From the sequence record MK373792.1: DNA of 64,000 nt, one strand, 5' to 3'. The translations under genes were made by a program, and so were the position numbers. This document shows, one piece after another, positions 1 to 64,000 of this stretch; position 1 is the stretch's first letter, and each line of letters opens with the position of its first letter. The notes beneath the pieces are model-generated. The model searched no databases. It worked only from the letters and a program-made list of their open reading frames with translations, and was not told where the DNA came from. The stretch comes from Escherichia phage vB_EcoS_VAH1.

Positions 1-820
1 TAGGTTTGAGGAGAAGTTGAGAGAGCGAGAAAAATTTGGGGAGCTAGAAGGATGTGGGGCAGGATTGGTGCGAAGCACCTGATTTGCGGGGATTTTGGGG
101 AAGAGTTGAGATAATTTGGGGAAATTTGAGATAGGTGCAGAAAAAAGTAAAATTTTATTAGCAAAATGGGGCAAAATAGCTTGACAAGTGAAAATTCTTG
201 TGGCTCTAAAAACTCAGGCAATCATGGGCCTTCGGCCCGAAAAATGCTGCTATTTTCAGGAGAGTAAGAGTTCCTAAAAACTTAGGCGTTTGTGCAAATC
301 CGACCATAAATTTCTAGAAATGCAGTGTGCAAATCCGACAGTAATTTCTGGAAATGTGTTTTCAAAAAATGTCTCCTAGAAATAACCGCCCTCCCTATAA
401 CCGCCCTGTATTAAACCGCCTAGTATATGTAACGTTGGAGAGAAACTGCCCTAGAATATGTGCAAATCCGATGATATTTTGTGCTTATCAATTTAGAATA
501 TGTGCAAATCCGATGAATATTTTTGTGTGATCTCTAGAATTTGTGCTTATCAATTTCCTAGAAACTTAGGAGTCTAGAAGAAAGTGTTGTGCCATCCTAG
601 CAGATGAGCGGCAACCGGTGTATCATCTTGAACACAGATATTGCCTTTAAATATTATAAGGTAAATTAAAAGTAAAGTAGCCCCCATTACATGTGTGCTT
701 ACTCGTGGGGCGCGTGATTAATTACGTAAGTCCTCGACTGTCATACCCCTGTTTGCTCGGTCGCAAAGAGTTAACGAAGTCTCGTGTAATAATCATCGCC
801 CCTAGAGTTCAAAACAAGAG
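1..820. repeat. Repeat-rich non-coding region: GTGCAAATCCGA x4, TTGTGCTTATCAATTT x2, AACCGCC x3, YTAGAAW x8, purine-rich GGGG/GAG repeats, GGGCC-TTCG-GGCCC hairpin near 230
   Basis: Direct reading; no ORF above 60 aa on the gene strand. Confidence 0.6.
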
Positions 821-887
821 TTGTTTTTAATCTATGTGATTATTATAACATGTGCCGCAATGAGTTGTCAAAAGATTTTGTTAACTT

Positions 888-1268
888 TTATTCCTCCTCT
901 TCGAGATTGGTATTGGGATCGTAAATTTTCTTGGCTCCTGTATTTAGGAATCGCTCTGCAAGTTGTGGGTGAATATCAAAGAACTCTGTGCATCCTTCGA
1001 ATCCCTTTAAATTACAGCGGTATTTCTTAAAGTAGATATGAGCAGCGGCTTCTAGATCTCTAGGATTATGGGTTTCATAAATCCCATACACGTATAAATC
1101 GTCAAAACCTCGATAGACTATCTTATCTAAGTTTAGTGTTTGAATCCTATTATGTGGATTCATACTGATACCGATCTTTGTTCTTTTAGGGATCTTCGTC
1201 AGATCCCTATTTGCAAGAATATATACTTTATATAGTGACATTCTTTCTAGCCTTGAGTTTGATACCAA
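888..1268 (-). CDS. T5orf172 (GIY-YIG-like) domain protein
   Basis: YKVYILANRD...KIGIS...GCTEFFDI pattern, shared with 14690..15301 and 46060..46731 C-termini. Confidence 0.5.
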   Translation of the reverse strand: MVSNSRLERMSLYKVYILANRDLTKIPKRTKIGISMNPHNRIQTLNLDKIVYRGFDDLYVYGIYETHNPRDLEAAAHIYFKKYRCNLKGFEGCTEFFDIHPQLAERFLNTGAKKIYDPNTNLEEEE

Positions 1269-1340
1269 GAGATGCGAAGTAGATATAAGTTGCTAAATAG
1301 GACATAGCAGATCCTGTCTCTTCGTAAGAGAGAGTTCCTT

Positions 1341-1946
1341 TCACGTACCTCTCTTATATTCTGGCTCTAGATTAATAATCGTAGTACTTGGCAATCCTAG
1401 CGAATTACATAATGATTTGAATGTTTCTTTATCTCTATGAATCGCATAGTGAATGGCTTTCTCCATTGGAGTTAACTCTAGATCTTTGGTAATGGCTACA
1501 TGCAAACTCGCTATAGTCATGCCAATCCCACGATACGTTTCTTCTTTATTAAGGGAAGGTCTCTGTTTTTCTAGCTCAGGAAGATGTGCAAATTCTCCCT
1601 TCTTTCTAGGAATCTTATCATCACTAAGTAATGCTGTTAAGAAATCTGTTTCTTCATAGGCTGGGAGCACTTCATCAATTAATACTAGAATAGAGCTAGC
1701 ATTGATACCTTTCGCACTAGGATCTAAAGATTTTAATGCTTTATTAGTTTCAACGTAGGAGCCTGCTAACACAACTTTTGAGCTATTCCGATCATATTTA
1801 ATTTTATTCGCTTCCCAACGCGCAGGACGATAATCAGATAGAAACATTACCGCATACTTTTGTTCATCTGTTAGCTCGGAGAAACATTTCTGGTTTGATT
1901 CTTTTGCTAGCGCAATAAGGTGCTTTAGTTTTTCTGCTTTATTCAT
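1341..1946 (-). CDS. hypothetical protein
   Basis: 201-aa ORF, balanced composition, in minus-strand gene string. Confidence 0.45.
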   Translation of the reverse strand: MNKAEKLKHLIALAKESNQKCFSELTDEQKYAVMFLSDYRPARWEANKIKYDRNSSKVVLAGSYVETNKALKSLDPSAKGINASSILVLIDEVLPAYEETDFLTALLSDDKIPRKKGEFAHLPELEKQRPSLNKEETYRGIGMTIASLHVAITKDLELTPMEKAIHYAIHRDKETFKSLCNSLGLPSTTIINLEPEYKRGT

Positions 1947-1948
1947 TG

Positions 1949-2338
1949 TTAGACCTCCTGAGCTTTATCTTCTGTATAGAAATCTTCGGTAGCTTGATAA
2001 TGTAATGTAAAGAATTCAAAAGACAGGCAATCTGATGCTGTATTTTGAATGTATCTTAATTCATTAATAAAGGATTCTTTGAAGATCTTACGGTTAGGTT
2101 TTAGTTCTATCAGTTGGTTAATAAGCTCATCGATTAATTCTATTGCATCATCTATATACTCATCCATAAATACTGGGGATTCATAGATTATTTCTTCAAC
2201 TCCGTTAGTAACTAAAGCGACTACAATTACCTCTCCCGTAGTTTCTTCAGGGTAAAGATAACCTGAATCTACTTTACGAACAGTAACGCGAGTTTGGCTA
2301 GTAATTTGACGATTTATAGCAATAATATAATGTAACAT
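1949..2338 (-). CDS. hypothetical acidic protein
   Basis: 129-aa ORF abutting the upstream gene. Confidence 0.45.
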   Translation of the reverse strand: MLHYIIAINRQITSQTRVTVRKVDSGYLYPEETTGEVIVVALVTNGVEEIIYESPVFMDEYIDDAIELIDELINQLIELKPNRKIFKESFINELRYIQNTASDCLSFEFFTLHYQATEDFYTEDKAQEV

Positions 2339-2412
2339 AAATTCTCCTAATATGCCTCTCCTATTAAAAGGTCTGGAGAGGCGTAGACCTATAAATTAGT
2401 TAACGATCTTTA

Positions 2413-3006
2413 TTAATCCTTTTTACTTTCGTTAATAACAGCTCCCAGTGCTTCCATAATTGTATCTTCTAGACTTCCATGTTTATCAGGATTGCTTAAG
2501 TGAATAGTATATGAGTTCCTAGAAACTCCAGAGTCCACAGGTGCTACGCTTTTCATGTCAGATTCAAAAGCTTCTTGAGTATGTTTCAACTGTGCAGAAG
2601 GTCCATAATCTTCACCAAACTTATATGACTGCGTACTACTTACCACACCCCCACAAGGAACATTGTGCAAATCCGATGATTTATTTAGCATTGAGATTGT
2701 CCCTGACTGCCACGGATCTCTAATAGTCACAGGAGTACTAGGACGGTTCACCTCAGTCTTCACGAGTTTATAGCCAGCATCTATTAATGCGTTAATAAGG
2801 TTATCAGCTGGAATGCGAGCCTTGCCAAAAATCTCACGAGCGTTGTTGAGCCTACCTTCAAAACCTTTACATGCTCTAATATTAGTGTGTGCAAAGGTTA
2901 GCTTCATAGATTTGAATTGTACAGTAGCAGTTAAATCTTTAAAGCTATAATCCCATGTGTTCAGTTCATGGTCTGGTACTACTTGAATAGGTTGTTGTGT
3001 AAACAT
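2413..3006 (-). CDS. hypothetical protein
   Basis: 197-aa ORF. Confidence 0.45.
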   Translation of the reverse strand: MFTQQPIQVVPDHELNTWDYSFKDLTATVQFKSMKLTFAHTNIRACKGFEGRLNNAREIFGKARIPADNLINALIDAGYKLVKTEVNRPSTPVTIRDPWQSGTISMLNKSSDLHNVPCGGVVSSTQSYKFGEDYGPSAQLKHTQEAFESDMKSVAPVDSGVSRNSYTIHLSNPDKHGSLEDTIMEALGAVINESKKD

Positions 3007-3191
3007 TATTTATTCTCCAGTTTGTCTAACAGTTTATGGGCTGCTAGATTATATTGTTTGAGTTCACGATTAAGGATTTGGTTCTCACACTTTAGTTCTA
3101 TGTTCTCCTTATTAAGAATACTACAGATTAATAGGAGTGCTAATATAACTACTAACGAACCTACGAGCATTAAAAGAAAAAGAGTTTCCAT
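3006..3191 (-). CDS. small membrane protein
   Basis: Single hydrophobic helix, start overlaps upstream stop. Confidence 0.35.
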   Translation of the reverse strand: METLFLLMLVGSLVVILALLLICSILNKENIELKCENQILNRELKQYNLAAHKLLDKLENK

Positions 3192-3424
3192 TATTTAATT
3201 CCCATATAGCGTTTGAGATACGTGATGAAGTCTTCCGCTGTATGCGCTACGCTACCTTGAGCTACAAATACTTTTAAGGTCGCTCGCTGTAGTTTAAGGG
3301 TAGCCAACTCACCACGTAATTTTGTTATATCTTCAGCTAGTTCTCTAGCTCTGCGCATAATAGCAAATGATACAAATGTTACAATAAATAACATAACTGC
3401 TAAAATAATTACTATGATCTCCAT
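3191..3424 (-). CDS. small membrane/coiled-coil protein
   Basis: N-terminal TM helix. Confidence 0.35.
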   Translation of the reverse strand: MEIIVIILAVMLFIVTFVSFAIMRRARELAEDITKLRGELATLKLQRATLKVFVAQGSVAHTAEDFITYLKRYMGIK

Positions 3425-3702
3425 ATTAACATCCAGCTCTTATCGTATATTTGGGCATGTTCTACTAATTCATTTATCGATGTAGAATTATCGTAGATAC
3501 CCTCTAGTAAACGTTTTCTGTCAAATTTATCAACCAAGTACTCTGTGCCATTTATCACTACCCTATACAGCTCTGGAACTAAGGGGTGTTTGTTTGGTAT
3601 TGGACGACTACCTAAGTCTATTTCATTATACCCCCACGTTGTTTTAAATAGTTTATTACTAAGTGCTGCTAGTGGGTTTGACCATACAATATAGCTACTC
3701 AC
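3412..3702 (-). CDS. hypothetical protein
   Basis: 96-aa ORF. Confidence 0.4.
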   Translation of the reverse strand: MSSYIVWSNPLAALSNKLFKTTWGYNEIDLGSRPIPNKHPLVPELYRVVINGTEYLVDKFDRKRLLEGIYDNSTSINELVEHAQIYDKSWMLIWRS

Positions 3703-4243
3703 TACTTATCTCCATTCTTAACTTTGAAAACTTATTATACCAAACTATGTGATTATCGTCAATTACAAATTTATGGTAACATGCTGGTACGGTATAAGTT
3801 CCATAATCCGTGACACGCTGCACAACCTTGTGTGCACACAGTCGACACCCATGCCCTTCTAAATGAGATCTAGCAGTTTGCCAGTAATAACCATCATGAT
3901 CTGGACAATAGATCTCGACTTGCTGTTGCATTGTCTTATAATTTACACGCTCATACCCGAAGAAAGCTCCATGAGCTGCAATGGCTTTCTTGATAAATAT
4001 AAGGTTTAGTGCTTCTTGTTGAAAGTCGGGGTGTAGTTGCTTAATCTTAGTTCTATTAATAGACCCATCCGATTTGATGAACCTATTTATTGGGAAGTTG
4101 TTAGCTTCCTCGATTAATAATTCATTTACTTTCTCTCTCATATTATATACTCTCACAACTAAGGTGGAAACATTCGTAAGCATCCCCAGTAAACTCTTTA
4201 TCTTGTAATAAGCACTTAGCCTGGTCTTCCGGTACTCCAGCAT
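3695..4243 (-). CDS. hypothetical Cys/His-rich protein
   Basis: CPDHDGYYW...GHGCRLCAHK possible metal-binding cluster. Confidence 0.4.
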   Translation of the reverse strand: MLEYRKTRLSAYYKIKSLLGMLTNVSTLVVRVYNMREKVNELLIEEANNFPINRFIKSDGSINRTKIKQLHPDFQQEALNLIFIKKAIAAHGAFFGYERVNYKTMQQQVEIYCPDHDGYYWQTARSHLEGHGCRLCAHKVVQRVTDYGTYTVPACYHKFVIDDNHIVWYNKFSKLRMEISSE

Positions 4244-4402
4244 CTAATAATTGTTGTTTACTTGGCTTTTCAGCGAATACTTTTACAAAGTACTCACCAT
4301 CTTGATTATACTCATTTATATCTCTAGTAAGGACATATACTTGCATTTGAAGTTCCTTAAAAACATAAAAGGCCAGAACAACTAAGTCCTGGCCTCCTAA
4401 AA

Positions 4403-4840
4403 TTAATGAAGCTGTTTACCACTTCTTAACATAGTGGCCGTTTCCATAAGACCTAGCGTAGCATCACGCTTATTGATCTGTTTACCAAGTTCATCAGTAC
4501 GTTTACTGATGTAAGCATTAATAGCCATATTCATAGCTGTAGCGAGATCTTCTTTGGTTATCTCTTCATCGTCTAAAGCTAATTTAGCCAAAGAATCAAA
4601 TGTGCTAGAGAGTCCTATAAGATCTGAGGTTTCTCCCGCCAAAATAAGATTAATATTATCTACTGTTACTTCTAGCATGGAGTTGACAATATCTTCACCG
4701 TCTATTAGACCAGTTTCAATATTACTCTCCCACTCCTTCATCTGCTCCAATAATGGATTTTTCTTTTCTGTCATGGTAGAGGTTTCCTGTGTCAGTCGGT
4801 AAGAATGATGATTGCGTTTTAGGTGGGTGTTGTTTAGCAA
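4403..4840 (-). CDS. hypothetical acidic protein (true start probably internal)
   Basis: Track ORF overlaps 4722..5183; internal Met likely. Confidence 0.35.
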   Translation of the reverse strand: MLNNTHLKRNHHSYRLTQETSTMTEKKNPLLEQMKEWESNIETGLIDGEDIVNSMLEVTVDNINLILAGETSDLIGLSSTFDSLAKLALDDEEITKEDLATAMNMAINAYISKRTDELGKQINKRDATLGLMETATMLRSGKQLH

Positions 4841-5183
4841 TCCAGTTAAGAATCAGCACGCGACTAGGAACAATATCGGTATTATACCAAAAATCGTGAA
4901 CCCATTGACGAGCATCTTCAAACTTACCAAATTTATATGCTTTCTTAAACAATTCAAATCCAAAACAATCTGGTGTAAAATCTACTTCGCGATATTGAAT
5001 TACTTTAGAACCAGTTAGGTCTTGTATCGCTGCATTAATTTCTGTATGTGAGAATTTTGTTTCATGAAACTTATTAAAGAATCGGTAGTTGAAGCGTCCG
5101 TTCGTTTCGACAAACAACTGGATGAAAAGATCGTTAAATTGGTTATCAAACCAGTAATTCTGTAGTTGTTGTAGTGCTGTCAT
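4722..5183 (-). CDS. hypothetical protein
   Basis: 153-aa ORF. Confidence 0.45.
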   Translation of the reverse strand: MTALQQLQNYWFDNQFNDLFIQLFVETNGRFNYRFFNKFHETKFSHTEINAAIQDLTGSKVIQYREVDFTPDCFGFELFKKAYKFGKFEDARQWVHDFWYNTDIVPSRVLILNWIAKQHPPKTQSSFLPTDTGNLYHDRKEKSIIGADEGVGE

Positions 5184-5380
5184 TTACGAACCCCGTTAAT
5201 CGCCATAATGATGCCTTCATACATAAAAGGAAGTAACCCAGAAGTATAGAATATATTTTCTGTTATTCCTAGATGTCGAAAAAGTATATTAAATAATGCT
5301 GTTAGAAATACAATCTGAGGCAGTAATACAAAATACTCAGTTACAATCTTTGGTGCCTGATAAACAAGACGTTTTACCAT
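5180..5380 (-). CDS. small membrane protein
   Basis: Two hydrophobic segments. Confidence 0.35.
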   Translation of the reverse strand: MVKRLVYQAPKIVTEYFVLLPQIVFLTALFNILFRHLGITENIFYTSGLLPFMYEGIIMAINGVRK

Positions 5381-5479
5381 TGTTTTTAAGTCTCCTTATT
5401 ACTTTGGCCTGCTCCACAATAATGAAAACTGCGAGCACTAATAGTGCTATTAGCCCCGCAGTAATTGGTACTAAATCAA

Positions 5480-5806
5480 TCATGGGAGACGCCATACATA
5501 ATTAGCTGTCTGTAGAACCTTAGGTGTGTCATCATGGTACATTACTACAGACTTTGGTGAATAACTATCAGCTAGTTCTTTACGAATCATCTTACATTCT
5601 TCACCAGTATCGATATTTTTAACTATCACTTTCATATTAAGAGGTGTTAATACAGAAAGCGGTTTCCAGGAGTCCTCAATCTCAATTCCTACCTTTTTCT
5701 CGATTACCGTGAGAACTTCTAGTGTATCATCTGGAATACTAATATTATTATTCACAAACTGTAATATCTCATGTAAGGTATTTAATTCATTAAAATTAAG
5801 CTTCAT
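5480..5806 (-). CDS. hypothetical protein
   Basis: 108-aa ORF. Confidence 0.4.
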   Translation of the reverse strand: MKLNFNELNTLHEILQFVNNNISIPDDTLEVLTVIEKKVGIEIEDSWKPLSVLTPLNMKVIVKNIDTGEECKMIRKELADSYSPKSVVMYHDDTPKVLQTANYVWRLP

Positions 5807-6041
5807 CTTTAAGAATATCCTCTACCATATCACAGGACTGTTGCAATTCGTCAGCAATACGTTTAATATCGGTTTTTGTTACTTTACCAACTAACATCAC
5901 CAGTAACATAGAAAAGATAATAAGTGGAACTGGAATAACAAATAAAGCTACCTTAACAACATTCTTTGGCGTCCATGTGTGGTACTTGGTAACCAGTACA
6001 CCAACCACAATCAAATAAAACGCTAGAATAAACATCATCAT
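5796..6041 (-). CDS. small membrane protein
   Basis: Two TM helices. Confidence 0.4.
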   Translation of the reverse strand: MMMFILAFYLIVVGVLVTKYHTWTPKNVVKVALFVIPVPLIIFSMLLVMLVGKVTKTDIKRIADELQQSCDMVEDILKDEA

Positions 6042-6319
6042 TTTTTAATCTCCGTAATTATCTGAGCACGCATCACTTTATTAGGTAATTTTGTATTCCC
6101 AGCTATTGCTTCAATATTGTTTAGTTTTTCTTTTAGAATATCTGAGCGTCTCTGTGCTAGTTCAATATCTTGTTCTTGTTCTATTAAGCGGCAGTGAAGT
6201 CCATCATTAGTAATAAGCATACTTTCCATGTTTTTTCGTGCGTTTACAATCCCAATAACTCCACCAATCGCTACTAGTGTAGTAAGAACTAGTAACCCAA
6301 TAAGAATTTCTGTAATCAT
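6038..6319 (-). CDS. membrane-anchored coiled-coil protein
   Basis: N-terminal TM then heptad-like region. Confidence 0.4.
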   Translation of the reverse strand: MITEILIGLLVLTTLVAIGGVIGIVNARKNMESMLITNDGLHCRLIEQEQDIELAQRRSDILKEKLNNIEAIAGNTKLPNKVMRAQIITEIKK

Positions 6320-6852
6320 TTATTTAATTCCTCTAAAGTAGGTAAGGGTTTTGTATGATCAAAAGTTTCTATAACAGCGTTAGGCCCATGTAGTTCTAAA
6401 CGTAGTTCATTAGCTCTTTGAACTGCCAACTCTAAATCTAGATACCTAAAGTAGCCTCCGTGTACTGTAATGCTTTCGGCGCTTCTGGCCTGGACTCTCC
6501 ATTGTTGTCGATCTTTTTTCCAGGTAACTCCTAAGTATCCCGAATTAGATTGAGCGATTCTGCTACGATTATTCTCTTGGGACGTACAATCTTTTAAATT
6601 ACACCATCTATTATCTTTTCTTATATTATTTAAGTGGTGTACTAGATTTGGAATATACCCCTCCATGTACAAAAAAGCTAACCTATGGGCTGCATATCTT
6701 TTTCTATTTATTCCAATAAATATATAACCATCCTTATCAGGACTACCAGCAATACTACCTGCTTTACCTCGCCCTCTACTGACTTTCCTTATAAATTCGC
6801 CCGTTTCCGGGCGGTATTCAAATAGCTCTTTTAATCTTTCTTGTGTTATCAT
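6316..6852 (-). CDS. HNH homing endonuclease (HNH_3/AP2-type)
   Basis: MITQERLKEL N-terminus, HRLAFLYMEGYIP...VHHLNN...N..NL motif; paralog of 10167..10706 and 62736..63269. Confidence 0.75.
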   Translation of the reverse strand: MITQERLKELFEYRPETGEFIRKVSRGRGKAGSIAGSPDKDGYIFIGINRKRYAAHRLAFLYMEGYIPNLVHHLNNIRKDNRWCNLKDCTSQENNRSRIAQSNSGYLGVTWKKDRQQWRVQARSAESITVHGGYFRYLDLELAVQRANELRLELHGPNAVIETFDHTKPLPTLEELNK

Positions 6853-7115
6853 TTTTTCTTTAATTGCTTAACTTCACGCTCAAAGCTAGCCGCTCGTCGT
6901 TCTGCCACTGCTTGATGCTCCTTAGCAAAGCGTGCCTCTTGTTTTGCTAAGTTAAAGGCCATAGCGTTCTTGTTAAGAGAATCGTACATCTTCTTCATCG
7001 CCGGAATAGACATTTTCATCAGTTGCCCCTCAAATCCTTGCATATCGAGGAGAATTGCCAGAACGTTAGCCATTTCATTTTTAGTCATGTTTTCCATTAG
7101 AATTTCCTCTCTCAT
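6849..7115 (-). CDS. hypothetical protein
   Basis: 88-aa ORF. Confidence 0.4.
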   Translation of the reverse strand: MREEILMENMTKNEMANVLAILLDMQGFEGQLMKMSIPAMKKMYDSLNKNAMAFNLAKQEARFAKEHQAVAERRAASFEREVKQLKKK

Positions 7116-7175
7116 TAATTTATGAACTTATTATACAGAATTTTAAGGCTTAAAGCAACTGAATTTTTTAATTAC

Positions 7176-7607
7176 TTACCAATCGTTAACAACACCAGAG
7201 AACTCAGAAGCAAAAACTTTTTCAAATTTTTCTGCAATTTCAGGATGATCTTTGCAGATCAGCTCAATGCATGCTTCTGGAGTCATTCCTTCATCTTCAG
7301 GATCACCATAGTATTTATCCCAAAGATCATCGGGAATGATATGCTCTGCCAAATCTTGGAAAGAGATTAACTGATAACGTTCTGCCTCCTCAGCGATAAG
7401 AATTTCGCACAGATCTTTATCTATATCGCTACGATAATCCGCAATTAATAAGGCATTGCAAGCATGACATTCCCAGACCATCAAACGTTCAGAGATAGGA
7501 TTAGACTTATCCTGAACGTAAGACTGGAACAAGGTTCGGAAAGTTGCCTTAACTTGTTCAAACTTATCTGCTGCTGCGAAAACTAGAGCTTTATCAACTT
7601 TGTTCAT
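7176..7607 (-). CDS. hypothetical acidic protein
   Basis: 143-aa ORF downstream of promoter cassette at ~7620-7680. Confidence 0.45.
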   Translation of the reverse strand: MNKVDKALVFAAADKFEQVKATFRTLFQSYVQDKSNPISERLMVWECHACNALLIADYRSDIDKDLCEILIAEEAERYQLISFQDLAEHIIPDDLWDKYYGDPEDEGMTPEACIELICKDHPEIAEKFEKVFASEFSGVVNDW

Positions 7608-7774
7608 TTTGATTCCTTCTCATCAATTTATAAAGTAATTATACAGAAACTTAAGCATTTTAGCAAATAAAACTTTCAATTAAAATGCCTAATCCTGTGC
7701 CAATAGCAATACAAATGATTATAAGTATTGCTATCGCTTGTATGCTTCGTTTAATAATAGCCTCAGCTATATAC

Positions 7775-8368
7775 TTAGACATTTATATCGCCACGTAATA
7801 CAGCAGCTACATCTTCCCCTATTTGTAATACTTCGCCAGTAGTACAATTAACTACTCTATCATAGCTAGTAAACTTACCAGACACAATATCCTCTAGTGG
7901 AATTGGAGTTTTACTCATTTCAAATGAGACATTAATATAACGTGGATCACGTAAAGAAGTAGTATGTACATGTCCGTGAATATTTAGTTTGCCACGAAGT
8001 TCATTAGGGTGCAAAGGGCAGTGAGATAGCCAAAACTTTTTGCCACCTCCAGTCTGTTTGCCTAGAGCTTGAATATCGTCATAAACTTCCGCTAAGTCCC
8101 TAATACTCAGTCCTTGACGCTCCGCATCATGATTACCCATAATGAGTTGATTAGGGACATTGTGGATAACCGACTTTAATTTGGCCAGACCTTCACGACC
8201 TACTGCAATATCTCCTAGCAAAATAAGTTTTGTTCGTTTACCAATATGCTTGGATAAAGTATCTAGAATATACTCATCGTGCTCTTTCATGTTCTTAAAC
8301 CACGGACGGAAACGTAGTGCTCCGGGGTGGTCTAAGTGCAAGTCTGACCAGAATTTAACCTTCATCAC
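7775..8368 (-). CDS. calcineurin-like metallophosphoesterase
   Basis: DLHLDHP, GDIAVGR, GNHD, GHVH motifs. Confidence 0.65.
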   Translation of the reverse strand: MMKVKFWSDLHLDHPGALRFRPWFKNMKEHDEYILDTLSKHIGKRTKLILLGDIAVGREGLAKLKSVIHNVPNQLIMGNHDAERQGLSIRDLAEVYDDIQALGKQTGGGKKFWLSHCPLHPNELRGKLNIHGHVHTTSLRDPRYINVSFEMSKTPIPLEDIVSGKFTSYDRVVNCTTGEVLQIGEDVAAVLRGDINV

Positions 8369-8653
8369 TTACTCCTTTTTTTGTATTAAATTATCAACCC
8401 AGGTAGTTAATACTCTAGTTTTAAACTCCTCGGGAGTCTCTCCTTCCTTAAGGTCTACCTCATTAAGGTAGGTAGTAAGCCTTGTTTCTATCTCTATTTC
8501 AGCAGGAGAATTAAAACAAAAATTGACTGCTATTCCAGAATATATTACTCCGGTATCTCCTTTGACGAAAGCATTAACTAATGCTCTCCAACGAAGGGCA
8601 TCAATACGCATTGCTCGTAATTCTTCTTGTACTTCTTTCATTCTATCATTCAT
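8369..8653 (-). CDS. hypothetical protein
   Basis: 94-aa ORF. Confidence 0.4.
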   Translation of the reverse strand: MNDRMKEVQEELRAMRIDALRWRALVNAFVKGDTGVIYSGIAVNFCFNSPAEIEIETRLTTYLNEVDLKEGETPEEFKTRVLTTWVDNLIQKKE

Positions 8654-9480
8654 TAAAGAATCCTCTGTACACCACAGCTATCTTCTCGAAGCGTGGTAAA
8701 TGTTGTGATTTTCCCAGTTTCATCATTAACTTGCGCAACCGTCAACTGCCCGTTGAAAACACCGCCAGTATCAAGATAAACACGGTTCTGGTATAAAATC
8801 GGGTAAGGTACTCCAGTATGCCCGTGAAACACGAAATCTACCCCTTTAACTTCTGGCACTTCTACCATGTATTTCTCTTTAAACCCTGCATAACGCTGGA
8901 AATATGAGTGTTCTTCACCATTTTTAGATAAGTGAAAACCTATTTCTTGGATTACATCTCGATCCCATAAGTATGGTTCAACATGGTATCCAGGATGGTC
9001 ATGTGGGTCTTCCTTAGATGCTTCTACTTGTGCAATAAGGTTATCCCATACTGGGGTTTCTACTTCGTTACCACATTCTTTGTACGTAAAAGGTACACCA
9101 CCATGAACAACACCATACTTTTTACCACGATGCAATACAGTCAGAAATACTGGCATTTTTTCAGCCATGTCTTCAGCAATATTTTTAATGGTATCTGCAT
9201 CTAGTTCATTCATAGCCCACATACCACCATTATACATCCAGTTAGCCCAATCTCCCACAATCATAAATTGGTCATGATTACCTCGGACACTGATAAAGCG
9301 TGGATTATACAGGAATTTGGCTAAAACTTGTAGGTTCTGCGTGCCTCGATCAATTAAATCTCCCACGCATACAACACAATCTTTCTTGCCGTTATAGCCA
9401 GCTAATTGTAGTGCATCTTCTAGTAAATCGTTACATCCATGAATATCACCAACGAAAAACAAGTTGGCGTCATCCGGCAC
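8653..9480 (-). CDS. serine/threonine protein phosphatase (PPP family, lambda-PPase-like)
   Basis: GDIHG, GDLIDRG, RGNHD, GH motifs; GTG start. Confidence 0.8.
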   Translation of the reverse strand: MPDDANLFFVGDIHGCNDLLEDALQLAGYNGKKDCVVCVGDLIDRGTQNLQVLAKFLYNPRFISVRGNHDQFMIVGDWANWMYNGGMWAMNELDADTIKNIAEDMAEKMPVFLTVLHRGKKYGVVHGGVPFTYKECGNEVETPVWDNLIAQVEASKEDPHDHPGYHVEPYLWDRDVIQEIGFHLSKNGEEHSYFQRYAGFKEKYMVEVPEVKGVDFVFHGHTGVPYPILYQNRVYLDTGGVFNGQLTVAQVNDETGKITTFTTLREDSCGVQRIL

Positions 9481-9519
9481 TACTAGAGTTTTATGTACAT
9501 TAAATTCTTTTTTTCATAA

Positions 9520-9765
9520 TTATTCCCAAATAACAGTTAAAATAGTTGTGCCATAATCATTAGATAGCTGGAGAGTATAACCCTCTTTATAGAGGGCTTT
9601 TATAGCTTCATAACTAATTTCATCACGATTAAACTGTACAAAAGAACCCCCAATCTCCACAGAAGAAACTATTCTCTTTTTAACATACTTATATGGTTTC
9701 TTTCTGCTCTTGAGAAGAGCAGCTCTATTAACTCTAGCTAAATGTTTTGCTTGCTCTGCTAACAT
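9520..9765 (-). CDS. hypothetical protein
   Basis: 81-aa ORF. Confidence 0.4.
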   Translation of the reverse strand: MLAEQAKHLARVNRAALLKSRKKPYKYVKKRIVSSVEIGGSFVQFNRDEISYEAIKALYKEGYTLQLSNDYGTTILTVIWE

Positions 9766-9862
9766 TTAATCCTCCTATCAATCTATATAAATAGTATACC
9801 AAAATTTTTAGCAAAAAGCAAGTAAAATAAAAGCCTGATCCGCTAAGATCAGGCTTGGTTTA

Positions 9863-10159
9863 TTAATCCTCTGGATTATCGTCTAGGAAATTTTTAATAG
9901 CTTCGTGCATAGTTTCTTTACGAAGCTGACGTCCAACCAAAATATGATTAGCTTCTACTCGACCATTAGGTAAGCGATCCGCTAGAACTACTACAGGAAC
10001 AGCTCTTACTCCGAACTTCTGCATTAATTCTGTATTATCAGTCTCTTTGTGGACTTCCAAATTATAGTCATTGACTACTTTATCAAATACTGGCTCGAAA
10101 AGAGCACAAGGACGACACGTGGAACCTTTTAATAAATAAATAACTTTGCTCATATACAC
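9863..10159 (-). CDS. thioredoxin/glutaredoxin-like protein
   Basis: CRPC (CxxC) near N-terminus, ~98 aa. Confidence 0.5.
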   Translation of the reverse strand: MYMSKVIYLLKGSTCRPCALFEPVFDKVVNDYNLEVHKETDNTELMQKFGVRAVPVVVLADRLPNGRVEANHILVGRQLRKETMHEAIKNFLDDNPED

Positions 10160-10166
10160 TCCTATT

Positions 10167-10706
10167 TTACTTGTTAAGCTCTTCTAAATCTGGTATATAT
10201 CCAAGAAACTCCTCAATTAAAGCGTACTCCCCAGCAATCTCCTGTCTAGACTTATTCGCTAAGTCTACTGCCAGAGCTAAGTCTTCATAATTGAAGATTC
10301 CTTTCATACGTTTTCGGCCTGTTTCATCCGTAATTTGAACTCTCCATTTCTGCCTATCTTTAGCCCACATAACATTTGCATATCCGGATTTGGACTTTTT
10401 ATGCTTTTTATTACGACAATTTTGTGGTTTAGATGCAGAACGTAAATTTTTCCATCGGTTATTTTGTGGATTTCTATCTATGTGATCCACAAATTCAGGT
10501 ATATATCCTTCCATATATAGGAAGGCCCATCTATGGGCTCCCTGCCTCTCCCCTTCCACCATTATCATTATGTAATCATTGTTGTACAGGGTTCCAGCTT
10601 CCATTCCCCTCTTTACATACTGATTATTACCATCTATCTTCCAGGTAAACACACCCGTTTCCGGGTTATAATCTAGTAATTCCTTTAATCTTTCTTGTGT
10701 TATCAC
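10167..10706 (-). CDS. HNH homing endonuclease (HNH_3/AP2-type)
   Basis: Paralog of 6316..6852; GTG start. Confidence 0.75.
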   Translation of the reverse strand: MITQERLKELLDYNPETGVFTWKIDGNNQYVKRGMEAGTLYNNDYIMIMVEGERQGAHRWAFLYMEGYIPEFVDHIDRNPQNNRWKNLRSASKPQNCRNKKHKKSKSGYANVMWAKDRQKWRVQITDETGRKRMKGIFNYEDLALAVDLANKSRQEIAGEYALIEEFLGYIPDLEELNK

Positions 10707-11107
10707 AATTTATTAATGGCCTCCAAGAAGTTTTTCATGCACCTAACAGTTGCAGTGCTGAGATCTAGAGTAGTTCCTAAACATTCTGTTAATGCTGCCT
10801 GGTAAGGCGCTTTTAAACGCCCTTCAGGGACTTCTACCTTTTTGTAGGTTTTATTCTTTACTTTATCCAACATAGCTTCAAGAACATTGAGAGGCAATTT
10901 CGCACCCTCAATATTCACACCAAGCATTTCGGTCAGCATGTTATTAAGATCAATACGAGTAAGTTTCTTGCCTTTAGACATAGTAGTTCCTGCCCTCTTC
11001 TCAAGTTTTTTACGCTCTGGTGAATCGAGGTCACGTAATGCGATGTTCAACTCATATGGAGCCATGTTATAATGTTCCGCCATTTGAGTGTAGAAACGAT
11101 CAGACAT
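10703..11107 (-). CDS. hypothetical protein
   Basis: 134-aa ORF. Confidence 0.4.
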   Translation of the reverse strand: MSDRFYTQMAEHYNMAPYELNIALRDLDSPERKKLEKRAGTTMSKGKKLTRIDLNNMLTEMLGVNIEGAKLPLNVLEAMLDKVKNKTYKKVEVPEGRLKAPYQAALTECLGTTLDLSTATVRCMKNFLEAINKL

Positions 11108-11182
11108 AATATATACCTCTCTTAACTAATTTATGTATATATTATATAATAACTAGGGCTAAAAGTCAACTACTTTTTTATC

Positions 11183-11599
11183 TTAATCTACTACATGTAT
11201 AAATCTTTTTCTAACTAGATACATAGTTATTGGGTAAATTGAGTACATAAGTATCGGGGAGAAAAGGGTGAAATACGCTGTAACTCCCCCAGCTAACATC
11301 AAAGGTATTAATGCTAGAGTAAGGGCCATAAGAATCATACCGAATGAAACAGCCAAAGCTATGGATATAGGATTCTCTAGTTCCATCCATAACCAACAAT
11401 ATTTCGTATCTCTATGGCAATTGCATTTACAAACGCCGAATGAACCCATAATTATATACTCTAGTCCGTGAATAACCTTTATTAATAAGCTATTTCGGGT
11501 AGTTAATGCAATGATAGTAAAGACTATCATTAAAACGAATACTACTAGACTTATTTTCCAGATACCTAGCAGCATCATAGTGAATAGTTCTGCAAACAT
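11183..11599 (-). CDS. multi-pass membrane protein (holin candidate)
   Basis: 3-4 hydrophobic helices, immediately downstream of endolysin. Confidence 0.4.
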   Translation of the reverse strand: MFAELFTMMLLGIWKISLVVFVLMIVFTIIALTTRNSLLIKVIHGLEYIIMGSFGVCKCNCHRDTKYCWLWMELENPISIALAVSFGMILMALTLALIPLMLAGGVTAYFTLFSPILMYSIYPITMYLVRKRFIHVVD

Positions 11600-11676
11600 G
11601 GCTTTCTCCTATCTTCAAAAATTATTAAAGCCCCCTTTGCCTAAAAAGGCGGGAATATTCCCGCCTAAGTTATTAA

Positions 11677-12090
11677 TTAAACTAGTTCGACATGACCGCC
11701 ATCATAGGTACCACGTTTTATTTCATCGTGATAGTCTCCCGAAGCATTCCAATCAGCACCAAAACGAAGTTTAATGCCTAGCTCTTTACCAGCTTGTTCA
11801 AAAGCCTTTTTAACTGCCCAAAATGCTTCTAAGTCATTCCAGTCAATTTTGCCATTAATATATGGAGCAAAATCGATAGCATCCCCAGTAATATGTTTGC
11901 TTTTACTAGGATCTTTTAGAAATGAAGTACCATTAGCAATGTTCTGGGCACTTTGTGCTACTGTACGAATACCTTGCACGATTGTGAAATCGTACGGAGA
12001 TAATTCTAAAGCCCTACGAGCTACTTTTTGTAGCTCGGGCTTAACGGTAGCTAATTGTTTTTCGCTATTTTTACCAAATTTAAAACTCAT
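11677..12090 (-). CDS. lys: endolysin, zinc L-alanyl-D-glutamate peptidase (M15 family)
   Basis: 137 aa; HITGDAIDF and DGGHVE zinc-ligand motifs as in T5-type endolysin. Confidence 0.8.
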   Translation of the reverse strand: MSFKFGKNSEKQLATVKPELQKVARRALELSPYDFTIVQGIRTVAQSAQNIANGTSFLKDPSKSKHITGDAIDFAPYINGKIDWNDLEAFWAVKKAFEQAGKELGIKLRFGADWNASGDYHDEIKRGTYDGGHVELV

Positions 12091-12392
12091 ATTGACCTAC
12101 CTAAAGATCTCTGTTGTGGGGAACAGAGCTTTGCTAAATATTCCTTGAACTGTTCAGAATCGGCTGTATCTACCGGATTATCTTTCCAAGCAATACCAAT
12201 GTACCCAGCATAGATATTTTTTAGATTGAAGTATGGACAAGTGTATATGTAATTAAAAGTAACGTTTTTAAACGCAGGTATATTTAACCCCATATATTTA
12301 TTTACTCTTACACTTAAATCCGATGCGTAGTTAAAGCCCTCTAAATGACGTCTGTATAATTCAGACGTTTTATTTACCGCTTTATCGGCCAA
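12087..12392 (-). CDS. hypothetical protein
   Basis: 101-aa ORF overlapping lys start. Confidence 0.4.
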   Translation of the reverse strand: MADKAVNKTSELYRRHLEGFNYASDLSVRVNKYMGLNIPAFKNVTFNYIYTCPYFNLKNIYAGYIGIAWKDNPVDTADSEQFKEYLAKLCSPQQRSLGRSI

Positions 12393-12472
12393 GTCAGCCC
12401 TATCTAATTGCGCATTACTTTCCCATGCAATAATATTGGAATAATCATTGATAGCATCTGGTTTATACTTGA

Positions 12473-12796
12473 CTACAAAACAGCATCTGCACCCGTCTGA
12501 GAGAAGAGAACCATGCTCTTTTCCCTCGCCACATTAGGGAAGTTATCTATCCTCTGGGTTTGTAAATCCTGTAAAACTGCAGACGTGGAAAAAGTCTTTA
12601 AGAATGACATCACTTCACTAGTATTACTAACAAATAAGAAAATAATGACAGCAACTAAGATAGTTAGCAGACGTTTAAGAAGCGATGCTGGGTCTTTCGC
12701 TTCTTGGAGCAGTACTGTTAATAATTGTAAGAACTTTTCCAATTTGTAACCTCCTCTAACCAGTACCATTATACTAATTTTGGAGGAAAATTTCAA
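12473..12796 (-). CDS. membrane protein (holin candidate)
   Basis: Single TM LLTILVAVIIFLFV, upstream of endolysin. Confidence 0.35.
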   Translation of the reverse strand: MKFSSKISIMVLVRGGYKLEKFLQLLTVLLQEAKDPASLLKRLLTILVAVIIFLFVSNTSEVMSFLKTFSTSAVLQDLQTQRIDNFPNVAREKSMVLFSQTGADAVL

Positions 12797-12898
12797 TGGG
12801 TTTTTAAATGTTACACTTGGAGCACAAAATTATGTCGTTGTCAAGAAGAATTTTAGATAAAAGAAAAGCCAGGGTACTTAACCCTGGCTTAAAATTAC

Positions 12899-13497
12899 TT
12901 ACTCTTCGTTGTGCTCCTCGGATTGAGGTAACTGCGTTTTATTATATTGCTCAGATCGATATTTTGCCAAGATTTCAATACGTTTATGGATTTCCTTGCT
13001 ATCTAGATAGATATTTTTGTTGTCTTTTACCATCTCGTCGATTTCATCTATTGAGAAGAACGGATAGTAGACATCTAGCATCATATCTTCTACGAACTTG
13101 TTGTAAGATTCATAGGCTTTCTTGATTTCTTGACCTTTCTCACAGAACCCACCAGAGAACGTATGTCCCATTAGCGTAGCATGTGGATGTACTACCCATC
13201 CATGACAAGATAGGAAAATTGTGCAGTAAGCAGAAGCACTAGGACCAATCAGGTGTCCTATAACTGTTCCACGGCAATTAGCAATTAAGTTAGATAACTG
13301 TGCAGCGGTATCAACATAGCCACCAGGGCCATTAATCATCAGATTAATTTCGTCGTCCTCATTTGCCTGCATAAGTACCATTGATAAATCACGGTATTCA
13401 TCCGGCGGACCAAGTTCTTCATCAAAGAAAAAGGTATACTCGTTAGATTGGCGAATGGAGTGAAACAGGTTAGTCTTTTCTTTTTTTTATTAGTCAT
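12899..13497 (-). CDS. ClpP-like serine peptidase (S14), reading frame interrupted at an A8 run
   Basis: INGPGGYVD, GPSASAYC, HPHATLMGHTFSGG resemble ClpP; ATG with AAGGA RBS at 13495-13497 is in a different frame from the domain (from 13486 down). Confidence 0.6.
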
Positions 13498-13509
13498 AGC
13501 GATCCTTGA

Positions 13510-14261
13510 TTATCCAACTAGTGGTTCTAGCTCTAAGTCACAGAAGTTATACACTTCTAGTTTAAGGTTATTGATACCATCGAATTTATTAACTAATTCG
13601 TGAGTAATATATTTTGCAGGAATACCACTTTCAGATGGATGATCTGATTTAATAGTGAACTTCTGCTCAGCGGGCACTACATTTACTAGTAAAGAATCCA
13701 TATCTAAATGGTTCGTTTCTCTGAGTAACTCTCCTTCATTGGGGAATCTCACATCTGTTATTACGGCGACATCTGGGTCGTCTTTAGCGATGGATTGCTC
13801 CAGAATTATGAGCCAAATGCGTTCATGTACCAGCTGCCTTCCTAGCTCTGTTCCTACGAGCTGTAACATTTTTCTCGGAGAAATAAATAAACTATAGAGT
13901 CCGTCTTCTTTATTCTCTGAGATAAGTTGTTGAGGATTAAGATATTTTTCCTCAAAAATCGGCCAAACGTACGAGAAGTCTTCAAACTTATCGATACCGT
14001 ATTTAAACCATACGTCTCTAGCTCGCTCCAATTGAGATTGTGTGACCGTAAACCATTGGTCAATCTCTTTCCCCTGCGCTCTCCTAGAAACTCTGGAGTT
14101 ACACCGAGGATTACGGATGCAAGTTCATAAACGGGCTTAGCAAAACTGTAACGACGGGGTAAACGCGTTGGATACGTGTCATTACACCAATCGATAATTA
14201 ATTTTGCAACAGTGTCTTTTCCAGAACCAGCCTCACCATGCAGACCTACTAATACTGACAT
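13510..14261 (-). CDS. deoxynucleoside monophosphate kinase, split into two overlapping frames
   Basis: N-part (track 13854..14261) has Walker A GEAGSGKDT; C-part (track 13510..14031) has ITDVRFPNE and SDHPSESGIP as in T4 gp1. Confidence 0.6.
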
Positions 14262-14614
14262 TAATCTTTCCTATTGTTAATGGGTGGATAGTAAACTAAG
14301 CAACGTTTTTCTTGTAAATCTTGGCGATAGAAGCAAACCATACTAGTCAGTCGTGAGATATATGAATATTCTGCCTCGCGGCATTTTGCTAACATATTCC
14401 AATCTTTATATGGTACAACAACTACTACGCCATCTTCGCCATTTGTAGCTAATTTCTTTTCGAATTTGAAATCAAAGCTACAAGGCTGAAGTCCTTTAGG
14501 CCAATCCACATGGGCTGTTGGTAGCTCATGTGTAGGTTCTGGCTTTATTTCTTGTGCACAGCCTGTGATTGTGATTGTGGCTGCGAGCAGTATTCCAAGT
14601 TTTATTTTGTGCAT
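14261..14614 (-). CDS. lipoprotein (lipobox ITGC), Pro-rich after the Cys
   Basis: MHKIKLGILLAATITITGC signal; possible o-spanin or exclusion lipoprotein. Confidence 0.55.
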   Translation of the reverse strand: MHKIKLGILLAATITITGCAQEIKPEPTHELPTAHVDWPKGLQPCSFDFKFEKKLATNGEDGVVVVVPYKDWNMLAKCREAEYSYISRLTSMVCFYRQDLQEKRCLVYYPPINNRKD

Positions 14615-14689
14615 CTACGCACCTCATAATGTGTTTCTATGTATTGTTCCACTTCTACTGGAGAAACATTGAAAAACTCTGTACTTCCA

Positions 14690-15301
14690 CTAAAACCCCA
14701 CATAACTGCATCTTTTATTTTTATAGATACTATGTAGGTCAGCTTCGATCTTAGCTGTTTCTTCCTTAGAACCCTTGCCACAAATATAGTAAGATGATAC
14801 TCTCAGGTCTTTAAAACCACTACAAGACTTAACTTCTAGAAGTCTTTTCTGCACATTCTTACTTATACCTATTTTTATGCCCTTATCGGAAACAAATATG
14901 TATAAAAATCCTTGTGTATCCCAAGCTGTTTTGGCACAATTTGGGCACCCACTATGGTGTAAAACGTGGTTAGTGGTTGTTTCCCACTGATGGGAACATG
15001 TATTACATAAAAACTTTAGCTTAGAAGTAGAATTAGTATATTCACTTAGTAATACGATTTTTCTAGGACTGAGGAGTGAGTTAATCCTGTCTTTGGTTAA
15101 CTTTTCATTGCCTGCACATTTTGGGCATCCTCTACCTTTATTTCTGACATTTGTAGGGGCTGTTAACCATGTATTAGAGCATATAAGACACTTAAATTGT
15201 GTCTTTGTCTTATTATGTTCATATTCCCCAACTAATCTTACTGTCCTACCTTGAGCTTCTAAGTCTTTATTAAAGATTTCTTTATTTATTTTTACGCTCA
15301 T
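14690..15301 (-). CDS. zinc-ribbon repeat + T5orf172 (GIY-YIG-like) protein
   Basis: Two CxxC...GCPxC ribbons then YIFVSDKGIKIGIS; same architecture as 46060..46731. Confidence 0.6.
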   Translation of the reverse strand: MSVKINKEIFNKDLEAQGRTVRLVGEYEHNKTKTQFKCLICSNTWLTAPTNVRNKGRGCPKCAGNEKLTKDRINSLLSPRKIVLLSEYTNSTSKLKFLCNTCSHQWETTTNHVLHHSGCPNCAKTAWDTQGFLYIFVSDKGIKIGISKNVQKRLLEVKSCSGFKDLRVSSYYICGKGSKEETAKIEADLHSIYKNKRCSYVGF

Positions 15302-15707
15302 CCCTACAGTACTCCAAGCTACCAGAAAGACATGCTAATCTTTCCTCGAACTCCTTACTCTGCTTTTTAGCAATTAATGTAACCAATCCAGGCTTTGCAG
15401 CTATAATATCTTGACGACTAAGTGCTTTATCAAGCTGGGAGATCTTCTTATCAAGATCTTGTTGAGAAATATTATGGAAAGTGAAATATTGATTCATACG
15501 TGTTTCACGTTGTTCACTTTCAACTTTAATCTTGTTTAAGGAGGTTTCTAGAGTAGAGATCTTATTAGTTGCTGCCGCGAGATCCCCTGCTAAAGTTTCC
15601 ACCTTATTTACTAGGTGATAAGCACCGAATCCGATGCCTATCGCCAAACCAGCTCCCAGGATATACCATTTACCTTGCCATAGAGAACTAATAAAGTTTT
15701 TTATCAT
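15282..15707 (-). CDS. N-terminal TM + coiled-coil protein (i-spanin-like)
   Basis: TM WYILGAGLAIGIGFGAY then heptad-rich region. Confidence 0.4.
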   Translation of the reverse strand: MIKNFISSLWQGKWYILGAGLAIGIGFGAYHLVNKVETLAGDLAAATNKISTLETSLNKIKVESEQRETRMNQYFTFHNISQQDLDKKISQLDKALSRQDIIAAKPGLVTLIAKKQSKEFEERLACLSGSLEYCRDERKNK

Positions 15708-16384
15708 CTTTTCATATTCCTGAATGACGTAACCGTATCAAATCCATGTGCTGCTAGGCGGTCTTTATCTGATACAGTAATCATATCAGGCTCACCAGTT
15801 CCTAGTACACCGAAGATATACTGTTCGAGAACTTGGTGCAAACGGTATAAGTTACTTTCAATTTCCTGCCACGGAATACCTGATAGGTGTAGACGCGGAT
15901 TAATTATAACCTTGAAGTATTTATTGTTATCTTTATCATTTGGAACTAATGAATCTAGAACTGCTAACGGTACTCTTAGCTCAGATAAGGCTTCTTTAGC
16001 CTTCGGGGTAACTTCTTCTTGCCACGATAAGATAGACTCTTTTGGCTTCCCTCTATTTATGTCTAGCAAAGAAAACCCTGTTGACCACCCATTCTCCTCT
16101 AAAATTTCTAACGCCTCGTCCAGGCTGAAGGTTTTTACTTGGGTATCTAGCACGTCAATGTGGTATAACCAGTAAATCTCTCCGGCTAGGAAGAAAGGCA
16201 AAATTTTAAAGTAGCCAATCTTTCCCTCGATACGAGCAATCCTACGTTCTTGCATGATCATATAGTTGCCATCATCTGGGGCTTTTATTGTTAGCTCTTC
16301 AGTTTTACGTTCCCAAACATGATCTGCATCGAATAAACTGTTCTGCAAATCATACACATCTGCAAATTTAGAAATGATTCTCAT
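15704..16384 (-). CDS. hypothetical protein
   Basis: 226-aa ORF. Confidence 0.45.
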   Translation of the reverse strand: MRIISKFADVYDLQNSLFDADHVWERKTEELTIKAPDDGNYMIMQERRIARIEGKIGYFKILPFFLAGEIYWLYHIDVLDTQVKTFSLDEALEILEENGWSTGFSLLDINRGKPKESILSWQEEVTPKAKEALSELRVPLAVLDSLVPNDKDNNKYFKVIINPRLHLSGIPWQEIESNLYRLHQVLEQYIFGVLGTGEPDMITVSDKDRLAAHGFDTVTSFRNMKR

Positions 16385-16538
16385 ATTTAATCCTCTTGCC
16401 TCAATCTATGAATATATTATACAAAAGTTTGGGCATCTATGCAACTAAAATTTTATTACAAAAATAGCCCAGTCGCAAAAGTGCAGGCTGGGCTTTGTCA
16501 TTATTTGCTTTTGCTAGTAAGTTGACTTAGTGTCAATC

Positions 16539-16919
16539 TTATGTAATATTAGTTTCTCTAGCTTTGCGTAGTACCCCTGCATTTCTCCATAACTTAATAT
16601 CGTCTACTGTTTCTTTATAAGGAGCTATGGTAAAACCTAGTGGGCCAGCACTAAATAATCCTAAGAATCCTATTGCACGCATATAGAATAAACATTCTTC
16701 GCCTGTCATTTCTTCAACTGCTTTTCTTTGTTTTTCGTTTTCAAACTCGTGATCCTTGTTGTCTATACGAAGGTGTTTAATGAACCATTCAGCAGAATAT
16801 TCATCTAAGTGTCTAAGTATGGCTACTGCATACCCAGCACCAATTAAAAACCAAGTGGTAACAAGAATTAATACTATAGTCATATCATCTCCAGTTAAGG
16901 TCAGCGACCAACTCACCAC
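16539..16919 (-). CDS. membrane protein
   Basis: Two TM helices. Confidence 0.4.
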   Translation of the reverse strand: MVSWSLTLTGDDMTIVLILVTTWFLIGAGYAVAILRHLDEYSAEWFIKHLRIDNKDHEFENEKQRKAVEEMTGEECLFYMRAIGFLGLFSAGPLGFTIAPYKETVDDIKLWRNAGVLRKARETNIT

Positions 16920-16993
16920 TTACCGCACTAAGGGGCACGACTCCCTTATCCGTAACAGTTGCAGGTGACGCAACTCGGTCCTACGCGAGTTCT

Positions 16994-17278
16994 TTAATTA
17001 TTCTGCATTTCTGCTTTAAATTTTTTCATATTACGGGTTTTTCGGTAATAGAAAAATACAGATGTTGGGCCTAAAAGAATGTCTATAATAAATATTGCAG
17101 ATCTAGCACACCTGAGCAACGTTTTATCATCAAGAGGTGCTAGGTCTGATGGACGTGTTTTATGTACAACATATAAGATCACATCTTTATTCTTGGAGAT
17201 GAATAAATCATCTATTAGACTATAAATAGCAACCACAGAGCCGATGACGAACCAAAGAGCAAATGGAGAAACAATCAT
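16994..17278 (-). CDS. membrane protein
   Basis: TM helices. Confidence 0.4.
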   Translation of the reverse strand: MIVSPFALWFVIGSVVAIYSLIDDLFISKNKDVILYVVHKTRPSDLAPLDDKTLLRCARSAIFIIDILLGPTSVFFYYRKTRNMKKFKAEMQNN

Positions 17279-17571
17279 TTCAGATCCTTTTCATTAATTA
17301 GAATATTAGTAAACAGAGGGGCAAATCCTAAACTCATAGTAGGTCCAAATGTTTTCATGGCTATCCATAACTGCATAGTAATCATGCCATCTTTAATTTC
17401 TGGATCTTTGTATTCCCCAATACGGGTTTTGGCGAAAGCCACTATATCTGGATTATTTTTATTTTCCTGAATATAGTCATGCCAAAATTGTGTATTCTCA
17501 CTACGTAGGAATGTTAAAATATCCTTAGTTGCTGGAATCTGCACTGTGCTATTGATGTTTAGCTTTTTCAC
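17275..17571 (-). CDS. hypothetical protein
   Basis: 98-aa ORF. Confidence 0.4.
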   Translation of the reverse strand: MKKLNINSTVQIPATKDILTFLRSENTQFWHDYIQENKNNPDIVAFAKTRIGEYKDPEIKDGMITMQLWIAMKTFGPTMSLGFAPLFTNILINEKDLK

Positions 17572-17968
17572 GTTCTTCTCTCCTACGTTTGCATTCTTTC
17601 ATCATATGGGCTGCTACAACTTCATGGTAGTAGTCATTAATGTTATCTTCTGGCAAGAAATGCTTAATAGTCTCTAGCTGACAAATAACTCGATGAAGAT
17701 GGTTATTTGGTAGGCATAATTTCATACCCGCAACAAACCCAGAGAAGCCTGGAATACTGAACATGGGTTGGGCTTCTACTCTACCTTCAGAGTTGATATT
17801 AAGCTCAATTGAGATACCCATTTTCATGTTATAAAGCTGGCAGTATTCCCCGTTACCGGACCTTGACCAAACAGTGAAGTCCTCATCAATTTGATCTTGG
17901 ATTTCTGTAATTGCAAATTTAATTCTAGGATCTAAATTATTCATCTTCACCTTCAAAGTCGCAATCAT
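17549..17968 (-). CDS. hypothetical protein
   Basis: 139-aa ORF. Confidence 0.4.
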   Translation of the reverse strand: MIATLKVKMNNLDPRIKFAITEIQDQIDEDFTVWSRSGNGEYCQLYNMKMGISIELNINSEGRVEAQPMFSIPGFSGFVAGMKLCLPNNHLHRVICQLETIKHFLPEDNINDYYHEVVAAHMMKECKRRREEREKAKHQ

Positions 17969-18347
17969 AACGACAAGTAAAAGAACTAGAGCTATTAGTA
18001 CGTTGAGTAGTTATCTCACCACGTTTGCTAACAGTAACAGCCGGAGTAGAGAAGTTTTTATTAGTATATATTTCTACTTTGCCGTTACGTTCCTTAACAT
18101 CACGCACTTTACCATATTCAGTAATGATGCCATTTTGTTGGACTTTAACATTCCCGTTTTTCATAAAAACTTTAGTAGATGCTAGAGAACTGAAACTAAC
18201 TGCCGAAACCATCAGTGCAATAATAAACTTATTCATCAGTATCTTCCTCACTACAGTCACGGCATACATCATAATCATTGAAGGAATGTTCATGAGCTTC
18301 ACACCACCAAGAACAAGAATCACAGAGGAATATTTCGGTTTTCTCAA
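17937..18347 (-). CDS. secreted protein (signal peptide; start probably internal MNKFIIAL)
   Basis: Hydrophobic signal-like segment ending ...SLAS. Confidence 0.4.
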   Translation of the reverse strand: MRKPKYSSVILVLGGVKLMNIPSMIMMYAVTVVRKILMNKFIIALMVSAVSFSSLASTKVFMKNGNVKVQQNGIITEYGKVRDVKERNGKVEIYTNKNFSTPAVTVSKRGEITTQRTNSSSSFTCRYDCDFEGEDE

Positions 18348-18510
18348 GTGCTTGGCCTAAAAGATCATCAGCTTCCTCAGCAGTAATCTTCAACCCACAT
18401 ACATCTGCCACACGTTCTTTAATTAAGCGACCTGCCTCATGATAAGACATACAGGTTCCAACAACACTATGCTCGACAACGTGAATAGCACAGTCTAGAC
18501 GAGTTTTCAT
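18229..18510 (-). CDS. Cys-rich hypothetical protein
   Basis: CDSCSWWC...CRDC; preceded by promoter cassette and GAGAGAGG RBS. Confidence 0.45.
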   Translation of the reverse strand: MKTRLDCAIHVVEHSVVGTCMSYHEAGRLIKERVADVCGLKITAEEADDLLGQALEKTEIFLCDSCSWWCEAHEHSFNDYDVCRDCSEEDTDE

Positions 18511-18540
18511 TTCAAACCTCTCTCATCAATTTATAAATAT

Positions 18541-18569
18541 ATTATAACAAGAAAAGAGAGGTTTAGCAA
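18541..18569 (-). promoter_or_regulatory. T5-type early promoter (one of ~20 minus-strand cassette copies)
   Basis: Minus strand TTGCTA - 17 nt - TATAAT, leader AUAAAUUGAUGAGAGAGG then ATG of 18229..18510. Confidence 0.6.
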
Positions 18570-18586
18570 ATGAATTATTTCAGAAA

Positions 18587-18934
18587 TTAGTCGTAGCACC
18601 ACCATAACCCACGCTTACGCATGTCATGATCGCGATTATAGTCGTAATTTTCTGGATCTTTCATCACGCGGTGGAGTTCTTGACGATTTCCTTGACGAAC
18701 CATTTTATTAGAGTGCCACTTAACATTCTTACTAACAGAATTCCAGCTATAACCATCCTTTTTCTCATTACGAATGGTTGCTTCTTCCATTTCCTGTTCT
18801 ACCTCATCCCAGGATTTAGCATAAGTAACACGAATGTAGTAGCCACTTGCTTTGAGGAAAGTATATCCCTGGGTGTAATTAGCTTTAGACTTCCACCACT
18901 GATCACCAGATTGTTTACGATAAGTACGGCTCAT
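18587..18934 (-). CDS. hypothetical basic/aromatic protein
   Basis: 115-aa ORF. Confidence 0.4.
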   Translation of the reverse strand: MSRTYRKQSGDQWWKSKANYTQGYTFLKASGYYIRVTYAKSWDEVEQEMEEATIRNEKKDGYSWNSVSKNVKWHSNKMVRQGNRQELHRVMKDPENYDYNRDHDMRKRGLWWCYD

Positions 18935-19055
18935 ATTACCTCCATTAAGTCTTTTGAATTAACCTAATGTGGGTGAATTTTATTATACATAAATTATTTA
19001 CCTGTATATAGAAAAACCCCAGACTACTTATTCAATAGCTGGGGTTTGTTATTAA

Positions 19056-19370
19056 TTACAGATCGGGGCGTTCATCTTCGAAACAGCCTGAGCTAATATC
19101 TTCTCCGAATCCTACGAAGCCATCAAATTCATCATTTGAAATACCCATAATCATTGCTTCCATTTTTCTAATCTCCGAAATTTTCATGCCTGCTTTACTA
19201 TTCTTAAAGTGTTTGCGAGGATTCCCGCACATCCAACAAGAACAGATACAAGGAGTAGTAGTGATAATACCTAACCGTTTAGGGCTTTCTTCATGTGGGA
19301 AGACTGTCCAGTATTTCTTGCGGTTGTTCTTCACACGTTGCCGGTGATGACGTCTTAATGCTCGATCCAC
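19056..19370 (-). CDS. Cys-rich hypothetical protein
   Basis: TPCICSCWMCGNP cluster. Confidence 0.4.
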   Translation of the reverse strand: MDRALRRHHRQRVKNNRKKYWTVFPHEESPKRLGIITTTPCICSCWMCGNPRKHFKNSKAGMKISEIRKMEAMIMGISNDEFDGFVGFGEDISSGCFEDERPDL

Positions 19371-19451
19371 ACATTTCTCCTAAAACTTGGGAGATAAATG
19401 GAGTTTGCTCGACTACCTCATGTAGTTCGGAGAAATCGTACCCAAACCCCA

Positions 19452-19821
19452 TTACATCGCCTGAGTAAATGTACGACTAATAACGTCGTTCTGTTGTTCA
19501 CGCGTCAGTGCGTTAAAACGTACAGCGTACCCTGAAACACGAATGGTTAACTGAGGGTATTTTTCAGGATGTTTCTGTGCATCCAAAAGCTGATCACGAC
19601 TTAACACATTGACATTTAGGTGTTGACCGCCTTCAATTTGAGGGGCGACTTCCACCTTGACTTCACGAAAGGATTCGGGGTCAAAATGGGGTGTAATACC
19701 TTCTAGATCTTCAACTAGAACTTTTTGTTTAAGTTCACCATCTTTAGAATATAATTGGATAATCTGATTATTATGAACAATATTAATTACGCCAGATTTA
19801 AGATTTTGGTACGCTTTCATT
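19452..19821 (-). CDS. autonomous glycyl radical cofactor (GrcA/YfiD-like)
   Basis: [11 protein letters not shown]...[21 protein letters not shown] matches E. coli GrcA including RVSGY; start moved to ATG ~19821 (AGGAG RBS) because track start overlaps a tRNA. Confidence 0.8.
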
Positions 19822-19834
19822 AGATCTCCTGTTT

Positions 19835-19910
19835 GGTAGTTAGTAGTGGATTTGAACCACTGTAGTCGCTCCGTATGAAGGAGGTGCATAACCACTCTGC
19901 CAACTAACTA
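19835..19910 (-). tRNA. tRNA-Met type (anticodon CAT)
   Basis: Acceptor AGTTAGT/ACTAACT, T-arm AGTGG-TTCAAAT-CCACT, loop TTCATAC, encoded CCA. Confidence 0.6.
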
Positions 19911-20005
19911 TTATGTTTTACTAGGCTAAGTAAGTATTCTTTATACTCTTTAGACCAACTAGCTTTTTTAAACTTTCCTGGACGCATAGTCTTAATTCCT
20001 AGATT

Positions 20006-20082
20006 TGGTGCTCCGGGAGGGATTTAAACCCCCGATCTCTCGGTTATCAGCCGAGTGCTTTAGATCGCTAAGCTACCGAAGC
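20006..20082 (-). tRNA. tRNA-Ile (anticodon GAT)
   Basis: Anticodon arm CTCGG-CTGATAA-CCGAG; T-loop TTTAAAT; CCA encoded. Confidence 0.6.
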
Positions 20083-20097
20083 ATTAAAATATTTACA

Positions 20098-20388
20098 TCA
20101 CATACTGTCTAGGTAAGAAGTATAATGGAATTTAGTTTCTCCAGTCTTATCTACTTCTACCTCAGTTCGTGGTACTTGACGAACCACACCATGAATTATC
20201 TTATAACGGATGCCTTTAGCTGGTTCATGATCTTTTGGAAATACTTGTTTAACCGTCACTACTTTATATTCTTCACGCGGTGTTAACACTACTACTTGAT
20301 CACCTTCTTTGATTTTCCAAGAAGATGGAAATTCATAGGTATACCTTTGGCCACCAGTTTGGAATACTACAGAAAGATAACGTTTCAT
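20098..20388 (-). CDS. hypothetical protein
   Basis: 96-aa ORF with promoter cassette at ~20395-20460. Confidence 0.4.
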   Translation of the reverse strand: MKRYLSVVFQTGGQRYTYEFPSSWKIKEGDQVVVLTPREEYKVVTVKQVFPKDHEPAKGIRYKIIHGVVRQVPRTEVEVDKTGETKFHYTSYLDSM

Positions 20389-20418
20389 TTGGTTTCCCTC
20401 TCATTAATTTATATAAAT

Positions 20419-20447
20419 ATTATAACAAGAAATAAGAGAGAATGCAA
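20419..20447 (-). promoter_or_regulatory. T5-type early promoter
   Basis: Minus strand TTGCAT - 17 nt - TATAAT before 20098..20388. Confidence 0.55.
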
Positions 20448-20463
20448 ATGAATTTTTAAATTT

Positions 20464-20537
20464 GGTGCTCCCACCAGGAATCGAACCCGGTTCAGATGCT
20501 TACAAGGCAACTGCATCGCCAGCAATGCTTTAGGAGC
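20464..20537 (-). tRNA. tRNA-Thr (anticodon TGT)
   Basis: Acceptor GCTCCTA/TGGGAGC, T-arm CCGGG-TTCGATT-CCTGG, loop CTTGTAA. Confidence 0.55.
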
Positions 20538-20704
20538 GATAATCCCGTTATTTCAACGGGATTTCTTTTTCAATAACAGGAGACTTATCAGTCATAACTG
20601 TCATAGCCAACTGCTGAAGAAACTCGAAAGTTAGCTTTAAGCGTTCTTCGCCTAATTCAACCTCAACGTATTTCTTTTGTTTGTCAACCCTTAATTTTAG
20701 GTTA

Positions 20705-20926
20705 TCAGCCATCTTCGGATTCTCGTTGCTCGGCTACTGCTAGCCAGTCTGGTAAAAGAAACTTAGTACGAAACTCTTCATACGTTTCTTCTGGATAAAA
20801 GCTAAAACCCCCTTTCTCATCATTCAAGATAACAGAGCCGTCAGTTTGTTCATATGCTCGATAGGTTTCCCCAATAACAATAACTCGTTTATCGGTACTT
20901 TTATTACGAAACTCAAAAACGTGCAT
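20705..20926 (-). CDS. hypothetical protein
   Basis: 73-aa ORF between tRNAs. Confidence 0.35.
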   Translation of the reverse strand: MHVFEFRNKSTDKRVIVIGETYRAYEQTDGSVILNDEKGGFSFYPEETYEEFRTKFLLPDWLAVAEQRESEDG

Positions 20927-20942
20927 AACGTTTCCTTAAAGT

Positions 20943-21018
20943 TGGAGCGGCTAGAGGGAATCGAACCCTACTCAGCGAGGCTTGGAAGGCCTGCGACACA
21001 ACCCGTGTGCTTAACCGC
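20943..21018 (-). tRNA. tRNA-Gly (anticodon TCC), tentative
   Basis: Acceptor GCGGTTA/TAGCCGC, T-loop TTCGATT, loop CTTCCAA. Confidence 0.5.
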
Positions 21019-21026
21019 TTATTGTT

Positions 21027-21104
21027 TGGCAGGGGATATTGGATTTGAACCAATGATCTCGACTTCAAAGGCCGAAGCTTTAGGCCAAGCTAAGCTAATC
21101 CCCA
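21027..21104 (-). tRNA. tRNA-Gln (anticodon TTG), tentative
   Basis: Anticodon arm TCGGC-CTTTGAA-GTCGA; T-loop TTCAAAT; 1-72 mismatch. Confidence 0.5.
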
Positions 21105-21110
21105 ATTGTT

Positions 21111-21186
21111 TGGCAGAAGGTAGTGGATTCGAACCACTGATCAGGATTTCAGAGACCCCAGCCTTAACCGACTTGGCTAACCTTCT
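21111..21186 (-). tRNA. tRNA-Gln (anticodon CTG), tentative
   Basis: Acceptor AGAAGGT/ACCTTCT, T-arm GTGG-TTCGAAT-CCAC, loop CTCTGAA. Confidence 0.45.
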
Positions 21187-21745
21187 TCTTAATACTTTTT
21201 GGATCTTTACCTGTTAAGGATTTATAGCGTTTACGTAGTCCGTTATCGGATAATCCTAACTCTTTTGATGCTTTAACCCATGAATAGTTTATTACCCAAT
21301 ATTCTATTTGCTCTGCTGTAATATCAGGGCTACTCTTTGGTTTACAATCAAAACAAGTTTTAGATGAAGAATTTATTTGTTTATTACAATTAGGGCATTT
21401 ATTACCGCCTATTGTATGCCCTCTTTCAACTGTAGTTTTTATTCTATGATCTTGCTTGGTCATGACTACTAGATTATCTAAGGAAAAATTCAATTTATTC
21501 CTATCTTTGTGATCCACTTCTAGCTCAGACTCTAGCGAAGGTAGATCTTTAAATACTCTAGCTAGTAATCTATGTAATACAATAGAGACATTCTTTCCCT
21601 GCTCATAGAATGTTACAAAAGGATACCCTGCACTACCTAAATGATGCGTAAGTAATTTATTACTCTTGGTAGAGTAAACTTCTCCATATGGAGAGATTAA
21701 GTATTCAGGGTATTCCGGAATTGCTTTGAAATTCTCTAATTTCAC
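21164..21745 (-). CDS. HNH homing endonuclease with C-terminal module shared with 28692..29375
   Basis: HRLLARVF...EVDHKDRNKLNFSLDNL HNH core; C-terminal ~45 aa near-identical to the 28692 ORF. Confidence 0.7.
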   Translation of the reverse strand: MKLENFKAIPEYPEYLISPYGEVYSTKSNKLLTHHLGSAGYPFVTFYEQGKNVSIVLHRLLARVFKDLPSLESELEVDHKDRNKLNFSLDNLVVMTKQDHRIKTTVERGHTIGGNKCPNCNKQINSSSKTCFDCKPKSSPDITAEQIEYWVINYSWVKASKELGLSDNGLRKRYKSLTGKDPKSIKKKVSQVG

Positions 21746-21746
21746 C

Positions 21747-21986
21747 TTAGTCTACAGCGTCTGGTTCTGCTGGCTGAGATACAGCAGGCTGTTCTAGTGT
21801 ATCTGGTGCTGATACAGAGAAAAGAGCTTGTAATGCTGCAATATCACGCTCGTAAGTATCAATACGAGTAGTAAGAGTATCTACCATCTGTTTATGATAG
21901 GCTAAGTTATTCTGAGATTCATCTCGAAGAGTTTGCAGTTCTGCAAGACGTGTTAACATAATTTCACTAATTAAAGCATTACTCAT
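21747..21986 (-). CDS. small coiled-coil protein
   Basis: 79-aa ORF. Confidence 0.35.
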   Translation of the reverse strand: MSNALISEIMLTRLAELQTLRDESQNNLAYHKQMVDTLTTRIDTYERDIAALQALFSVSAPDTLEQPAVSQPAEPDAVD

Positions 21987-22176
21987 TTGTTTCTCCTAAA
22001 TTTTCCGGTTCTTCTAAACGTTTGCCTTCATGATCTACTCGAATAACTCCGCATCCTTCGCAAATCACAACTGCACCATAACCTTCTTTGACTTCGGCTT
22101 CTGTAATCAAACCAGAAAGATCACCAGTATCTTTACCCCACATATCAATGGAGCATTGTTTGCAGAAATCAGCCAT
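21979..22176 (-). CDS. small zinc-ribbon-like protein
   Basis: CKQC...CEGC pairs. Confidence 0.35.
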   Translation of the reverse strand: MADFCKQCSIDMWGKDTGDLSGLITEAEVKEGYGAVVICEGCGVIRVDHEGKRLEEPENLGETNE

Positions 22177-22201
22177 ATTTTATTTCCTATTTAAGTTAAT
22201 T

Positions 22202-22278
22202 TGGGGTGGCTAGTGGAATTCGAATCCACATAGGCCTGATTCACAATCAGGATCATTAACCAATTATGATATAGCCAC
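22202..22278 (-). tRNA. tRNA-His (anticodon GTG)
   Basis: Acceptor GTGGCTA/TAGCCAC, T-arm GTGGA-TTCGAAT-TCCAC, arm CCTGA-TTGTGAA-TCAGG. Confidence 0.6.
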
Positions 22279-22515
22279 AATTGAAAACTCGCAGGGTTAG
22301 CGAAACCATCCTCAATTAGCATGTTCTATAATACTAATCAAGTTATCTCCTATTGCACGCAGCTCAAGACGAGTACGAATTTTCAATTGTGGCGGCTCTC
22401 AGAAACTCTTCTATTCTAGCCTCAGAAGCTTACCCCCGAACGCATGTCGGGAAAGTCTTTCCAAGCGCATCAAATAGCACCGTTACACTTTGAGCCATTG
22501 ATGTATCAAGGAATA

Positions 22516-22638
22516 GAAGGACTTGAACCTTCATGAGTTAGACCATATAACTCAACCGCTTTTAAGGTATATTTCTAGGAGTGAATGTTCCTAGTAAACC
22601 TATTCGGCAGTCCCGTCTACCAATTCCGGCATACTCCA
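22516..22638 (-). other. tRNA-Leu-like D-arm (GGAATTGGTAGAC) and T-arm (GAAGG-TTCAAGT-CCTTC) about 45 nt too far apart; disrupted or insert-containing tRNA
   Basis: Both motifs match E. coli tRNA-Leu but no acceptor pairing or normal anticodon arm could be built. Confidence 0.3.
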
Positions 22639-22645
22639 AGAATTT

Positions 22646-22819
22646 TTATAAACCAGCAGAAGCCTCATTTAAAGCATCAACAATAGCCTCACGCTGGGTC
22701 ATTCCATACCCGGTGGAGTCTAGGTGAGGCAAATAGGCTGCCCATCCATTATCTGTTTCATGAAGACATGCTTTAAATTTTTTACCATCCTTCATTGTTA
22801 CAGTAACTGTTTTGCTCAT
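22646..22819 (-). CDS. small protein (57 aa), possibly HicB/UPF0150-like; not in ORF track
   Basis: ATG with AAGGAAG RBS; MSKTVTVTMKDGKKFKACLHETDNGWAAYLPHLDSTGYGMTQREAIVDALNEASAGL. Confidence 0.35.
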   Translation of the reverse strand: MSKTVTVTMKDGKKFKACLHETDNGWAAYLPHLDSTGYGMTQREAIVDALNEASAGL

Positions 22820-22839
22820 AAGACTTCCTTATAGTTAAT

Positions 22840-22929
22840 TGGCAGAAGATAATGGAGTCGAACCATCACCGTATCACTACAGCGGGCTGGTTTTCAAGAC
22901 CAGTTACGTACCACTACGTCCTATCTTCT
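22840..22929 (-). tRNA. tRNA-Ser (anticodon TGA), type II
   Basis: Acceptor AGAAGAT/ATCTTCT, arm CTGGT-CTTGAAA-ACCAG, long variable arm, T-loop TTCGACT. Confidence 0.6.
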
Positions 22930-22942
22930 AGTATTTATTATA

Positions 22943-23290
22943 CTAATAGTCACTCGTACTAGTGAAATCTTCTACTTTTCCACAAATTTTACAAGTCCTA
23001 CGATGATAGTAGGTAATTTTTACTTTAGACCAGCCATCGTGATCATTACCTAGGTTTTCTGTTGCTCCCCAAGTATGGGAACACTCATTTTCAATTTGCT
23101 TAGTAAGAGCGTTATAGCGAGTATAAAACTCCTCCTGGGCAATAGCAAACTCTTTCTGTAGTTTATCACGAGCAATAATAGCACGTTCCAGATATGTTAA
23201 ATCGGGCATTCCAGCTTTTTCAGCAGCATCTATAATCTTATCTTCATCTAAAGATGCTAAAAACTCTAGAGCTTTATCTTTTGCTAACAT
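22943..23290 (-). CDS. hypothetical protein with C-terminal Cys pairs
   Basis: 115-aa ORF. Confidence 0.4.
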   Translation of the reverse strand: MLAKDKALEFLASLDEDKIIDAAEKAGMPDLTYLERAIIARDKLQKEFAIAQEEFYTRYNALTKQIENECSHTWGATENLGNDHDGWSKVKITYYHRRTCKICGKVEDFTSTSDY

Positions 23291-23310
23291 TATTATTACC
23301 TCAAGTGTTT

Positions 23311-23400
23311 GGCGGAAGAGGAGAGATTTGAACTCTCAAGCCGTTTTACCAGTCAGCCACTTTCCAAGCGGTTTTCGTCGCCAATTCGATTTGCTCTTCC
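23311..23400 (-). tRNA. tRNA-Ser (anticodon GGA), type II, tentative
   Basis: Acceptor GGAAGAG/CTCTTCC, T-loop TTCAAAT, loop TTGGAAA. Confidence 0.45.
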
Positions 23401-23434
23401 AATAATAAGATGATGCCTCTATCACACCAGGCAG

Positions 23435-23512
23435 TTACGCCTCACTGGGATTCGAACCCATTAAAACAGCTCAACCGAGATAGTAGGTTTAATTTACTCT
23501 GACCATCAAATT
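23435..23512 (-). tRNA. tRNA-like element, identity unresolved
   Basis: Canonical T-arm GGG-TTCGAAT-CCC at ~23446-23462, but acceptor pairing and CCA not found. Confidence 0.3.
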
Positions 23513-23589
23513 TGGTGCGTGACAAGGGATTCGAACCCTCAAAACCCGACTTCTAAGGACGGTATGTATGCCAATTCCATCAATCACGC
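23513..23589 (-). tRNA. tRNA, anticodon loop CTTAGAA (TAG) in a type-I frame; identity uncertain
   Basis: Acceptor GCGTGAT/GTCACGC, T-arm GAGGG-TTCGAAT-CCCTT, CCA encoded. Confidence 0.45.
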
Positions 23590-23594
23590 GTATT

Positions 23595-23668
23595 TGGTGG
23601 AGAAAGAGGGAGTTGAACCTTCGTCTTCTGCGTGCAAAGCAGATGTTCTACCATTAAACTATATCTCC
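23595..23668 (-). tRNA. tRNA-Ala (anticodon TGC)
   Basis: Arm TCTGC-TTTGCAC-GCAGA perfect; T-loop TTCAACT. Confidence 0.6.
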
Positions 23669-23960
23669 AAATTCTTTAGTTTACTAAGGCTATTAGCTCG
23701 GCGTAACTATAGCACCTTCGCTTCGAGCGGAAGGAACTACGTCATCTCGCAAACCCAATACACTATTCAGTTGCCGCTGAATCTAGTGGACTAATCTAGA
23801 ACCTCTCCTAAATAGTAGGGATCGTGCTTTTTGGCAGCCAGTCCTAGGTCGAGCTAATACCTTAGTGAACTATGATGAGGATTTCTCCTCATCAATTTAT
23901 ATAAATATTATAACAAGAAATTAAGCATTAAGCAACTGCGTTTTTGAAATTTCTTGGACT

Positions 23961-24034
23961 TGGTACTCGGTGATAGAATCTAACTATCGCAACCGCCGTG
24001 TAAAGACTGGGTTCTCCCATTAAACTAACCGAGC
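23961..24034 (-). tRNA. tRNA-like element with non-canonical T-loop (TTAGATT); possible pseudo-tRNA
   Basis: Good acceptor GCTCGGT/ACCGAGT and T-stem GATAG/CTATC, poor anticodon stem. Confidence 0.3.
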
Positions 24035-24041
24035 AAAAATT

Positions 24042-24119
24042 TGGTGGATTGCCTGGGATTCGAACCCAGAACTGACGGATTAAAGGTCCGCTACTCTTAT
24101 CCAGTTGAGCTAGCAATCC
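24042..24119 (-). tRNA. tRNA-Lys (anticodon TTT), tentative
   Basis: Perfect acceptor GGATTGC/GCAATCC, T-arm CTGGG-TTCGAAT-CCCAG, loop CCTTTAA. Confidence 0.5.
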
Positions 24120-24583
24120 AAATTCTCTACTAATAGTTTGAAAGCGTCTAACAGAGGTACTTCAAACCATTCTCCTGATACTTTGTAGTCTTTCAGAAGA
24201 TTATGTAATGCTTTTTCAGTTCTTCTCTTGTCCGAGGAGAATCTAAAATGGTATAACTTGTAATCACGATAGGGCGAATATGTTTGATAACTAGACAGTC
24301 TTTCATTTACGTCTACTGTCATACCTATCTTATAGAGTCCAGGCCATGCTGGGTTACCTATTACATATACAAACCCTTCTGTTATAGGGATTTTATGCTC
24401 CCTTTTATACTTCAGCAGGTTTAACGCTGCCATTCTATAACAGAACTTAAACTCTGAGGATTTTAGTTTACCTTCTTTACCAGATATTTCGTTATACTTC
24501 TCCATATACCTACGTATTAAGGAGTCAGTAATAGTAAAGTGCTTTGGAAGATCCAGGGCTTGAAGTACACTGTTAATAAGCAT
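24110..24583 (-). CDS. GIY-YIG-like (T5orf172/MUG113-type) domain protein
   Basis: GFVYVIGNPAWPGLYKIGMT...ERLSSYQTYSP...EWF; paralog of 26337..26855. Confidence 0.55.
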   Translation of the reverse strand: MLINSVLQALDLPKHFTITDSLIRRYMEKYNEISGKEGKLKSSEFKFCYRMAALNLLKYKREHKIPITEGFVYVIGNPAWPGLYKIGMTVDVNERLSSYQTYSPYRDYKLYHFRFSSDKRRTEKALHNLLKDYKVSGEWFEVPLLDAFKLLVENLDC

Positions 24584-24757
24584 AAACTTCCTTAATAGAA
24601 TGGACTTTTAAGTAAGAATGATTAATCCCAAACTCCGCCATTACTTCTTTTTCATCTTTTCCATAATGAGCAATTGATGATTTTGGGGTATTCTTACCTA
24701 AACGTTTGTCACTTACTACTAATCGAAATACTTTCATTTCGAAATCCTCTATTAAAA

Positions 24758-24835
24758 TGGAAGCGGGTGCAGGAATCGAACCTACCTCTTTCTAGCTTAT
24801 GAGACTAGCGATCTCTACCAGAGATCTAACCCGCA
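24758..24835 (-). tRNA. tRNA-Met type (anticodon CAT), 1-72 mismatch
   Basis: Arm CTAGT-CTCATAA-GCTAG, T-loop TTCGATT, CCA encoded. Confidence 0.55.
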
Positions 24836-24841
24836 ATTGTT

Positions 24842-24919
24842 TGGTCTCCGTGGGAGGATTTGAACCCCCGACCCTATCGCCCCAAACGAAACGCTCTGGC
24901 CAAACTGAGCTACACGGAG
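24842..24919 (-). tRNA. tRNA-Pro (anticodon TGG)
   Basis: Perfect acceptor CTCCGTG/CACGGAG, T-arm GGGGG-TTCAAAT-CCTCC, loop TTTGGGG. Confidence 0.55.
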
Positions 24920-25285
24920 AATATTATTTCTTCAACCACAACAAAGATAAGCCCAGCATACTAAAGCCGCTAACTAATCCGATACATTTTTCTTCTATAG
25001 TAAAAGTATCTAGATTAAATGCTGTTATAGCTACGGGCATACACCATAATGCCATAAAAACTTGAGCTATCTTATGTTTCATTTTGCTTTCCTTCTCTTC
25101 ACTTTATAAAATATATTATACAGATAATAAAGCAGAATAGCAAATGAATTTTTAATAAATTTACTTATTGTGTAGGCCACCTGGAGGCTACCAACCCCAC
25201 GGCTGACAAAGACGTTTGCGAGACCTCTCTTAAATGCCAGAATAAACCCGCCGATCTATCGGAACCTACATAATAAGTAAACTTT

Positions 25286-25415
25286 ATAGTGTCATTCTAG
25301 ACAGGACTCGAACCTGCTATCACTTGTGCGGACTTACGAGAACCATTCTTTCACTCGAATCGAACGAGCTTCTGCCCTCGCCAAGCTGGTTTCCCCATCA
25401 ACCACGCTAGAATGT
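25286..25415 (-). other. ~125-nt tRNA-like element with two T-loop-like motifs
   Basis: Terminal 7-bp pairing ATTCTAG/CTAGAAT; T-arm AGCAGG-TTCGAGT-CCTGT; second TTCGATT motif; D-like stem TGGT/ACCA. Confidence 0.3.
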
Positions 25416-25535
25416 TTGATTGTTTTCAGTGCAAGAGTCCGAGTCTTGGACACGACCGCTTCGCAAGTACATAGGCAGCTTATCATGAGTCAGCACTTCC
25501 GAATTGCTAGCTCCGTGTTCTGCACTGAAATTTTA

Positions 25536-25883
25536 TTAGTTTAACCGTAAAGTACTATCTACTTCACCATTAATTGTTCGGCATTCCTCTGGAATTGCTG
25601 GTGTGGCCTTGTATTCCCACCACTCAGCACCATCATATTCCCCACGTTCTAGCCAAGTTCCATCGGCAAACCATACATTACCATAAAGTAATTGTCCACC
25701 ATATCCAGAGTCATATTTAAAGTCTAGGTTATTAAGAAAATCCTCAATATCTTCTTCTGTGTAACCTAAAGGCAATACCCAAACTTTTTTATCTCCATAA
25801 TACCCGAATTCTATTTTAATACATTTAACTTCAGAATTAGTATTTTTTAAGGCAAGTAACAGCTCTTCTTTGGCATTACGCAT
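25536..25883 (-). CDS. hypothetical protein
   Basis: 115-aa ORF. Confidence 0.4.
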   Translation of the reverse strand: MRNAKEELLLALKNTNSEVKCIKIEFGYYGDKKVWVLPLGYTEEDIEDFLNNLDFKYDSGYGGQLLYGNVWFADGTWLERGEYDGAEWWEYKATPAIPEECRTINGEVDSTLRLN

Positions 25884-25908
25884 AGTATATTCTCATACTA
25901 AATTAATT

Positions 25909-25985
25909 TGGCGCGACCGATGGGATTTGAACCCACATTCCCTCCCGTGACAGGGGAGTACCATTACCAAGCCAGCCCCGGTCGC
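25909..25985 (-). tRNA. tRNA-Asp (anticodon GTC)
   Basis: Perfect acceptor GCGACCG/CGGTCGC, arm CTCCC-CTGTCAC-GGGAG, T-loop TTCAAAT. Confidence 0.65.
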
Positions 25986-25994
25986 ATAATTCAT

Positions 25995-26180
25995 TTACTC
26001 AGCTTTGAGTTTTTCAATAGCTGCATTAAGTTCTTTAAGAAACTCTTTTCGTACATTAAGACGATTGAGACTTACTAGTATATCGTGTTTAAGTTCTTCG
26101 ATGTATTTCTTTTCAACTTCAATATTGTTGATAGTGCTATCACGATGAACTTCTAGCTGCGCAATTACATTCTTGGACAT
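25995..26180 (-). CDS. small coiled-coil protein
   Basis: 61-aa ORF. Confidence 0.3.
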   Translation of the reverse strand: MSKNVIAQLEVHRDSTINNIEVEKKYIEELKHDILVSLNRLNVRKEFLKELNAAIEKLKAE

Positions 26181-26282
26181 GCTTGTTTCCTCAGTTATTA
26201 ATGAAAATGGTATCTGTGGCTGAATTCGATGTCAGCAATGATAGCTGGTTGGCTACCGGTTTACTTAACTCTACACAGAATT

Positions 26283-26360
26283 TGGCGGTTCCTGCTGGAT
26301 TTGAACCAGCAACCCTCAACTTAACAAGATGCCGCTCTAACCAATTAGAGCTAAGGAACC
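26283..26360 (-). tRNA. tRNA-Asn (anticodon GTT), tentative
   Basis: Perfect acceptor GGTTCCT/AGGAACC, D-arm GCTC...GAGC, loop TTGTTAA, weak anticodon stem. Confidence 0.5.
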
Positions 26361-26855
26361 ATATAAGTCAGAACTAGAGTTAATACGTTCTAGATATTTA
26401 CTAAGATCTCTAGAATTTATACTAAACCACTCATGCTCTTTTAAATCTTTGAAATACTGGTGAATTAGTTTTTCACCTTTTCGTTTGTCAAACCAAAAAG
26501 ACCAGTGCTCTAACTTATAATCCCTATAAGGGGAATAAGTCTGATATTGAGCTAATCTCTCTTTTGGATTTTGACTCATACCTATTTTATACTGATTTTT
26601 CCATGCAGGATTACTAATACAGTATACAAAACCTTCAGAAATAGGAAGTTTATTTTCCTGCTTAAACTTTATAAAGGAAAGTGCAGCAAGTTTTCTCGAA
26701 TACATAGTATTTGTATTCTTTTTGGTATTACCATTGGTTCCTGAAAGACTTATATATTCTTCCATAAATCTTTGGATTAGTTCTGCGGTTATATAGAAGG
26801 GCTCATTAGTAACAACGCCTTTCTTTACCAAACTATCAAAAACTTTTGTATGCAC
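26337..26855 (-). CDS. GIY-YIG-like (T5orf172/MUG113-type) domain protein
   Basis: GFVYCISNPAWKNQYKIGMS...ERLAQYQTYSP...EWF. Confidence 0.55.
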   Translation of the reverse strand: MHTKVFDSLVKKGVVTNEPFYITAELIQRFMEEYISLSGTNGNTKKNTNTMYSRKLAALSFIKFKQENKLPISEGFVYCISNPAWKNQYKIGMSQNPKERLAQYQTYSPYRDYKLEHWSFWFDKRKGEKLIHQYFKDLKEHEWFSINSRDLSKYLERINSSSDLYGSLALIG

Positions 26856-26876
26856 TACTTCTTTCCTTTAGTAATT

Positions 26877-26952
26877 TGGACGACCGCATGAGATTTGAAC
26901 TCACATAAAAAGGATTTGCAATCCTTCGCCTAAGCCATTCAGCCAACGGTCG
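26877..26952 (-). tRNA. tRNA-Cys (anticodon GCA)
   Basis: Arm AAGGA-TTGCAAA-TCCTT perfect; T-loop TTCAAAT; CCA encoded. Confidence 0.65.
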
Positions 26953-27130
26953 ATTTATCTTGTTTTTCGAGATCTTCAAATTCTAAATCATTGAAGTTCC
27001 CTAGAGTACGGGAGTAGAGCCCGTCTCCTGCGTCATAGCCTGATTTGCCACAATCACACATTTTAAGTTCACGAAGATGTGTAAAAACATGTTCAGAACC
27101 ACAACACTTAAATCTAACTAATCGTTTCAT
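26939..27130 (-). CDS. small Cys-rich protein
   Basis: FKCCGSEH...CDCGKSG. Confidence 0.3.
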   Translation of the reverse strand: MKRLVRFKCCGSEHVFTHLRELKMCDCGKSGYDAGDGLYSRTLGNFNDLEFEDLEKQDKSTVG

Positions 27131-27179
27131 TAGCTTCTCCAGTTCAATTTATGTAATTATTATATAGAACTTTTGGAAA

Positions 27180-27467
27180 CTAAGCAACTACATTTTTTAA
27201 GAATTTGATGCCTTTCTTTTTCTTCTTATATTTCCATGTTAATGGATTCTGTCGGTTATGAACGCTTGAGATCCTTGTCTCGTCAAAGTTCTTCAATATC
27301 ATGTAATCACAGGATAATTGTTCTAGTGGAATGTGATCACCGTCAAAAGCGTATACATAAGGCTGTTGACTAGCACGATAATGATAGACTTTGTTAATTC
27401 TACGTTTCAGCGACTTATCCGTGCAGTAAATAAAGAAGTTTTCAGGATGCATCAGCATCTCCTTCAA
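27180..27467 (-). CDS. hypothetical protein
   Basis: 95-aa ORF. Confidence 0.35.
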   Translation of the reverse strand: MKEMLMHPENFFIYCTDKSLKRRINKVYHYRASQQPYVYAFDGDHIPLEQLSCDYMILKNFDETRISSVHNRQNPLTWKYKKKKKGIKFLKNVVA

Positions 27468-27469
27468 TT

Positions 27470-27544
27470 TGGTGCACCCTGTTCGAATTGAACGAACCTC
27501 TCAAGCTCTTCAGGCAAGCGCTAATCCATCTCAGCTAAAGGTGC
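27470..27544 (-). tRNA. tRNA-Phe (anticodon GAA), tentative
   Basis: Acceptor GCACCTT/AGGGTGC, T-arm GTTCG-TTCAATT-CGAAC, loop CTGAAGA. Confidence 0.45.
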
Positions 27545-27550
27545 AAATTT

Positions 27551-27621
27551 TGGCAGGGGTAAAGGTATTCGAAACCTTTTCATGGGTTTTGGAGGCCCAT
27601 TTGCAACCTATGCGTACCCCA
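27551..27621 (-). tRNA. short tRNA-like element (~71 nt), identity unresolved
   Basis: T-arm AAGGT-TTCGAAT-ACCTT and CCA present; D and anticodon arms atypical. Confidence 0.3.
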
Positions 27622-27630
27622 ATTGTTAGT

Positions 27631-27704
27631 TGGCACACCCACGGAGAATTGAACTCCGATTCTCAGATTGAAATCCTGATGTCCTAGCCATTAGACGATA
27701 GGTG
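27631..27704 (-). tRNA. tRNA-Glu (anticodon TTC)
   Basis: Arm TCAGG-ATTTCAA-TCTGA, T-arm CGGAG-TTCAATT-CTCCG. Confidence 0.55.
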
Positions 27705-27713
27705 CATTAAATT

Positions 27714-27801
27714 TGGTGGGCGTTAATGGAGTCGAACCACTCGAGTCGCAATGACCAGGGATTTACAATCCCCTCCGCTACCACTTACGGAATAAACGCC
27801 C
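27714..27801 (-). tRNA. tRNA-Tyr (anticodon GTA), type II
   Basis: Perfect acceptor GGGCGTT/AACGCCC, arm GGGGA-TTGTAAA-TCCCT, long variable arm, T-loop TTCGACT. Confidence 0.6.
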
Positions 27802-27929
27802 ATATTTAGAAGCATTCAAATACTTGTTTAAACACTTTTAAATATGTTTCCAAATTAGATAACTATTATACCAGGTTTTAATGCACTGAGCAAGTCAAAT
27901 TTTGAAGAACTTGCTCAGTGCTGTATTAG

Positions 27930-28205
27930 TTAGTCGAACTTAGGAGTGACAGTTAAGGAGAACGGAAGTTCGAAAACTTCTTCGCCCTCATTACTAACGG
28001 TAACTACACGACCTTTAAGTTCAGACATTAAAATATCAATATCAGCTCTTGCATCTGGAGCCATGCCAGCTTCAATACATTTAGCTTTAACTTCCGGTAA
28101 AAGCTCTACGTTATAGAGATAGAGCCACTCAATCTCACCTTCCCAGTCTTCCCAGGATTTGCAGATTGCACTTTCAATACCAGTTGCTACAACACGATTT
28201 TGCAT
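27930..28205 (-). CDS. hypothetical acidic protein
   Basis: 91-aa ORF. Confidence 0.4.
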   Translation of the reverse strand: MQNRVVATGIESAICKSWEDWEGEIEWLYLYNVELLPEVKAKCIEAGMAPDARADIDILMSELKGRVVTVSNEGEEVFELPFSLTVTPKFD

Positions 28206-28295
28206 TAGTTAATTCCTTCATCAATTTATATAACTATTATATCAGAAATTTAAAGTAAAAGGCAAGTACATTTTTAAAAATTCTGTTTGGAGGAG

Positions 28296-28502
28296 CTAAA
28301 CTCCGGATTCTTCGGCCAAGTCTAGACTAATAAGAGTTATAGCCATAATTGCTGCACCGTGTTCTTTTTCTCCGGTGTTTTTAGCCGAGTCTATAATACC
28401 CTTAATCTGTTCGTAATAACTTTTTACTTCTTGTTCAATGCCTGCCTCAGCTATCATGCCTTTAGCCATGAATCGTTGCATGGTAATTTCAGGATTAGCC
28501 AT
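28296..28502 (-). CDS. hypothetical small protein
   Basis: 68-aa ORF. Confidence 0.35.
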   Translation of the reverse strand: MANPEITMQRFMAKGMIAEAGIEQEVKSYYEQIKGIIDSAKNTGEKEHGAAIMAITLISLDLAEESGV

Positions 28503-28691
28503 GTTGTTTCTCCAGTTTCATTTTTAATAGTTTACAGATGAAATCAACGTCTTCATCTGTGCCTAAGTCTCTATCCTCAAGAGTCGCCTTGAAGTTTTTC
28601 GTCAATTCCATGAGGATGACTTCCCTAGAACGACGTGTTGGCGGAGGTGGATGTCTATACATCTTATTTCCTTAATTTGGTAGGGATTATA

Positions 28692-29375
28692 TCATCTACT
28701 TTTCTTAATACTTTTAGGATCTTTCCCTGTTAGGGACTTATACCTTTTCCTTAATCCAGTATCAGATAATCCTAGTTCTTTGGAGGCACGAATCCAGGAA
28801 TATTTAGATACCCAGTACTCTATTTGCTCCACAGTAATATCTGGATTTATAGTTATCTCTTTAGGAGTACATGATTTACAGTGTGTTGCTCTTGAACTAA
28901 TTTCGCAGTGACAAATAGCACACGTATTTACAGCTCTTTCTGTATACCTGCCAATATTTTTGCCTGCATGAGTAGGTGTTAGTGCATGGCAATTTGGACA
29001 TAGGAGGGCTAAGTTATCCCATTCATTATTATAGTGATTTCCATCCTTGTGTTCGAGTTCTAAAGGAATTGGTTTGTCTAACCAACTTTCTAAGCCACAA
29101 CTCTCACACTTATGTGGTTTTAGCCCCTCGTTAAGAATTTTATTCTTTAGTTTATAGGAAGAAATAGGGCTGCCGTTATATAAATACTCTGTTGCAGACT
29201 TATATTTATTATCATACTGCCTATTCGCAGGAATAACTACTATTCCTAGTTTTCCTAAATATGCTTCCAAAGTGTTCGAGGAGCAGGATAGCATTCTTGC
29301 TATCTCTGCTTTAGATTTTCCCTGAGCTATCCACTGAGCTATTTCTTCCTTTCTATCTAGTATATCAGTTCTCAT
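28692..29375 (-). CDS. HNH homing endonuclease with N-terminal HTH and shared C-terminal module
   Basis: HKCESCG...LELEHKDGNHYNNEWDNLALLCPNCH; C-terminus near-identical to 21164..21745. Confidence 0.7.
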   Translation of the reverse strand: MRTDILDRKEEIAQWIAQGKSKAEIARMLSCSSNTLEAYLGKLGIVVIPANRQYDNKYKSATEYLYNGSPISSYKLKNKILNEGLKPHKCESCGLESWLDKPIPLELEHKDGNHYNNEWDNLALLCPNCHALTPTHAGKNIGRYTERAVNTCAICHCEISSRATHCKSCTPKEITINPDITVEQIEYWVSKYSWIRASKELGLSDTGLRKRYKSLTGKDPKSIKKSR

Positions 29376-29398
29376 AGTTTATGACTTTCTAATTAAGC

Positions 29399-29476
29399 TG
29401 GTGGCTCCCCGAGGATTCGAACCTACGTACCTTCCAGTTATGAGCTGGGTGCTCATACCATATGAGCTTGAGAACC
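29399..29476 (-). tRNA. tRNA-Met type (anticodon CAT); third CAT tRNA, could be the Ile2 (lysidine) species
   Basis: D-arm GCTC...GAGC, arm CCCAG-CTCATAA-CTGG, T-arm GTAGG-TTCGAAT-CCTCG. Confidence 0.55.
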
Positions 29477-29482
29477 AGAATT

Positions 29483-29571
29483 TGGCGGAAGAAGTGGGAA
29501 TCGAACCCACAAGGCTATATTTCAAACCGACAGATTAGCAATCTGCTGCAATACCGTTATGCTATTCTTCC
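29483..29571 (-). tRNA. tRNA-Ser (anticodon GCT), type II
   Basis: Perfect acceptor GGAAGAA/TTCTTCC, arm GCAGA-TTGCTAA-TCTGT, long variable arm. Confidence 0.6.
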
Positions 29572-29592
29572 GAATTTATAAGATATATTATA

Positions 29593-30162
29593 TTAGAAAT
29601 TTAGCTTCATGGCAAGAAAATTTTTCAAGTTTTCGGTAGACATCTCATCCACATCTATAGGAGAAACAAACCCATTTAATTGTCTAGCAAACTTTTCACC
29701 AGCAGGATCATTATCCCCAACAGCTACCAATTTAAAAGGTAGTAATTTCAATTGCTTTAACAATGCTTTTCCGGGGGAAGAACCCAACATTGCCAGGGCT
29801 GGATAACCAGCGTTATGTAACGCAACTGCCTTAAATACAGATTCAGCAATCAATACTACTTTTTCATCTCCATTGAGAGTTTCTAGTCCCCATACACACT
29901 GTGTAGTAGAATAAGTAAAATATCTAGCTTCAAGGGGGCACTTACCATGACCTTTTGGAGCAGAAGGATTATAAGTCTGATAGCCTCTCAACATCCCAGA
30001 GAAGTCATACAATGGGACTGTTAGCCATCCTTCCGGGCTTAACCAGCAATGATATTTATCTGTATCAAACCCTCTAGATAAGAGATGTTCTGTTAGTTCA
30101 TCAACAGTCATACTAGATTCCTCTCTCAAATTTATAAATATATTATACAGAGAATTTAGCAT
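29593..30162 (-). CDS. stand-alone Toprim-domain protein
   Basis: VVLIAESVFKAVALHNAGYPALAMLGS...KLVAVGDNDPAGEKFA matches DnaG-type Toprim; no zinc finger or helicase part. Confidence 0.5.
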   Translation of the reverse strand: MLNSLYNIFINLREESSMTVDELTEHLLSRGFDTDKYHCWLSPEGWLTVPLYDFSGMLRGYQTYNPSAPKGHGKCPLEARYFTYSTTQCVWGLETLNGDEKVVLIAESVFKAVALHNAGYPALAMLGSSPGKALLKQLKLLPFKLVAVGDNDPAGEKFARQLNGFVSPIDVDEMSTENLKNFLAMKLNF

Positions 30163-30280
30163 TCAAGCAATTGAATTTTTTAACTTTTTAGAGGAAAATC
30201 ACAGGATGCTTAAGGGTAGCAGGTAAGTGGTCAGGACCGAAATTTGTGACCCCACTAAAAATCTGGGGGCAATTTTTAAA

Positions 30281-30320
30281 GACCCCTTGACATTTTCGCT
30301 GGGGTAGTGTAAAGTATATG
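30281..30320 (+). promoter_or_regulatory. sigma70-like promoter for the plus-strand island
   Basis: TTGACA at ~30281, ~17-18 nt spacer, TGn + TAAAGT; AGGAGG RBS before ATG at 30368. Confidence 0.5.
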
Positions 30321-30367
30321 TTATGGATGAGTGATCAAAGAGACACACATTTTCTATATACTAGGAG

Positions 30368-31360
30368 GTGTCAAAAATGACAGAAGAAGTAGCTAAGAGT
30401 CCTGAGACCGTCGCTAGCGTTGCAGCAGAACTGCACCGTCACGAGGAATCAGATAAGAAAAAGTGGGAGAAGGTCAGAGCCTACGAAGAAAAACATCGTG
30501 AACACGATGATGAAGAAGATGACGATGAGCATTGTCATAAATATGGAAAACATAAAATGCAAGAACCAGTAAACGTATTTACTAGTGGCTTCCCTGGCCT
30601 ACTTGGTGGTTACCCAGCAAACGCAAGTGCTTTCGGTGGCGAAGGTATGGGACTATTCGGAGCTATCCTAATCGGTGCTCTATTAACAGGCGGGTTCGGT
30701 GGTTTCGGTGGATTCGGTGGACGTGGTGTAGTTGGTGATGGTACCGCAGTTGATGCAGTACTTCAGAACCAAGATACCGCTAGTATTCTAGCAGCTATTA
30801 ACACTACTCGTACAGAAGCTAACCAGGGTACTGGAGCTGTTTTAAGCGCAGTTAACAATGGTTTTAGCCAGACATCCCAAAACCAGAGCCGTGATACTCA
30901 GTCTGTACTAACTACGATCTATGGTACAGGTGCTAATCTGTCTAATCAGATCTGCCAGGAAACTCGCAACGTTATTCAGGGTCAGTTCGATCTTTCTCGC
31001 CAGATTGATCAATCTTTCGCAGCTAACCAGATAGCTCGTGCACAAGATAAGTTTGATTCTGCACAGATCGCTTTCCAGCAGACTTTACAAACTAATAACC
31101 AGTTTGCCGCTGTTCAGGCTCAGATGTGTGCTAACCAGAACTCTCTGGAACGTCAGATCGCTGAATGTTGCTGTGAACTTCAGACTGCGATCGCTGGTGT
31201 AACTACTGCGCGTATTCAGGATGAGTTAGATGCATGTCGCCTACGTGAAGCAATCGCTGCGGGTAACGGTGCTAACGGTCAGGTAATTAATCAAATCGCT
31301 GTAAGTCTTGGTGCTATCACTCAGACTCTGGCTGGTCTGCAGGCTAAACTGCCGGCTTAA
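30368..31360 (+). CDS. acidic/His-rich N-domain + glycine-zipper TM segment + Gln/Asn/Ala-rich helical C-domain protein; function unknown
   Basis: DDEEDDDEH; GLFGAILIGALLTGGFGGFGGFGG; Q/N/T-rich tail with CCC cluster; codon usage unlike neighbours. Confidence 0.55.
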   Translation: MSKMTEEVAKSPETVASVAAELHRHEESDKKKWEKVRAYEEKHREHDDEEDDDEHCHKYGKHKMQEPVNVFTSGFPGLLGGYPANASAFGGEGMGLFGAILIGALLTGGFGGFGGFGGRGVVGDGTAVDAVLQNQDTASILAAINTTRTEANQGTGAVLSAVNNGFSQTSQNQSRDTQSVLTTIYGTGANLSNQICQETRNVIQGQFDLSRQIDQSFAANQIARAQDKFDSAQIAFQQTLQTNNQFAAVQAQMCANQNSLERQIAECCCELQTAIAGVTTARIQDELDACRLREAIAAGNGANGQVINQIAVSLGAITQTLAGLQAKLPA

Positions 31361-31381
31361 TATTAAGGGGAGGAGCCCATT

Positions 31382-31798
31382 ATGAGTAAATATGGTTTTG
31401 TAAATAACGGACTTAATCAAAGTATGGGCTCCCAGCAGCCCATTCCGGGTCTGGATAACCCCTACTTACAACAATTGCAACAGCGTTTAGCAGAAGCGCA
31501 ACAGATGCAGCAACAACTCCAGCAAAACCCTGGAAGTGTGAGTCCTATGCAAATGATGCAGCAAATGAGCGGGCAGTCGCAAATGCCTCAACAAATGCAG
31601 CAACAGGTGCCGCAGCAGCAAGCTCAGCAGCAAACCCAACAACCGCAGGTTTCTGCGGAAGGACAGGCAGTACTAGCCCTTTTCGAAGACTTCGCAAAGA
31701 CAGAGGATGGTAAGCAGCTTGTATCACTTATGGGTAAGTTTAATAGCTTCTGCCAAAGCCAGGTTGCAAAAGCTCAAAATAGTGGTAATAACTCCTAA
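31382..31798 (+). CDS. Gln/Met-rich low-complexity (prion-like) protein
   Basis: QQLQQRLAEAQQMQQQLQQNP...MQMMQQMSGQSQMPQQMQQQVPQQQAQQQTQQ; GGAGG RBS. Confidence 0.5.
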   Translation: MSKYGFVNNGLNQSMGSQQPIPGLDNPYLQQLQQRLAEAQQMQQQLQQNPGSVSPMQMMQQMSGQSQMPQQMQQQVPQQQAQQQTQQPQVSAEGQAVLALFEDFAKTEDGKQLVSLMGKFNSFCQSQVAKAQNSGNNS

Positions 31799-31807
31799 GG
31801 AGGAATT

Positions 31808-32002
31808 ATGTGTTGCAGAAAATCTGTTTCGTGCTGCCCAATGCCTGTAGCACGTTGTTGCTCTCCAGCAATGTTTACGCAAATACCGGCGTTCAATCCG
31901 TTTGCCTTTAAGCCTACTCTTATCCTGCCCCCTAGAGTAGATTTTCAGTCAAGATTGGCCTCCCGTATGGGTGGTTGCTGTAATAAGAGTATATGGTTCT
32001 GA
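31808..32002 (+). CDS. small Cys-rich protein (CC pairs)
   Basis: MCCRKSVSCCPMPVARCCSP...GGCCNK; AGGAGG RBS. Confidence 0.35.
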   Translation: MCCRKSVSCCPMPVARCCSPAMFTQIPAFNPFAFKPTLILPPRVDFQSRLASRMGGCCNKSIWF

Positions 32003-32018
32003 AGAACCAAACAATAAA

Positions 32019-32053
32019 GCCCCTAAGTCTTTCGACTAGGGGCTTTTCTTTTA
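32019..32053 (+). terminator. rho-independent terminator closing the plus-strand island
   Basis: GCCCCTAAGTC...GACTAGGGGC hairpin followed by TTTTCTTTT. Confidence 0.6.
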
Positions 32054-32060
32054 TCTTAAA

Positions 32061-32097
32061 TACAGAAAAGCCCTGCGCTCTCCAGGAAACGCAGGGC
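32061..32097 (-). terminator. rho-independent terminator for the SPFH gene (convergent)
   Basis: GCCCTGCG...CGCAGGGC 8-bp stem with T-run on the minus strand. Confidence 0.6.
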
Positions 32098-32122
32098 TTA
32101 TTTCAGATGTTACATGCGGGTA

Positions 32123-33070
32123 TTATTTATTACGCATATCCATAATCATTTGGCCATCATAGCCAGTGCCAACCACAGTCTGCGGTACACCACCTTGGTA
32201 TTTCTGAGCACGAATCATTTCAACTTCCAGTTGCTTCCAGCGAATCATCTCAGGAGTAATGGTACGTTGCAACGCGGCGTTAGCTTCAGCTTCTTTCTTA
32301 GCTGCGTACAGTTTGGCATCTGCGTCACGCTCATTGGCAATAGCTTGGTTATTACGAGCTTCGCGATCTGCTTCTGCTTGTTTAACCTTCTGCTGTGCTT
32401 CTTGTTCAACACGAGCCAGTTCAGCTTTCGCAGCATTAACTTGCTCTTCACGAACTTTGGTATTCTGTACCTGTTCCATGATTACCGGTGGCAAAGTAAT
32501 ATCCTGAAGGAATACCTGCTTAACTGTATAACCATATGGGCGTGCATACTCTTCAACTTCCTGTTGAATTGCAGTTTGCAATTGAGCCTGAATTTTAGCA
32601 TCAAACAAATCTTGTGCTTTAGGTACAGACTTACCAAACTCACGAATAGTAGACAGTAATTTTTCAGTTACATATTTATCTAGTGCTTGATCCTGGGTGC
32701 CTGCGTTAATACGGTTAATCGGTGCCTTAGAACCATCAAATTGTAACATAACAGTCAGGTCAACAGTGGATTTAAACTTATCTTGGCTAGGAACCTGAAG
32801 TTTATCTAATTTTACAGCAATATCTTTTGTACTAAAAGTATCGAAAGATGCAAATGGGTTTACAAGATGGAAACCAGGTAATACTGGGTTAGGATCTACT
32901 TTACCTAGAAATGTTTGGGTTTTAACCGTACCATCAGAAACAATAGTATATGAATTAAAAGCTAGGATTAAACCTGCTAAACCAACTACAGCACCAATAC
33001 CCCAACGTTTAATAGTGCGAATTACTTTTTGCTCAGAAGTCAGTTCTTTCATATTTTTAGTATTAAACAT
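32123..33070 (-). CDS. SPFH/Band-7 (prohibitin/stomatin/HflKC-like) membrane protein
   Basis: N-terminal TM (WGIGAVVGLAGLILAF), SPFH-like core, long Ala/Glu/Gln coiled-coil tail. Confidence 0.7.
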   Translation of the reverse strand: MFNTKNMKELTSEQKVIRTIKRWGIGAVVGLAGLILAFNSYTIVSDGTVKTQTFLGKVDPNPVLPGFHLVNPFASFDTFSTKDIAVKLDKLQVPSQDKFKSTVDLTVMLQFDGSKAPINRINAGTQDQALDKYVTEKLLSTIREFGKSVPKAQDLFDAKIQAQLQTAIQQEVEEYARPYGYTVKQVFLQDITLPPVIMEQVQNTKVREEQVNAAKAELARVEQEAQQKVKQAEADREARNNQAIANERDADAKLYAAKKEAEANAALQRTITPEMIRWKQLEVEMIRAQKYQGGVPQTVVGTGYDGQMIMDMRNK

Positions 33071-33104
33071 ATATTTCCTTTGTTTTAGTTACAGTTAATA
33101 AAAT

Positions 33105-33179
33105 TGGCCGAGGTGACAGGATTCGAACCTGCATAAAGGAATTTAGAAGACTCCTGCCTCTCCCTTAGACTACACCCCG
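33105..33179 (-). tRNA. tRNA-Arg (anticodon TCT)
   Basis: Acceptor CGGGGTG/CACCTCG, arm GGAGT-CTTCTAA-ATTCC, T-arm GCAGG-TTCGAAT-CCTGT. Confidence 0.55.
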
Positions 33180-33669
33180 TTTAAGTATTTTTAAGAACTC
33201 TCGTAAAAACTCTTAAAAATACAGACGATACCGGGAGAGTCATAAGTCTCACTCATTAAGTATTTCAAGACAAAATACAGTAACGTCTATTATTTTCCAG
33301 TTTAAGTCAGGGTGACTTAGTGGTTATGTCCTGCGGTATATTGAGGACTCGGTTAGGCTTTGGGGTCATGACTTCCCGCCTTTTGCTGCTACTCAACAGG
33401 AGTTATCGCGAATTACCTGTGCTATTGTGCACCATTAGTGACATCTCTCATGTCAGCATTTCCCACTTTGTGGATAGCTTGAAAAACTACTCCGATATGG
33501 AGAAAGAACTTCACTATCCTAGAATACCTTCTAAAGTTCTTCTTTAGCCTGGACATAGTTAAATCGTAATAAAACTATTCAGCAGACTGGTTGGTTAGTC
33601 TGGAACCAACTACCGCGTGGTTTAGGCAGTGCGCAACTAACCTCGGAAGCTTTTACGTTAAAAGCATCA

Positions 33670-33745
33670 GTTATCCAGTTCTTACCGACCGTAGGATTCG
33701 AACCTACATCTTCCACCAGTTACGGCTTGATAATACCAATTATAC
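33670..33745 (-). tRNA. tRNA-like element, identity unresolved
   Basis: T-arm GTAGG-TTCGAAT-CCTAC; acceptor GCCGTCC/GGTCGGT with one mismatch; no clean anticodon arm; no CCA. Confidence 0.3.
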
Positions 33746-34029
33746 TAGGACGGCAGTGTTACTACATAAGTGATTTCCACACCCCACTATCAGTAAATTA
33801 GAGAAGAGTTTAGGGGAGAGGTTTCAGACGCCTCATTTTACACGTTCTAGCCACTAACCGGGATTGCCGCCCCCTGTGTACTAGTTTTACAACTAACCCA
33901 CCGACTCTATTCAACGAATCTTAGTGCTCGACGCATCTTACATTAAGACAAGTTCAGCGTAATCGGCTCGCTGTTCCCTAATTTATGAATATATTATACA
34001 GAATTTAAAGGCATTTAGCAAATAAATTT

Positions 34030-34473
34030 TTAATTAAATTCGCCAGCAATCTGAGCAGCAGTACCACCATCATAACGCCCAGGAAATTCTTCCTTAATCG
34101 CTTTCATCAGCATACCTTTTGTAATTCCAGGGTTTAGCTTAACTAATTCTGCAAAGTATTTACGAATCTCAGTATCAGATAACTGAGGAGGCAGATACTC
34201 CTGCAACCACTTATTTAGAATGTATTCATACTGAGCGGACTGCAAGCTATAACTATCAAGATCTTGACCATGAAGTTTAGCTTTCATCTGGTTAATGCTT
34301 TTTAGTTGAGCTTTGAGATAAGACACAAATTGTTCAGAAGTGATGAAATCTTTATCAATACGCTGAAGATCCCCGATTATGGTCTGATAGCTTTTAGCGA
34401 CTTCTTTATCAGAACCATTAAACTTAGAATCCTGCAAAGCTCTACGCAAAACATCTAAAATATTCTCTTCCAT
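34030..34473 (-). CDS. GatB/YqeY-domain protein
   Basis: LRRALQDSKFNG...ILNKWLQEYLPPQLSDTEIRKYFAELV...GITKGMLMKAIKEEFPGRYDG follows YqeY pattern. Confidence 0.55.
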   Translation of the reverse strand: MEENILDVLRRALQDSKFNGSDKEVAKSYQTIIGDLQRIDKDFITSEQFVSYLKAQLKSINQMKAKLHGQDLDSYSLQSAQYEYILNKWLQEYLPPQLSDTEIRKYFAELVKLNPGITKGMLMKAIKEEFPGRYDGGTAAQIAGEFN

Positions 34474-34711
34474 TATTTCATTCCTAACGCTTGGTTAAAA
34501 GATTGTTCCGTCATAACTGCTGAGACTTTGGCGAAATCAAACTTTTTAGGGTTCGTAGTGATCTCAGCAACGTTAGAAGTTTTAACAGTTTTCGTAGTAC
34601 GAATACCGCGAGTGTTAACACCAATAATTACAACTGATTTCATATTTCGCTTCCTCTCATTAATTTATGGAAGTATTATACGGAAATTTAAGTATTTAAG
34701 CAAGTAAATTT

Positions 34712-35179
34712 TTAAGTTTTAGTGACAACAGGTTTATAAAACGTATGTCCCTTAATCTTAGTTGTTTTCTTAAACTTCTTTGTCCAGTAAGGTTTATCTT
34801 TACCACTATGGAAGTATAGTGCTCCATATGTAGGATCTTGTGGTAAATCAACGTAGTATATCACTCTAGCTAAATTCTTAGCGGTTTGCCAAGCCTCATC
34901 AGTTTTATCAACTTTTGGTCTCTTAGATACCCAAGAGAACTGGTTAGACTGATATACTACTTTACAGTAGGAATCTGGGAATTTACCGGAGTTTACACGG
35001 TTTTTAGTAACGTGTGCAATCGCCGTCATTCCCTTTATGCCCTCACCACGACTTTCGAAATAGATATTTTTAGCAATGCAATCTATTTCTTTTGCATCGT
35101 GCGATGCCTGACTACTAAAGCTGAAGGTAAGGGCAGCTACTAAAAGCAAAGCTGCCTTCATTCTTTTTACTCCTGCCAA
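34712..35179 (-). CDS. secreted cell-wall hydrolase (SleB/Hydrolase_2-like)
   Basis: Signal peptide; IAKNIYFESRGEG...AIAHVTKNRVNSGKFPDSYCKVVYQSNQFSW. Confidence 0.6.
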   Translation of the reverse strand: MAGVKRMKAALLLVAALTFSFSSQASHDAKEIDCIAKNIYFESRGEGIKGMTAIAHVTKNRVNSGKFPDSYCKVVYQSNQFSWVSKRPKVDKTDEAWQTAKNLARVIYYVDLPQDPTYGALYFHSGKDKPYWTKKFKKTTKIKGHTFYKPVVTKT

Positions 35180-35484
35180 TCATATTCAACACGATTGGGA
35201 TTTTCTTTATACCCTAAGTCAAGCAAATCATTACGCATATTTTGCTTAGCTACTGGGTTCGAGGTTACTAGTACCACTTTCTTTGGTCTCTGCCCAAATT
35301 CTAAGAGTAAGCGAAGAATTTGATAACCTTCCATACCATCTACAGCCAAGTCATTATCCATATAAACGAAATGGCCTGTGGTATCAGTTTTATTCAGAAA
35401 CTCTACAGCGGCTTCTGGGGTTCGAATGATAATGTCCATTCCGTGAAGATTACGCACATCATCAATCAAAATATGAAAAGTCAT
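35167..35484 (-). CDS. hypothetical protein with receiver (CheY-like) fold features
   Basis: ILIDDV, YMDNDL...GMEGYQILRLL, VVLVTS pattern; weak. Confidence 0.3.
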   Translation of the reverse strand: MTFHILIDDVRNLHGMDIIIRTPEAAVEFLNKTDTTGHFVYMDNDLAVDGMEGYQILRLLLEFGQRPKKVVLVTSNPVAKQNMRNDLLDLGYKENPNRVEYDWQE

Positions 35485-35926
35485 AATAGCCTCGTTTCAT
35501 CAATTTAAAAATATATTATACAGATAACTTAGTAAATTAGCAAATACATTTTTAAATTGTGAAACTAGTAAACCGATAAACAGCCTAGAGGCGCCACAGG
35601 CCATATCTTACGAGCCATGTACCTTTGATCTAGGGTTTGAATCATCAACGAATACTTTGCATCTTTTAGCTTTAGAAGTTTAGAAGTTTGAGTTCTTTAA
35701 ACTTTTCAGCTTTCATACTTAAATGTTGATCTTTGAAGTTGTGTCGGTAATATCAACGACGCTTTGTTTTTACGTGTCAGATTAAGTGTCTGATGTAATA
35801 AACATAATCTCCAATAGATTATACTTTATAGTATGGTCAGCGGTCTTATTTAACCTCGTATTTCAACCGCTGCTGCGAGGTAAGATGCTTGGGCTTTCGT
35901 CTACCGATTTACTAGCTTTTAAATTA

Positions 35927-36565
35927 TTACTCTACTTCAATGAAGGTAGAGGCGTTAGACTCGGACAGAACAAAGTCAACATTTGTTGCAAAGTCCTGGT
36001 ATTCCTCGTCATGCTGCTTAATCAGCTTTTCCAGTTCCAGCGGATCAATCAAGAATGGAGTATTCTTGAGTTCCAGCAGGTTGAGCTGCATTTTAACTTC
36101 ATCTTCGGAAGTTTTCTTATCGCGGGTAGCCATGCTATCCTGCAAACGCTCATATTTAGCATCAAACTGTGCTTTCTGCGTATTAAACTTAACCGTAGCG
36201 GCATGGAACTGCTTACGCATGTTAGCCAGCAGTTGGGCTTTAAGTTCCATAGAACGCTTAGCTTCAATTGCTTCCGCAACAGTCATCTTACGAGAGCCAA
36301 TCTCAACGATTGTTTCAGCATTGCTTTTAATCAGAGCAGCTTTGATACGATCACGCTGGGACATCATATCCAGGAGAGATTGGAAATCTGCCTTAATACG
36401 AGCGGACAGATCGTCTACTTCGATTGCAGCGCCAACTACAACCTTATTTTTATCCTTACCTTCACCAACAGCGATCAGAAGCTGTTGTTCAGTAGCTTTA
36501 CGGATTTTAGCTTCCAGAGATTTGATAGTTGCCAGAGCGCGAGTTTTAGAAATACGAGTAGTCAT
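35927..36565 (-). CDS. hypothetical Lys/Glu-rich helical protein
   Basis: 212-aa ORF; antisense plus-strand ORFs here are low-complexity. Confidence 0.45.
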   Translation of the reverse strand: MTTRISKTRALATIKSLEAKIRKATEQQLLIAVGEGKDKNKVVVGAAIEVDDLSARIKADFQSLLDMMSQRDRIKAALIKSNAETIVEIGSRKMTVAEAIEAKRSMELKAQLLANMRKQFHAATVKFNTQKAQFDAKYERLQDSMATRDKKTSEDEVKMQLNLLELKNTPFLIDPLELEKLIKQHDEEYQDFATNVDFVLSESNASTFIEVE

Positions 36566-36618
36566 TATTTGCTTCCTTATATGAAGTTTGAGATTTGAAT
36601 TTGTTTAAACTTGGTTTA

Positions 36619-36801
36619 TTACAGACCAATTGCCAGCAGAGTGCGCAGAACAGTATCGTTACTGTTATCAATTTTAGGATTAGCACGATTTAGCAGATCA
36701 AAGATTTTCTGGACACCTGATTGACGTTCAGCCATACGACGGATACCCAGATTACGAGTAGCTTTCTTACCATTTTTACGAACATTTTTAGATACTGGCA
36801 T
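36619..36801 (-). CDS. small basic protein
   Basis: 60-aa ORF. Confidence 0.3.
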   Translation of the reverse strand: MPVSKNVRKNGKKATRNLGIRRMAERQSGVQKIFDLLNRANPKIDNSNDTVLRTLLAIGL

Positions 36802-36871
36802 ATTTGTTTTCCTTTTATTGTTTTCTCAAATTTATGAATATATTATACAGAATTTTGGGGCCGGAAGCAAA

Positions 36872-37573
36872 TCAAATTTTCATTTTTTCGATCATAGCTG
36901 CAACACAATAGCTTTCAACTAAGGCATCAAATGCAGGATCATGCTTAACCGGATAGATCCCATAACGAATAGTGTCCATCTTCTCCATTTTAGCTATTGC
37001 CCAGCTAATACCTTCGGTCTCTAGAGCCTTATAACTGTATCCAGCTTGCATCCAGAGATTACGAAGAGATCGAACATTACCCAAATTCCAGAATTTCCAC
37101 GGAACTACCTCTTCATTGGTTCCAGCATGGAACGTGTTTGCAGAGTAGATAGTCATATCAAACTCTGGACCATTGCCATAATACAAAGCATTTTCGCCTA
37201 GAGCCAACTCCATAATATTTTGAGCCATAGAGAAGGCAGCATAGTTAGAGCCGAGCTTATTAGTACAGTGATGTTTACCGTCTTGAAAAGCAATCAGCTT
37301 TGGATTGCATTCCCTCATAGCTTCCATAATATGTAGAGCTGATGGACTATTTTTAGCTTGATCCATCCAGAATGCTAGAGTAGATGCCGTAACTTTAGCT
37401 CCAGAATTAAGCTGATCTTGTACATCCAAAATAACAAACACTAGACCAGGATCTTTATCAATTCCGTGCATAGCCACAAAAGCGAAAGAAGGCATTACGA
37501 TATGAGTAGTACCACAATCTCCTGGAGTTCCTAAAGATTCAATATCTAGCATACCAAATGGTTTTACTTTCAT
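36872..37573 (-). CDS. DEDDh-family 3'-5' exonuclease (DnaQ/DexA-like)
   Basis: MLDIESLG (D-x-E) near N-terminus and YPVKHDPAFDAL (H-x4-D) near C-terminus. Confidence 0.55.
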   Translation of the reverse strand: MKVKPFGMLDIESLGTPGDCGTTHIVMPSFAFVAMHGIDKDPGLVFVILDVQDQLNSGAKVTASTLAFWMDQAKNSPSALHIMEAMRECNPKLIAFQDGKHHCTNKLGSNYAAFSMAQNIMELALGENALYYGNGPEFDMTIYSANTFHAGTNEEVVPWKFWNLGNVRSLRNLWMQAGYSYKALETEGISWAIAKMEKMDTIRYGIYPVKHDPAFDALVESYCVAAMIEKMKI

Positions 37574-37601
37574 AACTTATCCTTTATTGCGTAGAAAACT
37601 A

Positions 37602-37838
37602 TTAAAGAGCTGTCTCTTTAATAGACTCCCACTTCTTGGGGTCTTTAAAACCAGGAAGCATATCCTCACTGACATCCCAGTTCTCTTCCATAGAGAAGTC
37701 AGGCCATTCATTCCAGCTACCTTCCAATTCTTCATAACAGGTATCCATTACCTCATGACTAGAAAGTCGTGTATAATCTCTAGCGGACTTATGAGTGCTA
37801 GCACGGTTAAAATCATTCTTTGCTACAAAATTACGCAT
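37602..37838 (-). CDS. small acidic Trp-rich protein
   Basis: 78-aa ORF. Confidence 0.35.
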   Translation of the reverse strand: MRNFVAKNDFNRASTHKSARDYTRLSSHEVMDTCYEELEGSWNEWPDFSMEENWDVSEDMLPGFKDPKKWESIKETAL

Positions 37839-37879
37839 AGTTTCTCCAAACTAAGAGGGGCTTTCGCCCCTCTTATCTA

Positions 37880-38395
37880 TTACTTCGCTTTACATTTACG
37901 AGCTGGTTTAGCAGATTTATGAGCAGAATCGCCCGTGAATTTAATCCCTACACCGTAGCACAGAGCACGAACGTTATCTTTGCTATACTCTACACCGAAG
38001 ATATTTGGCTTAACAGAACCAAACTGTCCACGAGCATCACGCAGTACATCTGCCGTTGGTTTACGCTTCTGGTTAACTGCTTTCTCATAATCTTTCATGG
38101 CCATGCCATTACGAGAGAACAATTCAGCTCCAGCATTGAAACTCAGTGTTACTGGAACAGATTTGTGACCATAACCCTGTACATAGGTCACAAGGCGGGC
38201 TACAGAACGAGTAGCATTCTTAGCCTTCGGCTTTTGACGAATCGGAGCCGGACGATTCAGTGCCTGTGCAGCTTGAGCATCAGTAGGATGCTTGCGCAGG
38301 TGGCGTTCCAGACGAGCTTTGCGGTTAGCCTCAGTCTGCGGGAAAGTTTTAACTGTAGTAGCTGCTTGAGTTTTTGCGTTTTTCTGCTTAGCCAT
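37880..38395 (-). CDS. basic protein, possible nucleic-acid binding
   Basis: Lys/Arg/Ala-rich N-half. Confidence 0.4.
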   Translation of the reverse strand: MAKQKNAKTQAATTVKTFPQTEANRKARLERHLRKHPTDAQAAQALNRPAPIRQKPKAKNATRSVARLVTYVQGYGHKSVPVTLSFNAGAELFSRNGMAMKDYEKAVNQKRKPTADVLRDARGQFGSVKPNIFGVEYSKDNVRALCYGVGIKFTGDSAHKSAKPARKCKAK

Positions 38396-38478
38396 TATTT
38401 GTTTTCCTTTTTGTTTATCAATTTATGAAGTATATTATACGAGAATTTGAAGCGTTTAGCAAATGAATTTTTTAAAAA

Positions 38479-38757
38479 TTATCTGCCGACCATCTTAGCT
38501 TGTTCTTCATCAGAAACGTATTGATATGCACCCTTGTTATACGCCGGAGCAGTGCACATCTTCTTACGCTCAATCTCTTCTTGAGCTTTTCTTTCGCGTT
38601 CAGCTAATTCTTCGTCCAGATAAACTAAACGTTGTTCTGGAGGGGGTGGAAGACGTGTTTCTGGCTCACCAATATTAGCCTTTCTTATTTGACGGGGTGA
38701 TTGTGCACGTTTTCTCAACGGTTTAAATCCTAATGAATTTGAGTTATAAATTCGCAT
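38479..38757 (-). CDS. hypothetical protein
   Basis: 92-aa ORF. Confidence 0.35.
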   Translation of the reverse strand: MRIYNSNSLGFKPLRKRAQSPRQIRKANIGEPETRLPPPPEQRLVYLDEELAERERKAQEEIERKKMCTAPAYNKGAYQYVSDEEQAKMVGR

Positions 38758-38833
38758 AAAGCCCTCCTCACTTTCAATACGAATATTATACTAAATTAGG
38801 GGGCTTTAAGCAAGAAGATTTTTAATTTATTTA

Positions 38834-39322
38834 TTACATCTCAGCCATTTCAGCTTCAGTAATAACTGTGTTACACAATGCATCTACAGCTTCATTACCA
38901 CTAATACCAGAATGTCCTTTAACCTTAATAAAGGTAGGATTAGTATTGTGAAAGTTGATATACTGCTGTGTTAATTTAAATGCTTCCTGCCAAAGTTCTA
39001 GATTAAGAGGGACTTCACCATCTGCTTTCTTCCAGCCTTTCCTTTGCCAAGAAAACATCCAACTTTCCATACCATTTTTGCAATAAGCAGAGTCAGTATA
39101 GATAGCAATTGGTCTATTATCTTTTTTAACAGACCAACGTAGGGCTTCTACGATAGCTGTGAGTTCCATCTCATTATTTGTAGTTTTAGGATTATAACCA
39201 GATTTAGAACCTAAACGATCGTCGTTATCATCATAGACAATAAAACCCCAAGCACCTGGACCTGGATTAGACTTACAAGCACCATCTGTGTAAATGTGGA
39301 AAACCGACATTATACCTCCCAA
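38834..39322 (-). CDS. ribonuclease H
   Basis: IYTDGAC..NPGPGAWG, TNNEMELTA, YTDSAY, VKGHSGISGNEAVDALC. Confidence 0.8.
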   Translation of the reverse strand: MGGIMSVFHIYTDGACKSNPGPGAWGFIVYDDNDDRLGSKSGYNPKTTNNEMELTAIVEALRWSVKKDNRPIAIYTDSAYCKNGMESWMFSWQRKGWKKADGEVPLNLELWQEAFKLTQQYINFHNTNPTFIKVKGHSGISGNEAVDALCNTVITEAEMAEM

Positions 39323-39591
39323 CTAATTTTAAGACCCATGTCTACAAAGGCGGCTTCTCGGTAGTATTGTGAGAGATGATACCCCTTATCCGATAAGGTT
39401 TTTAGTACCGATTTAGCTGCTCCTGGCATTTCTCTAGGATTATATAGCCACCTAGCGTAAGGATTATCTCGAATAATTACTTCTGTATTTCCAGACTTAG
39501 CAGCTTCTACAATCTTTTCTTCTATAAACTTTAGAAATGCGGGTACTTCTGTTAATCCTGCAAGTTCTTGGGCTTCTTTGGCTGAAATCAT
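39310..39591 (-). CDS. hypothetical protein
   Basis: 93-aa ORF. Confidence 0.4.
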   Translation of the reverse strand: MISAKEAQELAGLTEVPAFLKFIEEKIVEAAKSGNTEVIIRDNPYARWLYNPREMPGAAKSVLKTLSDKGYHLSQYYREAAFVDMGLKISWEV

Positions 39592-39684
39592 TGTATACCT
39601 CCAATTTATAAAATATATTATAGTTAAATTTCACTAAATAAGCAAATGAAATTTAAATATAATAGCCCCGAAGGGCTATTTAAG

Positions 39685-40524
39685 TTAAGAGGACATTTTA
39701 GCTTTAAGAGCCGGATGCGGATCATATCCTTCAAGCTGGAAGGACCAAGCTGCCGTATTATTTTCTAATAAATCGTAAAGATCTACAAACTCTGGCATTA
39801 CTAGAGTTGGTAAAGAGCGAGGTTTACGTTTTACCTGTTCTTCTACCTGTTCCATATGGTCATTATAGATATGAGTGTCACCACCACTAAAGATAAGATA
39901 GCGAGGTTTTAATCCTGTCAGTTTTGCTAATATATGCGTTAATAAAGCATAACTAGCGATATTGAAAGGTAAACCGAGGAAACAATCTACAGAACGTTGT
40001 GTCCATTTAAGATCTAGGTATCCATCGTTACTTACATAGCACTGGAAGCCGTAGTGACAGGGTGGTAATGCCATCTTATCCAGTTCAGCAACGTTCCATG
40101 CAGATACTAGATGTCTGCGGCCATGGGGGTTATTCTTGAGTCCTTCAATAAGTTCTAGAATCTGATCTCGTCCACCAAAGTTACGCCACTGTTTACCATA
40201 TACTGGTCCTAGATTACCCTTATCATACCCCATACTTATAGCTTGGTCTTCATAATTTGGAGTCCAGATGGTCCACTGTCCTTCGTCACGACCAAATGTG
40301 AATACACGTAGATCATGAAGATTTGTGGAACCAGACAAGAACCATAAAAGTTCTCCTACTACTGATTTCCAGGCTAGGCGTTTAGTAGTTACAGCCGGGA
40401 ACCCTTCACGTAGATCGAATTTAGCATAGGAATCAAAAATTGAAACTGTGCCTGTTCCTGTACGGTCATTACGGGGTTCACCTAGTAAAATTACATCTGT
40501 CAAAATTTTTAAGTATTGTTGCAT
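39685..40524 (-). CDS. thyA: thymidylate synthase
   Basis: NDRTGTGT, LGPVYGKQWR, SAWNVAELDKMALPPCH, FLGLPFNIASYALL, GGDTHIY, EGYDPHP. Confidence 0.92.
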   Translation of the reverse strand: MQQYLKILTDVILLGEPRNDRTGTGTVSIFDSYAKFDLREGFPAVTTKRLAWKSVVGELLWFLSGSTNLHDLRVFTFGRDEGQWTIWTPNYEDQAISMGYDKGNLGPVYGKQWRNFGGRDQILELIEGLKNNPHGRRHLVSAWNVAELDKMALPPCHYGFQCYVSNDGYLDLKWTQRSVDCFLGLPFNIASYALLTHILAKLTGLKPRYLIFSGGDTHIYNDHMEQVEEQVKRKPRSLPTLVMPEFVDLYDLLENNTAAWSFQLEGYDPHPALKAKMSS

Positions 40525-41057
40525 TAATAAGTAACCAATTCCTGTACAAATCGCAGGCTGTTATCACTGTTTGCGCCAACTGCATAGACTAATCGAGTGG
40601 ATTCATAGTTATAATCCAGTATTATACTATCTAGGTGTATATCTGCCTCTAGCTTCTGTTCGCTAAAGATTGTAGATACAAAAGCACTTTCTATATGCCC
40701 ATGTTGGTACATTTCTAGAAGAAGATTAGCTCCGCCTAGAACTACTGTTTGCTGATCTTTTAGAAAGGTAGGTAATGTATCACCTATCATTGATATGGGA
40801 GTGTAAATATCATGTGTAATATCGTCTGGTAGTGGACGATCAGCACGAATAAATAGGTCAGAAGCTCCAATCATACGTTCCCTAACGGCATATGGAAGAG
40901 CTAAATAAGTACCTGCCCCAATAATAATATTATCAGGATTTAGTACATCTAATTGTGAATAAAAAGCATCTAGTTCTTCTTTAAAAGAACCCCAGGGAAG
41001 CTTACCTCGGAGGCCGAACTCCCCATTCGGCCCAACTGCATACATTGCTGTAATCAT
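40524..41057 (-). CDS. frd: dihydrofolate reductase
   Basis: FGLRGKLPW N-terminal motif, ~177 aa, directly upstream of thyA. Confidence 0.8.
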   Translation of the reverse strand: MITAMYAVGPNGEFGLRGKLPWGSFKEELDAFYSQLDVLNPDNIIIGAGTYLALPYAVRERMIGASDLFIRADRPLPDDITHDIYTPISMIGDTLPTFLKDQQTVVLGGANLLLEMYQHGHIESAFVSTIFSEQKLEADIHLDSIILDYNYESTRLVYAVGANSDNSLRFVQELVTY

Positions 41058-42199
41058 AGGAAATCTCCAAATTCATTGCCCAGATCTTTTAGAGTATCAG
41101 TAGAGGTCTCAGTTACCTGACCTACACGGTAGGCTGCACCAATCTGGATTTCTTGTGGAGCAGGCTGTAGAGAGGTAGTATCCAACCAGTTCATGATCCA
41201 CGGAATAGGGTTTTTAGTGATTACTGGTAAGTGACTAGGCCATTCTACGCCAATGTGCATAAACGCGTTGCGTCCCACAAAGTACAAGTATTCTTCTAGA
41301 AGTTCTGCATTCAAACCAATCAGACTACGACCTTTGAAGATGAAATGACCCCATTCAATTTCAGTTTTCAGAGTTTTCAGGAGCTGTGCTGGTGCTTTAG
41401 CCACTGCTTCATCTACCAGATCTTTGTCAAACTGCTGGAACATAATCTGGATGATTGTTTTAGACATCTGAGTATGTAGGGCTTCATCTTTAGCAATCAA
41501 TTGCAGATTTTTAGCAATACCTTGCAGAATATCGTTCTCTGCTAACGCAAAGGTACATGCAAAGGATGCGTAGAACTGCATTGCTTCCAGACCGTAGATT
41601 GCAAAATAAGCGTCTAATAACTTAGCCTGAGTTTCACGTTTAACTTCAGGAAACTCTGTTTCTGGGTAAGTATTATCACCACGATGATCGCGTACTGCGA
41701 TGAAATACTGACCTAACTGGTACAATTCATCGAACAGTTCAACAGAATCAGCGATACGTGCGAATGCTTCTTGGTTTTTAGTTACAGAATCAATAAATTC
41801 TGCCGGATCAGTCAGCACATTACGGATAATATTGCTATACGCACGACTATGCAGGTCTTCAAAATAGCTCCACTGCTTGAGCATACCTTCCAATTCTGGA
41901 CGACTTACAAGCGGCATAATAGCTGCTTCCGGGGCACGACTGATAAAGGAATCAGTTTGAGTCTGCCATGCTAAGTTCAGGAGTGTAATTTCCTGAATTT
42001 CACGTGGGAGATTAGGCCATTGTTTCTTATCTGCTTCCAGACTGATTTCAGTTTCAGTCCAAAATTGAGAGCGTTGCAGAAGTGCCAGACGTTCTAGTTC
42101 TGGATGTGCTACACGTACATAATCTGCGATACCGAGAGAATCTCCCAGGAAAAGGTCAGCGTTAGTATGATCCCAATTCAGGTTTAGTAAAGTAGTCAT
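41054..42199 (-). CDS. nrdB: ribonucleotide reductase class Ia small subunit
   Basis: Colinear with E. coli NrdB incl. RDEALH iron-ligand motif, SNPIPW, C-terminal tail. Confidence 0.9.
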   Translation of the reverse strand: MTTLLNLNWDHTNADLFLGDSLGIADYVRVAHPELERLALLQRSQFWTETEISLEADKKQWPNLPREIQEITLLNLAWQTQTDSFISRAPEAAIMPLVSRPELEGMLKQWSYFEDLHSRAYSNIIRNVLTDPAEFIDSVTKNQEAFARIADSVELFDELYQLGQYFIAVRDHRGDNTYPETEFPEVKRETQAKLLDAYFAIYGLEAMQFYASFACTFALAENDILQGIAKNLQLIAKDEALHTQMSKTIIQIMFQQFDKDLVDEAVAKAPAQLLKTLKTEIEWGHFIFKGRSLIGLNAELLEEYLYFVGRNAFMHIGVEWPSHLPVITKNPIPWIMNWLDTTSLQPAPQEIQIGAAYRVGQVTETSTDTLKDLGNEFGDFL

Positions 42200-42305
42200 T
42201 GATTTTCCTCTTTCTCACTATTTCAGGAATATTATAGCAAATCTGGTAGCGATTAGCAAGTAAAATTTCAAAGAAAAAGGAGACCCGAAGATCTCCTTGT
42301 TTTTA

Positions 42306-44636
42306 TTAAATAGTACAACCACCGGATGCACAACCGGCTGCTTCTTCTCCAGCACCTCCACCATTTGCGGTATTGAAGTTAGCATAATACCAAGTTTTCC
42401 ACCCATACTTAACAGCAGTCATGAAATCACGAACTACTACTGGGCCAGGAATTATTTCATTCTCAAACTTGGTGTAGTCATAGTACATATTCGTACTGAT
42501 AGACTGACTGAAGAATTTCTGCATAGTTGCTACCCACTTGATCCACTCGATACGATCTACATCATAAGCCAGTTTATAGCTCATTAACGTTTCCCAATCG
42601 GTTGCACCCGGAGCAATTGCAATTACTTTATTAACTGCACTACCCTTGATAGATACAATCTTACGAGGTGGTTCGATAGAGTTAGTAACGCCTAGCAGAA
42701 CAGAAGAGCTTTCTCCTGGCATCTGAGCAGTCAGAACAGAGTTCCGCATACCATATTTCAGAATATCTGCACGCAGAGACTCCCAATCCATTTCTAGACC
42801 TACGGATACCAGTTCATCAACAGTTTTCTTGTACGTGTCGATTACCAGAATTCCTTTAGATGGTTTAGTACGATCAAACCACTCACATGCACCCTGTTCT
42901 CTAGCTAGGCGTACAGAGGCTTTATGCAGGAAGTAGGACAGTTTTTCAGCCTCACGGTGAATCCAGTTACGGGCTTCAATACCTTCGTAAGCCAGACCTT
43001 CTGCTGCCATTGCACCTGCTGCGTTCATTAGGCCAATACCAACATTACGACGTTTCTTAGCTGTGTATTCCATAGTTGGGAACGGATAATCCTGAATTTC
43101 AATGATGGTATCAACGAATTTCAGAAGAATATAGCAAGTCTTTTCCCACTCAGCTAGAGATTCCATGCGTCCAAGTACAACACCACCTAAGTTACACAGA
43201 GATACTTCACCAATATCCTCCGGCTTCATTTGATCAAGCTGCTCTTTTGTCTTATACAGCTCTGTGATATGATGGAACGGGCGTGTAGGCTGAGTAATTT
43301 CAACACAAAGGTTTGTCATACGGATCGGATCAAGGAAATTACCATGACGATTAGATTCCCCAATGTGATGAGCATACATACGTCCTGTTTCCATTCGGAT
43401 ACGTAGCCAAGTATCTAGGATTTCTTTTGCAGAGACTTTAGGAGCTGCTGGAACTGTTTTTCCTTCGTGGTCGATCTTTGTAAGAGATGCCACACGTTTC
43501 TCCGCTGCCACATAGATTTCTTCAAATTTAGCCTCGTCATCACTATAAAACGCTTCATGAACTTCTGGAGCATAGAAGTATGACATTAGCGTAATATCTT
43601 CATTTTTCAGATAACGTTTTAACAAAAGATTGTTGAAGCTCAGAGAATAATCCATCTTATCGATTTTATTCTCATCTGTAGCACGTTGTTGCTTAACCTG
43701 CATCAATTGAATGATTTCAGGGTCAAAGTATGGATAAGACACTGTAGCAGAACCACCACGAGTTTGCTGAGTATTGGCCTTTACTGAGCGGTCAATGTGT
43801 CGATAATATGGCAGTTTTCCGGAATGCGGGAATGCCCCATTTCGCACCGGATCAGCAATTGATCTGCTTTCAAGATGATACCCGATTCCCGCTCTGGCTG
43901 CGACCATTTTGAAGACGATGTGCTCGGCGGTGTCGATTGAATCCAACGTGTCAGTGGAATCCACGAGGCAGCAACTAGCAAATCCACGGTCACTAGAGCG
44001 CAGGCCAACCAGTGGCGGCGTAGGAACGTTGATTTTGTGGAGTGACATTGCGTTGTAGAGGTCGATTGCATCTAGAATTGTCCAGTTAGGTTGAGATAGC
44101 ATCGCCATTGCCATACCCATGTAGGCAAACTGCGGAGTTTCATAAATTTCACCAGTGGCTATGTTACGCCGGGAATACTTATCAAAGAACTGCTTCAGTC
44201 CACCACTAGTAAAAAGACGGTCACGATCATGGTCGATAACCTGATTCAGAGCTTCAAATTGCTCATCGGTAATCCATGCACTCATGTCTTCCCATGCACC
44301 TACGCTAACCATATGGTCGTGGAAGAAGCGCAGAGAAGGCGGTTCGAAAGAGTCATAAAGGCGTTTACGCATTTGCGCAAGACGTAATTCCTTTGCTGGC
44401 ACATCGTATGCTGGGTTATCTTTGATAAGACTTTCAGCAGCTTTAATTAATGCGTCCATCAGAGTGTCGGAATCTACAACCCCTTTAGGTAGAGTTTTTT
44501 GAGCAGCCATAGTAATGGCTGACCAACTTACATCAACTGTTTTGCAACCATACTCTGCCCAACCATTGAGTTTTTCAGGAGCAAAGTCTTCTACAGTACC
44601 GTCACGTTTAATTACTTTTTCAATGCGATGGCTCAT
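42306..44636 (-). CDS. nrdA: ribonucleotide reductase class Ia large subunit (start trimmed to MSHRIEKV; track ORF extends to 44741)
   Basis: ATP-cone N-terminus; FEPPSLRFF, SSCCLVD, NLCVEI, C-terminal Cys pair; colinear with E. coli NrdA. Confidence 0.9.
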   Translation of the reverse strand: MSHRIEKVIKRDGTVEDFAPEKLNGWAEYGCKTVDVSWSAITMAAQKTLPKGVVDSDTLMDALIKAAESLIKDNPAYDVPAKELRLAQMRKRLYDSFEPPSLRFFHDHMVSVGAWEDMSAWITDEQFEALNQVIDHDRDRLFTSGGLKQFFDKYSRRNIATGEIYETPQFAYMGMAMAMLSQPNWTILDAIDLYNAMSLHKINVPTPPLVGLRSSDRGFASCCLVDSTDTLDSIDTAEHIVFKMVAARAGIGYHLESRSIADPVRNGAFPHSGKLPYYRHIDRSVKANTQQTRGGSATVSYPYFDPEIIQLMQVKQQRATDENKIDKMDYSLSFNNLLLKRYLKNEDITLMSYFYAPEVHEAFYSDDEAKFEEIYVAAEKRVASLTKIDHEGKTVPAAPKVSAKEILDTWLRIRMETGRMYAHHIGESNRHGNFLDPIRMTNLCVEITQPTRPFHHITELYKTKEQLDQMKPEDIGEVSLCNLGGVVLGRMESLAEWEKTCYILLKFVDTIIEIQDYPFPTMEYTAKKRRNVGIGLMNAAGAMAAEGLAYEGIEARNWIHREAEKLSYFLHKASVRLAREQGACEWFDRTKPSKGILVIDTYKKTVDELVSVGLEMDWESLRADILKYGMRNSVLTAQMPGESSSVLLGVTNSIEPPRKIVSIKGSAVNKVIAIAPGATDWETLMSYKLAYDVDRIEWIKWVATMQKFFSQSISTNMYYDYTKFENEIIPGPVVVRDFMTAVKYGWKTWYYANFNTANGGGAGEEAAGCASGGCTI

Positions 44637-44780
44637 TTGGCTTTCCTTTTTATAGTTATCAGGATTTAAGGAATATTCTACTTTATTATTGGTCATTAGG
44701 CAAATAAAATTTTCTGATAGAAAAGGCCCGAGTATTTTCATACCCAGGCCCTGTATATTACCAGTCTAGTTTTTGGCCAC

Positions 44781-44978
44781 TTAAGTTCTCAGCAGAATAT
44801 CTATTGAGGTACTTAGTTCATTATAATTGAAGGGCCGATTTGGATTTGAGGTTACAATTTTCCACGCTAGGGTAGTCTTAGGACTTTCTTCCCCTTCCTT
44901 ACGTGTAATCATATTAGCAGCACTCAGTGAAGTACGATGTATTTTAGTTTTACGGTGTAGATGTACGACGTTTCCCAT
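44781..44978 (-). CDS. small basic protein (start trimmed to MGNVVHL)
   Basis: GGAAGG RBS then ATG just after phoH stop. Confidence 0.3.
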   Translation of the reverse strand: MGNVVHLHRKTKIHRTSLSAANMITRKEGEESPKTTLAWKIVTSNPNRPFNYNELSTSIDILLRT

Positions 44979-44979
44979 A

Positions 44980-45741
44980 TTACACCTTCCCCATGTCTTT
45001 AAAAATATCGTAGAATGCTTTAGACTCAGCAGAACGAACGTTATCAATCAATTCGATCATTGAGAATGGAGCATTTTCATATTTCTCATAAACTTCCATA
45101 AGAAGTGCTAGACCTGAGTCACCTTTAATGTCTTTCTGAGCTATATCTCCGCAGATAATTAAACGGCAGTCTTGTCCTACACGAGTTAGGAGACAAACCA
45201 TTGCCTCAACGGAAATATTCTGAGCTTCATCGACAATTACATAGGAGTTGTTGAAAGTTCTGCCACGAGCATGTTCTATAGCCAAAAATTTAATTTTCTG
45301 ACGTTCGACATATCCCTTATATGCATGATCACCGATGGCCCATTTCATACCATCAGCTATTGGCTCTAACCAAGGCTCTAGCTTTTCTGCTAGATCACCA
45401 GGAAGCATACCAAGAGACTTACCTAGAGGTTCATTAGGACGTACGAGAATTACTTGCTCAATATCTGAGTGAATGTCTACGAGTTCCTGAGCTGCAAGAA
45501 CAGACGGGATAAAGGTTTTACCAGTACCTGGCTCTCCGATACCCACAGTCACTGTGTTGTTCTTGATCATATTGATATATGATTTTTGCTCGCGGTTTTT
45601 ACCTACTAGGGATTTAGCAACTGGATTAGCGTAATCATTAGAAAAATCAGCCTGAATTACGTTATTCTCATATTTGTTGCCACGCTTTCTTGAACCATTG
45701 CGGTTCTCTCTTTTTTGACGTGCTTTTCCCATAAATAACAC
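44980..45741 (-). CDS. phoH: PhoH-like ATPase
   Basis: Walker A GEPGTGKTF, Walker B VIVDEAQN, typical PhoH core. Confidence 0.85.
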   Translation of the reverse strand: MLFMGKARQKRENRNGSRKRGNKYENNVIQADFSNDYANPVAKSLVGKNREQKSYINMIKNNTVTVGIGEPGTGKTFIPSVLAAQELVDIHSDIEQVILVRPNEPLGKSLGMLPGDLAEKLEPWLEPIADGMKWAIGDHAYKGYVERQKIKFLAIEHARGRTFNNSYVIVDEAQNISVEAMVCLLTRVGQDCRLIICGDIAQKDIKGDSGLALLMEVYEKYENAPFSMIELIDNVRSAESKAFYDIFKDMGKV

Positions 45742-45945
45742 TCCTATAGTGTACTTCGCTTCTAACAGAGGATCAACAAAGAGATCTTGTTTATCAACTT
45801 ACAAATATATTATAACAAGGTTTACAGCAAAAAGCAAGTATAATTTTAAATAAACCTATGATATTGCTTTTAAGTAAAAAATTTACTTGCTTATAAAGGT
45901 AGAAATATGATACTAGATAATCATTTATTTATATGTAAAAATACT

Positions 45946-45959
45946 ATGCTGTATAGCAT
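45946..45959. promoter_or_regulatory. perfect 14-bp palindrome ATGCTGTATAGCAT in the divergent control region
   Basis: Self-complementary; lies between leftward and rightward promoters. Confidence 0.4.
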
Positions 45960-46009
45960 CAATAAAAATTGATAAAAATCAAAAGTCAAATAGTATTAGA
46001 AAAATGTAG

Positions 46010-46038
46010 TTGACGTATGGGGTGGAATTATGTATAAT
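46010..46038 (+). promoter_or_regulatory. sigma70 promoter for the rightward gene block
   Basis: TTGACG - 17 nt - TATAAT; GGGAG RBS before ATG at 46060. Confidence 0.55.
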
Positions 46039-46059
46039 ATGTGAATTAGGGAGAATTTA

Positions 46060-46731
46060 ATGGTAAGAAAGAAAATAACTACAGAAGATGTGAACTTAGC
46101 ACTTGCTCCCAGAGGAATAATTATGCTAAGCACGTATATATCAGCTAAATCCAATGCTATATTTAAGTGCTCTAATGGGCATAGTTGGGAGGCTAGAGTA
46201 GATAATGTAAAAGGTGGGAGAGGTTGCCCTTATTGTGCTAGTCGTACTTTAGATCTTAAAGAGGTAAATGAATCCTTAGCTGCTCGTGGAATAAAGATGG
46301 AAGGTAAATACATCAATTCTAAGAGTAAAATTATGTTCAGCTGTGAGAATAATCATAGGTGGGAGTCTACACTTGATAGTGTTAGAAACCATAGTTCTGG
46401 TTGTCCTATATGTTTATTAGAGAAGGATAATTATCCTACTAACGTATATATTTTAATAAGTAATGTGGGAACCAAAATAGGAGTGTCTAGCAGAACTAAA
46501 GATAGACTCAGAGATATTAAAACTTCTTCTAACATACATGATTTAAAAATATTTAAGGAATATAGCTTTTCAGATAGATCAAAAGCTATACGTATTGAAA
46601 GAGAGGTCCATTTACAGTTTAAGGAATATAATTGTCAGTACAAAGATTTTGATGGTGCTACAGAATTTTTTAATATTGAGCCAGAAGTAGTAGCAAGGTT
46701 TATTGAGGAAATAATTAATGACAGAGAATGA
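46060..46731 (+). CDS. zinc-ribbon repeat + T5orf172 (GIY-YIG-like) protein
   Basis: CSNGHSWE...GCPYCA and CENNHRWE...GCPIC ribbons; C-terminus matches 888..1268 and 14690..15301. Confidence 0.6.
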   Translation: MVRKKITTEDVNLALAPRGIIMLSTYISAKSNAIFKCSNGHSWEARVDNVKGGRGCPYCASRTLDLKEVNESLAARGIKMEGKYINSKSKIMFSCENNHRWESTLDSVRNHSSGCPICLLEKDNYPTNVYILISNVGTKIGVSSRTKDRLRDIKTSSNIHDLKIFKEYSFSDRSKAIRIEREVHLQFKEYNCQYKDFDGATEFFNIEPEVVARFIEEIINDRE

Positions 46732-48544
46732 ATTAATTGAGAATTGCAAAGGTCTGCTCACTCTAACTGCGGATAAGGACTTACAGCATAATAATGCTAA
46801 TAAGCCTAGTGAGATGTTCCATACTCAAAGAGACTTATTAGCTGGGGAAATTAACAAGTATTTAGTATCGCAAGAATTACCTAAACACCTGTTAGACGCA
46901 CATAATCTAGGTAAAATACACATTCATGACATGGACTACAGAGCACAAGGGTACACCAACTGTTGCTTAGTAGATCTAGGCGGTATGCTGAAAAATGGCA
47001 CTAAAATTGGTAACGCAAATATTGAAACTCCTAAATCCATAACTACTGCATGCGCGATTACTGCTCAGATTATTGCTCAAGTATCGGGTGCTCAGTATGG
47101 TGGCACTTCTATTGATCGTATCGATGAGGTTTTAGCCCCCTATGTCAGAAAGTCTTATGATAAGCACCTGGGTCGTGGTCTACGTTGGCTCAAGGATGAA
47201 AGGAAAGCTGCTGTATATGCTACTGAACTTACTGAAAAAGAGTGTTATGATGCATTCCAAGCCCTAGAGTATGAAACTAATTCATTATTTAACTCTAACG
47301 GACAGACTCCTTTTGTTACGCTTGGCTTTGGGCTAGGACAGGGGTGGGAGGAAAGGATGATTCAGAAAGCCATCCTCCAAAACCGTATTAAAGGTTTAGG
47401 TGCTGCTGAGTCAACCCCTATCTTCCCTAAACTAGTATTCTCAGTTAAAGAAGGGTTAAATAAAAATCCAGGCGATCCTAACTATGATATAAAACAGCTA
47501 GCACTTGAGTGTTCTGCTACCCGTATGTACCCGGACTATTTAAGTTACGAGAAAGTTGTAGCTGTTACTGGTGATTTTAAAGCACCTATGGGTTGTCGTA
47601 GTTTTTTATCCGCTATTCCTTCTGGGGAAACTGCCGGCCGTAATAATCTGGGTGTAGTGTCTATTAATCTACCTATGGTTGCTGCTGAGGCAGATGGGGT
47701 TTTTGAAGATTTCTGGGATATTCTGGACAAATATGTGGATGAGGCTTTTGAAGCTCATGATTTTTTCTTGGATAGACTTAAGAAAGTGAAGGCTAAACAA
47801 GCCCCTATTCTTTATATGCACGGTGGTTTTGGTGTGCGTTTAGATGGGGAAGAGTATGTATGGCCAATTTTTGAGGGTAGATCTTCTGTATCTCTTGGGT
47901 ATATTGGGGTCTATGAGATGTGCCAAATAATGTTTAGTTTACCGCAGACTCATAGGGACTGTATTGAATTTACAGAGGAAGTTCTTACTCACCTAAAAAA
48001 TCGTTGCGAAGTTAAAGCTAATGAGACTAATCTTGGGTTTAGCTTGTATGCTACTCCTAGTGAGTCTCTATGTAATCGCTTTAATAAACTACTGGAACGT
48101 AGGTTCCCTGAGTATTCTTGGCTAACAGATAAAGGCTATCTCACTAATAGTCATCATTTGGACGTAAGGGAGAAGGTAGCTCCGGATACTAAATTTGAGT
48201 ATGAAGCTCATTTCACCAAAATAGCTAATGGTGGTAATATATCGTTTGTGGAACTACCACAAATGAAAAAGTTCCATAAAGCTCTTGAATACGTAGTAGA
48301 TAAGGGATTAGAATGTAGCCATTATATTGGTGTTAATATACCAATTGATGAGTGCTTCAACTGTGGGTATATGGGTGAATCTGTTGCCTCTGAACGTGGG
48401 TTTGTATGTCCAAGTTGTGGGTCTGAAGAAATAGAGGTTACACGTAGGGTTTGCGGGTACCTGGGATCCCCGGGCAGTAGGCCTTTCAATTCTGGGAAAC
48501 AAAAAGAAGTGCTTGGTAGAGTAAAACACTTAAATCTTAAGTAA
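46718..48544 (+). CDS. nrdD: anaerobic ribonucleoside-triphosphate reductase (class III)
   Basis: C-terminal CFNCGY...CPSCGS zinc ribbon and RVCGY glycyl-radical motif. Confidence 0.88.
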   Translation: MTENELIENCKGLLTLTADKDLQHNNANKPSEMFHTQRDLLAGEINKYLVSQELPKHLLDAHNLGKIHIHDMDYRAQGYTNCCLVDLGGMLKNGTKIGNANIETPKSITTACAITAQIIAQVSGAQYGGTSIDRIDEVLAPYVRKSYDKHLGRGLRWLKDERKAAVYATELTEKECYDAFQALEYETNSLFNSNGQTPFVTLGFGLGQGWEERMIQKAILQNRIKGLGAAESTPIFPKLVFSVKEGLNKNPGDPNYDIKQLALECSATRMYPDYLSYEKVVAVTGDFKAPMGCRSFLSAIPSGETAGRNNLGVVSINLPMVAAEADGVFEDFWDILDKYVDEAFEAHDFFLDRLKKVKAKQAPILYMHGGFGVRLDGEEYVWPIFEGRSSVSLGYIGVYEMCQIMFSLPQTHRDCIEFTEEVLTHLKNRCEVKANETNLGFSLYATPSESLCNRFNKLLERRFPEYSWLTDKGYLTNSHHLDVREKVAPDTKFEYEAHFTKIANGGNISFVELPQMKKFHKALEYVVDKGLECSHYIGVNIPIDECFNCGYMGESVASERGFVCPSCGSEEIEVTRRVCGYLGSPGSRPFNSGKQKEVLGRVKHLNLK

Positions 48545-48550
48545 GCTAAT

Positions 48551-48590
48551 CAGCCGGGTTGCTAGTCGACCTGGCTTTTATTTTATTTGC
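48551..48590 (+). terminator. rho-independent terminator after nrdD
   Basis: AGCCGGG...CCTGGCT hairpin followed by TTTTATTTTATTT. Confidence 0.5.
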
Positions 48591-48615
48591 TTTCAGCCAA
48601 AAATTTATATATAAT
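48587..48615 (+). promoter_or_regulatory. T5-type early promoter (P_N25-like)
   Basis: TTGCTT - 17 nt - TATAAT, leader ...ATAAATTTGAGAGGAG before ATG 48644. Confidence 0.6.
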
Positions 48616-48643
48616 AGATTTATAAATTTGAGAGGAGAAAGCT

Positions 48644-48925
48644 ATGAGCGAATTGCTTCCTAAAGTAGATGTCTCCCATCTTGGGGAGCCTAGTGAAGAA
48701 CGTAAGGCTCTAGATTGGTTGGGCGGATTTGATTATCGTCGTGTTGTTGCAACATGGAATGATAAGAAAGTTAAGAAGTTTCGGGTACATTATGTAGGTA
48801 AAGACAAGTGGCTCTGGATTGATTATGAAGAATCGAAGGGGTCTACTAAGGCTGTGAAAATTTATCGTATGTATGGGTATTATTATGCTCACTGTGATAA
48901 GAATGAATTTACAGTACAGAACTAA
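48644..48925 (+). CDS. hypothetical protein
   Basis: 93-aa ORF behind promoter. Confidence 0.45.
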   Translation: MSELLPKVDVSHLGEPSEERKALDWLGGFDYRRVVATWNDKKVKKFRVHYVGKDKWLWIDYEESKGSTKAVKIYRMYGYYYAHCDKNEFTVQN

Positions 48926-48934
48926 GGAACAAGA

Positions 48935-49138
48935 ATGAAAAACGTAAAACATCTTAAATATCGCTTAATTTACAACGGACGTATGGAAACAGAAGATCTG
49001 GCCCAGTTAGCTATTAATTCTAATGAGGTTACAGTGCGTGCGCTGGCAATTGAAAAGTTGCGTGCCTCTTATGAAAATCGTGTTATGGAACTAGAGGAGA
49101 AACTTTATGGCATTCTCGAAGCCGATGCTACCAGATAA
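48935..49138 (+). CDS. hypothetical small protein
   Basis: 67-aa ORF. Confidence 0.35.
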   Translation: MKNVKHLKYRLIYNGRMETEDLAQLAINSNEVTVRALAIEKLRASYENRVMELEEKLYGILEADATR

Positions 49139-49328
49139 GGGTTTAAACGCCGCTTTGGAAAACGCATTAATGCAGCACTGGGAAACTGGCTATAAGGATG
49201 GTGTTGAATCCTGCGCTACTATGCTAGAAGTTATTGCTAATACCTTAATGGAGAAAGGCAATAAAGAATTAGCTGAGCTATTAGACAGTATTGGGCAAAA
49301 CTTCAGAGAACAGGTGAAAAATGCGTAG
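49107..49328 (+). CDS. hypothetical small protein
   Basis: 73-aa ORF. Confidence 0.35.
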   Translation: MAFSKPMLPDKGLNAALENALMQHWETGYKDGVESCATMLEVIANTLMEKGNKELAELLDSIGQNFREQVKNA

Positions 49329-50136
49329 ATTAATTGTTATTAGCGGTGCAGGTTTGAGTGTTGAAAGTGGTGTACGAGCTTTTCGTACTGATACTGCTAG
49401 TGGTAAAGCATTGTGGGATGATTATGACTTAGAAGAGGTATGTAATATTCATGCCTTTCGTGGTAATTTTTATCATAAAACCCACACGTTTTACAACAAA
49501 CGTCGTGAAGAGTTAGAAACTGTTGAACCCAATCTTGCACACTTGCGTATTGGTGAATGGTATAAGAAATATCCAGGTCAAGTAGTAAACTTGACTACCA
49601 ACGTTGATGACCTTATTGAGCGTGCTGGCGTTCCACATAGTGACATTCTGCACATTCATGGGTATTTAAAAGAGGTTGTTGTAGCTGATAGCTACAATAG
49701 TAGTAATAAACGAATTATTGATGTTGGGTATAGCTCTATTGACCCAGATGATTATAAATGGGTTAAACCTAATGTAATCTTCTTCGGGGAACATGCTCCA
49801 GCATATGCAGAAATGTACAATGTTTTTGATGGTATTACCAGTCAAGATATGATCATTGTGGTTGGTTGCTCTAACCAAGTAATTAACTTCTACTGGGAAT
49901 TATTTCCTGTTCTTAATCTGACTGCTGCAAAACTTATGGTAGTTAACTACTATGATAGTGCTCTAGCGGTGGAACCAGGCTATCAAGGTATGACTCGTAG
50001 TGAGATGTACCAGCTGGAAGAACGTGGTATCCCTTACTGGAGTAAAGGTGCGATAGATGCTTTCAATGATCCTGATTTTATTGCTCGTGTAGAAGCTCAT
50101 TTAGAGGGTAGACCTTATGTGTCGGGAAATAAGTAA
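49321..50136 (+). CDS. Sir2-family (sirtuin-like) NAD-dependent protein lacking the zinc-ribbon cysteines
   Basis: GAGLSVESGVRAFR, TTNVDDLIERAG, LHIHGYL, PNVIFFGE, IIVVGCSNQV in sirtuin order. Confidence 0.65.
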   Translation: MRRLIVISGAGLSVESGVRAFRTDTASGKALWDDYDLEEVCNIHAFRGNFYHKTHTFYNKRREELETVEPNLAHLRIGEWYKKYPGQVVNLTTNVDDLIERAGVPHSDILHIHGYLKEVVVADSYNSSNKRIIDVGYSSIDPDDYKWVKPNVIFFGEHAPAYAEMYNVFDGITSQDMIIVVGCSNQVINFYWELFPVLNLTAAKLMVVNYYDSALAVEPGYQGMTRSEMYQLEERGIPYWSKGAIDAFNDPDFIARVEAHLEGRPYVSGNK

Positions 50137-50629
50137 TACTCCAATTATTTTTCTAGATATTGATGGGGTGCTCAATTCGAGCATCTCCCACCATCATGCG
50201 CCTGATGATGAAAAGATTTTCTTTGGAAGTGACTGGGTTTTCAAACCGCTTCTCAAGGCTTTTCAGGACTTTATTCGTCCTTCTCCAATAATGATTGTTG
50301 GGGTATCTTCATGGTTCTCTGTCAGGAATGAGATGGAGAACGTTCAGATTATGACCGGATTAGATCTTATCGATCGTTTTCTAGGTACAACGGATTTTAC
50401 TGGTGGTGGGCTATCTAGGGGTAATTCTGTTCTTCGCTTCGTTGAAAAGCATAAGCTCAAACATTGGTGTGTGCTGGATGACGCTGGTGCTATGATGTAT
50501 CAGTATCCAACGGTTATAGTCAACGGTAGAACTGGAATAAATCTTCAAGATTTAAGAGCTGTTAGCTATATGTTAGAATTTAGTCCAGATCTTGAAATGT
50601 GTAAAGCCCTACAACAATTTAAGGTATAA
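50117..50629 (+). CDS. HAD-superfamily phosphatase-like protein
   Basis: IIFLDIDGVLN (DxDG motif I) near N-terminus. Confidence 0.5.
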   Translation: MCREISNTPIIFLDIDGVLNSSISHHHAPDDEKIFFGSDWVFKPLLKAFQDFIRPSPIMIVGVSSWFSVRNEMENVQIMTGLDLIDRFLGTTDFTGGGLSRGNSVLRFVEKHKLKHWCVLDDAGAMMYQYPTVIVNGRTGINLQDLRAVSYMLEFSPDLEMCKALQQFKV

Positions 50630-50631
50630 AT

Positions 50632-51060
50632 ATGTTCAATAATGTATTCTCTAAAGAAGCTAACCCAATATTGGTTAATTTTTGGCGTACTCTTCCAGCC
50701 AACCTGTACAATGAGGCTATTAATGCTCTGAAAATATGGTGTGAGAATAATGAAATCTCCTTTGCTTTTAAGGGTGAGATTGAAGAAGCTCCCTGTATTG
50801 GTTTAATTGTGCAGGTAGAGGATGGTCTGGAAGAGATTGTCGGCTGGAAAGAGTTGGATGAAATGGGGTTGGTTTTTGCATTAAACTATAAGCTATTTAT
50901 GCCCAATAAACACCGTATTGTTGTTAATTATAAAACCAGTGAATCTCCGGGCTTTCAAGTTAATGAACATTACGGTTGGTCTTACTCACCGGAAGAAGTA
51001 AATGATGGTATCCAGAAACTTCGTCGTTTTGGTTATCAAATTCCTGGTTTAACCGCCTAA
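50632..51060 (+). CDS. hypothetical protein, tandem paralog A
   Basis: Shares EEAPCIG...W.EL.EMGL..ALN..LF.P pattern with 51070..51462. Confidence 0.45.
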   Translation: MFNNVFSKEANPILVNFWRTLPANLYNEAINALKIWCENNEISFAFKGEIEEAPCIGLIVQVEDGLEEIVGWKELDEMGLVFALNYKLFMPNKHRIVVNYKTSESPGFQVNEHYGWSYSPEEVNDGIQKLRRFGYQIPGLTA

Positions 51061-51069
51061 GGGGGCACA

Positions 51070-51462
51070 ATGGAACAAGTATATTGGCGTCAGATTGATC
51101 CTAGTTTGGTGAAGCGTGCGGAGAAGCTGCTACAACGTTGGTTGGGGGTAAGACAAGCTTCCTTCACTTTTCCGGAGCAGCAAATAGACGATCCCTGTAT
51201 TGGTGTTTTCCTATCAGGCTACGCTAGGGAATGGGAACTGGATTGGAATGAATTGTCTGCTATGGGTTTAATTGTTGCACTAAATTTCTCTTTGTTCCAT
51301 CCACGTGGTTTTGCCATATGTTGTGTGCCTGATGATGGTTGTTCGCCCCATCTTTTACAGGTGGAAGATGATATTTGGGAGTACACTCCAGATATTCTCA
51401 AAGAAGCTAAAGAACAATTAAATCGTGTTGGGATTTATGTTCCAGGCCTGAATGATGAATGA
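51070..51462 (+). CDS. hypothetical protein, tandem paralog B
   Basis: DDPCIG...WNELSAMGLIVALNFSLFHP; paralog of previous gene. Confidence 0.45.
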   Translation: MEQVYWRQIDPSLVKRAEKLLQRWLGVRQASFTFPEQQIDDPCIGVFLSGYAREWELDWNELSAMGLIVALNFSLFHPRGFAICCVPDDGCSPHLLQVEDDIWEYTPDILKEAKEQLNRVGIYVPGLNDE

Positions 51463-51547
51463 TTTTTATTAGCTGAAGTTTGTAATCCGGGCTATTAGTG
51501 CTCGGATTATTACATAATCTTTCTAGTCGATTGACAGTCAAAATAAA

Positions 51548-52054
51548 TTGTCGTTGACAATTTGGATGGATTATGTAATAATATATGTATTGGAGGTGAG
51601 GATGTCATTCACACAGCAAGAACTTTTAGATAACTTCCGATATGAAGATGGTAAGTTATTTAGAACTACAGGAAGAAATGCAGGGAAAGAATGTTGTGTC
51701 TCTACTGGTAACGGATATTATCGTATATCTCTAGGGAATAGGACTATGCTTCGGCATAGAGCAATATTTTTAATGCATCATGGATACTTACCTGATTTAG
51801 TAGATCATGTGAATACTGTAAAAGGTGATGATCGTATTGAAAATCTTAGAGAGCAGACAGTATCCGGTAATCTAAGAAATATCAAATATAAGAAAGGAAT
51901 GCATGTTTACCCTTCTGGTAGTAATAACTGGCAAGTAGTATTTACTATTAACCGTAAACGTATAGTTAAAGGAACATATGACAACTATGAGGTTGCATGT
52001 TCTATGGCCAAGATGTTTAGAGGTCAACTATACGGTAGGGAATCAATCCAGTAA
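51548..52054 (+). CDS. HNH homing endonuclease (HNH_3/AP2-type)
   Basis: LRHRAIFLMHHGYLPDLVDHVN...N..NL; own promoter with two TTGACA elements. Confidence 0.7.
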   Translation: MSLTIWMDYVIIYVLEVRMSFTQQELLDNFRYEDGKLFRTTGRNAGKECCVSTGNGYYRISLGNRTMLRHRAIFLMHHGYLPDLVDHVNTVKGDDRIENLREQTVSGNLRNIKYKKGMHVYPSGSNNWQVVFTINRKRIVKGTYDNYEVACSMAKMFRGQLYGRESIQ

Positions 52055-52511
52055 AATTTCATTTGCAAGGGAGTATTATTTTATAGTATAATATTCCCAT
52101 AAATGAGAGACATTAGTAAAAATTGATTTTGCTAATTTTTCTTGTTTACAATCCGCGATACGGAACAGTTAGGCTGCCCCATTAAGGGTTGTTTTAACTG
52201 TTACGTGTTAGTTTTTAAACAAATAGTTAATAGAATACTTAGCGATCTGCGTCCCGTAGGAACCCTGGTAAGGCCTCGAAGCAACCTAGATAGAGGTGGT
52301 TGTGAAGTGAGACGGGAGGAGTGAAAAACTCCGAGACGTGATTCTGTAAGTTATATTGCATCTAGTATGAGCTAGTATATGAAGCATTAGGTGAGCAAAT
52401 CTGGCTTAGCGGCCATCCTCAAGGATTTGTGCGGTATAGCAAAGCAGCAGCGCAGCGTGAGAGTGGAAGTTGCCACCCCACTTCAGTATTTGAGATTAAT
52501 TTGTTGAGAAA

Positions 52512-55379
52512 TTGACAGTAACAGTTGTTCTATTCTTTCTGAATAGTCCTAAAGAAAACTTATTTCATTTCCAACACAGGAGTATTGTTGTGTTTTCAAT
52601 CCTACAAGGTCATGCAGGATTTCATCGCGATTTAGCCACGGGCAATTGGCGAGAAGTTAAAGCAGAAGACTATCTTTTTGCTAAAAGATTTTCCTCAAAG
52701 CATCCTGAAGGTAAACCAGCTTCAATGCCCTTCAAGTTTGATGTAATTGATGAAGTTGATCCTCAAACCCTAGTAGAAATGCTTCCTCTTATGAGACGTT
52801 TAACGTCTGACCCTCATATCGTTGCGGTACGAGGTCGATGTCTTGCACCTAAAAATAATGTGCGACGTAAGAAGGGCAACTTTAATGTATCTAACCCAAG
52901 TCATATAATTGCAATGGACGTGGATGGTATTGTAGATACAGGTGGTTGTAACAAGTTTGATCTTGTTGGCATGGCTCGACACATTATTAGAATGTTAAAT
53001 AGTATTAGTGAGGATATGTTTCCTCTTGATGCAGGGTTTATCGCTCATGCATCGTCTTCGGCTGGGCTAAAACCAGGTATCCGAATGCACTTAATACTAG
53101 AATCTAATGTTAAAGTAACTCAGGGTCAAATCAAGTTCTTATTTACATCTATCAATGAAAGTAGTAGACAAAAGTATGGCTTTGATATTGCCGACTTAGC
53201 TTATTACTCTTCCGTACAGCTCCATTACTTTGCAGATCCTTTATTTATTGATGGTATAGTCGATCCGTTTAAAGCGGAGGGTGCTTCACGTCTGGTATTT
53301 GTTAAAGGCTCAAAAGTAAATTTACCTAATAATCTAGTTGACTATGAAACAACTAGAGGAGAGTTTAAAGAGGAATTCTACTCTTTACTCGATCAAATTA
53401 AAGGTAAAAAAGCTGCCTCTGATAAAGTAGAAGAAACTATCAGCGAACTAGAAGAAGCTGAGGATGGAGTGTATCTACGTATTATTCCTAAACTCTATCA
53501 CAGGGCTTTAGAGGATGGTGTTGATTTTGCATGGCTAGAAAAAGAAATCCGTCCAGCCTTATCAGAATATATTGCAACTAAAGATAATAGTCGTAATATT
53601 CAAGACTACTTTAATAACGGTCGTAAACAGGCTCTAAAAGCGTTTGTTAATAATTCTAAGCGTGAGATCCCTGAAGTATTAAAAGGTATCCCCCTTAAAA
53701 AGCTAGAAACTAATTCACTAGAGACCGACAACTTCTTGAAATTAAATACTGTACCACCAGAAGGCTATATGACTTTTGTAAAAGCAAGTCTAGGCACAGG
53801 TAAAACCACGGCGGTTGTGCGTTGGTTAGATTCAGGGGTTATTAAAGGTAATTTCTTAGCAATTACCAATACTAGAGCACTGGTATCTTCAAATGCTAAG
53901 AAATTTAGTGCAGGACAATATGATAAGTCTGTAGATATGCTTAATTTTAAGCGTGGTGCTATTGACCGTATGTCCACAACTATTCACTCTTTGCATAAAT
54001 TCAAGAGTTTTATTGGTCAAATTGATGCAATCTTTATCGATGAATGTGATGCAGTAATGAATGACCTATTATTCGCCCCGGTTGTTAAGCAACGTCGTGA
54101 ATGTATTCAGGTTCTTCGGGATATTCTTGCAACTGCAAAAATCATTATATTATCTGATGGTGATATTAGTGCAGAAACAATTGAAGCATATGGTTCTTTG
54201 ATTGAGTTTGATAAACCGGTCGCATTTTATAATCATCATCGTAAGATGTTGTCAAAAGCTCATGCTTATGAGTTCCCTGATGAATCTAGTATTTGGGTTG
54301 CACTTCAAACATCACTAGAGATGGGTGAGAAATCTATTCTAGTATCTGATTGCGGCCCAGATGAGCTGAATGAGAAAGGTATGGCATTACGTCGTAATAC
54401 GGGTGCATTAGTTAAAGAAATCCATTCAAACTCTACATCTGATGTGGATATTAGACGTATTCTGGATTACACAACTAATGAGCTAATTGATCAACAAATT
54501 GATTGCTTATTATGTAGTCCATCCGTAACGAGTGGTGTTGACTTCAACTATTTTGATAACGTATTCGTTATTACTAGAACCAGTAACCAGGCGCCGAACA
54601 TGCGTTTTCAAGCAATCAGGCGCGACCGTGGTGCTCAGAATATCTATTATTTTATTGATAAATCCACTAGTGGATTCTCCGCAGGTTCTGAGCAATATAA
54701 CATTGATGAAGGTTGGCTCGAATTAGCACAGCAGTTATATGCACGTCGTAGGGAATTAGAGTCTAGGAACTATACTAGTACCTTACGCTATTACTTGCTT
54801 GATCAGGGAGCAACTATTGATATTTTCAGTGAAAGCTGGGGAACTATTGAAGGTGCTGGTAAAGAGTACACAGAAGAGCGAATCAAAGCTATTCTGCACT
54901 CAACTCCTGATTATTGTGCTCCACGTCATGCGGATGCGTATGAAGCTAAACTACTTCTTGTTCGCTATTATCATCTTGAGTCTATTAAAGATGTAACAGT
55001 TGAGCATGTTGAACAATATATCAAAGATAAGCCGAATGATCGAGCTGCATTCTTCCATAAGATGCACGAGATGTTCTGGGAAGATATTAAGAAGTGTTCA
55101 AATGTGACCATTAAACCATTCATAGAAGCTCTGAAAGGTAAGAAGAAGGACTTCTTCCTTAAAACAGGTCAGAGTGCTAACCCAAAATATGCTAGAATGT
55201 ATCTTGGTATGATGGGTATTGGTAAAGATATGAACACGGAGAATATCGTAGACTGGTACAGAACCTATTGTAAAATCGAATGTATGCCAATTCCTTTCAA
55301 ATTTATGACAGAGGAAGAGAAGGCTATGGCAGAAGAAGCAATGTCAGAGCTAGGTGCTAGAAATGACAGTGAAGAATAA
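52512..55379 (+). CDS. replication origin-binding-protein-like SF2 helicase (probable true start GTG ~52589 after AGGAG)
   Basis: Walker A ASLGTGKTT, Walker B IFIDECD, helicase motifs in C-half. Confidence 0.55.
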   Translation: MTVTVVLFFLNSPKENLFHFQHRSIVVFSILQGHAGFHRDLATGNWREVKAEDYLFAKRFSSKHPEGKPASMPFKFDVIDEVDPQTLVEMLPLMRRLTSDPHIVAVRGRCLAPKNNVRRKKGNFNVSNPSHIIAMDVDGIVDTGGCNKFDLVGMARHIIRMLNSISEDMFPLDAGFIAHASSSAGLKPGIRMHLILESNVKVTQGQIKFLFTSINESSRQKYGFDIADLAYYSSVQLHYFADPLFIDGIVDPFKAEGASRLVFVKGSKVNLPNNLVDYETTRGEFKEEFYSLLDQIKGKKAASDKVEETISELEEAEDGVYLRIIPKLYHRALEDGVDFAWLEKEIRPALSEYIATKDNSRNIQDYFNNGRKQALKAFVNNSKREIPEVLKGIPLKKLETNSLETDNFLKLNTVPPEGYMTFVKASLGTGKTTAVVRWLDSGVIKGNFLAITNTRALVSSNAKKFSAGQYDKSVDMLNFKRGAIDRMSTTIHSLHKFKSFIGQIDAIFIDECDAVMNDLLFAPVVKQRRECIQVLRDILATAKIIILSDGDISAETIEAYGSLIEFDKPVAFYNHHRKMLSKAHAYEFPDESSIWVALQTSLEMGEKSILVSDCGPDELNEKGMALRRNTGALVKEIHSNSTSDVDIRRILDYTTNELIDQQIDCLLCSPSVTSGVDFNYFDNVFVITRTSNQAPNMRFQAIRRDRGAQNIYYFIDKSTSGFSAGSEQYNIDEGWLELAQQLYARRRELESRNYTSTLRYYLLDQGATIDIFSESWGTIEGAGKEYTEERIKAILHSTPDYCAPRHADAYEAKLLLVRYYHLESIKDVTVEHVEQYIKDKPNDRAAFFHKMHEMFWEDIKKCSNVTIKPFIEALKGKKKDFFLKTGQSANPKYARMYLGMMGIGKDMNTENIVDWYRTYCKIECMPIPFKFMTEEEKAMAEEAMSELGARNDSEE

Positions 55380-55596
55380 AAAATGGGAAACAAGGAAGTT
55401 TCCAGTAAAAGAACGTAAAGTTCCTATTTATGATACTTCGGAAAAGCTATGTAGGGTGGTACCATCTAGATTAGCTGGCATCCCTAACATATCCGAGTGG
55501 TTACTTAAACAACGGAGGACTAGCGTATCCCTTCGCATAGGGTTTGAGTTAGATAAAGTATATGCTGAACTTTCTTCTTTGCTCAAGGAACAATAA
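55354..55596 (+). CDS. hypothetical small protein
   Basis: 80-aa ORF. Confidence 0.3.
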   Translation: MLEMTVKNKKWETRKFPVKERKVPIYDTSEKLCRVVPSRLAGIPNISEWLLKQRRTSVSLRIGFELDKVYAELSSLLKEQ

Positions 55597-56168
55597 TGTT
55601 TATAAGAATTCCCGAATTTCCTGACTATGCAGTGAATGAAAATGGAGAGGTGTACTCTTTTCTCTCCTACAAGTTTCTTACTCCAGGTCAAAATACTGCT
55701 GGGTACTTACAAGTTAATTTAATGAAGGACGGCACCCCTATAAATGTGAGGGTGCATAGGTTAGTAGCTTATTGTTTTGGGCTACTTCCTGGGTTAGAAT
55801 CAGAATTGGTAGTAGACCATATAAACGATGATAAGTTAGATCCTAGACTATCTAACTTGCAGGTATTAACCTACAGAGCTAATGCAATAAAATTTCATAA
55901 TAAAAATTGGAGAGAACATCCAGATTTCCTAGTAGAAATTAAGAAATTAGAAAGTATGGGCATAACTAAAGCAGCTGCATCTTATAGGCGCAGGGCTATG
56001 TTTAAATATATTGTGGCTGTTCCCTCTAGTGATACTCTAACCTTAGAATTAATAGAATCTACATATCAGAAAACCAATTCTTGGGGAAAAACTGCTAGGG
56101 CTCTAGGCTTTAACAGTGCTCCTGCTATTAGATACAGGTATAATAAGCTGAAAGCAGCTTCTTTATAA
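55596..56168 (+). CDS. HNH homing endonuclease (NUMOD4/HNH_3-type)
   Basis: IPEFPDYAVNENGEVYS...GYLQVNL...HRLVAYCF...VDHINDDKLD..SNLQVL. Confidence 0.7.
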   Translation: MFIRIPEFPDYAVNENGEVYSFLSYKFLTPGQNTAGYLQVNLMKDGTPINVRVHRLVAYCFGLLPGLESELVVDHINDDKLDPRLSNLQVLTYRANAIKFHNKNWREHPDFLVEIKKLESMGITKAAASYRRRAMFKYIVAVPSSDTLTLELIESTYQKTNSWGKTARALGFNSAPAIRYRYNKLKAASL

Positions 56169-56174
56169 ATTTTC

Positions 56175-56234
56175 TTGCTTTACGATGAATTTTTCTGTAT
56201 AATAGATTCATAAATTTGAGAGAGGAGTTTAAAT
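56175..56234 (+). promoter_or_regulatory. T5 P_N25-like early promoter and leader
   Basis: TTGCTT(56175-56180) - 17 nt - TATAAT(56198-56203), leader ATAAATTTGAGAGAGGAGTTTAAAT then ATG; matches the classic T5 N25 promoter as recalled. Confidence 0.8.
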
Positions 56235-56939
56235 ATGGCTGGTTCTCGCAGAAAGAAACATATCCATGAAATCCCGGATGAAGTCTTTAAAAAAGTTATA
56301 GAGCATCTGGAGAACGGTGGTACTAAGAAAGCAGCATGTGAAATGCTCGGCGTATCATCCAACCCAACTATGGAAAGGATGATAGAAGAGTGGCAAGACC
56401 GCCAGATCCAAGTTGCCGAGATGAAGAAAAAGAAACGTGGTACACTCATTGAAGGTATTGAGTTGGCCAACGTTATTGAACAGTATCTATCTGGTGATTC
56501 TTTTGAAGAGATTGCCGATCGTAATTACCGCTCTGTAGCAATGGTTAAATCTGTTCTGGAACGCTATGGTGCTCTGCTTCGTTTGAACGATATTGTAGAT
56601 CCATTGAATCCACCAATTATTCCTGATGATGCTGTAGCAGAAGAATTTGAGGTAGGTGAGCTTGTTTGGGTTCCTGGATACCAGTGTATCGGTGAAATCA
56701 AAAAAGCAATGGATAACCCTGTTGGTTGTTACCGTGTATGGCTTCTATCAGAAGGCAAACAACAGAATGTTCATTATATGAATTATGAATTAGCTTCTGT
56801 AAAGCATTTGGAAAAGCTAGGGGTAGACGTAAAATCTCTGGGGTATAAATGGTCCCGGGAAGAAGTTATCACACTGATTAACGAAGCTGTTAAGGCCGCC
56901 TTGAAACTTGATAAAGAAAAAGGAAAACGCCGTGAGTAG
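56235..56939 (+). CDS. early protein with HTH-like N-terminal region
   Basis: KKAACEMLGVSSNPTMERMIEEW helix-turn-helix-like; directly behind P_N25-like promoter. Confidence 0.5.
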   Translation: MAGSRRKKHIHEIPDEVFKKVIEHLENGGTKKAACEMLGVSSNPTMERMIEEWQDRQIQVAEMKKKKRGTLIEGIELANVIEQYLSGDSFEEIADRNYRSVAMVKSVLERYGALLRLNDIVDPLNPPIIPDDAVAEEFEVGELVWVPGYQCIGEIKKAMDNPVGCYRVWLLSEGKQQNVHYMNYELASVKHLEKLGVDVKSLGYKWSREEVITLINEAVKAALKLDKEKGKRRE

Positions 56940-57183
56940 ACTAACTGATTTACTTAAAGATGGGGAAGTAAAAACACTATATCGTAGAAGCTGGGATAAC
57001 GATAATAACGGCTTAGTGTTACTAACTTTAGATGCTGACTCAGATGTAGCTACTCAGCATACCTGGGTAGCCGGTAACTATCCATATAGCGAGGTTGTTT
57101 CATTAACAGTATGCGAAGCTATTGCAGACGATTGGGAGGTTGCCAGCATCGATGATATGCTTGCTGTTGGCCTGGTGGAGTAA
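56908..57183 (+). CDS. hypothetical protein
   Basis: 91-aa ORF. Confidence 0.4.
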   Translation: MIKKKENAVSRLTDLLKDGEVKTLYRRSWDNDNNGLVLLTLDADSDVATQHTWVAGNYPYSEVVSLTVCEAIADDWEVASIDDMLAVGLVE

Positions 57184-57286
57184 CTACTTAAAAATTTCAG
57201 TTGCTTAATCCTACAATTCTTGATATAATATTCTCATAGTTTGAAAGAACTATTCTGTTTAATTCTTAATTAAGGAAATATAAAAT

Positions 57287-57697
57287 ATGACTACTCCAAC
57301 TCAGTGGACTGATGAACTATTCGAAAAAATGTCTTCCGAATACGTTGCTCGTATGGAGCAATTCCCAGAGGATGAACGTCCGAATGTTAGCATGGAAATT
57401 GTTAGCGAAATTGCCCAGGAAAATGGTGTAACTCCGAACGGTTTTCGTATGAAGCTGACTAAAGCAGGTTTGTATATCAAGAAAGCTGCTGGCTCTGCTT
57501 CTAAATCTAGCGCATCTACTGGAGAAAAAGCTTCCGGTGGTTCTCGTACCTCCAAAGCTCAAGCCCATGCCGACCTTCGTTCAGCTTTCTCTGATGCTGG
57601 CTTAGCACCAGATTTTCTGGATGATGCAATTATCGACAAACTGACCGGTAAAGCGGCTGCTCATCTGGCAGAAGCAATCCGAGCTATCACTAAGTAA
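57287..57697 (+). CDS. hypothetical protein
   Basis: 136-aa ORF behind TTGCTT-17-TATAAT promoter at ~57203-57240. Confidence 0.45.
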   Translation: MTTPTQWTDELFEKMSSEYVARMEQFPEDERPNVSMEIVSEIAQENGVTPNGFRMKLTKAGLYIKKAAGSASKSSASTGEKASGGSRTSKAQAHADLRSAFSDAGLAPDFLDDAIIDKLTGKAAAHLAEAIRAITK

Positions 57698-57734
57698 TAT
57701 TTAGATAAATCCACCAACAAAAGGAACTATAGCT

Positions 57735-58031
57735 ATGACTAAAGCTGAAATTATTGCACAGTGCGAAAAATTTGGTGAGTTTTATCTTCATTACGAGAAA
57801 CTTCGTCAGAAAGGAACCACGTACCTTCAGGGTACAATGGAATTTGATCCGGCCCAAGATAAATATCTGGCTGAGCGTATTAAACGTGAACGTATTCGTA
57901 AAGCGAAAGATGATGAAATCCTTGTCTTCTCTCGTACTAATGATAGCTTCCGTTTTATTCCTGTCGAGAAAGTTCGTCGTGTGACTAGCCTCCAATCAGA
58001 GTTAGATCGTGCTTCTCCAGTAGGCCGATAA
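57735..58031 (+). CDS. hypothetical protein
   Basis: 98-aa ORF. Confidence 0.4.
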   Translation: MTKAEIIAQCEKFGEFYLHYEKLRQKGTTYLQGTMEFDPAQDKYLAERIKRERIRKAKDDEILVFSRTNDSFRFIPVEKVRRVTSLQSELDRASPVGR

Positions 58032-58042
58032 GAAAACAATTA

Positions 58043-58066
58043 GCCCCTATATGGGGCTTTTTGTGT
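58043..58066 (+). terminator. rho-independent terminator
   Basis: GCCCC-TATAT-GGGGC hairpin + TTTTTGTG. Confidence 0.6.
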
Positions 58067-58081
58067 ATTTGGGATATGTAA

Positions 58082-58390
58082 ATGAGCGAACAGGTAAATC
58101 AAAACTATGAAGGACACGTTGATGACCAGTCCATCATACTTTGGGAGAAGGAGGGAGAACAAGTAAGATTAACAGTATCTGAATTTCGTGGGAATCTATA
58201 CATGGGTATTCGTTACTGGCTTCTTGATATTAATGATGAATGGTTTCCAACGAAATCTGGCTTCTCTTTTCCTTACACCCTAGAAACAACATCACAGCTT
58301 TTCTATGCGTTTACACAGATTCTTAGCGAATCTGAGGTTTTACATGAAGTACAGAAACGAGCTGAAGAACTCAAAGCCAAGAATGCCTAG
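58082..58390 (+). CDS. hypothetical acidic protein
   Basis: 102-aa ORF. Confidence 0.4.
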   Translation: MSEQVNQNYEGHVDDQSIILWEKEGEQVRLTVSEFRGNLYMGIRYWLLDINDEWFPTKSGFSFPYTLETTSQLFYAFTQILSESEVLHEVQKRAEELKAKNA

Positions 58391-58477
58391 TTCTTGGCTT
58401 TTTCTTTATAAATGTATTTGCTTTCAACTCAGTTTTGTTATATAATATTTATATAAATTAATGAGAGATATAAATAA

Positions 58478-59303
58478 ATGACCAATGTAAAAGAATTTAT
58501 TAAACGCTGTCAAGAAGCATATTATCAAGGTATGTCTTTAATCTCTGATGAGGAATATGATTGCCTAGTAAAACGCTTCCCGTTAGAGGAAGAGATCGGG
58601 CCTAAGGGTGATATTCCACATCTGTATCGTATGTATTCTTTACAGAAAGTTTACTATAACCGTGGAGATAAACCACCATTCAATCCTTTAGGTCAGGTGG
58701 AAACCGATAAGTTAGATGGTTGTGCAATTTCTCTGCTATATATTTAATGGCGAATTTGTTCAAGCACTAACTCGTGGTAATGGTATTCTGGGGAATGATG
58801 TCACAAGCAACGTAAGATTGCTGAACATCCCTAAAAAGATTTCCCAAAAAGTACCTACTCAAATCACTGGTGAAGTTCTAATTACAAAAGAAGTAGAAAA
58901 TAAACGTAACTTTGCCTCTGGTGCTATTAACCTCAAAGATAGTGATGCTTTTGTACAACGTATCGGGGAAGGTGGTTTAATCTTCGTTGCATACGGTATC
59001 CAGTGTTCTGCTGAATCTGTAGGTATTACAGAAGCGTATTTAAAAGATATGCTTTGGCTAGAGAATGAGAACTTCTTAACAGTTGTTATGTGCGTTCCTC
59101 CTTTAAAATGGATTCCGACGGACGGTAAAGTTGTTCGTATTAATGACAACAACAAATTCTTCCGGGAAGGCTGGACTAATAAATTCCCTCGTGGGGCATT
59201 CGCTATTAAAGAGGATGAAGAAGGCGAGATTACAACTCTTACTAAAGTTGAATGGCAGGTAGGGGCTTCTGGTAAAGTTCCAGTTGGTTATTTCGAACCG
59301 TAA
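58478..59303 (+). CDS. lig: NAD-dependent DNA ligase, adenylation part, internally frameshifted (track ORFs 58478..58747 and 58716..59303)
   Basis: KLDG adenylation lysine in first ORF; TRGNGILGNDVTSN and onward in second ORF; junction at CTATATATTTAATGG. Confidence 0.75.
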
Positions 59304-59309
59304 TAATTG

Positions 59310-59453
59310 ATTGATGCCACAATTGTTAAAGCGACTCTTAATAACGTTGATTATATTAACTCTCTCGATCTAGAGATCGGTTGCCAGATTCGAGTGATTC
59401 GTGCTGGTGGTGTAATCCCGTGCATAGTAGAGCGAGTATACGATTATACATAA
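59310..59453 (+). pseudogene. ligase OB-fold remnant, in frame after tandem TAA TAA stops
   Basis: [44 protein letters not shown] matches the LigA OB domain (ATLHN...RAGDVIP) but has no conventional start. Confidence 0.5.
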
Positions 59454-59641
59454 CCCTTTGCTACCCATCTACCGTATCGGAATTATGGTTATTGACATTT
59501 CGCCGCTTAGGTATATATACTATTATCATTCAGTTGAGGGATAGAAAGTTATGGCGAGGGTAAGCAAAGTTAGTTAAAATTGTAGTTGCTAAATGCTTAA
59601 ATACTTGCTATAATATTTATATAAATTGATAAGGAAGAAAT

Positions 59642-60424
59642 TTGATGAAAATCGAAATTCCAACACAATGTCCCTCTTGTGGTTCTAAGCTAGATCTTGT
59701 CAACGGACAATTATTCTGTCGTAATAAGTCCAACTGTCCAGCGCAATCAAGTAAGTTAATTGAGAACTTCTGTACAAAAATGAAGTTAAAGGGCTTTGGC
59801 CCGAAAACTATTGAGAAGCTGGAGCTGACGAAGATTTCAGAACTATTTTACCTAACCGAAGAAGATTTGGTTAGAGCAGTGGGTAGCAAGGTTGCCGCTA
59901 AATTAATTAGCGAATTAAATACTAAAGTTCGCGGAGACATTGACTTTGGTTCAGTTCTCGGTTCTTTAGGAATCCCTCTAATTGGAGAGGTTGCAGCAAA
60001 GAAATTATCCCAAAATTGCACTAGCTTCCACGATGTGAAGGCTGACGGCAAGGCTGGAGAAAACTATAAAGCCTGGCTAAATTCCCCACAAGGCAAGGAT
60101 GTTATCGAATTACCGTGGAAATTCACAACTGGTGTTAAAGGTGCTAAAGCTGAGGTCATCATTACTGATGGTCTAGTAGCCCAACCAAACGGAATAACGG
60201 TATGTATTACCGGATCTTTGCAAGATTTTGCAAATAGAACGGATGCAACAAACTATCTAGAAGGTCTAGGGTATACTGTTAAAAAATCAGTTACCAAAGA
60301 CGTTAAATACCTAATCTGTGAGGATGAATCTAAGCGTTCTTCCTCATCTTATAAGAAAGCCGAAACGAATGGGATAGAAATCCTGTCGATTAAAGAACTA
60401 TTGGAGAAAAATAATAATGTCTAA
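59642..60424 (+). CDS. lig: NAD-dependent DNA ligase, C-terminal part (Zn finger-HhH-BRCT) as a separate ORF
   Basis: CPSCGS...C zinc finger then HhH and BRCT-like regions; own TTGCTA-TATAAT promoter at ~59605-59630. Confidence 0.75.
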   Translation: MMKIEIPTQCPSCGSKLDLVNGQLFCRNKSNCPAQSSKLIENFCTKMKLKGFGPKTIEKLELTKISELFYLTEEDLVRAVGSKVAAKLISELNTKVRGDIDFGSVLGSLGIPLIGEVAAKKLSQNCTSFHDVKADGKAGENYKAWLNSPQGKDVIELPWKFTTGVKGAKAEVIITDGLVAQPNGITVCITGSLQDFANRTDATNYLEGLGYTVKKSVTKDVKYLICEDESKRSSSSYKKAETNGIEILSIKELLEKNNNV

Positions 60425-61184
60425 ACTGAACTGGAACGTAGAAGGTGTAACCGAGTCTCTGAAAGCAAAAGCCACTGCTCTGGGTGTTGCTGTAATCTCT
60501 CAAGAACAAGTAGCTGCTATCGCTGCTGAACTGGCTGCTGAGACTGGCAAAGACGTTACCGCTCGCTCTGTTGGCTCTAAGCTGCGTAAAGAAGGTTTCG
60601 AAGTACAGAAAGCTAACGAAGTACAGAAATCTCCGTGGACTCCTGAGCAGGAAGCTGAACTGGTTGATTTCCTGAACGCTCATGCTGGTCAGTATACCTA
60701 TGCTGAAATCGCTGCTGCTGTAGCTGGTGGTCAGTTCGGTGCTAAACAGGTACAGGGTAAGATCCTGAGTCTGGAAATGACCGCTTCTGTTAAACCAACC
60801 GAAAAAGCTGCTGCTGTTCGTTCCTTCACTCCGGATGAAGAAACTGATTTTGTTAATCAGGTTGTTGCTGGGGCTACTATTGAAGCTATCGCTGCTCACT
60901 TCGGTCGTAATATCAAACAGATCCGTGGTAAAGCTCTGAGTCTGCTTCGTGAAGGTCGTATCGCTGCTATGCCGGTACAGGAAACTTCAAGTGCTAAAAC
61001 TCGTGAAGATCTGCTAGAAGGTCTGGATCTGGTTAACATGACCGTTGCTGAGATCGCTGAGAAAACTGGTAAATCTGAGCGCGGTGTTAAATCTATGCTG
61101 TCTCGTCGTGGTCTGGTTGCTAAGGACTATGATGGTGCCGCTAAGCGTGCTAAACTGGATGCAAAAGCTGCGGCTGCTGAATAA
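60417..61184 (+). CDS. Ala-rich internally repeated protein with strong codon bias, possible abundant DNA-binding protein
   Basis: Internal repeats, high-expression-type codon usage, terminator immediately downstream. Confidence 0.45.
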   Translation: MSKLNWNVEGVTESLKAKATALGVAVISQEQVAAIAAELAAETGKDVTARSVGSKLRKEGFEVQKANEVQKSPWTPEQEAELVDFLNAHAGQYTYAEIAAAVAGGQFGAKQVQGKILSLEMTASVKPTEKAAAVRSFTPDEETDFVNQVVAGATIEAIAAHFGRNIKQIRGKALSLLREGRIAAMPVQETSSAKTREDLLEGLDLVNMTVAEIAEKTGKSERGVKSMLSRRGLVAKDYDGAAKRAKLDAKAAAAE

Positions 61185-61202
61185 TCTGGTAAATTAAACC
61201 TA

Positions 61203-61236
61203 AGGGGAGGGGGCTATGCTCCTTCCCCTTTTTGCA
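61203..61236 (+). terminator. rho-independent terminator
   Basis: GGGGAGGGGG...CCTTCCCCT hairpin + TTTTTG. Confidence 0.6.
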
Positions 61237-62739
61237 TTTAGAAGGCACGAAAGCGTGCAAAGGAGAATGACCTTGTTTAACGTGCAAGCTGTAGTGTTGA
61301 AGATGCTTCTAGCTTCCGAACAGAAGCAAATAGCATTGGAAACATTCTCAAAACTGCATAAAGATCATTTTAATGACGCTTTCTCCTCAATTTACCAAGC
61401 CGTCCAGAATTATTATAAAAAATATAACACAATGCCGTCCATTGACGCACTTATGCTTGAAGCTAATAGGAACGCCCGCCTTTCTCAAGCTCTAGTCGTC
61501 TTAGCTAACACTCAAATTCCAGAAGTGAGCATGGAACAGGCACTTGAAGTCCTAGAGGCCGAATATACACAGGATTTATTCCTGAAGCTTCTAGAAACAG
61601 ACGTGCTTCAAGATTTAACAATGCTGGATCAGGGAGAAATTCTCAACCGAGTTGCCTCCCTTCACTTAAAATTAGAAGAGAAAGTAACGAATACTGGAAA
61701 AGTATTCAACGCAGATAACATGCGTATTTTCCAGAGAGAAGAAGATACCAAACTGAACTTAATCGCTCTTGGTATTTGTAATGAGTTCGACGCTCAAATC
61801 GGTTTAGCTCGCACAGAAACGTTACTGCTTGGTGGTTGGCGTGGTACTGGTAAATCCATTATCTGTTCAAACATACAGGTTCAGCAATATTTGAATGGGG
61901 ATATTGCTCCATACTTCTCAATTGAGATGAAAGAACATGAAGTATTTAGACGTAATCTAGCCATGTTAGCTGGTGTATCAGCATTAGCAATGCGTAATAA
62001 TACTCTAGAAGGTGCAGCTCTGTTGAGATTAGCCAGAACTAGAGCTAGAATGTTTAATGGTGGTGAAGAGCTTTTCGACAACTTCGTTAAACAGTATACA
62101 ATGGCTAAGATGAGTGATTTCTACGATATGGAGAGTAAGCTAATAGAGGGATATGAACTACATACTCCTATGATTATCGTTTATGACCCTGAACTGTCCA
62201 TTACAACAGTTGACGTAGAATTAAATAAATTAGTTGCTAGATATGGTGATAAAGTTACAGTAGCTCTACTTGACTATATTAACCAAACCCGACTTCCAGA
62301 CTCTAAAACCATTGATATGTATGACTGGAAAGAACAGATGGTTGTTAGCTCGTCTTTCAAATCTATCTGCCAGAAACATAACGTGGCTGGTGTAGCTCCT
62401 TACCAGATCGATCAAGATGGTAGAACACGTATGTCAAAGGGTATTCTTGATTCCGCAGATATGGCTGCTAATCTTAATGCTGCAAAAGCTGATAATGGTC
62501 AAGGTGCTATTATGTTTGACTTCGTTAAGACTCGTTCTTCTGATAGCGTGAAGTTTATGCCTAAAATGAACTGGGAAACCTTGCGGATGGATAACACTAC
62601 CAACCTAGCAATGGAAGATATATCTCAAATGGAAGCTGAGTTCATTATCCCTATTGAGAAGGATAAGCCGGCTCAACCTAAACGTGCTAAGAAAGACAAA
62701 ACTGAAAATTCAACAGGTGAACAGGCCAGCGATATATGA
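61216..62739 (+). CDS. DnaB-like replicative helicase (true start probably downstream of the terminator)
   Basis: Walker A GGWRGTGKS, Walker B IIVYDPELS, RecA-like C-domain. Confidence 0.55.
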   Translation: MLLPLFAFRRHESVQRRMTLFNVQAVVLKMLLASEQKQIALETFSKLHKDHFNDAFSSIYQAVQNYYKKYNTMPSIDALMLEANRNARLSQALVVLANTQIPEVSMEQALEVLEAEYTQDLFLKLLETDVLQDLTMLDQGEILNRVASLHLKLEEKVTNTGKVFNADNMRIFQREEDTKLNLIALGICNEFDAQIGLARTETLLLGGWRGTGKSIICSNIQVQQYLNGDIAPYFSIEMKEHEVFRRNLAMLAGVSALAMRNNTLEGAALLRLARTRARMFNGGEELFDNFVKQYTMAKMSDFYDMESKLIEGYELHTPMIIVYDPELSITTVDVELNKLVARYGDKVTVALLDYINQTRLPDSKTIDMYDWKEQMVVSSSFKSICQKHNVAGVAPYQIDQDGRTRMSKGILDSADMAANLNAAKADNGQGAIMFDFVKTRSSDSVKFMPKMNWETLRMDNTTNLAMEDISQMEAEFIIPIEKDKPAQPKRAKKDKTENSTGEQASDI

Positions 62740-63269
62740 TAACACAGGAAAGGCTAAAAGAGTTATTTGATTACTCCCCAGGAACTGGGGAGTTTACTAG
62801 AAAAGTATCTAGAGGTAATCAGAAAGCTGGTAGTATAGCTGGTTCTTTAAGAAAAGATGATTATATATGTATATGGGTAGATGGAAAGCCTTACTATGCG
62901 CATCAACTAGCTTTTCTCTATATGGAAGGTTATTTACCTGAAGAAGTAGACCATATAAACCGTATACGAAGTGATAATCGTTGGGTTAACCTTAAAGATT
63001 CTTCTCACCAAGAGAATAGCAGGAATAAAGCAGCTAAAAGTAAATCAGGGTATATAGGAGTTAGTTGGAATAAACAAAGGCAAAAATGGCAAGTTCAACT
63101 AAGAGATACCAATAAAAAGAAAATATTCGGTGGATATTTTGAGTACCAGAATTTAGAATCAGCCGTAGATAAGATTAATAAGCTACGATTACAATTTCAT
63201 GGGGAAAATGCTATTCAAGAAATATTCGACCCGTCTAATTATCCTGCATTAGAGGAGATAAATTCATGA
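62736..63269 (+). CDS. HNH homing endonuclease (HNH_3/AP2-type)
   Basis: MITQERLKELFDY... paralog of 6316..6852 and 10167..10706. Confidence 0.75.
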   Translation: MITQERLKELFDYSPGTGEFTRKVSRGNQKAGSIAGSLRKDDYICIWVDGKPYYAHQLAFLYMEGYLPEEVDHINRIRSDNRWVNLKDSSHQENSRNKAAKSKSGYIGVSWNKQRQKWQVQLRDTNKKKIFGGYFEYQNLESAVDKINKLRLQFHGENAIQEIFDPSNYPALEEINS

Positions 63270-64000
63270 GTAGAATAACAGAATTACTTGATCTTAAGGG
63301 AATTGAGTATAAAGATACTGGTGGAGATATTTTAATCTGTTGCTTAAATCCAGATCATGATGATAAACACCCAAGTTTGCGTATTGATCCTGAAACCGGG
63401 ATTATGCACTGCTTGAGTTGCGGGTTTGGCAAAGGTATACCTAGTATTTATCATTATTTTAATGAGACTCAATATAGACAATCTCCAAGACTATCCCAAG
63501 TACGTAAAAAGATTTCAGAGATTAGAAATGGATCTACGAATCTTGCAATCCCAGAATCTGCCTGCCTTTTCGAAGGTGATTTCCGAGGTATCAGTTCTAA
63601 GACCTTGAAGAAATATTTTGCTTTCCAACATCAAGAGAACTGGGAAGGCAGAATTGTATTCCCAATCACAGATGCTGTTGGACGCAATATCCTATTTTTG
63701 GGTCGTTCTATAAACAGTTCTGCCCCTCCTAAATACTTAGTAAAACCAAAACAAGTTTCACCACCGATTTTCCCTGTACGATATAATACTCCAGTTCTTG
63801 TTCTAGTTGAAGGTATCTTTGATATGCTGAACCTAGAGGATAATGGTATAGACTATGCTTCTTGCTGCTTTGGTACACATCAGTTTACCTCGGATAACAT
63901 TGCAGATAAGTTCAGTCCGTATATTATTGCTGGTGTTAAAGTTGTTGTTATCTTACTAGATAATGATGCTTCTGGTAATAAAGCCGCACAAGCACTGGCT
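63266..64000 (+). CDS. DnaG-like DNA primase, 5' part (runs off window end; not in ORF track)
   Basis: CHC2 zinc finger CLNPDHDDKHPSLRIDPETGIMHCLSCG and Toprim VLVLVEGIFDM...VVVILLDNDASG; ATG overlaps upstream stop (ATGA). Confidence 0.7.
   Translation, partial: MSRITELLDLKGIEYKDTGGDILICCLNPDHDDKHPSLRIDPETGIMHCLSCGFGKGIPSIYHYFNETQYRQSPRLSQVRKKISEIRNGSTNLAIPESACLFEGDFRGISSKTLKKYFAFQHQENWEGRIVFPITDAVGRNILFLGRSINSSAPPKYLVKPKQVSPPIFPVRYNTPVLVLVEGIFDMLNLEDNGIDYASCCFGTHQFTSDNIADKFSPYIIAGVKVVVILLDNDASGNKAAQALA

What the first reader, a model, noticed from the sequence alone, without database searches (positions are those of the whole stretch)
14261..15707. Spanin-like pair separated by an inserted T5orf172 nuclease gene
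15282..15707 (N-terminal TM plus coiled coil) resembles an i-spanin and 14261..14614 is a lipobox lipoprotein with a Pro-rich segment after the Cys, like an o-spanin, but a zinc-ribbon/T5orf172 gene (14690..15301) lies between them and the endolysin is 2 kb away. This may be a split lysis cassette disrupted by a mobile nuclease gene; alternatively the lipoprotein is an exclusion factor.
Basis: inference. Interest (0 to 1): 0.45.

Follow-up and report, generated by a model that had tools for sequence, protein, structure and literature searches.

The report
T5-type spanin genes split by homing endonuclease
This is the ordinary pair of phage T5-family "spanin" lysis genes, pulled apart by a selfish homing-endonuclease gene that slipped into their overlap without damaging either one; the same arrangement was published in 2018 for two sister phages.

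Summary
The window is a T5-like phage (Demerecviridae). 15282-15707(-) is the i-spanin and 14261-14614(-) is the o-spanin. They fall in PHROGs 739 and 812, the same families as T4 PseT.3/PseT.2, a pair that complements lambda Rz/Rz1. Between them lies a CapR zinc-finger + T5orf172 (GIY-YIG-type) homing endonuclease gene (HEG).

In T5 and about 430 other records the two spanin genes overlap by 70 nt and there is no HEG. Only 17 records carry it. The 718-nt insert brings a recoded 16-nt copy of its target, which restores the conserved i-spanin end ...LEYC. It also brings a new Shine-Dalgarno sequence, ATG and four codons for the o-spanin signal peptide, so both proteins stay intact. Identity profiles break at the HEG edges, as expected for homing with co-conversion.

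The 2-kb distance to holin/endolysin is ancestral in the family and was not caused by the insert. The exclusion-factor alternative has no support.

Kongari et al. 2018 (PMC6139136) described this exact case in phages Shivani and phiR201, so it is already known.

One local peculiarity: the window's HEG has a +1 base in a T-run that cuts off its catalytic motif. Three neighbouring conserved genes (holin, Clp-like protease, dNMP kinase) carry similar single-base indels, so this is probably sequencing error.

The parts
15282..15707 (-). i-spanin (141 aa). It has an N-terminal TMD (about residues 15-33), a heptad coiled-coil region (36-60+), the conserved AKPGLV motif and the C-terminal ...RLACLSGSLEYC with two periplasmic Cys (126, 134). 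The last 7 residues (RDERKNK) are encoded by the insert.
   Evidence: phrog_739 E 1.1e-35, the same PHROG as T4 PseT.3. blastp vs PseT.3: 24% identity, E 6e-5. Alignment with T5, Shiner, My1 and T4. Hydropathy and heptads. AF2 helix 3-77.
14261..14614 (-). o-spanin (117 aa). Outer-membrane lipoprotein with lipobox ITGC (Cys19), Ala at +2 and four periplasmic Cys (45, 78, 94, 105). The first four codons (MHKI) are encoded by the insert.
   Evidence: phrog_812 E 2.6e-29, the same PHROG as T4 PseT.2. blastp vs PseT.2: 30% identity, E 7e-9, with the C-terminal Cys pair aligned. Invariant G18 C19 H35 W38 P39 C94 Y96 R97 C105.
14602..15301 (-). Free-standing homing endonuclease gene with two CapR/DUF4379 zinc-finger DNA-binding modules and a T5orf172 (GIY-YIG-like) nuclease domain. 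In the window a +1 T at about 14695 stops the frame at 14690-14692, giving a 203-aa ORF (14690-15301). The intact form is 232 aa. Its start overlaps the i-spanin end by 20 nt. The intact form's stop would overlap the o-spanin start by 13 nt.
   Evidence: Pfam CapR 5.7e-13, DUF4379 3.7e-11, MUG113, T5orf172 positions 1-72/101. Intact NR01 copy covers T5orf172 1-98/101. phrog_681 endonuclease 1.4e-46. Alignments. All relatives are 666 nt over the 667-nt query.
14603..15321 (-). The inserted block: 719 nt here, 718 nt in relatives. It is absent from T5, HildyBeyeler and most other T5-like phages.
   Evidence: Three-way DNA alignment, junction listing, coordinates checked. In one search most records cover only about 70% of the query, in two pieces spanning 1683 nt.
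15306..15321 (-). Left copy of the target repeat, TAGCTTGGAGTACTGT. It is recoded (12/16 identical to the right copy) and supplies the i-spanin codons S-L-E-Y-C. Immediately upstream (15319-15333) is the remnant of the old o-spanin start, ATGTCTTTCTGG, now followed by TAG.
14587..14602 (-). Right (native) copy of the target repeat, AAACTTGGAATACTGC. It supplies o-spanin codons K5-L-G-I-L.
14612..14625 (-). New Shine-Dalgarno sequence (GAGGTG, 14620-14625) and new ATG (14612-14614) for the o-spanin. Both lie inside the 3' end of the HEG.
   Evidence: read directly from the sequence.
12866..12890 (-). Terminator-like hairpin after the Clp-like protease gene. It ends the transcription unit that holds the spanins and matches the terminator annotated in T5.
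   Evidence: T5 annotation.
12768..12796 (-). Promoter-like site (11/12 match) ahead of the holin-endolysin unit.
   Evidence: T5 annotated promoter at the equivalent place.
11677..12090 (-). Endolysin (T5 Lys-type M15 peptidase). It is context for the lysis system and not part of the insert event.

Best explanation
The two small genes are the T5-family (T4 PseT.3/PseT.2-type) two-component spanin.

How the spanin works. The i-spanin is anchored in the inner membrane by its N-terminal helix and reaches across the periplasm as a coiled coil. The o-spanin is a lipoprotein tethered to the inner leaflet of the outer membrane. The two bind through their C-terminal regions and are stabilised by disulfide bonds. 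Once the endolysin has removed the peptidoglycan mesh, the complexes fuse the two membranes, which is the last step of lysis. This mechanism is inferred from homology and was not tested here.

The ancestral layout. The two genes originally overlapped by about 70 nt, as they still do in T5.

What the HEG did. A free-standing homing endonuclease gene (two CapR-type zinc fingers plus a T5orf172 nuclease domain) inserted inside that overlap.
- At its 5' end the insert carries a recoded 16-nt copy of the target plus 7 codons and a stop. This completes the i-spanin through its conserved ...LEYC.
- At its 3' end it carries a Shine-Dalgarno sequence, an ATG and four codons. These restart the o-spanin signal peptide in frame.
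- The result is a chain of three overlapping genes (i-spanin, HEG, o-spanin) inside the early transcription unit 226-aa gene / i-spanin / HEG / o-spanin / dNMP kinase / Clp protease.

How the HEG spreads (inferred from the HEG paradigm). In mixed infections the endonuclease would cut HEG-less alleles at or near the intact overlap. It would then be copied in by recombinational repair together with short flanking tracts.

The window's own copy. It carries a +1 frameshift that removes the SGSTEFF motif, most likely a homopolymer sequencing error.
For: Shown here:
- Both proteins hit the same PHROGs as T4 PseT.2/PseT.3 and align pairwise with them.
- The o-spanin's C-terminal Cys pair, C94 and C105, aligns with the only two Cys in the T4 PseT.2 alignment. 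These are presumably the C87/C98 whose Ser mutants Kongari et al. assayed; their numbering was not mapped here.
- Topology features are present: TMD, heptads, and lipobox with Ala at +2.
- The pair is adjacent and overlapping, with no HEG, in T5 (70 nt), HildyBeyeler (70 nt), Klebsiella phage Shiner (88 nt) and Pectobacterium phage My1 (34 nt). All have the same downstream dNMP kinase, Clp protease, holin and endolysin. Overlap without a HEG is therefore ancestral.
- The HEG is present in only 17 of about 449 matching records.
- Junction anatomy shows the flanking 16-nt imperfect repeat, the dead old start codon and the new SD/ATG, and is identical in six HEG+ phages.
- The conserved i-spanin core ends at the second Cys, and the My1 protein ends one residue later. 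The replaced tail therefore lies in a variable zone.
- Identity profiles break at the HEG edges. Window vs IrisVonRoten drops from 99-100% to 83-89% at about 14600. Window vs NR01 rises from 93% to 99% at about 14600 and falls to 84% at about 15400.

From the literature:
- T4 pseT.3/pseT.2 complement lambda Rz/Rz1 mutants. T5 spanins overlap by 70 bp, and in Shivani and phiR201 they are separated by about 700 bp holding a GIY-YIG HEG (PMC6139136).
- CapR + T5orf172 proteins are a recognised HEG class that sits at recombination boundaries (PMC10448857).
Against: - No T5-family spanin has been tested experimentally as far as I could find. Function rests on homology to T4 (24-30% identity) and on topology.
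- Endonuclease activity and the cleavage site of this HEG are unknown.
- The o-spanin AF2 model is low-confidence (pLDDT 50). It supports the beta-alpha-beta description only weakly.
- As sequenced, the window's HEG is truncated, so in this genome it may be inactive.
- Neither spanin matches a Pfam or NCBIfam model. The assignment rests on PHROGs, pairwise alignment and published curation.
Confidence: 0.9

Rival explanations
1. The separated, HEG-containing arrangement is ancestral. On this view the overlapped T5 arrangement arose by precise deletion of the HEG through recombination between the flanking 16-nt repeats. Kongari et al. left this direction open.
For: Recombination between TAGCTTGGAGTACTGT and AAACTTGGAATACTGC would regenerate exactly the T5-type overlap. 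Loss is therefore mechanistically easy and has probably happened in some lineages. The published analysis did not decide direction.
Against: - Overlapped, HEG-less pairs occur in the three Demerecviridae lineages checked, including distant ones at 35-43% protein identity.
- The HEG is in only 17 of about 449 records.
- It is 98-99% identical between phages whose flanks are 84-93% identical, which indicates recent lateral spread.
Confidence: 0.05
2. The frameshift in the window's HEG is real. The gene would then be either a decaying pseudogene or a truncated protein that keeps the two CapR-type zinc fingers without the catalytic motif. Such a protein could act as a DNA-binding regulator, like the domesticated CapR of the Vibrio PLE satellite. 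The spanin genes would be left permanently separated.
For: - The +1 base is present in the sequence and is unique among 15 full-length copies.
- The truncated ORF keeps both zinc-finger modules and T5orf172 positions 1-72.
- Domestication of CapR/T5orf172 proteins is documented (PMC8096241 and PMC10448857).
Against: - The indel lies in a homopolymer.
- Three other conserved genes within 2.3 kb are split by window-specific single-base indels: holin, Clp-like protease and dNMP kinase. The holin and dNMP kinase indels are in homopolymer runs.
- Similar isolated A/T-run indels occur elsewhere in the window.
- A phage with a broken holin and a broken dNMP kinase is unlikely to be viable, so sequencing error is the economical explanation.
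Confidence: 0.1
3. The lipoprotein is a superinfection-exclusion or receptor-blocking factor like T5 Llp, and its position next to the TM protein is coincidental.
For: T5-like phages do encode a lipoprotein exclusion factor, Llp (my own knowledge). A small lipoprotein alone does not identify a spanin.
Against: - It is homologous to T4 PseT.2 with the conserved C-terminal CxYRQxLxExxC motif.
- It is always immediately downstream of, and usually overlapping, the i-spanin gene across Demerecviridae.
- It has no PADLOC match.
- Curated spanin work lists T5, My1, Shivani and phiR201 in one o-spanin family.
Confidence: 0.02

Closest known systems
Spanins of Salmonella phage Shivani and Yersinia phage phiR201 (Kongari et al. 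2018, BMC Bioinformatics 19:326, Fig. 6d-f)
   Same: [quoted passage not shown] The same roughly 700-bp insert with the same GIY-YIG/T5orf172 HEG sits at the same position. The HEG is 98.5% identical in nucleotides to Shivani and 86% to phiR2-01. The junctions are identical in phiR201; Shivani's were not fetched.
   Different: The window's HEG has a +1 frameshift. The flanking alleles are a different mosaic: the o-spanin side is IrisVonRoten-like, while the HEG and the 3' half of the i-spanin are LmqsSP1-like.
Phage T5 T5.045/T5.044 (Rz-like spanins, overlapped architecture)
   Same: The o-spanin is 97% identical and the i-spanin 78%. The neighbours are the same: dNMP kinase, Clp protease, holin and Lys.
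   Different: In T5 the genes overlap by 70 nt with no HEG between them. T5 instead has an HNH HEG (hegF, F-TflVI) directly upstream of the i-spanin and a different i-spanin N-terminal tail.
Phage T4 PseT.3/PseT.2 two-component spanin
   Same: The PHROG families are the same. Shared features are the TMD + helix i-spanin with the KPGLV motif, and a lipoprotein o-spanin with two C-terminal Cys. In both phages the spanin genes lie away from the holin and endolysin.
   Different: Identity is only 24-30%. T4 PseT.3 has no periplasmic Cys, whereas the T5-family i-spanin has two. The T4 genes overlap by just 4 nt.
CapR + T5orf172 free-standing HEGs of ICP1-like and T5-like phages (Barth, Nguyen & Seed 2023, PMC10448857)
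   Same: The domain architecture is the same, with repeated CapR-type zinc fingers followed by T5orf172. Both sit at boundaries of recombination tracts.
   Different: This HEG sits inside an overlap of two protein-coding genes and carries replacement codons for both. The usual site is an intergenic gap.

Membership tests
Two-component spanin, i-spanin component (T4 PseT.3 / T5 T5.045 family, phrog_739) | Sequence homology to an experimentally validated i-spanin | tested here: met
   phrog_739 E 1.1e-35. T4 PseT.3 hits the same PHROG at 1.3e-37. blastp vs PseT.3 gives E 6e-5.
Two-component spanin, i-spanin component (T4 PseT.3 / T5 T5.045 family, phrog_739) | Type II membrane topology: a single N-terminal TMD and a helical/coiled-coil periplasmic domain | tested here: met
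   The most hydrophobic stretch is residues 15-33. Heptad a/d positions run 36-60. The AF2 model has a helix at 3-77 plus shorter helices (moderate confidence).
Two-component spanin, o-spanin component (T4 PseT.2 / T5 T5.044 family, phrog_812) | Lipoprotein signal with a lipobox Cys and no inner-membrane retention residue (Asp) at +2 | tested here: met
   The N-terminus is MHKIKLGILLAATITITG|C, with Ala at +2. G18-C19 are invariant across T5, Shiner, My1 and T4.
Two-component spanin, o-spanin component (T4 PseT.2 / T5 T5.044 family, phrog_812) | Homology to a validated o-spanin, including the two C-terminal Cys that Kongari et al. mutated in T4 PseT.2 | tested here: met
   phrog_812 E 2.6e-29. 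blastp vs PseT.2: 30% identity, E 7e-9, with C94/C105 aligned to the T4 Cys pair. The T4 Cys mutagenesis is in PMC6139136.
Two-component spanin (pair) | Genetic linkage of the i- and o-spanin genes (embedded, overlapped or separated), conserved in relatives | tested here: met
   The genes are adjacent or overlapping in T5, HildyBeyeler, Shiner and My1. They are separated by the HEG in seven genomes, counting the window.
Two-component spanin (pair) | Function: required for outer-membrane disruption, and complements lambda Rz/Rz1 | not testable with these tools
   This needs a lysis assay. It has been shown only for the T4 homologues (PMC6139136).
Free-standing homing endonuclease gene (T5orf172 / GIY-YIG class) | Nuclease domain of the family is present and complete | tested here: inconclusive
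   The window ORF covers T5orf172 positions 1-72/101 and lacks the SGSTEFF motif because of the +1 frameshift. The 232-aa form in relatives covers 1-98/101. The frameshift is probably a sequencing artefact.
Free-standing homing endonuclease gene (T5orf172 / GIY-YIG class) | Presence/absence polymorphism at one precise site among otherwise collinear genomes | tested here: met
   17 of about 449 records carry it, always at the same junction in those inspected.
Free-standing homing endonuclease gene (T5orf172 / GIY-YIG class) | Signs of lateral spread: the HEG is more similar than its flanks, with co-conversion tracts | tested here: met
   The HEG is 98.7-99.1% identical between phages whose flanks are 84-94% identical. 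Breakpoints lie at about 14600 and about 15400.
Free-standing homing endonuclease gene (T5orf172 / GIY-YIG class) | Site-specific cleavage of the HEG-less allele and biased inheritance in co-infection | not testable with these tools
   This needs a cleavage assay and mixed-infection crosses.

The most novel reading that the evidence does not exclude
If the +1 frameshift is real, the window holds a nuclease-dead remnant that keeps both CapR-type zinc fingers and is translationally chained between the two spanin genes. That would be either a snapshot of HEG decay that fixes a permanently separated spanin architecture, or a domesticated DNA-binding protein analogous to PLE CapR. More modestly, the recoded 16-nt target copy and the built-in replacement start for the o-spanin show how a HEG can colonise an overlap of two needed genes and reversibly convert overlapped spanins into separated ones. 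The 2018 description left both the mechanism and the direction open.
Probability: 0.1. Interest if true: 0.35.

Novelty: already known. Interest (0 to 1): 0.12.

Why it matters
It matters little beyond correct annotation. The locus should be labelled i-spanin / homing endonuclease / o-spanin. Several GenBank relatives mislabel these genes or leave them hypothetical.

The case is a tidy textbook example of a selfish endonuclease gene invading overlapping genes without harming them. The insert brings its own replacement codons and a start site. This shows one concrete route between the overlapped and separated spanin gene architectures. The added detail here (outgroup polarity, flanking repeat, dead old start codon, breakpoints) sharpens a published observation but does not change it.

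Tried and rejected
- Pfam and NCBIfam gave nothing for either spanin. Only PHROGs and pairwise comparison with T4 were informative.
- PDB sequence searches found no solved relatives for the spanins or the HEG.
- The single-sequence AF2 model of the o-spanin was poor (pLDDT 50) and was not used for fold searches. The i-spanin model is only moderate.
- PADLOC gave no meaningful hit, which argues against the exclusion/defence reading.
- I did not run the large homology or metagenome searches, because the phage collection and the literature already settled the question.
- I considered that the 2-kb separation from the endolysin reflects disruption. I rejected this because T5, Shiner and My1 have the same spacing and the same intervening genes.
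- I considered that the HEG+ state is ancestral. I rejected this on outgroup and frequency grounds, although precise loss through the flanking repeats is plausible.
- Two paper-tool calls failed because a search term was too short. One Pfam call failed on a frameshifted reference. One T4 fetch was the wrong region.
Full report
**What the window is.** A megablast of 14000-16400 finds 449 phage records. Nearly all are T5-like Salmonella and Escherichia siphoviruses of the Demerecviridae. The best full-length matches are NR01, Shivani, SHSML-45 and LmqsSP1, at 92-95% identity. These annotate the same three genes as i-spanin / hypothetical or endonuclease / o-spanin.

**Checking the observation.**
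- The 141-aa product of 15282-15707 has its most hydrophobic 19-mer at residues 15-33. It has a regular a/d heptad pattern V36/L39/L43/A46/I50/L53/L57/I60. A single-sequence AF2 model is one long helix from 3 to 77 followed by short helices (pLDDT 67).
- The 117-aa product of 14261-14614 has a lipobox ITG|C at Cys19, Ala at +2, and four Pro in the first 25 mature residues.
- The ORF between them has two CapR/DUF4379 zinc-finger stretches and a T5orf172/MUG113 domain.
- The M15 endolysin is at 11677-12090, 2.17 kb away.

**What the two small proteins are.** PHROGs places the lipoprotein in phrog_812 (E 2.6e-29) and the TM protein in phrog_739 (E 1.1e-35). Both families are labelled "Rz-like spanin".
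- T4 PseT.2 and PseT.3 fall in exactly these two PHROGs.
- In pairwise comparison the lipoprotein is 30% identical to PseT.2 (E 7e-9). The motif C-[FY]-Y-R-Q-[DE]-L-x-E-x-[RK]-C aligns, so Cys94 and Cys105 match the only two Cys in the T4 alignment. These are presumably the C87/C98 that Kongari et al. mutated; their numbering was not mapped here.
- The TM protein is 24% identical to PseT.3 (E 6e-5) and shares the KPGLV motif.
- Kongari et al. 2018 showed that pseT.3/pseT.2 complement a lambda Rz/Rz1 double amber, and they assayed Ser substitutions of the two PseT.2 cysteines (PMC6139136).
- tblastn finds both window proteins in about 540-550 phage records, always in Demerecviridae-type genomes. 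These include distant Klebsiella, Pectobacterium, Proteus, Providencia and Serratia phages at 35-43% identity.
- Invariant o-spanin positions across T5, Shiner, My1 and T4 include the lipobox G-C, H35, W38-P39 and the C-terminal Cys pair.
- In the i-spanin, the motif R-L-[AS]-C-x-[ST]-G-x-x-x-x-C is conserved within Demerecviridae.

**The arrangement in relatives lacking the nuclease.**
- In T5 itself, T5.045 (i-spanin, 147 aa) and T5.044 (o-spanin, 117 aa) overlap by 70 nt. The same holds in HildyBeyeler/Bas33.
- In Klebsiella phage Shiner the overlap is 88 nt. In Pectobacterium phage My1 it is 34 nt.
- In all of these the gene order is: about 230-aa hypothetical gene, i-spanin, o-spanin, dNMP kinase, Clp-like protease, then holin and endolysin. 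T5 has an annotated terminator and promoter between the Clp and holin genes.
- The window has a matching terminator-like hairpin at 12866-12890(-) and a promoter-like site at 12768-12796(-).
- The 2-kb distance between spanins and endolysin is therefore the ancestral family layout, not a consequence of the nuclease gene. The overlapped, HEG-less state is ancestral.

**Anatomy of the insertion.** Aligning the window with NR01 (HEG+) and HildyBeyeler (HEG-) shows a clean 718-nt block present only in the HEG+ genomes. It is 719 nt in the window, at 14603-15321. The junctions are the same in six HEG+ phages: the window, NR01, IrisVonRoten, phiR2-01, LmqsSP1 and R2. Read on the sense strand:
- The HEG-less allele is ...GC ATG TTT AAC TGG | AAA CTT GGA ATA CTG CTC GC... 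(T5).
- In HEG+ genomes the left junction is ...GC ATG TCT TTC TGG | TAG CTT GGA GTA CTG TAG GGA TGA GCG...
- The right junction is ...GAGGTGCGTAG ATG CAC AAA ATA | AAA CTT GGA ATA CTG CTC GC...

From this anatomy:
- The insert is flanked by an imperfect 16-nt direct repeat. The left copy is TAGCTTGGAGTACTGT (15306-15321) and the right copy is AAACTTGGAATACTGC (14587-14602), 12 of 16 identical.
- The left, recoded copy lets the i-spanin read S-L-E-Y-C, as in T5 (N-L-E-Y-C). Seven new codons (RDERKNK) and a stop then follow, overlapping the HEG start by 20 nt.
- The old o-spanin ATG survives at 15331-15333 but now runs into TAG after four codons.
- A new Shine-Dalgarno sequence (GAGGTG, 14620-14625) and ATG (14612-14614) inside the HEG's 3' end restart the o-spanin as MHKI-KLGILLAA..., instead of MFNW-KLGILLAA....
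- The i-spanin conserved core ends at the second Cys, and My1's protein ends one residue after it. The replaced tail is therefore in a naturally variable zone. This explains why the insertion is tolerated.
- Recombination between the two 16-nt copies would regenerate the overlapped arrangement, so loss is also easy.

**Evidence that the middle gene is a mobile homing endonuclease gene.**
- It occurs in only 17 of about 449 records, in both Tequintavirus and Epseptimavirus.
- Its architecture, CapR-type zinc fingers plus T5orf172, is the HEG class described by Barth, Nguyen and Seed 2023, who found such genes at boundaries of genetic exchange (PMC10448857).
- Sliding identity shows those boundaries here. 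Window vs IrisVonRoten is 96-100% through dNMP kinase and o-spanin, then drops to 83-89% exactly at the HEG edge (about 14600).
- Window vs NR01 and R2 is 92-94% in the o-spanin and 97-100% in the HEG. It stays high for about 100 nt into the i-spanin, then falls to 84% and 75%.
- Window vs LmqsSP1 is 99-100% from the HEG through 15495 but only 92-96% in the o-spanin.
- This is the pattern expected for homing with short co-conversion tracts. Cleavage specificity and biased inheritance were not testable.

**The window's own peculiarity.**
- All 14 full-length HEG matches span 666 nt against the 667-nt query.
- The extra base is a T in a T-run at about 14695 on the sense strand (GGGGTTTTAG versus GGGGTTTAG). 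It creates a TAG at 14690-14692.
- The product stops at ...SYVGF, just before the conserved S-G-S-T-E-F-F motif. It covers T5orf172 positions 1-72 of 101, whereas the intact 232-aa form covers 1-98.
- By family knowledge, the Glu in that motif is the catalytic residue of GIY-YIG/T5orf172 enzymes (PMC10448857).
- The same 2.3-kb stretch has window-specific single-base indels that split the holin (12481), the Clp-like protease (13483) and the dNMP kinase (14071). The holin and dNMP kinase indels are in homopolymer runs.
- Isolated A/T-run indels also occur elsewhere in the window.
- A phage lacking holin and dNMP kinase is implausible, so I read all of these as homopolymer sequencing errors. Only the reads can settle this.

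**Comparison with what is known.**
- Kongari et al. 2018 described precisely this situation. In their T5 spanin family, T5 and six others are overlapped (70 bp). [quoted passage not shown] The i-spanins differ only at the extreme C-terminus and the o-spanins only in the first residues of the signal sequence (PMC6139136).
- The window's HEG is 98.5% identical to Shivani's and 86% to phiR2-01's.
- That paper left open whether the HEG was inserted or deleted. The outgroup synteny, rarity, high HEG identity and junction anatomy shown here favour insertion into an ancestral overlap, with possible secondary losses. This is a refinement, not a new finding.

**Verdict.**
- The exclusion-factor alternative is rejected.
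- The "disrupted cassette" nuance is corrected: both spanins are intact, and the distance to the endolysin is ancestral.
- The feature is already known and of low interest, apart from being a clean illustration of how a selfish gene can colonise overlapping genes.

Noticed in passing
window 12481, 13483, 14071, 14695 (also 12745 and 12880-12882; elsewhere 9514, 22648, 27198, 30378): Single-base indels unique to the window, most in homopolymer runs. They split the holin (12087-12392 / 12473-12796), truncate the Clp-like protease N-terminus (12899-13381, against about 194-199 aa in relatives), split the dNMP kinase (13510-14031 / 13854-14261) and truncate the HEG. This looks like homopolymer sequencing error rather than biology.
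   Followed up: partly
window 15666-15707; L003 (T5) 8246-8743; L006 and L007 4205-4705: There is a second HEG site at the 5' end of the i-spanin. T5 (hegF, F-TflVI, HNH), LmqsSP1 and R2 carry an HNH HEG directly upstream. Exactly those three have the i-spanin N-terminal tail MRKWFVDLVWNNKM instead of MIKNFISSLWQGKW, which the window, NR01, IrisVonRoten and HildyBeyeler have. In some phages the i-spanin gene is therefore bracketed by two independent HEG sites, each linked to a remodelled protein end.
   Followed up: partly
window 46072-46707 (+) and 939-1187 (-): These are paralogues of the CapR + T5orf172 endonuclease. One is full-length at 35% identity (E 4e-34). The other is a T5orf172-domain-only match (E 1e-9).
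   Followed up: no
L006 (LmqsSP1) 4702-5400 and 3783-4208; several records: Public annotations are inconsistent. LmqsSP1 labels the upstream 232-aa hypothetical gene 'i-spanin' and leaves the true i-spanin as hypothetical. Several records call the o-spanin 'i-spanin', and many leave both as hypothetical.
   Followed up: no
window 15884-16291 (inside the 226-aa gene 15704-16384): The middle of the conserved upstream gene (phrog_4243, unknown function) does not align with T5, IrisVonRoten or LmqsSP1, but it does with NR01 and HildyBeyeler. This is another mosaic allele boundary next to the spanin locus.
   Followed up: no
window 17549-17968 vs L001 7569-8084 / L003 10639-11151: Where T5 (hegE) and NR01 carry an HNH endonuclease gene, the window has a 139-aa ORF of unknown function, as in phiR2-01 g043. 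This is one more variable HEG slot in the same early region.
   Followed up: no

What the first reader, a model, noticed from the sequence alone, without database searches (positions are those of the whole stretch)
19452..19821. Phage-encoded GrcA/YfiD-like glycyl-radical 'spare part' alongside class III RNR
The protein is colinear with E. coli GrcA through the RVSGY radical glycine motif. The window also encodes NrdD (46718..48544), itself a glycyl-radical enzyme with RVCGY. T4 carries a YfiD homolog (Y06I) that can repair oxygen-cleaved pyruvate formate-lyase, so the phage protein may rescue host PFL or a damaged radical domain during infection.
Basis: partly seen in the sequence, partly recalled or inferred. 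Interest (0 to 1): 0.6.

Follow-up and report, generated by a model that had tools for sequence, protein, structure and literature searches.

The report
T5 phage GrcA-like PFL spare part
This is the already catalogued T5 phage gene T5.056, a small copy of the radical-carrying tail of the host enzyme pyruvate formate-lyase that most likely repairs that enzyme after oxygen damage; the finding is correct but ordinary.

Summary
It has an exact RVSGYAV glycyl-radical loop with the radical glycine at G97. It hits Pfam Gly_radical (3.6e-18), solved E. coli GrcA/YfiD (1.6e-30) and the PflB C-terminus (5e-27). NrdD at 46718..48544, with RVCGY, is also real.

The window is a T5-like phage (Tequintavirus). 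The protein is 100% identical to T5.056, with 10 synonymous and 0 non-synonymous differences. About 436 T5-like records carry it, under names from "acetyltransferase-related" to "autonomous glycyl radical cofactor".

It aligns over its full length with T4 Y06I (53%), the phage protein shown in 2001 to rescue oxygen-cleaved pyruvate formate-lyase (PFL). Its radical domain is 47/59 identical to PflB and 5/59 to the phage's own NrdD. Repair of host PFL is therefore well supported by homology, and repair of NrdD is not.

A complete T5-like genome encodes no activase, so host PflA must install the radical.

In several jumbo phages the homolog sits inside an nrdD-grcA-nrdG operon. PFL makes formate, which is the reductant of T4-type class III RNR. 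This suggests a metabolic link to NrdD, not a structural one; the link is inferred and untested.

Novelty: already known. Interest: low.

The parts
19452..19820 (-). CDS for the GrcA/YfiD-like autonomous glycyl-radical protein (122 aa plus stop). It is the ortholog of T5.056.
   Evidence: ORF list. Pfam Gly_radical 3.6e-18. NCBIfam GrcA 2.5e-35. PHROG 1209 5.8e-48. 100% aa identity to T5.056. 10 synonymous and 0 non-synonymous differences from T5.
19521..19541 (-). Codons for RVSGYAV (residues 94-100), the glycyl-radical loop. G97 corresponds to PflB Gly734.
   Evidence: Read from the sequence. Invariant in the alignments with GrcA, Y06I, PflB and TdcE. RVSGYAV is the peptide substrate crystallised on PFL-AE, PDB 3CB8 (PMC10665898).
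19826..19829 (-). GGAG ribosome-binding site, 5 nt upstream of the ATG and 4 nt downstream of the tRNA-Met 3' end.
   Evidence: Read directly from the sequence.
19834..19909 (-). tRNA-Met (CAU), immediately upstream on the same strand, with a 13-nt gap to the ATG.
   Evidence: ARAGORN. Rfam tRNA 51.5 bits. Same arrangement in T5.
20006..20082 (-). tRNA-Ile (GAU), in the same transcription unit.
   Evidence: ARAGORN. Rfam. T5 annotation.
20098..20388 (-). First ORF of the unit (96 aa, T5.058 ortholog, function unknown).
   Evidence: ORF list. PHROG 4760. T5 annotation.
20419..20448 (-). Sigma-70-like promoter (TTTGCA, 18-nt spacer, TG, TATAAT), at the position of T5 early promoter P11.
   Evidence: Consensus scan, 10 of 12 matches with an extended -10. 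T5 annotates promoter P11 at the equivalent place.
19056..19370 (-). Downstream co-transcribed ORF (104 aa, T5.055 ortholog) with a CICSCWMCGNPR cysteine motif. Function unknown.
   Evidence: ORF list. Motif found. No Pfam or PADLOC hit. PHROG 4499, unknown function.
19010..19047 (-). Rho-independent terminator that closes the unit.
   Evidence: Identical to the T5 sequence at T5's annotated terminator. Unique match in the window. Hairpin of -19 kcal/mol, z = -5.7, followed by a U-run.
46718..48544 (+). NrdD, class III ribonucleotide reductase. It is the second glycyl-radical protein of the phage, lies in a separate transcription unit, and is a possible metabolic beneficiary of PFL-derived formate.
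   Evidence: Pfam NRDD 3e-157 plus Gly_radical. RRVCGYLGS motif with G580. E = 7.5e-177 to chain 1h78, which I recognise from memory as T4 NrdD. The PMGCRSF active-site motif is aligned and conserved only with chain 9d3x, the one residue-level alignment printed.

Best explanation
The gene encodes a phage version of the 'spare part' protein GrcA/YfiD. It is a free-standing copy of the last ~60 residues of pyruvate formate-lyase (PFL), which carry the catalytic glycyl radical, preceded by a divergent ~60-residue N-terminal half.

Proposed mechanism:
1. When oxygen cleaves host PflB at its radical glycine, the phage protein docks into the truncated enzyme.
2. The host activase PflA installs a new radical on the phage protein's G97.
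3. PFL activity (pyruvate + CoA -> acetyl-CoA + formate) is restored.

The gene is transcribed early from a sigma-70 promoter together with tRNA-Ile and tRNA-Met.

Why the phage carries its own copy is inferred. T5 shuts down and degrades the host genome, so no new host GrcA or PflB can be made. Cleaved PFL is rapidly proteolysed. A phage-encoded supply would therefore keep fermentative ATP and formate production going in the microaerobic gut.

Shown here: gene identity, an intact radical loop, the closest similarity being to PFL-type domains, purifying selection, the operon structure, and the absence of a phage activase.

Inferred: activation by PflA, docking to cleaved PFL, and the physiological benefit.
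For: Family assignment:
- Pfam Gly_radical.
- GrcA models are the top NCBIfam hits.
- Solved GrcA/YfiD structure 6owr at 1.6e-30, and PflB residues 698-759 at 5e-27.
- The AlphaFold model's C-terminal half matches the YfiD NMR structure (TM 0.74, 80% identity) and PFL.

Motifs and identities:
- RVSGYAV is exact and is the PFL-AE substrate peptide.
- The C-terminal 62 residues are 49/62 identical to PflB. The proven spare parts GrcA and T4 Y06I are each 48/62.
- Full-length homology to T4 Y06I, 53%. Y06I and YfiD were shown to restore oxygen-cleaved PFL after activation by PFL-AE (PMC8683613; PMC13450708).

Selection and conservation:
- 10 synonymous and 0 non-synonymous differences from T5.
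- About 436 T5-like records carry a copy at >=80% aa identity.

Dependence on host activases:
- No NrdG- or PflA-like gene in the window.
- None in a complete T5-like genome.

Transcription unit: promoter, tRNAs, RBS and terminator.
Against: - No experiment exists for the T5 protein. All functional evidence is by homology to T4 Y06I and E. coli YfiD.
- It scores below NCBI's curated GrcA equivalog cut-off (121.5 vs 170 bits), because its N-terminal half is the most divergent in the family. In YfiD that half matters for binding cleaved PFL and for radical installation. The validated T4 Y06I also fails the cut-off (151 bits), so this is weak counter-evidence.
- The host already has its own GrcA, so the added benefit to the phage is an inference.
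Confidence: 0.75

Rival explanations
1. It is a spare part for the phage's own class III ribonucleotide reductase, replacing the oxygen-cleaved C-terminal radical domain of NrdD.
For: - Phage and window encode NrdD, which is also a glycyl-radical enzyme.
- In jumbo phages the homolog lies between nrdD and nrdG in one operon.
- All glycyl-radical enzymes suffer the same oxygen cleavage. Authors have speculated that spare parts may exist for other members (PMC8683613).
Against: - No BLASTP similarity to the window's NrdD (E=11).
- Motif-anchored identity is 5/59 to NrdD and 47/59 to PflB.
- It lacks the CxxC...CxxC zinc ribbon that precedes the NrdD loop.
- Even the operon-embedded Munch copy is PFL-type. 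Its similarity to Munch NrdD is limited to 26 residues around the loop (E=0.046), whereas it scores 87 bits on the PFL C-terminus model.
Confidence: 0.03
2. The repair mechanism is the same, but the enzyme repaired is TdcE (2-ketobutyrate formate-lyase) or another PFL-like host enzyme, not PflB.
For: - The C-terminal 62 residues are slightly closer to TdcE (51/62) than to PflB (49/62) or GrcA (48/62). The tail [18 protein letters not shown] is TdcE-like.
- The best DNA-level hits in E. coli genomes include tdcE.
- Several database records name the protein '2-ketobutyrate formate-lyase'.
Against: - A difference of 2 residues in 62 is not discriminating.
- PflB is the abundant, constitutively made enzyme, and it is the validated target of both characterised spare parts.
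- TdcE and PflB radical domains are themselves 52/62 identical, so the protein may serve both.
Confidence: 0.1
3. It is a decoy that titrates the host activase PflA, or binds PFL unproductively, to shut down or redirect host fermentation.
For: It carries the exact PflA recognition loop RVSGYAV, and its N-terminal half differs from host GrcA.
Against: - The whole radical domain is nearly invariant among T5-like copies, including regions beyond the loop that pack into PFL. A mere loop mimic would not need this.
- The homologous T4 protein activates PFL and does not inhibit it.
- Free YfiD is reported to be protected from activation unless cleaved PFL is present (abstract of PMC8683613).
Confidence: 0.05
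4. It is a functionless passenger picked up from a host pflB, tdcE or grcA 3' end in a hypervariable tRNA region.
For: - It lies in the accessory tRNA region, which is rich in homing endonucleases.
- It matches the 3' ends of host pflB, tdcE and grcA at about 74% DNA identity.
Against: - 10 of 10 differences from T5 are synonymous.
- It is present in about 436 T5-like records and in 1583 phage records overall.
- Its own RBS and its operon placement are conserved with T5.
- Its nearest relatives are other phage proteins, not host genes.
Confidence: 0.03

Closest known systems
Bacteriophage T4 Y06I (gene vs.6, NP_049730)
   Same: A phage-encoded stand-alone glycyl-radical protein of about 120 aa. 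It aligns over the full length (53% identity, shared MKAYQ start and DPE.F motif, identical [19 protein letters not shown] core). Both belong to PHROG 1209. Y06I has been shown biochemically to restore oxygen-cleaved PFL.
   Different: The T4 radical domain is almost identical to E. coli GrcA (59/62). The T5-type domain is roughly equidistant from GrcA, PflB and TdcE (48-51/62) and closest to jumbo-phage and Vibrio-phage copies (52-53/62). The T5 protein has a few extra residues in the N-terminal half. T4 also carries its own NrdG, whereas a complete T5-like genome carries no activase. The T5 protein has not been tested experimentally.
E. coli GrcA / YfiD (P68066; PDB 6owr)
   Same: Same architecture and size (127 vs 122 aa). 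74% identity over the C-terminal 74 residues. Same radical loop. The predicted C-terminal fold matches the NMR structure.
   Different: The N-terminal ~50 residues are not detectably similar by BLASTP. The protein scores below the TIGR04365 cut-off. Position 82 is Q in T5-like and jumbo-phage copies, where bacterial GrcA and PFL have V, I or M. The gene is phage-encoded and expressed from an early phage promoter within a tRNA operon.
C-terminal glycyl-radical domain of PflB and TdcE
   Same: 49/62 and 51/62 identical residues, including the entire loop around Gly734.
   Different: It lacks the ~700-residue catalytic barrel with Cys418/Cys419, so it cannot be an enzyme on its own. Database names such as 'pyruvate formate-lyase', 'formate acetyltransferase' or 'ribonucleotide reductase subunit' are therefore misnomers.
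Short spare-part forms GrcA2 / GrcA3 (NCBIfam NF008341, NF038360; ~80 aa)
   Same: They match the same C-terminal 60 residues (116 and 91 bits).
   Different: Those families lack the N-terminal half, and the scores here are below their cut-offs (158 and 145 bits).

Membership tests
Autonomous glycyl-radical cofactor / spare-part proteins (GrcA/YfiD/Y06I; InterPro IPR011140 sense, PHROG 1209) | A small stand-alone protein (~120-130 aa) consisting of a glycyl-radical domain without the catalytic barrel. | tested here: met
   The protein is 122 aa. The only Pfam domain is Gly_radical, at residues 62-103. It matches PHROG 1209 over the full length at 5.8e-48.
Autonomous glycyl-radical cofactor / spare-part proteins (GrcA/YfiD/Y06I; InterPro IPR011140 sense, PHROG 1209) | A PFL-type radical loop RVSGYAV with the radical glycine, which is the PflA recognition element. 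| tested here: met
   The loop is exact at residues 94-100 and invariant in a 52-sequence alignment. The peptide RVSGYAV is a PFL-AE substrate.
Autonomous glycyl-radical cofactor / spare-part proteins (GrcA/YfiD/Y06I; InterPro IPR011140 sense, PHROG 1209) | [quoted passage not shown] | tested here: met
   49/62 identical to PflB. phmmer E = 5e-27 to PflB 698-759. Foldseek matches 6owr and 2pfl.
Autonomous glycyl-radical cofactor / spare-part proteins (GrcA/YfiD/Y06I; InterPro IPR011140 sense, PHROG 1209) | An N-terminal half homologous to that of GrcA/Y06I, needed in YfiD for binding cleaved PFL. | tested here: inconclusive
   It aligns with T4 Y06I and stays in register across the family, with Q5 nearly invariant. 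Pairwise BLASTP to E. coli GrcA finds nothing before residue 51.
Autonomous glycyl-radical cofactor / spare-part proteins (GrcA/YfiD/Y06I; InterPro IPR011140 sense, PHROG 1209) | Radical installation by PFL-AE and restoration of activity to oxygen-cleaved PFL. | not testable with these tools
   This needs biochemistry. It has been shown only for YfiD and T4 Y06I.
NCBIfam TIGR04365 'autonomous glycyl radical cofactor GrcA' (bacterial equivalog model) | A whole-protein score at or above the curated cut-off of 170 bits. | tested here: not met
   The score is 121.5 bits, with only residues 50-122 matched. As controls, E. coli GrcA scores 234 bits, while the experimentally validated T4 Y06I scores 151.1 and Munch scores 137.4, both also below the cut-off. 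The protein is therefore not a bacterial GrcA equivalog by NCBI's rule, and that rule also excludes a proven phage spare part.
Pyruvate formate-lyase / formate C-acetyltransferase (as named in many phage records) | The ~750-residue barrel with the catalytic Cys418/Cys419. | tested here: not met
   Only the last 62 of 744 model positions are matched, at 86 bits against a cut-off of 994. The protein is 122 aa.
Class III RNR radical domain (spare part for NrdD) | Similarity to the NrdD C-terminal domain (zinc ribbon plus RVCGY loop). | tested here: not met
   BLASTP E = 11. 5/59 identities when anchored on the motif, and no zinc-ribbon cysteines.

The most novel reading that the evidence does not exclude
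Phage spare-part proteins may belong to an anaerobic dNTP-supply module instead of being a general energy aid. By keeping host PFL alive they would secure formate. Formate is the electron donor of E. coli/T4-type class III RNR (PMC4390871). From my own knowledge, it is also a substrate for PurT-dependent purine synthesis.

This would explain several observations:
- The gene is embedded in nrdD-grcA-nrdG operons in jumbo phages.
- It lies within 3 kb of nrdD and nrdG in another jumbo lineage.
- It lies beside nrdAB or a glutaredoxin-like gene in others.
- T5-like phages keep both it and a T4-type NrdD while relying on host activases.

A bolder sub-variant is that in jumbo phages the co-transcribed NrdG, not PflA, activates the spare part.

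I found no paper in the searchable library that states this link.
Probability: 0.3. Interest if true: 0.5.

Novelty: already known. Interest (0 to 1): 0.22.

Why it matters
If the T5 protein works like T4 Y06I, it is one more case of a virulent gut phage carrying an auxiliary gene that props up host anaerobic metabolism after host gene expression has been shut off. That is useful for correcting the many wrong names of this gene in phage records, which include "acetyltransferase", "pyruvate formate-lyase" and "ribonucleotide reductase subunit". It does not change current understanding.

The one point that could matter more is the recurring placement of such genes next to ribonucleotide reductase genes. 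Together with the known use of formate as the reductant of class III RNR, this gives a testable hypothesis for why phages of facultative anaerobes keep a PFL spare part.

Tried and rejected
1. NrdD repair. BLASTP of the protein against the window's NrdD, a motif-anchored comparison and the same test inside the Munch operon show only loop-level resemblance. Rejected.

2. A phage-encoded activase.
- tblastn with remembered E. coli NrdG and PflA sequences, and with verified jumbo-phage NrdG and E. coli PflA N-terminus sequences, found nothing below E = 0.2 in the window.
- The verified sequences also found nothing below E = 0.4 in the complete T5-like genome C13.
- A CX3CX2C scan hit only the small T5.055-like ORF, which is too small to be a radical-SAM enzyme and has no Pfam hit.

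3. A structured N-terminal domain as a phage novelty. AlphaFold predicted a confident four-stranded sheet for residues 1-36. The control run on a GrcA-like protein gave an equally confident beta-rich N-half, although NMR shows that half of YfiD to be disordered. The difference is therefore not real evidence. Foldseek found no convincing fold match for the N-half.

4. Functional linkage to the downstream T5.055-like ORF. Its homologs occur in T5-likes and in unrelated jumbo phages and have no annotation. No link could be made.

5. Defence or anti-defence role. No PADLOC hit.

6. Literature on the T5 protein itself. Searches for T5-like plus pyruvate formate-lyase, for phage plus autonomous glycyl radical cofactor, and for Y06I found no study of it.

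7. The TIGR04365 cut-off as an exclusion criterion. Rejected as decisive, because T4 Y06I also fails it.

Full report
**The observation**

The minus strand carries an ORF whose ATG is at 19820 and whose stop codon ends at 19452, giving 122 aa.

The mechanically longer ORF starting at a GTG at 19895 runs into tRNA-Met (19834..19909) and is not credible. A GGAG lies 5 nt upstream of the ATG.

The translation ends with ...[45 protein letters not shown] is encoded at 19521..19541 and the radical glycine is G97.

The similarity is far above chance:
- Pfam Gly_radical: 3.6e-18.
- NCBIfam GrcA model: 2.5e-35.
- PHROG 1209: full length, 5.8e-48.
- Solved YfiD/GrcA structure 6owr: 1.6e-30.
- PflB residues 698-759: about 5e-27.

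ORF 46718..48544 is NrdD (Pfam NRDD 3e-157) with RRVCGYLGS and its glycine at position 580.

**Where the window comes from**

The region 18000-22000 is 95% identical to Escherichia phage T5 and matches 482 phage records, mostly Salmonella and Escherichia T5-like phages. The 21 tRNA genes fit the T5 tRNA region.

The gene is the ortholog of T5.056 (YP_006884.1), annotated "putative acetyltransferase-related protein". The two proteins are 100% identical. The two genes differ at 10 nucleotides, all synonymous, which indicates purifying selection.

tblastn finds the protein in 1583 phage records. About 436 of these are at 80% identity or more (T5-likes). The rest are T4-likes (vs.6, about 52%), jumbo phages, and Klebsiella, Enterobacter, Aeromonas, Vibrio and Providencia phages.

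The names in those records range from "pyruvate formate-lyase", "2-ketobutyrate formate-lyase", "formate acetyltransferase" and "ribonucleotide reductase subunit" to the appropriate "autonomous glycyl radical cofactor". The gene and its likely nature are therefore already in the databases.

**Anatomy of the locus**

By comparison with the annotated T5 record, the transcription unit on the minus strand runs as follows:
1. A sigma-70-type promoter at the position of T5 P11 (TTTGCA-18-TATAAT with TG, 20448..20419).
2. A 96-aa ORF of unknown function (20388..20098).
3. tRNA-Ile (20082..20006).
4. tRNA-Met (19909..19834).
5. A 13-nt gap containing GGAG.
6. The GrcA-like gene (19820..19452).
7. A 104-aa ORF of unknown function, the T5.055 ortholog (19370..19056).
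8. A strong intrinsic terminator (19047..19010; -19 kcal/mol, z = -5.7).

NrdD lies 27 kb away on the other strand, in a different unit.

**What the protein resembles**

Against E. coli GrcA, BLASTP aligns only residues 51-122 (74% identity, 4e-39). Against T4 Y06I (vs.6) the alignment is full length (53%), with a shared MKAYQ start and DPE.F motif.

In a 52-sequence alignment of phage and bacterial homologs, the N-terminal halves stay in register. A glutamine at position 5 is nearly invariant there. The block from EGG.H to RTFT is almost invariant. "Colinear with GrcA" is therefore right in architecture but weak in N-terminal sequence.

Identities over the C-terminal 62 residues:

| Compared with | Identical residues |
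|---|---|
| GrcA | 48/62 |
| PflB | 49/62 |
| TdcE | 51/62 |
| Jumbo-phage and Vibrio-phage copies | 52-53/62 |

T4 Y06I, in contrast, is 59/62 identical to E. coli GrcA. The T5-type protein therefore belongs to a phage lineage of its own and is not a recent copy of the host grcA. A Q at position 82 (DAQ) is shared with the jumbo-phage copies, where bacterial proteins have V, I or M.

The AlphaFold model has mean pLDDT 77.8. Its C-terminal half matches the YfiD NMR structure (TM 0.74 on the target) and PFL.

**Which enzyme does it serve?**

The literature held here confirms several points:
- YfiD and T4 Y06I are the two validated spare parts.
- PFL-AE installs a glycyl radical on them.
- They restore activity to oxygen-cleaved PFL.
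- RVSGYAV is the peptide crystallised on PFL-AE (PMC10665898).

The T5-type protein has that loop exactly. It is as similar to the PflB radical domain as the two proven spare parts are (49 vs 48 vs 48 of 62).

By contrast it shows no BLASTP similarity to the phage's own NrdD (E = 11). Anchored on the glycine motif, it shares 5/59 residues with NrdD and 47/59 with PflB. It also lacks the cysteine-rich zinc ribbon that precedes the NrdD loop.

I conclude that repair of host PFL, and possibly of its paralog TdcE, is well supported by homology. Repair of NrdD is not supported.

**Activases**

Neither the window nor a complete T5-like genome (C13, 99.9 kb) encodes an NrdG- or PflA-like protein. That genome does contain the GrcA-like gene (95%) and NrdD (97%). 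It also has no ORF of 80 aa or more with a CX3CX2C motif, apart from the small T5.055-like protein.

NrdG homologs occur in 2271 phage records. No Tequintavirus appeared in a 60-row spread of them; this sample is not exhaustive.

T5-like phages therefore carry two glycyl-radical proteins and depend on the host PflA and NrdG to activate them.

**Why a phage would want it (inference)**

From general knowledge, T5 degrades host DNA early, so no new PflB or GrcA can be made. Cleaved PFL is highly susceptible to proteolysis. A phage-made spare part would preserve PFL flux, meaning acetyl-CoA for ATP via acetate and formate, during oxygen fluctuations in the gut.

**A link to ribonucleotide reductase after all, but a metabolic one**

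Looking at homologs elsewhere gave these contexts:
- In the jumbo phages Munch, K64-1 and a related metagenomic contig, the gene lies between nrdD and nrdG in one operon. In K64-1 an extra DUF4326 gene is also present.
- In a 330-kb metagenomic phage it lies about 2.6 kb downstream of nrdG and 3.8 kb downstream of nrdD.
- In Vibrio phage D479 and another contig it abuts nrdA-nrdB.
- On a 1-kb contig it abuts a glutaredoxin-like gene.
- In T4, Slopekvirus, Aeromonas and Providencia phages it sits among small accessory genes, which in the last three include tRNA genes, as in T5.
- Two further contigs gave no nrd neighbour.

The operon-embedded copies are still PFL-type.

The E. coli, T4 and L. 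lactis class III reductases use formate as electron donor (PMC4390871, citing Mulliez et al. 1995). The window's NrdD is very close to a solved chain, 1h78, that I recognise from memory as T4 NrdD (E = 7.5e-177). In the one residue-level alignment printed (chain 9d3x), it keeps the PMGCRSF active-site motif. From my own knowledge, that Met-x-Cys motif marks the formate type.

PFL is the cell's formate source. The spare part may therefore be kept largely to feed the phage's anaerobic dNTP synthesis. This is an inference from gene context plus known biochemistry. I found no paper stating it. The adjacency to class I genes shows that the association is with nucleotide metabolism in general, and not only with NrdD. 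I give it a probability of about 0.3.

**Controls that removed tempting claims**

- AlphaFold predicted a confident beta-sheet for the N-terminal 36 residues. The same was predicted for a GrcA-like control, whose N-half is disordered by NMR. No structural novelty can be claimed.
- The protein is below NCBI's GrcA equivalog cut-off (121.5 vs 170 bits). The validated T4 Y06I is also below it (151 bits).
- PADLOC gives no hit.

**Verdict**

The alternative (rescue of NrdD) is not supported.

The gene is T5.056, identical in protein sequence to the reference phage and conserved across hundreds of sequenced relatives. It is already known at the annotation level, although it has never been tested biochemically in T5. 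Interest is low. The only angle worth following is the formate/RNR coupling suggested by the jumbo-phage operons.

Noticed in passing
L007:1623-4270 (Salmonella phage Munch); L008:2185-5163 (Klebsiella phage K64-1-like); L022:3181-5840: In jumbo phages the GrcA-like gene is embedded in an nrdD-grcA-nrdG operon. In K64-1 an extra DUF4326 gene is also present. The embedded copy is still PFL-type, not NrdD-type.
   Followed up: partly
L010:656-4372 (Vibrio phage D479); L023:1411-5378; L024:376-993: Other GrcA-like genes lie directly beside class I RNR genes (nrdA-nrdB) or a glutaredoxin-like gene. The association is therefore with nucleotide-metabolism modules generally.
   Followed up: partly
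whole window; L020 and L021 (complete T5-like genome C13): T5-like phages encode two glycyl-radical proteins (NrdD and the GrcA-like protein). No NrdG- or PflA-like radical-SAM activase was found in the window or in a complete T5-like genome, so both proteins must depend on host activases.
   Followed up: yes
window 19056..19370 (-): The co-transcribed downstream ORF (T5.055 ortholog, 104 aa) has a basic N-terminus and a CICSCWMCGNPR cysteine cluster. It has no Pfam or PADLOC hit and matches PHROG 4499 of unknown function. Homologs occur in T5-likes and in some Erwinia, Rhizobium and Serratia jumbo phages.
   Followed up: partly
window 46060..46731 (+): A 223-aa ORF with T5orf172, MUG113 and DUF4379 (treble-clef zinc finger) domains overlaps the start of nrdD by 14 nt. 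It is probably a mobile endonuclease-like gene. T5 annotates no gene at this position, only promoters, and annotates a shorter NrdD (574 aa vs 608 aa).
   Followed up: partly
proteins P0078, P0097, P0099, P0113, P0116 (metagenome assemblies): These 'GrcA' proteins have an enterobacterial GrcA N-terminal half fused to a PflB-type C-terminal half (NVNVMNREMLLDAME...TRTFTQSM). They are either assembly chimeras or gene conversion between grcA and the 3' end of pflB.
   Followed up: no
model m536304342b76 residues 1-36; control model m72cc2ee61d3b residues 1-57: AlphaFold predicts a confident beta-rich N-terminal half both for the T5 protein and for a GrcA-like control, although that half of YfiD is disordered by NMR. 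This may be the conformation adopted when bound to cleaved PFL or PFL-AE.
   Followed up: partly
L018:2663-3222 (Aeromonas phage avDM5); window 19834..19909; L017:1234-1310; L019:925-997: In four phage lineages (T5-like, Aeromonas Biquartavirus, Klebsiella Slopekvirus, Providencia Priunavirus) the GrcA-like gene lies downstream of a tRNA-Met, at distances from 13 nt to 1.5 kb. This is probably a feature of accessory tRNA regions, but it recurs.
   Followed up: no
window 29402..29476 and 33683..33754 (-): Rfam calls two extra tRNA-like elements that ARAGORN did not list. Conversely, three ARAGORN calls have no Rfam match above threshold: tRNA-Ser 22840..22929, tRNA-Tyr 27714..27801 and tRNA-Phe 27470..27544... 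the last is in fact matched by Rfam at 27473..27544, so only the Ser and Tyr calls lack a match. T5 annotates tRNA-like 'stable RNAs' in this region.
   Followed up: no
window 49321..51462 (+): Downstream of nrdD there is a cluster of a Sir2-family protein, a HAD_SAK_2 (RNA-repair-associated HAD) protein and two DUF7415 proteins. It corresponds to T5.102-T5.107.
   Followed up: no
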